Source: an uncultured archaeon (GTDB taxonomy: Archaea > Asgardarchaeota > Lokiarchaeia > Sigyniarchaeales > SOKP01). From it: a stretch of DNA of 11,993 nucleotides. A model generated the notes under the pieces. The model was not told the origin of the DNA, did not search any database, and saw nothing but the letters and a program-made list of their open reading frames with translations. Within the stretch, counting starts at the first letter, position 1, and each line of letters begins with the position of its first letter. The position numbers and the translations under genes were made by a program. Below are positions 1 to 11,993 of this stretch, piece after piece. The stretch is from the NCBI GenBank assembly GCA_964525635.1, contig CAZGJX010000099.1, positions 3,100 through 15,092 of the forward strand. The letters are read 5' to 3'.

Positions 1-2
1 TG

Positions 3-930
3 TCGGATAATGTTGATATTGATAGTATCTGGTATAATTGGAATGGTACGAATATGACTTATACCTCGGCACAATATATTACATTTAATGAAGGTTTGAA
101 CACTATATACACATGGGCTAATGATTCTGCAGGAAATATAGGAACATCTTCAGTTACCTTTACAATTGATATCAATACTCCAATAGTACAAATTAAGAGT
201 CCCATGAACACCACATATAATATTGCAACGCAGCTTCTAAATATTTCAGTATCTGATAACAATGAAATTGATTCCATCTGGTACAATTGGGATGGTTCGA
301 ATATAACTTACACTTCGGCACAATATATTACATTTAATGAAGGTTTGAACACTATATATACATGGGCTAATGATTCAGTGGGAAATATAGGAATGTCTTC
401 AGTTACCTTTACAATAGATACAATTACTCCAATAGTACAAATTGAATGTCCCATGAATACCACTTATAATATAGCTACACAATTATTAAACATTACAGTG
501 TCGGATAATGTTGATATTGATAGTATCTGGTATAATTGGAATGGTACGAATATAACTTATACTTCGGCACAATACATAACATTTAATGAAGGTTTGAACA
601 CTATATATACATGGGCTAATGATTCTGCGGGGAATATAGGAATGTCTTCAGTTACCTTTACAATTGATACAATTATTCCAATAGTACAAATTGAGAGTCC
701 TATTAATATAACTTATCCTTATTATGAAACCACGCAGCTTCTAAATATTTCAGTGTCTGATAATAATGAAATTGATTCCATTTGGTACAATTGGAATGGT
801 ACGAATATAACTTATACTTCGGCACAATATATAACATTTAATGAAGGTTTGAACACTATATATACATGGGCAAATGATTCTGCGGGGAATATAGGAATGT
901 CTTCAGTTACCTTTACAATCGATATAATAA
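3..930 (+). repeat. Coding tandem repeat, ~249-bp (83-aa) Ig-like units, ~4 copies, first partial
   Basis: Equivalent Ser codons at 3, 252, 501 and 756 (periods 249, 249, 255) with near-identical DNA between units. Confidence 0.9.
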
Positions 931-2870
931 ATCCCAATTACACATTTATTTCTATATGGGATACTACCATAACTAGTTCAGGTTCTAGCCTCATTAATCA
1001 AATTAGATTACCATTGGAATCAAATGGTAATTATAATTTCACAATTAATTGGGGAGATGGAAATTATAACACAATTACAAGTTGGAACCAACCAGAAGTA
1101 ATTCATACATATACTTCAGAAAATATTTACACTATTAGAATAGATGGTGTATTGATTGGGTGGAGATTTAATAATGGGGGAGACAGATTAAAGTTGCTTG
1201 AAATTCAACAATGGGGTAGCTTTAAATTAGGAAATTCAGGAAGTTATTTTTGGGGATGTTCGAATTTAAATCTTACTGCTTCTGATACTTTGGATCTAAC
1301 CGGAACTACTTCACTTTATGAAGCTTTTAGAGTTTGCAGTAATCTTGGTAGTAATGGAAATATGAGTAGTTGGGACGTTTCCAGCGTTACTGATATGTCC
1401 TATATGTTCTATAGTGCTTCTGCTTTTAACCAAGATATAGATAATTGGGATACCTCAAGCGTTACTGATATGTCCTATATGTTCTATGGTGCTTCTGCTT
1501 TTAACCAAGATATAGGTAATTGGGATACTTCAAGTGTTACAACTATGTATGCTATGTTCTCTTCTGCCACTTCATTTAACCAAGATATTGGCAGTTGGGA
1601 TGTTTCCAGCGTTATAAACATGGGTAGTATGTTCAATTATGCTCCTTCCTTCAATCAAGATATAGGTAATTGGAGTGTTTCCAGCGTTACAACAATGGTT
1701 AGTATGTTACGTTACGCTTCTTCCTTCAATCAAAATATTGGCAGTTGGGACGTTTCCAGCGTTACTGATATGTCCTATATGTTCGAACAGGCTTCTTCCT
1801 TCAATCAAGATATAGGTAATTGGAGTGTTTCCAGCGTTACAAACATGGATAGTATGTTATGTTACGCTTCTTCCTTCAATCAAGATATAGGCAACTGGTC
1901 TACCTCAAGTGTTATAAGTATGAGATATATGCTCTCTTATGCCACTTTATTCAACCAAAATATAGGTAGTTGGGACGTTTCCAGTGTCACAAACATGGAA
2001 AGTATGTTCCATTCGGCTACTTCATTCAACCAAGATATAGGCAGTTGGAATGTTTCCAACGTTATAAATATGGGATATATGTTTTATGCTGCTACTTCGT
2101 TTAACCAAGATATTGGCAGTTGGGATGTTTCCAGCGTTATATACATGGGTGGTATGTTCTATCAAGCAACTTCTTTCAATCAAAGCATTGGCAATTGGGA
2201 CGTTTCCAGCGTTACAGGCATGGCTAGTATGTTTAATTTTGCTACTTCCTTCAACCAAGATATTGGCAGTTGGGACGTTTCCAGCGCTACAAACATGGAT
2301 AGTATGTTCTATTATGCCACTTCATTCAATCAAGATATAGGTAATTGGAGTGTTTCCAGCGTTACAACCATGGGTAGTATGTTTTCTTATGCCACTTTAT
2401 TCAACCAAGATATAGGCAATTGGGACGTTTCCAGCGTTACTAATATGTATGCTATGTTCTCTAGGGCTACTTCATTTAACCAAGATATCGGCAATTGGGA
2501 TGTTTCCAGCGTTACAGACATGGCTTATATGTTCCAACAGGCTTATTCTTTCAACCAAGATATAGGTAATTGGAGTGTTTCTAGCGTTACAACCATGGGT
2601 TGCATGTTCCGTGATGCTTCTTCCTTCGACCAAGATATTGGCAGTTGGAATGTTTCCAGCGTTACAACCATGATAGTTATGTTTGATGGGATTTCATTAT
2701 CAACACCAAATTATGAGAGTCTGTTAATAGGATGGTCGAATCTTCCTCTGCAAACTGGTGTGATCTTTCATGGAGGAAATTCAAGATATAGCTCAGCTGA
2801 AGCTGAAGCTGCAAGAGATTTTATCATAAATAATTTTAGTTGGACAATTTATGATGGTGGAAAAGTATAA
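3..2870 (+). CDS. Large repetitive surface protein (Ig-like repeats + PKD-like domain + BspA/DUF285 leucine-rich-type repeats), 5'-partial
   Basis: The frame is open from base 3 (SDNVDIDSIWYNWNGTN...), so the ATG at 54 is internal and the true start lies upstream of the window. Contains 83-aa repeats (..WANDSAGNIG..), a PKD-like segment (FTINWGDG..HTY), 25-aa WDVSSVTxMxxMFxxAxSFNQDIGx repeats and the typical W-x-I-x-DGG C-cap. Many N-x-S/T sequons; no C-terminal TM anchor. Confidence 0.9.
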   Translation, partial: SDNVDIDSIWYNWNGTNMTYTSAQYITFNEGLNTIYTWANDSAGNIGTSSVTFTIDINTPIVQIKSPMNTTYNIATQLLNISVSDNNEIDSIWYNWDGSNITYTSAQYITFNEGLNTIYTWANDSVGNIGMSSVTFTIDTITPIVQIECPMNTTYNIATQLLNITVSDNVDIDSIWYNWNGTNITYTSAQYITFNEGLNTIYTWANDSAGNIGMSSVTFTIDTIIPIVQIESPINITYPYYETTQLLNISVSDNNEIDSIWYNWNGTNITYTSAQYITFNEGLNTIYTWANDSAGNIGMSSVTFTIDIINPNYTFISIWDTTITSSGSSLINQIRLPLESNGNYNFTINWGDGNYNTITSWNQPEVIHTYTSENIYTIRIDGVLIGWRFNNGGDRLKLLEIQQWGSFKLGNSGSYFWGCSNLNLTASDTLDLTGTTSLYEAFRVCSNLGSNGNMSSWDVSSVTDMSYMFYSASAFNQDIDNWDTSSVTDMSYMFYGASAFNQDIGNWDTSSVTTMYAMFSSATSFNQDIGSWDVSSVINMGSMFNYAPSFNQDIGNWSVSSVTTMVSMLRYASSFNQNIGSWDVSSVTDMSYMFEQASSFNQDIGNWSVSSVTNMDSMLCYASSFNQDIGNWSTSSVISMRYMLSYATLFNQNIGSWDVSSVTNMESMFHSATSFNQDIGSWNVSNVINMGYMFYAATSFNQDIGSWDVSSVIYMGGMFYQATSFNQSIGNWDVSSVTGMASMFNFATSFNQDIGSWDVSSATNMDSMFYYATSFNQDIGNWSVSSVTTMGSMFSYATLFNQDIGNWDVSSVTNMYAMFSRATSFNQDIGNWDVSSVTDMAYMFQQAYSFNQDIGNWSVSSVTTMGCMFRDASSFDQDIGSWNVSSVTTMIVMFDGISLSTPNYESLLIGWSNLPLQTGVIFHGGNSRYSSAEAEAARDFIINNFSWTIYDGGKV
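1371..2690 (+). repeat. Coding tandem repeat, 75-bp (25-aa) DUF285/BspA-type units, 17 complete + 1 partial
   Basis: A Trp codon recurs every 75 bp from 1371 to 2646 with no indels. Confidence 0.95.
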
Positions 2871-2885
2871 ATTTTACTTATAAAA

Positions 2886-2910
2886 TTTTTTTTTTATAAA
2901 TTACTTTTTT
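2886..2910 (+). terminator. Putative archaeal oligo-T terminator
   Basis: T10 run at 2886-2895 plus a further T-run just after the stop at 2870. The background is AT-rich, so specificity is limited. Confidence 0.5.
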
Positions 2911-3551
2911 AAAAACTCTCTCTCTGTTTATAGTTTATATTAAATGTACAATACTACTTTCATTTGGTTTATAGATTTATTAATTATTAAATCTTACCAT
3001 TTTTTTTCAATTTTTTTTCTTTACCTTTTATTATATAGGAAATTCCATAATCTAATAGAATTTGCATTATAAATCAGGATAATTCTTGGAAATACATTTT
3101 CCCTTAACATTTTCTAGTTTTAAAAGTATTAGAAACCTTAGAAAAACACTTTTTATTTAGGTATTATGAGTTAATGGTAATTAGATTCAAACGCATTTTT
3201 TTAGAAATTAGCATCTATATTTCTATTAAATTAAAAAAAAACTTTAAGGTCTAATAACATTTAAAATATAAGAATATAAAATGATGGAAACGGAACCAGT
3301 ATTTTTTTTAATATGATTTTTTGTATTATAATTATTTAATCTTTAAATTAAATTAATTAAATTTCAAGAGGATCGTGAAATCATAGGATTCCGAGTCTAA
3401 ATTATTATTTTCCATACAAATCCTATAATGTTGTAGTATAAATTATTAATTAGATTTTATAGTAAATTTTTTGTTTAAGTAAAGAGAACTAAGATTCTTT
3501 TTCTAACATGATAAATTGCTTGATTTCAAATAAAACTATAAGTAAATTATA

Positions 3552-3911
3552 TTAAAATTTATAATTTTCTTCTATTTCTCTAAATATCGCACATAAATCA
3601 GGAAAACATGTCTCAAACTTCTTCCTACCAGATTCTCGAATAACCTTTTTAACAATATTTCTACCTACTTCATTTATTTTTCTCTTAAGTAGTTCTCTAT
3701 ATGACTTATTTTTTTCTGATAATGGTAAATCAATTCTATTGTTCAATTGAAGATTAATAAGATTTATTAGATTTTCTTCTATACAATTATGTATTCTTGA
3801 AATACTGCAGAATAGGTTAAAGTATCTAGGAGTTTTCTTACATCTAAGAAGTAAAGATCCTTCCAAATAAATTTCATTTTCGATATTAATATTTCGCTTT
3901 TTAATATGTAT
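3552..3911 (-). pseudogene. Hypothetical ORF or 5'-truncated gene remnant
   Basis: Only a TTG start (3866). The frame stays open and protein-like for 15 more codons (IHIKKRNINIENEIY) up to a TGA at 3914-3912, with no ATG. No recognisable domain. Confidence 0.4.
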
Positions 3912-3944
3912 TCATTTTGGAAATTTGGAAATTTTATTTAGATC

Positions 3945-4463
3945 TTAATCTCTATGCTGTTCTTTACTTGTTATAAAATTATATAGATGATGTGAATATA
4001 ACACAAAACCTAACATTGAATGGACATAATCTCGAGCAGCATCAACATCATTTTTATCATATTCCTTTTTTGACATTGCATTTTGAAACCGCTCATTCAA
4101 CTCCTTTTCAGCAGTTTTTTTAATAAAATCTACAACATCTTTTGGATTTTCAATCTCAATCGCTTTATCTGCTTTAGGAACCACTGGACCCCAATCTAAT
4201 CCAGCAGGTTTTAAACCAGTAAATCCTTTTCCTTCCCCTTTTCTATGTAAACGAACAACGGTTTCAAGAAAATAAAGATCTGCTATATGTTTTACTTCTT
4301 CTCCTTTTCCTCTTACTTTTATAGTTTTATTAAATGCTTTTGTTACTTCGTCTTCAGCATCTTTAGGAACCCAAGGAAGAATCAATTTTATATTCTTAGA
4401 TTCTAATGCTAATCTAGCAGCACTGACCACAGGTCCATCTAAAGTATCACAATGTGGAGGTAT
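3945..4463 (-). CDS. DUF6448-like protein (PPHCDTLDGPVV N-terminus), cytoplasmic form
   Basis: Recognised motifs HCDTLDGPVV, FLETVVRLHRKGEG..FTGLKPAG and AARDYVHSMLGFVLYSHHLY. Start is uncertain: GTG at 4472 or ATA at 4463. Confidence 0.8.
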   Translation of the reverse strand: MPPHCDTLDGPVVSAARLALESKNIKLILPWVPKDAEDEVTKAFNKTIKVRGKGEEVKHIADLYFLETVVRLHRKGEGKGFTGLKPAGLDWGPVVPKADKAIEIENPKDVVDFIKKTAEKELNERFQNAMSKKEYDKNDVDAARDYVHSMLGFVLYSHHLYNFITSKEQHRD

Positions 4464-4649
4464 AAATTTCACCTTTATTATTTCTATTAATTTTTATTTT
4501 TTGTTTTAATATGATAATGTATTTTTATCACTAATAATTAGTTTTGGTTTTATAGACTATAGACAGTGAATTTATATATATAGAGGATAACTTATAAAAT
4601 AATGATTAGTATGAATAATTAGATTTTAAATAGGGAAATGATTTAAAAA

Positions 4650-5234
4650 ATGCTACCTATAGGTCCACTTATGGTTGAACATCGGTTAATTGAACGTATG
4701 ATTAACATTCTTCGAATTGAACTTAAAAAGATTCAAGAAAAAAATGAAGTAAATCCAATTTTCATAGATAATATAGTAGATTTTATAAAAATTTATGCAG
4801 ATCAAACACATCATGGCAAAGAAGAAGATATTTTATTTCGAGAATTGAAAAAAAAGGATTTAAAGCCTAGCCACAGGAAAATAATGGAAGAACTCATTGA
4901 GGAGCATGTGTTTGGAAGAAAAATTACTGGTGAATTAGTAGAAGCAAAAGAAAAATATACTCAAGGCAAAAAAAATTTATTAACCATTATTATTGAAAAG
5001 ATAAATATTTTAGTAGATTTTTATCCCAAGCATATTGAGAAAGAAGACAAGCATTTTTTTATCCCTGTAATGATATATTTTTCTAAAAAAGAACAAGATC
5101 AAATGTTATTAGAAGGACAAACATTTGACAGAAAGATGATTCATAGAAAATATAATACCTTAGTCATTGAATATGAAAATGAACGAGAACTTTCTAGAGA
5201 TAAACAAGATTCCGATTGGATTAATTATATTTAA
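4650..5234 (+). CDS. Hemerythrin-like HHE cation-binding domain protein
   Basis: Motifs EH(RLI), HHGKEE, EEH and HIEKED in a helical-bundle pattern. Confidence 0.85.
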   Translation: MLPIGPLMVEHRLIERMINILRIELKKIQEKNEVNPIFIDNIVDFIKIYADQTHHGKEEDILFRELKKKDLKPSHRKIMEELIEEHVFGRKITGELVEAKEKYTQGKKNLLTIIIEKINILVDFYPKHIEKEDKHFFIPVMIYFSKKEQDQMLLEGQTFDRKMIHRKYNTLVIEYENERELSRDKQDSDWINYI

Positions 5235-5357
5235 TTGTCTTAATTAAATAAAGAGTAATTCTAATAAATTTAAATTATAGGATACATGAATTCTCTAATC
5301 ATTTTTAAAAATTCTCTTTTCCCTTATTGAATTTAATCAATATATTTAAATATTAAT

Positions 5358-5386
5358 TTTAAATATAGAAAATTAGGTATACCTAA
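5358..5386 (+). promoter_or_regulatory. TATA-like box (TTTAAATA, 5358-5365) followed by a perfect palindrome TTAGGTATACCTAA (5373-5386), putative DtxR-family operator
   Basis: Perfect 14-bp dyad with G/C-containing arms in a very AT-rich intergenic region, about 50 bp upstream of the FTR1 gene. Matches the TTAGG-N4-CCTAA form of DtxR/SirR/MntR-family boxes. Confidence 0.7.
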
Positions 5387-5436
5387 AATATTAATTTTAG
5401 ATCTTAATATTATTAAATAAAAAGGATAATATATTA

Positions 5437-6360
5437 ATGACATATGTAGAGATTATTGTTCCTATATTTCTAGCATTTCGAGAGGGTATTGAAGCAATAC
5501 TAGTTATTATAATTATGTTGCTATATTTAAGAAAAACCAATCAAAAACTTTACTATAGGCATGTATATATTGGAAGTATTTTAGGAATCCTATTTAGTAT
5601 TGTATTTGCCTTCATTTTTAACTCTATTTTAGGAGGATTTACAGGTGTTATGGAAGAATTATTTGAGGGATTTACCTTCATTATATCTGGATTCTTCATC
5701 ATTACTTTAATATTATGGATGAGCAAGGAAGGACCTAAATTGAGGGATAATATCGAACAGAAAATTAAAAAATCTATTCAAAAAGAAAAATCCTTCTCAA
5801 TTATGATATTAACATTTATAATAATTGTTAGAGAAGGAGTGGAATTAGTTCTTATGTTAACAGGAGCTACTTCTGTAGGGACACTCCAATCAATTGATGT
5901 AATATTAGGATCATTATTAGGTATTGGTATAGCATTAGGTACTGGATTGATCCTATTTTATGGCATAAAAACAATAAATTTATCATTATTTTTCCAAATA
6001 ACTAATATTATTCTTGTGTTATTTGCGACAGGATTGATTGTATATGGATTCCATGAATTAATTGAATCAGATTTTATAAATCCTTTAATCGAGGAGGTCT
6101 GGAATTTAAAGGCAATTCTTCCTGAGAATTTTCCTGATGGAAATCCATTAACTCCAGAATGGCTCGAAGTGATTGGATCATTACTAAAAGCATTATTTGG
6201 ATATAATGCCAATCCATCACTGTTAGAGATACTTATTTATCCAATTTTAATTATTATAATAAGTTCAATTTCATTGAAACTATGGAAACGATCAAGTGAA
6301 AATCTCAATGAAAAGAGTATTTATCAATCATCAGGAATGGTAAGATTAGAAACTAAATAA
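5437..6360 (+). CDS. ftr1: FTR1/EfeU-family iron permease
   Basis: Two RExxE motifs (REGIE, REGVE), about 7 hydrophobic helices, G-x-HEL and ..LKALFGY..PS motifs. Confidence 0.9.
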   Translation: MTYVEIIVPIFLAFREGIEAILVIIIMLLYLRKTNQKLYYRHVYIGSILGILFSIVFAFIFNSILGGFTGVMEELFEGFTFIISGFFIITLILWMSKEGPKLRDNIEQKIKKSIQKEKSFSIMILTFIIIVREGVELVLMLTGATSVGTLQSIDVILGSLLGIGIALGTGLILFYGIKTINLSLFFQITNIILVLFATGLIVYGFHELIESDFINPLIEEVWNLKAILPENFPDGNPLTPEWLEVIGSLLKALFGYNANPSLLEILIYPILIIIISSISLKLWKRSSENLNEKSIYQSSGMVRLETK

Positions 6361-6409
6361 TATTAATATTGTATCAATAATCTCTCTTCTAAAATTAAAT
6401 CAATAATAC

Positions 6410-6423
6410 TTTTTTTTATTTTT
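6410..6423 (+). terminator. Putative oligo-T terminator of ftr1
   Basis: T8-A-T5 tract about 50 bp after the stop. Confidence 0.35.
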
Positions 6424-6543
6424 AATAGTAAAATTAATGATTTTATTTTTTTTAATCAATATCTTCTGTATTATTATATTCTTTTGAAAGAATAAAGAAT
6501 ATTCAATATTTATGAAGTATAATCTTAATTAAATGATAAAAAG

Positions 6544-6563
6544 TATATATTAAATGGTATATG
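6544..6563. promoter_or_regulatory. Degenerate copy of the putative copper operator (TATATAT-taaatg-GTATATG)
   Basis: Same 7-6-7 geometry as the sites at 7508 and 9801, 12/14 arm positions matching; upstream of the regulator gene. Confidence 0.4.
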
Positions 6564-6676
6564 TTTAAATATTAATATTTAAAAATATATATTTTAAATA
6601 GAAGATCTTTTATATTTACTTTAGAATGTTATTATTATAAATCTTTTATTATCAAAAAATAAAATGTTGAGTTTTG

Positions 6677-7117
6677 ATGAATGAAAATGAAGATATTAAG
6701 ATTAGAAATTTAACTAAACTATATACATTAGTTTTATTGAAAGCAAATAAAGTGATTTCAGGATATTCAATTTTAAAACGTTTAGACAAAGATCTAGGAA
6801 AAACAAGTAGTCCTACTTATATTTATGATTTTTTAAATGATCTCGAAGCTAAAAGTTATATTGAGAATGTAAAATCATTAAAATCTAACAAATCAAAAGG
6901 TTACTCACTTACCACTTTAGGAAATGATTTTGTAGAAAAAATACTGACGAGATTTGATAATTTAATTGAAGTTGGAATTCAATCAAAACTAAAAATTTGT
7001 GCTAGCTGTGGAGTAAAATTATATATGGATTTTCATACAGAAGAAATAAAAGGAGAGAAAATGAATTTTTGTTGTAAACATTGTGCTAAAGCCTATAAAA
7101 ATATTCAAAAGCCATAA
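6677..7117 (+). CDS. PadR-like winged-helix transcriptional regulator with C-terminal TRASH/YHS-type Cys domain
   Basis: N-terminal LLK..SGYSILKRL....SPTYIYDFLNDLE..SYI....KGYSLT..G is a PadR-type wHTH pattern. C-terminal CASC-x20-CCKHC. ATG at 6677 preferred over TTG at 6674. Confidence 0.8.
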   Translation: MNENEDIKIRNLTKLYTLVLLKANKVISGYSILKRLDKDLGKTSSPTYIYDFLNDLEAKSYIENVKSLKSNKSKGYSLTTLGNDFVEKILTRFDNLIEVGIQSKLKICASCGVKLYMDFHTEEIKGEKMNFCCKHCAKAYKNIQKP

Positions 7118-7174
7118 TTCTTAGAATTATAAGAGATAGAAAGAAATAAATTTTTATAGGGTTGAATTTTTGTA

Positions 7175-7468
7175 TCATTCTTTTTCATTTAATTTATCTT
7201 GATAATAGACTTCTCTATAATTCCCTCTCACTAAGAGATAAACTAATAAACCAATAATATTAAATATCAATACAATAATTAACCAAATTTCAGAATTATG
7301 AATTCGTAATCTAAGTGCATCTTTATGGACATAATATGCCATTACGATACTAATACCAATATAGATAAAAAATCCAAATAACATAAAAATCCACCAAAAT
7401 GGTCCAAAGATATTAAACATCCAATCCATCATATGATCATGATCATAATCAAGAATTATAATTATCAT
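7175..7468 (-). CDS. Small membrane protein, PLDc_N-like hairpin with N-terminal His/Met motif
   Basis: HDHMMDWM followed by hydrophobic helices and a DA..R....W..IVLIFNIIGLLVYLLVR pattern typical of PLDc_N-like proteins. Confidence 0.7.
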   Translation of the reverse strand: MIIIILDYDHDHMMDWMFNIFGPFWWIFMLFGFFIYIGISIVMAYYVHKDALRLRIHNSEIWLIIVLIFNIIGLLVYLLVRGNYREVYYQDKLNEKE

Positions 7469-7506
7469 CCCTTTTCTGTAATTTCATAAAAATGAACATT
7501 TTTTTG

Positions 7507-7541
7507 ATATATACATTAATGTATATATTTAAAGGTATGTA
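7507..7541. promoter_or_regulatory. Perfect 22-bp palindrome ATATATACATTAATGTATATAT (7507-7528) plus an overlapping degenerate copy (7522-7541), putative copper operator
   Basis: Lies in the divergent promoter between the small membrane gene and copB and overlaps a minus-strand TTTAAATA box (7533-7526). Confidence 0.7.
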
Positions 7542-7689
7542 TAATAAAATAAATATTATTTTTTTAAAAAGAATATTATCTATAGTAAGATCATTCTTAA
7601 TACTAATAATCTATTATACAATGATTTTAGTTCATGTATATCTTAAGATTCTATAATTCAAATTATAAATTTTAGAAATAAATGAAATT

Positions 7690-9750
7690 ATGGAAAATAT
7701 ACATTATAAAAAACATGAAATGGGAAATAAAGAAGATATAGAACATGATTTAGTAGATCATAAAGATCACTCTAAAAAATCGATGCATAATGATCACAAT
7801 GATCATAAAAATCATCATAAAATGATGTTAAATGATTTTAAAAGAAGATTTTTTGTTTCATTGGTTATAACATTTCCAATATTGGTTTTATCACCTTTAA
7901 TTCAATCTTTTTTTAAATATAATTTAGAATTTCCCGGTTCAATCTACATAATTTTTATTCTCTCCTCATTTGTATATATTTATGGAGGATTTCCTTTTAT
8001 TAAAGGGATGATCAAGGAATTTAAAGATAAAATACCTGGAATGATGACTTTAATTGCAATTGCTATATCTGTTGCTTATCTCTATAGTTCTATTGTAGTA
8101 TTTGGATTAGAGGGAGAAGTTTTTTTTTGGGAATTGGCAACATTGATTGATATTATGTTAGTAGGACATTGGATTGAAATGCGTTCAGTATTAGGGGCAT
8201 CAAGAGCACTTGAAGAATTAGTAAAAATTATGCCATCAGAAGCCCATTTAGTAAATAATAATGAAATACAAGATGTAAAAGTAGAAGAATTAACGGTTGG
8301 AGATAATGTTTTAGTAAAACCAGGTGAAAAAATCCCTATAGATGGTATTATCATTCAGGGTGATACAAATGTTAATCAAGCTCTGATCACAGGAGAATCT
8401 AAACCTGTTTCTAAAAAGATTCATGATGAAATTATAGGAGGTGCTATTAATGGAGAAGGGTCGATAGTTATAGAAGTAAAGAAAACAGGTAAAGATACAT
8501 ACTTAAACCAAGTTGTTGAATTAGTTAAAAATGCTCAACAAGCAAAATCGAAAACTCAAGATTTAGCAAATAAAGCAGCATTAATTTTAACCATTGTTGC
8601 TATCTCTGTTGGATTTTTAACATTTACTCTTTGGATTTTATCTAACCAAAATCTAACATTTGCTATAGAGCGAACTGCAACTGTTATGGTAATTACATGT
8701 CCACATGCTTTGGGTTTAGCAGTTCCTTTAGTAGTTGCTCGTTCAACAACATACGCAGCCACATCAGGATTATTAATAAGGGATAGAACTGCATTTGAAA
8801 CTGCCAGAAATATAGAGGCAATTGTATTTGATAAAACAGGAACACTTACTCAAGGTAATTTCGGAGTGATTGATATCATATCTTTTAATGGTATTGATGA
8901 AAATGATATTTTAAGCATTACAGCTTCTCTTGAAAATAAATCAGAACATCCTATCGCACTTGGTATAGTCAATAGTGCTAAAGCAAGAAAAGTTCAATTT
9001 GAATCTGTAGAAGAATTTAAAGCAATCCCAGGAAAAGGAATTAAAGGAAAAATTGGAGAAACCGATTATAAAGTTGTAAGTCCTGGATATTTAAGAGAGA
9101 TGGATAGATCTTTTAATAATAAAGTTATTGAAGAGAAAAAACAACAAGGTAAAACTATTGTTTTTTTATTAAAGAATGATAATCCTATTGGAGCACTAGC
9201 ATTAGCAGATATTATAAGGGAGGAATCAAAAGAAGCTATTAAGAGATTAAAATCATTAGGAATTAAATGTATTATGCTAACAGGAGATAATCAATTTGTT
9301 GCAAAATGGGTTGCAGATGAATTATTACTTGATGATTTTATTGCAGAAGTCTTACCCCACGAAAAAGCAGATAAGATAAAAAAAATTCAAGAAAAATATA
9401 AAACTGCAATGGTTGGCGATGGAATCAATGACGCACCTGCTTTGGCTCAAGCAGATGTTGGAATTGCAATCGGAGCTGGAACTGATGTTGCTATTGAAAC
9501 AGCTGATATTGTACTTGTTAGAAATGATCCACGTGATGTAGCTGATATATTACACCTTTCGAAAAATACCTATTCAAAAATGTTTCAAAATTTAATATGG
9601 GCTACAGGGTATAACGCATTTGCAATACCACTTGCTGCTGGAGTTCTCTTTAGTTTAGGAATCTTACTTTCCCCTGCTATTGGTGCAATACTAATGAGCT
9701 TAAGTACTGTTATTGTAGCGATTAACGCAAGATTATTAAAGAAATCTTAA
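7690..9750 (+). CDS. copB: Copper-translocating P1B-3 type ATPase
   Basis: His-rich N-terminus (10 His in the first 43 aa), TGES, CPH, DKTGT, SEHP, TGDN, GDGINDAP, GYN and MSLST motifs; complete. Confidence 0.95.
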   Translation: MENIHYKKHEMGNKEDIEHDLVDHKDHSKKSMHNDHNDHKNHHKMMLNDFKRRFFVSLVITFPILVLSPLIQSFFKYNLEFPGSIYIIFILSSFVYIYGGFPFIKGMIKEFKDKIPGMMTLIAIAISVAYLYSSIVVFGLEGEVFFWELATLIDIMLVGHWIEMRSVLGASRALEELVKIMPSEAHLVNNNEIQDVKVEELTVGDNVLVKPGEKIPIDGIIIQGDTNVNQALITGESKPVSKKIHDEIIGGAINGEGSIVIEVKKTGKDTYLNQVVELVKNAQQAKSKTQDLANKAALILTIVAISVGFLTFTLWILSNQNLTFAIERTATVMVITCPHALGLAVPLVVARSTTYAATSGLLIRDRTAFETARNIEAIVFDKTGTLTQGNFGVIDIISFNGIDENDILSITASLENKSEHPIALGIVNSAKARKVQFESVEEFKAIPGKGIKGKIGETDYKVVSPGYLREMDRSFNNKVIEEKKQQGKTIVFLLKNDNPIGALALADIIREESKEAIKRLKSLGIKCIMLTGDNQFVAKWVADELLLDDFIAEVLPHEKADKIKKIQEKYKTAMVGDGINDAPALAQADVGIAIGAGTDVAIETADIVLVRNDPRDVADILHLSKNTYSKMFQNLIWATGYNAFAIPLAAGVLFSLGILLSPAIGAILMSLSTVIVAINARLLKKS

Positions 9751-9799
9751 AACTTTTTTATTATTAAATAAATATATATTTTATAATAGTAATGCTTAG

Positions 9800-9821
9800 A
9801 TATATACTTAAATGTATATAC
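9800..9821. promoter_or_regulatory. Putative copper operator TATATAC-ttaaat-GTATATA (9801-9820)
   Basis: Perfect arms, identical to the 7508-7527 site; downstream of a TTTATAAT box (~9780) and upstream of the TRASH-copA operon. Confidence 0.7.
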
Positions 9822-9873
9822 CCTAAATATAAAATGCAATAAAAGTAAGTATAATATACAAAGAGAGAACGAA

Positions 9874-10086
9874 ATGAACGAGAAAAATTGTCCGATTTGT
9901 GGAAAAAGTATAAAATCAGATGCAGATATACATTTATTTTGCTCATTATGTGGAATGGGTATCCCAAATGAACTATCTCATCTGGTATATAAAAATATAA
10001 AGGGAAAATTATTGCATTTTTGTTGTAATCATTGTTTATCTATTTATAAAGAAGAGATAGATAAAAATATAACAATTAAAGATTGA
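9874..10086 (+). CDS. Small Cys-rich TRASH-domain protein, putative copper chaperone
   Basis: CPIC-x13-CSLCGM...HFCCNHC; lies immediately upstream of copA. Confidence 0.75.
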   Translation: MNEKNCPICGKSIKSDADIHLFCSLCGMGIPNELSHLVYKNIKGKLLHFCCNHCLSIYKEEIDKNITIKD

Positions 10087-10110
10087 AATAAAAATGAAGG
10101 TGTTTATTAA

Positions 10111-11961
10111 ATGAATGAGGTAATAGAAGAAAAAAGGAAATCTACTTTAAAAATTCAAGGAATGCATTGTGCTTCATGTGCTCAAAAAATCTCAAAGGAA
10201 CTAAATAAATTTGAAGGAATTAATAATGTTAATGTAAATATTGCGACTAATAAAGCATATTTTACATATAATCCACTTAGAGTTGATAAAAAGGATATCG
10301 TCGATGCTATAGAAAGGATTGGGTATGGAGCAACCCCAAATACTGATAAAATAATCATTAAAATTGGAGGTATGACTTGTGCATCTTGCGCACAAACCGT
10401 AGAAAAGGCTCTTAAGAATAGTTCAGGAATTATCAGTGCGAATGTCAATATTACTACAGAAAAAGCAACAATTGTATATGATACAGAATTTATGAATTAT
10501 GAGAGTATTGCTGATATAATTAATAAAACAGGATATAAAGCACTCAACAAAGTTGAATCATCATCTGGTAGGGTTTCATATGATAAAGAAATTGAAGAAG
10601 AAGAGCAAATATATAACTTGGCTAAGAAACGGTTAAAGATTGTATGGGCATTTAATATCCCTATAATTATTTGGATGTTATTTGAAATGATTGGAGGGAT
10701 AATTTGGCCTAATGAACTTATTTATAATTTAGGAATAATTGTATTAGCCATTTTTCCTCTACTCTGGGCAGGATATGAGACATATTTTACTGCATTCAAA
10801 GCAGTAAGGCACGGAAGTGTAAATATGGATGTTCTTATTGCTTTAGGAACGCTCTCAGCCTTTATAACAGGACCTTTATCATTTATTATTCCTGTTTTTA
10901 ATTATGCGGGTGTTGGAGCAATGATAATGGCATTTCATCTCACAGGAAGATATATTGAGACAAAAGCAAAAGGAAGGGCTTCTCAAGCAATCCGAAAACT
11001 TTTGGAATTAGGTGCTAAAACTGCGACTATTATTATTGATGGGAAAGAAAAAGAAATACCTATTGAAGATCTACAAATAAATGATATCATGCTAATCCGT
11101 CCAGGAGCTAAAATTCCAACAGATGGAATTATAATTGAAGGAAAAAGCTATATAGATGAATCAATGGCTTCAGGTGAATCATTACCAGTAAAAAAGAATA
11201 TTGGTGATGAAGTAATTGGTGCAACGATTAACCAAAAAGGTTTATTGAAAGTAAAGGCTACAAAGATTGGTGAAGATACCTTTTTAGCTCAAGTGATTCA
11301 TTTAGTTGAGGAATGTCAAGGTTCTAAAGTTCCAATACAAAAATTTGCTGATAAAATTACTAGTTATTTTGTTCCAACAGTATTGGTGATATCGCTCATT
11401 GGATTGATATTATGGATGTTTATTCCCCAAACTATGATTGACTTAATTTCACCTATTGCACCATTTATTCCATGGGTGAATTTAAATACAGGGCTCATTA
11501 CATTAGCGATTTCAGCATTTATCTCGACATTAGTAATCGCATGTCCTTGCGCCCTTGGGTTAGCAACCCCAACAGCATTAATGGTTGGAAGCGGTTTAGG
11601 AGCTGAAAATGGTATACTAATTAGACGGGGTGAAGCAATTCAAACACTTCGAAACATAGACGTAATAATATTTGATAAAACTGGAACTATTACTAAAGGA
11701 TCTCCTGAAATAACTAATATTCATGCTATTAACGGATTTACTGAAGAGGAAATTGTTCAATATGCTGGAAGTGTTGAAAAAGGTTCAGAACATCCACTTG
11801 CAGATGCAATTGTTAGAAAATCAAAAGAATTAAATCTTGAACTTTATGATATAACTAATTTTAAAACAATTACTGGAAAAGGAGTAAAAGCTAATATAGT
11901 TAATAAATATGGAACTATATTGGTTGGAAGCAAAAAACTCTTAGTGTCCTATAATTATTAA
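10111..11961 (+). pseudogene. copA: CopA P1B-1 Cu(I) ATPase, truncated within the nucleotide-binding domain
   Basis: Two HMA domains (GMHCASC, GMTCASC), SGES, CPC, DKTGT and SEHPL are present. It stops after VGSKKLL and lacks TGDN, GDGxND and the last two TM helices. SD-like AAGGTG upstream. Confidence 0.8.
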
Positions 11962-11993
11962 GCTTCACCTCCTCTCTTCGAATAAATCTTATA
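11942..11993. mobile_element. Possible IS end or foreign junction interrupting copA
   Basis: All three + frames close within 20 bp and strand composition flips. A minus-strand frame ends YKIYSKRGGEA* just before ...TATAGGACACTA. Only 52 bp are visible. Confidence 0.35.

Follow-up and report, generated by a model that had tools for sequence, protein, structure and literature searches.

The window, a stretch of 11,993 nucleotides from the genome of an uncultured Asgard archaeon, carries a cluster of genes for copper handling between which one inverted repeat, TATATAC-N6-GTATATA, recurs, and the question raised by this locus is which protein recognises the repeat and what its binding would do to copper export. 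The cluster opens with a gene for a PadR-TRASH regulator of 146 amino acids (6677 to 7117, plus strand), in which a PadR-like winged helix and a long helix precede a C-terminal TRASH domain. It is followed on the minus strand (7175 to 7468) by a gene for a small membrane protein of 97 amino acids, rich in His and Met at its N-terminus (DHDHMMDW) and repeatedly a target of the dyad in relatives. Three further genes lie on the plus strand, namely those for a CopB-type P1B ATPase with a CPH motif and a His-rich N-terminus (7690 to 9750), a 70-amino-acid TRASH protein that is a candidate CopM/CopT-like chaperone (9874 to 10086) and whose TRASH domain has 35% identity to that of the regulator, and a CopA-type P1B ATPase with two HMA domains and a CPC motif (10111 to 11961), this last frame being free of stops to base 11961, near the end of both the window and the contig. 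The cluster has the composition typical of archaeal cop clusters, with genes for a TRASH regulator, a TRASH chaperone and a Cu P1B-ATPase side by side, and has CopB in addition.

Two exact copies of the dyad, neither assigned to a strand, were located in the window, and these are its sole exact copies in the 4.45-Mb genome. Dyad 1 (TATATAC-ATTAAT-GTATATA, 7508 to 7527) forms the core of a perfect 22-bp palindrome (7507 to 7528) and lies 40 bp 5′ of the ATG of the small membrane gene on the minus strand and 163 bp 5′ of copB. Dyad 2 (TATATAC-TTAAAT-GTATATA, 9801 to 9820) sits 51 nt 3′ of the copB stop and 53 bp 5′ of the TRASH chaperone gene preceding copA. Both perfect-arm copies and the palindrome had been reported in a preliminary description of this DNA and were recovered here, as was the absence of the dyad from the ftr1 and hemerythrin promoters, where no copy was found at up to three mismatches. 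Dinucleotide shuffles of the window yielded no exact dyad, and a matrix built from relatives only, with this genome left out, ranked 9801 to 9820 first and 7508 to 7527 second genome-wide. Near copies in the genome comprise four sites with one mismatch and 114 with two. The four one-mismatch sites (contigs C2, C29, C156 and C218) were considered as members of the regulon and rejected, having no recognisable copper genes close by and, in two cases, lying inside ORFs.

In the regulator, the winged helix occupies residues 12 to 78 and a long helix (residues 80 to 102) comes directly after the wing in the structural model (pLDDT 86.5), followed by the TRASH domain; in PadR proteins of the subfamily-2 layout, a helix at this place forms the dimer. 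As a single sequence the protein is borderline for the PadR family PF03551 of Pfam (26.8 bits vs. a cut-off of 27, E-value 5.4e-6), while PF03551 is precomputed on all 120 of its listed homologs. A profile of the regulator family matches PadR of Bacillus subtilis (E-value 3.4e-7) and AphA (1e-3), with many PadR structures ranking above MarR; with Foldseek, PadR and MarR folds score about equally against the model. The cysteines C108-x2-C111-x20-C132-x3-C136 conform to the TRASH motif C-x2-C-x19-22-C-x3-C (Ettema et al., 2003), and among 42 homologs C108, C111, C132, C133, and H135 are invariant and C136 nearly so. The regulator also scores 27.4 bits against Ta0938 (cut-off 27). No match to Lrp/AsnC was found in it with Pfam or NCBIfam, and the Lrp/AsnC-type HTH and oligomerisation domain that define CopR and CopT are absent from the protein.

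Orthologs with at least 50% identity to the regulator number 53 in the same order, and in 47 of these the dyad is present at zero or one mismatch, 31 to 113 bp 5′ of the regulator ATG. In these relatives it usually lies within a divergent promoter common to the regulator and copA or the small His/Met membrane gene, and additional copies occur in front of the small membrane gene and of copB. Since the regulator invariably adjoins the cop genes, being bound by the regulator and belonging to a cop locus are not fully separable properties of a site. Across 154 genomes of the order, 32 of the 40 exact dyads are in cop loci, and in regulator-positive genomes the figure is 30 of 30. The eight beyond cop loci, which are treated as background, all come from regulator-free genomes; three are within ORFs and none has a TTTAAA flank. 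As to how common the motif is genome-wide, the exact form has just two copies in the 4.45 Mb of this genome, and the genome-wide counts in relatives at up to one mismatch show no excess over a reversed-pattern control. The 40 exact copies themselves compare with 29 matches of that control. The signal is therefore placed in exact and near-exact copies at cop loci, and the evidence for the dyad is the location of its copies, not their number. Co-occurrence with the regulator is seen from both sides, in the 47 positive loci and in five near-complete regulator-free genomes, in which nine P1B-ATPase regions (78 kb) contain no dyad at up to two mismatches.

The dyad is very probably the site of the adjacent PadR-TRASH protein, which would bind as a dimer, each half-site being contacted by one winged helix. 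The preliminary description had tied the dyad to this gene, and the tie is strengthened by the uniqueness of the exact form, the proportion of orthologous loci that carry it, its absence where the regulator is lacking and a half-site variant in distant clades, binding as such being deduced from sequence. Co-localisation cannot split a regulator-specific from a cluster-specific association, and it would look the same were the dyad bound by another transcription factor, encoded elsewhere, with the PadR-TRASH gene a passenger of the cop cluster; in addition, two exact dyads associated with cop genes (G093 and G126) are found in assemblies with no detected regulator. However, these two contigs either are short or break off at the site, and the P1B-ATPase genes of the near-complete genomes without a regulator are not accompanied by the dyad. 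Nowhere is the dyad more constant than immediately 5′ of the regulator gene, the operator variant shifts with the regulator clade, and a separate factor is very unlikely.

The 47 orthologous sites are invariant in the sequence of their arms and variable in the loop, and where changes are common they affect one side only (C7 to T, or G14 to A). This bears on the notion that the palindrome works as RNA, either as a leader hairpin or as a terminator after copB, to which the position of dyad 2 just past the copB stop would be suited. The sites do fold into short hairpins (-5 to -7 kcal/mol), but these are weak and AU-only and there is no T-run 3′ of the site. Since, moreover, the sites keep their arm sequence and the one-sided changes follow no compensatory pattern, a function at the RNA level is extremely improbable.

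Two degenerate copies had also been proposed, of which the one upstream of the regulator stands and the other does not as a separate copy. The former (TATATAt-N6-GTATATg, 6544 to 6563, no strand assigned) has two mismatches, lies 113 bp 5′ of the regulator ATG and taken alone is marginal (P about 0.03, from composition-matched shuffles of that spacer). Its flanks, however, match an extended promoter architecture kept 5′ of the regulator in relatives, in which TTTAAA and a TATT.A..ATATATA block come after the dyad. When the genome was scanned with a 65-bp profile derived from relatives, the three best sites were the 9801 site (9766 to 9830, minus strand, also the best flank-only match), the 7508 site (7498 to 7562, plus strand, facing copB) and, third, the 6544 site (6534 to 6598, plus strand). 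Going by this shared architecture, the 6544 copy is the homolog of the regulator-proximal operator of relatives, here weakened, in line with the autoregulation suggested for it earlier. The architecture at 9766 to 9830 is directed towards the 3′ end of copB, has no gene behind it and is probably a relic of an ancestral divergent regulator/copA promoter. The other degenerate copy (7522 to 7541, two mismatches, likewise without strand) overlaps dyad 1, 14 bp out, has a half-site in common with it and forms a dyad that is not kept in close relatives. Additional half-sites are enriched in a 14-bp register (6% at +14 vs. 0 to 2% at most other offsets), half-site-like words being enriched at both +14 and +28, and on these grounds the 7522 copy is regarded as a possible weak auxiliary half-site in register and not as an independent copy.

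With regard to mechanism, the predicted operator has the consensus TATATA(C/T)-N6-(G/A)TATATA, with half-site centres 13 bp apart and one winged helix on each, and would control three promoters, namely the divergent promoter of the small membrane gene and copB, that of the TRASH chaperone and copA, and, via the weakened copy, that of the regulator itself. As the half-sites appear to overlap or abut TATA/BRE elements, the bound dimer would exclude TBP/TFB. Cu(I), perhaps supplied by the related 70-amino-acid TRASH protein, would bind the C-terminal TRASH cysteines and cause affinity for DNA to be lost, and release of the dimer would allow the copper pumps to be transcribed. Copper-relieved repression of this kind, by exclusion of TBP/TFB and Cu(I)-triggered release, is considered probable, and for the best explanation as a whole, that of a PadR-TRASH operator with copper-relieved repression, we would put the probability at roughly 0.65. 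The preliminary description had regarded repression as implied by a position of the dyad at or downstream of TATA boxes. That placement goes further than the sequence allows: the conserved TATA-like elements are in the half-sites or just beyond them, not 5′ of them, and repression may therefore reasonably be inferred but is not implied. A generic promoter model for this genome, based on the positions of TATA words 5′ of long ORFs with SD-like sequences (540 in all), showed no peak at any position and was of no use for placing core promoters. On the cop side the start codons are 39 to 60 bp from the edge of the dyad, and with so short a distance the core promoter there must overlap or abut it. 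The 163 bp between the dyad and the ATG of copB are a long way for a proximal promoter to be occluded directly.

Given that the half-sites are TATA-like, the dyad might also be no more than two TATA boxes placed back to back in a compact core promoter that serves both directions, kept as basal DNA with no specific regulator. In relatives it separates divergent genes, at distances such as TATA boxes would have, and its regulator-side spacer is BRE-like. A generic element would however be expected at many divergent gene pairs, and exact dyads are restricted to cop loci. Dyad 2 and the site of locus L031 keep the full palindrome though they are not between divergent genes, TATA boxes do not require the fixed 6-bp spacing or the invariant C7 and G14, and the dyad that GC-richer clades have at this regulator differs in sequence and is just as exclusive, all of which makes a purely basal element quite unlikely.

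A regulator that stays on the dyad and acts as an activator or, like CopR of Pyrococcus furiosus, as repressor and activator alike, with copper remodelling the bound protein and TBP/TFB being recruited, is conceivable, if unlikely. The motif of P. furiosus CopR is located between divergent TBP/TFB sites, directly upstream of the BRE, and the protein is a dual repressor/activator (PMC7830388). At the loci studied here a second conserved TATA-like block occurs 12 to 29 bp past the dyad on the regulator side which, if it is a true TATA box, would place the dyad upstream of the BRE in the manner of an activator site, and the half-site-like words at +14 and +28 hint at multi-dimer assemblies. However, the closeness of the start codons on the cop side brings the core promoter into contact with the dyad, and the purine-rich spacer, which is orientation-specific and reads T-GAAA-A ahead of GTATATA, resembles a BRE with the half-site itself serving as TATA box. 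Moreover, characterised proteins of the PadR family, AphA excepted, are mostly ligand-released repressors.

The CopY/TcrY proteins of Enterococcus and its relatives are winged-helix repressors with a C-terminal cysteine cluster, which receive Cu(I) from a chaperone with related metal-site chemistry and are released from a palindromic box in cop promoters. The logic proposed for the PadR-TRASH protein is alike; CopY/TcrY differ in having a BlaI/MecI-type fold and a CxCx4CxC metal motif and in being bacterial. No match to the CopY cop box, TACAnnTGTA, occurs in the window, and the TACA-N4-TGTA previously seen within the dyad is coincidental, because 30 of the 47 orthologous sites have T at position 8 and dyad 2 reads TACT. 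The PadR proteins characterised so far respond to phenolic acids or drugs or have a role in quorum sensing. The regulator has in common with this family (B. subtilis PadR, 5x11; LmrR; Vibrio AphA) the profile and fold of a winged helix followed by a helix towards the C-terminus, and a predicted inverted-repeat operator, but differs in its fused C-terminal TRASH domain, its location in a copper-export cluster and its unrelated half-site sequence. The 7-6-7 geometry cited earlier as a precedent is indeed that of the AphA box, ATATGCA-N6-TGCATAT (PMC3440409).

By its gene and site sequences, the system is a variant of the archaeal wHTH-TRASH cop regulon. Like CopR/CopT (P. furiosus PF0739; PMC7830388), it combines an N-terminal DNA-binding domain with a C-terminal TRASH metal sensor in a gene beside copA, usually divergent from it, with a palindromic site separating divergent core promoters and with a gene for a TRASH chaperone as a further cluster member. 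CopR/CopT have the octamer-forming Lrp/AsnC fold, whereas the regulator here is PadR-like, with a wHTH and one long helix in its 146 residues. The site of P. furiosus CopR is a weak semi-palindrome with extended, wrapping footprints, in contrast to the sharp 7-6-7 dyad, and its recognition motif, TTNNCAWWWTGNNAA, has no match in the window. Studies on archaeal CopR/CopT copper regulators in T. onnurineus, Saccharolobus, and Halobacterium are also cited in PMC7830388.

More distant Asgard orthologs (31 to 43% identity) adjoin ATATATC-N6-GATATAT or its N7 variant. A complete 4.36-Mb genome of the same order as the window, for example, encodes an ortholog of 42% identity that is divergent from copA and has an ATATATC-N7-AATATAT site. 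Five genomes with such distant orthologs have 19 exact copies of the ATATATC-type dyad in total, every one on the contig of the regulator and at most about 7 kb away from it, and a control pattern gave none. The start of the recognition helix varies with the operator type (SPTY, S(P/A)GT or SxSL), the T-Y of the first being T47-Y48 in the regulator of the window. It can be suggested tentatively that PadR-TRASH proteins are phylum-wide Asgard metal sensors whose half-sites double as TATA boxes, the sensor competing with TBP, with dimers in 14-bp register and a readable recognition code. Under such a code, helix starts T-Y, G-T, and S-L would pair with TAC-N6, ATC-N6, and ATC-N7 operators, respectively, and specificity would be predictable and swappable among clades. 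The covariation of helix and operator tracks clades and could be phylogenetic inertia.

A literature search on PadR with TRASH and on Asgard copper regulators returned no account of a regulator of this type, and for Asgard archaea it found neither a mapped transcription start nor a described factor-operator pair. The 146-amino-acid regulator and its genome-unique 20-bp site form a predicted pair that is ready to be tested, with defined predicted targets (two copper pumps, a TRASH chaperone and a His/Met membrane microprotein) and with the natural operator variants of other clades as built-in specificity controls. On this evidence archaea would have combined TRASH copper sensing with two DNA-binding scaffolds, not only Lrp/AsnC but also PadR. 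The association also links an uncharacterised family of small membrane proteins to copper handling.

The dyad TATATAC-N6-GTATATA had been reported in exact form at 7508-7527 (site 1) and 9801-9820 (site 2) of the window, and both copies were confirmed; site 1 sits at the centre of a 22-bp palindrome without mismatches (7507-7528). These are the only exact dyads in the whole genome (assembly of 4.45 Mb, 26.8% GC), and shuffles of the window (G000:C99:3100-15092) contain none. At one mismatch the genome holds four copies, none close to copper genes, and at two mismatches 114. In line with the preliminary description, the ftr1 and hemerythrin promoters contain no copy at three or fewer mismatches. 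Of the two degenerate copies, that at 6544-6563 has two mismatches and is marginal from composition alone (P ~0.03), while that at 7522-7541 overlaps exact site 1. The dyad is a real feature of this sequence.

Close homologues of the window proteins carry the labels Promethearchaeota or Lokiarchaeota, which are Asgard archaea. The copper module comprises the PadR-TRASH regulator (6677-7117, +), a membrane protein of 97 aa whose N-terminus includes DHDHMMDW (7175-7468, -), CopB, which has a CPH motif and is His-rich at its N-terminus (7690-9750, +), a 70-aa TRASH protein (9874-10086, +) and CopA (from 10111, +), in which a CPC motif accompanies two HMA domains. Upstream of it lie the FTR1 iron permease gene (ftr1; 5437-6360, +), a hemerythrin gene and genes for DUF6448 and DUF285 proteins; the 938-aa secreted DUF285 repeat protein (54-2870, +), with six DUF285 stretches and Ig-like N-terminal domains, is unrelated to the module. 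The FTR1 gene also adjoins the cop module in another genus (locus L084, G093:C155), where an exact dyad sits between copB and FTR1, and this linkage of iron uptake with copper export is perhaps not accidental.

The proposal that the dyad is the operator of the adjacent regulator gained strong support from comparative genomics, and its probability is put at about 0.85. Regulator orthologues are present in 56 of the 154 genomes of the order Sigyniarchaeales; among the 53 with at least 50% identity, 24 have an exact and 23 a one-mismatch dyad, counts that derive from related genomes and not from independent samples. In these 47 cases the dyad precedes the regulator's start by 31-113 bp. The mismatch is nearly always a change of C7 (the inner C of the left arm) to T or of G14 (the inner G of the right arm) to A, giving the consensus TATATA(C/T)-N6-(G/A)TATATA. 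In the commonest layout the regulator is divergent from copA or the small membrane gene with a single dyad between them, and a second dyad is found ahead of the small membrane gene at many relatives' loci and ahead of copB at some.

Across the 154 genomes, 32 of 40 exact dyads lie in cop loci, including every one of the 30 from genomes with the regulator. The remaining eight all belong to regulator-free genomes, and three of them are within ORFs. No copy at two or fewer mismatches was found in 78 kb around nine P1B-ATPase genes of five regulator-free, near-complete genomes. At one mismatch or fewer the dyad is no more frequent genome-wide than a reversed control. A position matrix trained on relatives, with the window's genome excluded, puts the two exact sites first and second in that genome (scores 21.6 and 18.7; next-best 17.3). 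One orthologue of 68% identity (L032, G011:C48:2476-2895) has a best dyad match of four mismatches and no cop gene inside the surrounding 11.5 kb; possibly this copy has been relocated or retargeted.

Among 400 genomes from the phylum Asgardarchaeota, 115 contain the regulator family, with 31-43% identity and 40-46% GC outside the order. Twenty-three distant loci were inspected, three of which belong to the order; at 15, ATATATC-N6-GATATAT or ATATATC-N7-(G/A)ATATAT occurs in the regulator region, often as several exact copies, some overlapping in a 14-bp register. Five genomes from one distant family contain 19 exact ATATATC-N6-GATATAT copies in total, every one of them on the regulator's contig and within ~7 kb of the regulator, the control pattern giving none. 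The predicted recognition helix starts with SPTY(I/V)YDFL for TAC-N6 operators, S(P/A)GTLYPFL for ATC-N6 and SxSL(I/V)YPFL for ATC-N7, which is what factor-site co-evolution would look like, although each type is also a clade.

Against Pfam, the regulator scores 26.8 bits for PadR (cut-off 27) and also has TRASH-type matches. A 42-sequence family profile matches Bacillus subtilis PadR (E 3.4e-7) and other PadR structures, as well as AphA (1e-3) and Ta0938 (0.02). In its AlphaFold model (pLDDT 86.5), the winged helix is followed by a long helix (80-102) and then by a small TRASH module of beta/alpha type; in Foldseek, PadR and MarR folds come out about equal. Conservation covers the TRASH ligands C108, C111, C132 and C136 (spacing x2, x20, x3) together with C133 and H135. 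The cluster's 70-aa TRASH protein matches this domain at 35% identity and has FCC-x-HC in common with it, which by analogy suggests a CopZ-CopY style hand-over of metal to the regulator.

When 24 regulator-proximal dyads were aligned on the dyad itself, conservation ran past its edges, with a TA-rich flank on the left, a purine-rich, orientation-specific spacer (T-GAAA-A) followed by TTTAAA, and a block TATTATA..ATATATAC 12-29 bp further on, on the regulator side. The three best genome-wide matches to a 65-bp profile of this architecture, trained without the window's genome, are 9766-9830 (-), 7498-7562 (+) and 6534-6598 (+). The 6544 copy, earlier suggested to be autoregulatory, is on this ranking homologous to the operator and promoter of the regulator itself. 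Likewise, a regulator-type promoter at site 1 now faces copB and another at site 2 faces the copB 3' end, with no gene behind it. The promoter block of the latter (9766-9800, -), lying after the copB stop codon and before dyad 2, is the genome's best flank-only match; most simply it is a relic of an ancestral divergent regulator/copA arrangement, or else it may drive an antisense transcript that runs into copB. The fourth-best match (G000:C72:7270-7334), outside the window, lies ~160 bp from the region (C72:6866-7108, minus strand) that matches a PadR-like paralogue of 219 aa; it may be coincidental or a related operator.

Half-site-like words occur at +14 (6%) and +28 (19%) from the main half-sites, most other offsets giving 0-2%, so that the 7522 copy is in a favoured register; close relatives do not keep it as a dyad. 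The conserved ATATATAC-like block (dyad +22 to +29 in relatives; 7549-7556 and 9849-9859 in the window) is exactly in register, its distance to the right half-site being 28 bp (2 x 14), and may be a third half-site, or an initiator or proximal promoter element.

Distances from the dyad edge to the start codon on the cop side are 39-48 bp for the small membrane gene and 50-60 bp for copA or the TRASH gene. An archaeal TATA box is situated ~26-28 bp ahead of the start site (PMC8553660), which at these distances obliges the core promoter to overlap or abut the dyad; the BRE, being upstream of the TATA box, would come to lie within the dyad. On the regulator side, the purine-rich spacer and then GTATATATT resemble a BRE plus TATA. 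Given this placement, a bound regulator dimer should keep TBP/TFB off both divergent promoters, and would be released once TRASH is loaded with copper. Such copper-relieved repression is somewhat favoured by the promoter layout. Activation by the regulator, or a dual mode, seems unlikely; it would fit if the second TATA-like block were the regulator promoter's real TATA box, placing the dyad upstream of the BRE, as is the motif of Pyrococcus furiosus CopR with its dual repressor/activator function (PMC7830388). The dyad and regulator are good candidates for direct biochemical tests.

The closest known system is the archaeal CopR/CopT cop cluster, which likewise has a TRASH sensor, a divergent copA, a chaperone and a site between core promoters; however, its DNA-binding scaffold is Lrp/AsnC rather than PadR-like, and its recognition motif differs. 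The likeness to the AphA box of the PadR family holds, the 7-6-7 geometry being the same. CopY has a similar regulatory logic, but the window contains no CopY box and relatives do not preserve the TACA...TGTA appearance of site 1. A literature search returned no paper on PadR and TRASH combined, nor on an Asgard copper regulator.

A repeated target of the dyad is the family of small membrane proteins with a His/Met N-terminus (H-x-MMDW), examples being 7175-7468 (-) and those of loci L098-L102, L068, L073 and L086; two tandem paralogues are common in relatives. At L057, read by eye, a conserved His-rich N-terminal extension is in frame without ATG/GTG/TTG, and an AGGTG box precedes an ATT/ATA codon, making a non-canonical start possible. 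At L076, a 40-aa His/Glu-rich ORF (2829-2951, -) with repeated HEHEHKKEM units is divergent from copB, with its start 50 bp away from an exact dyad, and possibly encodes a metal-binding microprotein that shares this operator.

Follow-up and report, generated by a model that had tools for sequence, protein, structure and literature searches.

A PadR-type winged helix joined to a TRASH-like cysteine domain in the cop locus of an Asgard archaeon: a candidate copper-responsive repressor

Background

Which protein regulates a cluster of copper-ATPase genes in an uncultured Asgard archaeon, and does it belong to the type of copper regulator already described in Archaea? To our knowledge, archaeal copper sensing is known experimentally only from the Lrp/AsnC-TRASH regulators of a few thermophiles and halophiles, and we are not aware that PadR proteins are counted among the accepted metal-sensor families. 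A first, sequence-only reading of the window considered here (the whole stretch of 11,993 nucleotides that was analysed) had nevertheless pointed to a gene in which a PadR-type wHTH seemed to be fused to a TRASH cysteine cluster, and had set this fusion apart from the CopR regulators, in which TRASH would be joined to an Lrp/AsnC-like core. CopR of Pyrococcus furiosus (PF0739) is indeed described in this way, as a TRASH-tailed protein of the Lrp/AsnC family which forms an octamer and wraps about 150 bp of DNA, archaeal CopR acting as both repressor and activator (PMC7830388).

Results and discussion

Domain architecture of the regulator

The open reading frame of the regulator starts with an ATG at 6677 and ends with a stop codon at 7115-7117 (Table 1). 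Its translation carries the cysteine cluster C108-x2-C111-x20-C132-C133-x-H135-C136, in which CASC and CCKHC are separated by exactly 20 residues, the spacing that had been read from the sequence; the coordinates, motif and domain order given for the fusion are likewise all correct by ORF and Pfam analysis. On this protein, the PadR family (PF03551) matches residues 20-86 with 26.8 bits, just below the curated cut-off of 27, the Ta0938 family (PF11494) matches residues 108-143 with 27.4 bits against a cut-off of 27, and TRASH_HVO_1752_C (PF24273) obtains 21.8 bits, below its cut-off of 27. We aligned 38 PadR-TRASH members, and this alignment is the source of both the family profile and the invariant columns (C108, C111, G112, F131, C132, C133, H135 and C136). 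Pfam recognised PadR in all 38 members (best E 3e-20), PF24273 in 37 (best 5e-8) and PF11494 in 36; the other matches to the tail were Arc_trans_TRASH (PF08394) and zf-FCS in seven members each, L24e in two, YHS in one and ATPase-cat_bd in a few.

Table 1. Coordinates of genes, protein domains and candidate operator dyads in the window
Feature	Position	Strand	Remarks
Very large repeat protein	3-2870	+	3' part; 5' end open
DUF6448	3945-4472	-	
Hemerythrin-domain protein	4650-5234	+	
FTR1 iron permease	5437-6360	+	
Degenerate dyad	6544..6563	.	2 mismatches; upstream of regulator, then TTTAAA; candidate autoregulatory site
PadR-TRASH regulator gene	6677..7117	+	146 aa plus stop codon
PadR subfamily-2 module	6677..6991	+	Residues 1-105; AF2, PDB profile, Foldseek, VIA
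TRASH-like Cys domain	6992..7114	+	Residues 106-146; Pfam, 2fqh, eL24/ZMYM5 fold, invariant columns
97-aa membrane microprotein	7175..7468	-	N-terminal DHDHMMDW; predicted regulon member
Perfect dyad	7508..7527	.	Divergent small-membrane-gene/copB promoter region
Overlapping degenerate dyad	7522..7541	.	2 mismatches; offset 14 bp from perfect copy
CopB-type (P1B-3) ATPase	7690..9750	+	CPH337, N-x5-GYN-x4-P, MSLST, without HMA domain
Perfect dyad	9801..9820	.	54 nt upstream of TRASH microprotein-copA pair
70-aa zinc-ribbon plus TRASH microprotein	9874..10086	+	CSLC-x23-CCNHC; candidate copper chaperone
CopA-type (P1B-1) ATPase	10111..11961	+	Two GMxCxxC HMA domains, CPC478

The AF2 model of the regulator (pLDDT 88.8) consists of helices at residues 3-23, 29-40 and 46-58, a wing formed by strands 62-66 and 74-78, and one long helix at residues 80-102, which connects the winged helix to the Cys domain and corresponds to the single C-terminal helix proposed earlier. 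When the family profile was compared with all PDB chain sequences, nearly all of the 60 matches listed were PadR proteins, beginning with TA0346 (3elk, E 2.3e-10) and Bacillus subtilis PadR (5x11, E 7.5e-10) and followed by AphA, LmrR, Rv3488 and RosR; a few MarR-type entries stood towards the end of these 60 matches and no Lrp/AsnC entry was among them, nor was any Lrp/AsnC family found in the Pfam matches of the 38 members. Foldseek, which had been suggested as a means to tell PadR from Lrp, ranked short structures of PadR subfamily 2 (PadR-s2) first (9qbc, 1xma, 5h20, LmrR and Rv3488), and VIA-align gave Rv3488 as its best match (5zhc, Z 13.0, 99 residues aligned, rmsd 2.5), ahead of six more PadR-s2 structures that include 7wjp (Z 12.4) and 1xma (Z 12.2). 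With PadR on top in the PDB profile, in Foldseek and in VIA, the N-terminus of the regulator is, by sequence profile and by fold, a member of PadR subfamily 2 and not of Lrp/AsnC, as the sequence-only reading had supposed.

Two other cores were considered and rejected. An Lrp/AsnC core is ruled out by the PDB profile, Foldseek, Pfam and VIA, and there is no space for an Lrp-type RAM domain because PadR takes up residues 1-105 and the Cys domain residues 106-146. A MarR core comes close in VIA (Z about 11.8-10), but the sequence profile prefers PadR by several orders of magnitude.

The cysteine-rich tail

The TRASH consensus is C-x2-C-x19-22-C-x3-C, and the tail of the regulator, C108-x2-C111-x20-C132-x3-C136, conforms to it with a motif that is invariant in the 38 sequences. 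Using a profile of the tail only, we obtained from the PDB Ta0938 (2fqh, E 8.9e-4), in an alignment that spans residues 15-55 of the 109-residue chain, and then weak eL24 matches; the Pfam match to the Ta0938 family is also partial, only positions 4-37 of the 92 of the PF11494 profile being aligned. The tail was also modelled alone (47 residues, pLDDT 88.3), and Foldseek matched this model with the N-terminal domains of eL24/Rlp24 and with the TRASH domain of ZMYM5 (2das), at TMq 0.54-0.72, prob 0.90-0.99 and E 0.2-0.8. The VIA matches had Z scores of 5.3-4.0 and included the copper chaperone NosL at Z 4.4. These fold scores are low, though the matches are uniform, because the domain has only 47 residues. 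Taken together, motif, Pfam and PDB profile fit a TRASH-like tail, with low-scoring fold matches.

Distribution of the family

Homologues in uncultured archaea had been predicted, and a word-indexed search returned 217 matches at 57-68% identity, nearly all of 142-156 aa, which are named Promethearchaeota/Lokiarchaeota, Thor-, Heimdall-, Hod-, Hermod- and Odinarchaeota (mostly Asgard names) and of which the existing annotation mentions just PadR, HTH or 'TA0938 family'. In 201 genomes sampled over the phylum, 69 encode a PadR-TRASH protein, nearly always in single copy; a census of domain architectures, also proposed beforehand, identifies the fusion as a conserved family, in which PadR is present in every one of the 38 aligned members. 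An exhaustive search of 50%-identity representatives gave 132 clusters at E up to 0.001, and more distant PadR-TRASH members are found under Njordarchaeia and Bathyarchaeia/Nitrososphaerota names. One close homologue (P0075; 61% identity, 76 member sequences) bears the NCBI name of a Candidatus Nanopelagicaceae bacterium MAG and probably comes from a mis-binned Asgard contig.

In the searchable literature, which omits most subscription journals, no paper joins 'TRASH domain' with PadR, and nothing relevant was found there on winged-helix TRASH proteins, on copper control by PadR in Asgard archaea, on Ta0938 or on HVO_1752. The scaffold of PadR-TRASH differs from that of the known copper regulators, and we are not aware of any experimental description of a sensor built in this way; its components and its logic (a TRASH domain plus an HTH beside copA) are already known.

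Copper gene neighbourhood

The genes of the window follow each other in the order DUF6448, hemerythrin, FTR1, regulator, 97-aa membrane protein, copB, 70-aa TRASH protein and copA (Table 1). The neighbours of the regulator thus include ATPases of the CopB and CopA types and, between them, the 70-aa TRASH microprotein, and the cop cluster setting that had been noticed from the sequence holds. The N-terminus of the CopB-type ATPase is rich in histidine (10 His in the first 60 residues), and its CPH, N-x5-GYN-x4-P and MSLST motifs are those that we take to be the P1B-3/CopB signatures. The copA frame ends at 11961, 32 nt short of the contig end and about 90 residues past DKTGT, and the copA orthologues are much longer (889 aa in locus L048); the short copA reflects an artefact of the contig end or else a truncation of the gene.

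A neighbourhood analysis had been recommended along with the census. We fetched about 16 kb around each of 20 orthologues of the regulator and located the relatives of the window proteins by tblastn: in 16 of these 20 loci a CopA/CopB-like P1B ATPase is encoded within about 1 kb of the regulator, often divergently, and the four exceptions are two loci without ATPase within 8 kb, one with the ATPase 6 kb off and one with the membrane protein only. At the distant loci, the partner ATPases have YHS/TRASH ends and YHS/TRASH microproteins are found beside them.

The 97-aa membrane microprotein, for which two to three helices and a weak PLDc_N match were found, has relatives (56-64% identity) that adjoin the regulator or cop genes in 7/20 loci, and it may be a copper-handling component. 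The 70-aa microprotein has an N-terminal CPIC zinc-ribbon knuckle, recurs in loci L035 and L050, and is a paralogue of the regulator tail, with which it has 35% identity (E 9e-7) and the pattern CxxCG...FCCxHC..YK in common. These two proteins carry the only PF24273-like domains of the whole genome. In this 100%-complete genome, neither Arc_trans_TRASH (PF08394) nor CsoR (PF02583) gave any match, with positive controls matched, in a search for copper regulators that covered these two families.

The copper module is immediately preceded by the DUF6448, hemerythrin and FTR1 genes; locus L040 has a relative of DUF6448 (75% identity) beside copA, and L051 has an FTR1 relative near the cop genes, a placement that may indicate an iron-copper linkage. 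Further upstream, the incomplete protein at the beginning of the window is made of ~90-aa repeats followed by many ~22-aa units of the type S-F-N-Q-D-I-G-x-W-D-V-S-S-V-T-x-M, and looks like a surface protein.

The nature of the metal at the cysteine site has to be considered in the light of these neighbours. Since Ta0938, the best solved relative of the tail, is a zinc-binding protein, the cysteine site of the regulator could be structural, that is, a zinc knuckle for folding or dimerisation, in a protein that would sense thiol oxidation or another stress or would act constitutively, so that its place among cop genes would speak for regulation but for no direct sensing of metal; zinc is largely structural in the eL24 and MYM zinc-finger fold family, and the haloarchaeal PadR relative RosR, which is among the matches of the family profile, responds to oxidative stress. 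Four cysteines suffice for zinc, however, and the tail has five that are invariant. Of the 73 motif-bearing clusters of the wider family, 72 retain the CC doublet; the last Cys is preceded by His in just 46 of 72 clusters and by Y, S or N in the others. The paralogy of the tail with a stand-alone microprotein at the usual position of a copper chaperone and the tight synteny with copper ATPases also speak against a merely structural zinc, as does the fact that TRASH is the part of CopR implicated in copper sensing (PMC7830388). We consider the structural explanation unlikely and retain copper as the probable signal.

Candidate operator

The candidate operator is a 20-bp dyad with 7-6-7 layout, TATATAC-N6-GTATATA. 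Two perfect copies are found in the window, one of them 40 nt from the ATG of the small membrane gene and 163 nt from that of copB, the other upstream of the microprotein gene, and two further copies are degenerate (Table 1). The 14-bp phasing of the overlapping pair is also seen in loci L035, L051 and L052, and the TTTAAA after the degenerate copy upstream of the regulator resembles the layout of orthologous regulator promoters. These four dyads at up to 2 mismatches compare with 0.34 expected in the window, and none of 200 shuffles reached four; at the same threshold, the upstream regions of ftr1, DUF6448 and the hemerythrin gene contain no dyad. In the 4.45-Mb genome the exact dyad has exactly two copies, both at the cop locus, and the control pattern has none. 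The genome has 4 one-mismatch dyads, a number to be regarded as noise because the control pattern reaches 10, and the regulon thus appears to be confined to the cop locus.

In 9-10 of 11 close orthologous loci the same dyad is present, with the regulator on one side and copA or the small membrane gene on the other, and it precedes the regulator start by 81-118 nt in a fixed layout of dyad, TTTAAA, N8-9 and TATTATAAAATA. A more distant clade, of 42-47% G+C, has a variant dyad, ATATATC-N6-GATATAT, at equivalent places. The region of the recognition helix (residues 45-53) reads SPTYVYDFL in the close clade and SAGTLYPFL or SPSLVYPFL in the distant one, and, as far as this comparison of sequences goes, the change of half-site from TATAC to ATATC may co-vary with the recognition helix between the clades. 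The variant dyads also form arrays with 14-bp phasing and common half-sites (L051:7900-7947 and 14348-14795; L052:7281-7369); those of L051 are placed upstream of a pair of genes for YHS microproteins (minus strand; 13998-14183 and 14476-14655), after which comes an FTR1 gene. Such arrays suggest a wider regulon and cooperative binding in the distant clade.

With arms that are TATATA-like in a genome of 29% G+C, part of the dyad signal could be due to bidirectional promoter elements. Carried further, this would make the dyads nothing else than the paired TATA boxes of AT-rich bidirectional promoters, with the regulator binding elsewhere or controlling other genes, and one-mismatch copies at the level of the control pattern would agree with it. 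The exact copies, by contrast, are confined to the cop locus in 4.45 Mb, orthologous loci preserve the 6-bp spacer as well as the C/G positions, and the clade of 42-47% G+C has a different dyad with the same geometry at its cop and YHS promoters. We therefore hold this explanation to be very improbable and continue to treat the dyads as candidate operators of the regulator.

Proposed mechanism

We consider it probable that the regulator is a copper-responsive dimeric repressor which occupies the dyads of the cop promoters until Cu(I) at its TRASH tail releases it. Copper sensing by PadR-TRASH is what we infer from the genome comparisons, and it is backed by the conserved synteny and by the locus-specific candidate operator. 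According to this proposal, a PadR-TRASH dimer would bind TATATAC-N6-GTATATA at three promoters, where this dyad would overlap the TATA/BRE elements or lie against them: those of the small membrane gene/copB, of the TRASH microprotein/copA and, with the weaker dyad, of the regulator itself. Without copper, the regulator would hold the dyads and block the recruitment of TBP/TFB or RNA polymerase; since the arms of the dyad resemble TATA boxes, at 40-54 nt from where translation of the small gene and of the microprotein starts, its occupancy should exclude TBP/TFB. Cu(I), possibly delivered by the paralogous 70-aa TRASH microprotein, would bind the cluster that immediately follows the dimerisation helix (C108/C111/C132/C133/H135/C136) and thereby shift the two winged helices, and with this changed geometry the regulator would leave the DNA and the efflux genes would be expressed. 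In an attractive and entirely speculative version, Cu(I) supplied by the paralogous microprotein would displace Zn as it does in CopY.

The position of the dyads also bears on the sign of the regulation. TTTAAA directly follows the dyad in the promoters of copB and of the regulator, a position of the dyad compatible with activation, and the regulator could be a copper-dependent activator or a dual regulator that stays on the dyad while Cu(I) stimulates the recruitment of TBP/TFB, as CopR has been reported as repressor and activator alike (PMC7830388). The distances to the ATG of the small membrane gene and of the microprotein gene (40 and 54 nt) are short, however, and the dyad therefore probably overlaps the core promoters of both genes. 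The PadR-family proteins characterised so far are, moreover, mostly repressors released by their ligand. An activating role seems to us improbable, and repression relieved by Cu(I) remains the reading that we prefer.

Comparison with known systems

The regulator resembles CopR/CopT of P. furiosus, T. onnurineus and Saccharolobus in its C-terminal TRASH domain as presumed copper sensor, in its gene placed beside copA and often divergent from it, in the TRASH-type chaperone genes of the locus and in the predicted control of efflux. It differs from them by its core, a PadR-s2 module of ~105 residues without RAM that is predicted to bind as a dimer to a 20-bp dyad, and by its Cys motif, which has an extra invariant Cys (the CC doublet) and usually a His.

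With the PadR-s2 proteins LmrR, Rv3488, Cth-833 and TA0346 it shares the fold over residues 1-105, the single C-terminal helix and profile homology. The known members, however, bind drugs or phenolics at the interface of the dimer and are not known to carry an additional metal domain, whereas in PadR-TRASH the TRASH domain directly follows the helix and the gene sits in copper loci. Among solved structures, Ta0938 of T. acidophilum (2FQH, PF11494) comes closest to the tail in sequence and has CxxCG...FCCxxC in common with it, but is a stand-alone protein without DNA-binding domain and without the His. CopY of Enterococcus hirae, the winged-helix protein that represses the cop operon, has a Cys cluster at its C-terminus, where chaperone-delivered Cu(I) replaces Zn(II) and releases the DNA; the likeness to it is a functional analogy only, as CopY is bacterial and has a BlaI/MecI-type winged helix and a CxCx4CxC motif.

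Conclusions

A more far-reaching view, which we offer tentatively and think somewhat less probable than its opposite, is that PadR-TRASH forms a metalloregulator family of its own, on which Asgard archaea and some Bathyarchaeia would mainly rely to sense copper. The arms of its operator would double as TATA boxes, for which the repressor would compete with TBP, a structural Zn would be swapped for a Cu(I) cluster supplied by the microprotein, and half-site and recognition helix would have co-evolved (TATAC versus ATATC).

At the strength of the repressor proposal itself, the locus offers a testable second solution to archaeal copper sensing, with a 146-aa protein, a 20-bp candidate operator, a predicted regulon of three promoters at one locus and a candidate chaperone, and with hundreds of orthologues in the archaea most closely related to eukaryotes. 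It would show that the TRASH module has been attached to DNA-binding scaffolds of unrelated origin. The regulator is small and its candidate operator simple, which could make it useful as a compact copper-responsive switch, and the candidate operator allows the cop regulon to be predicted in uncultured Asgard genomes.
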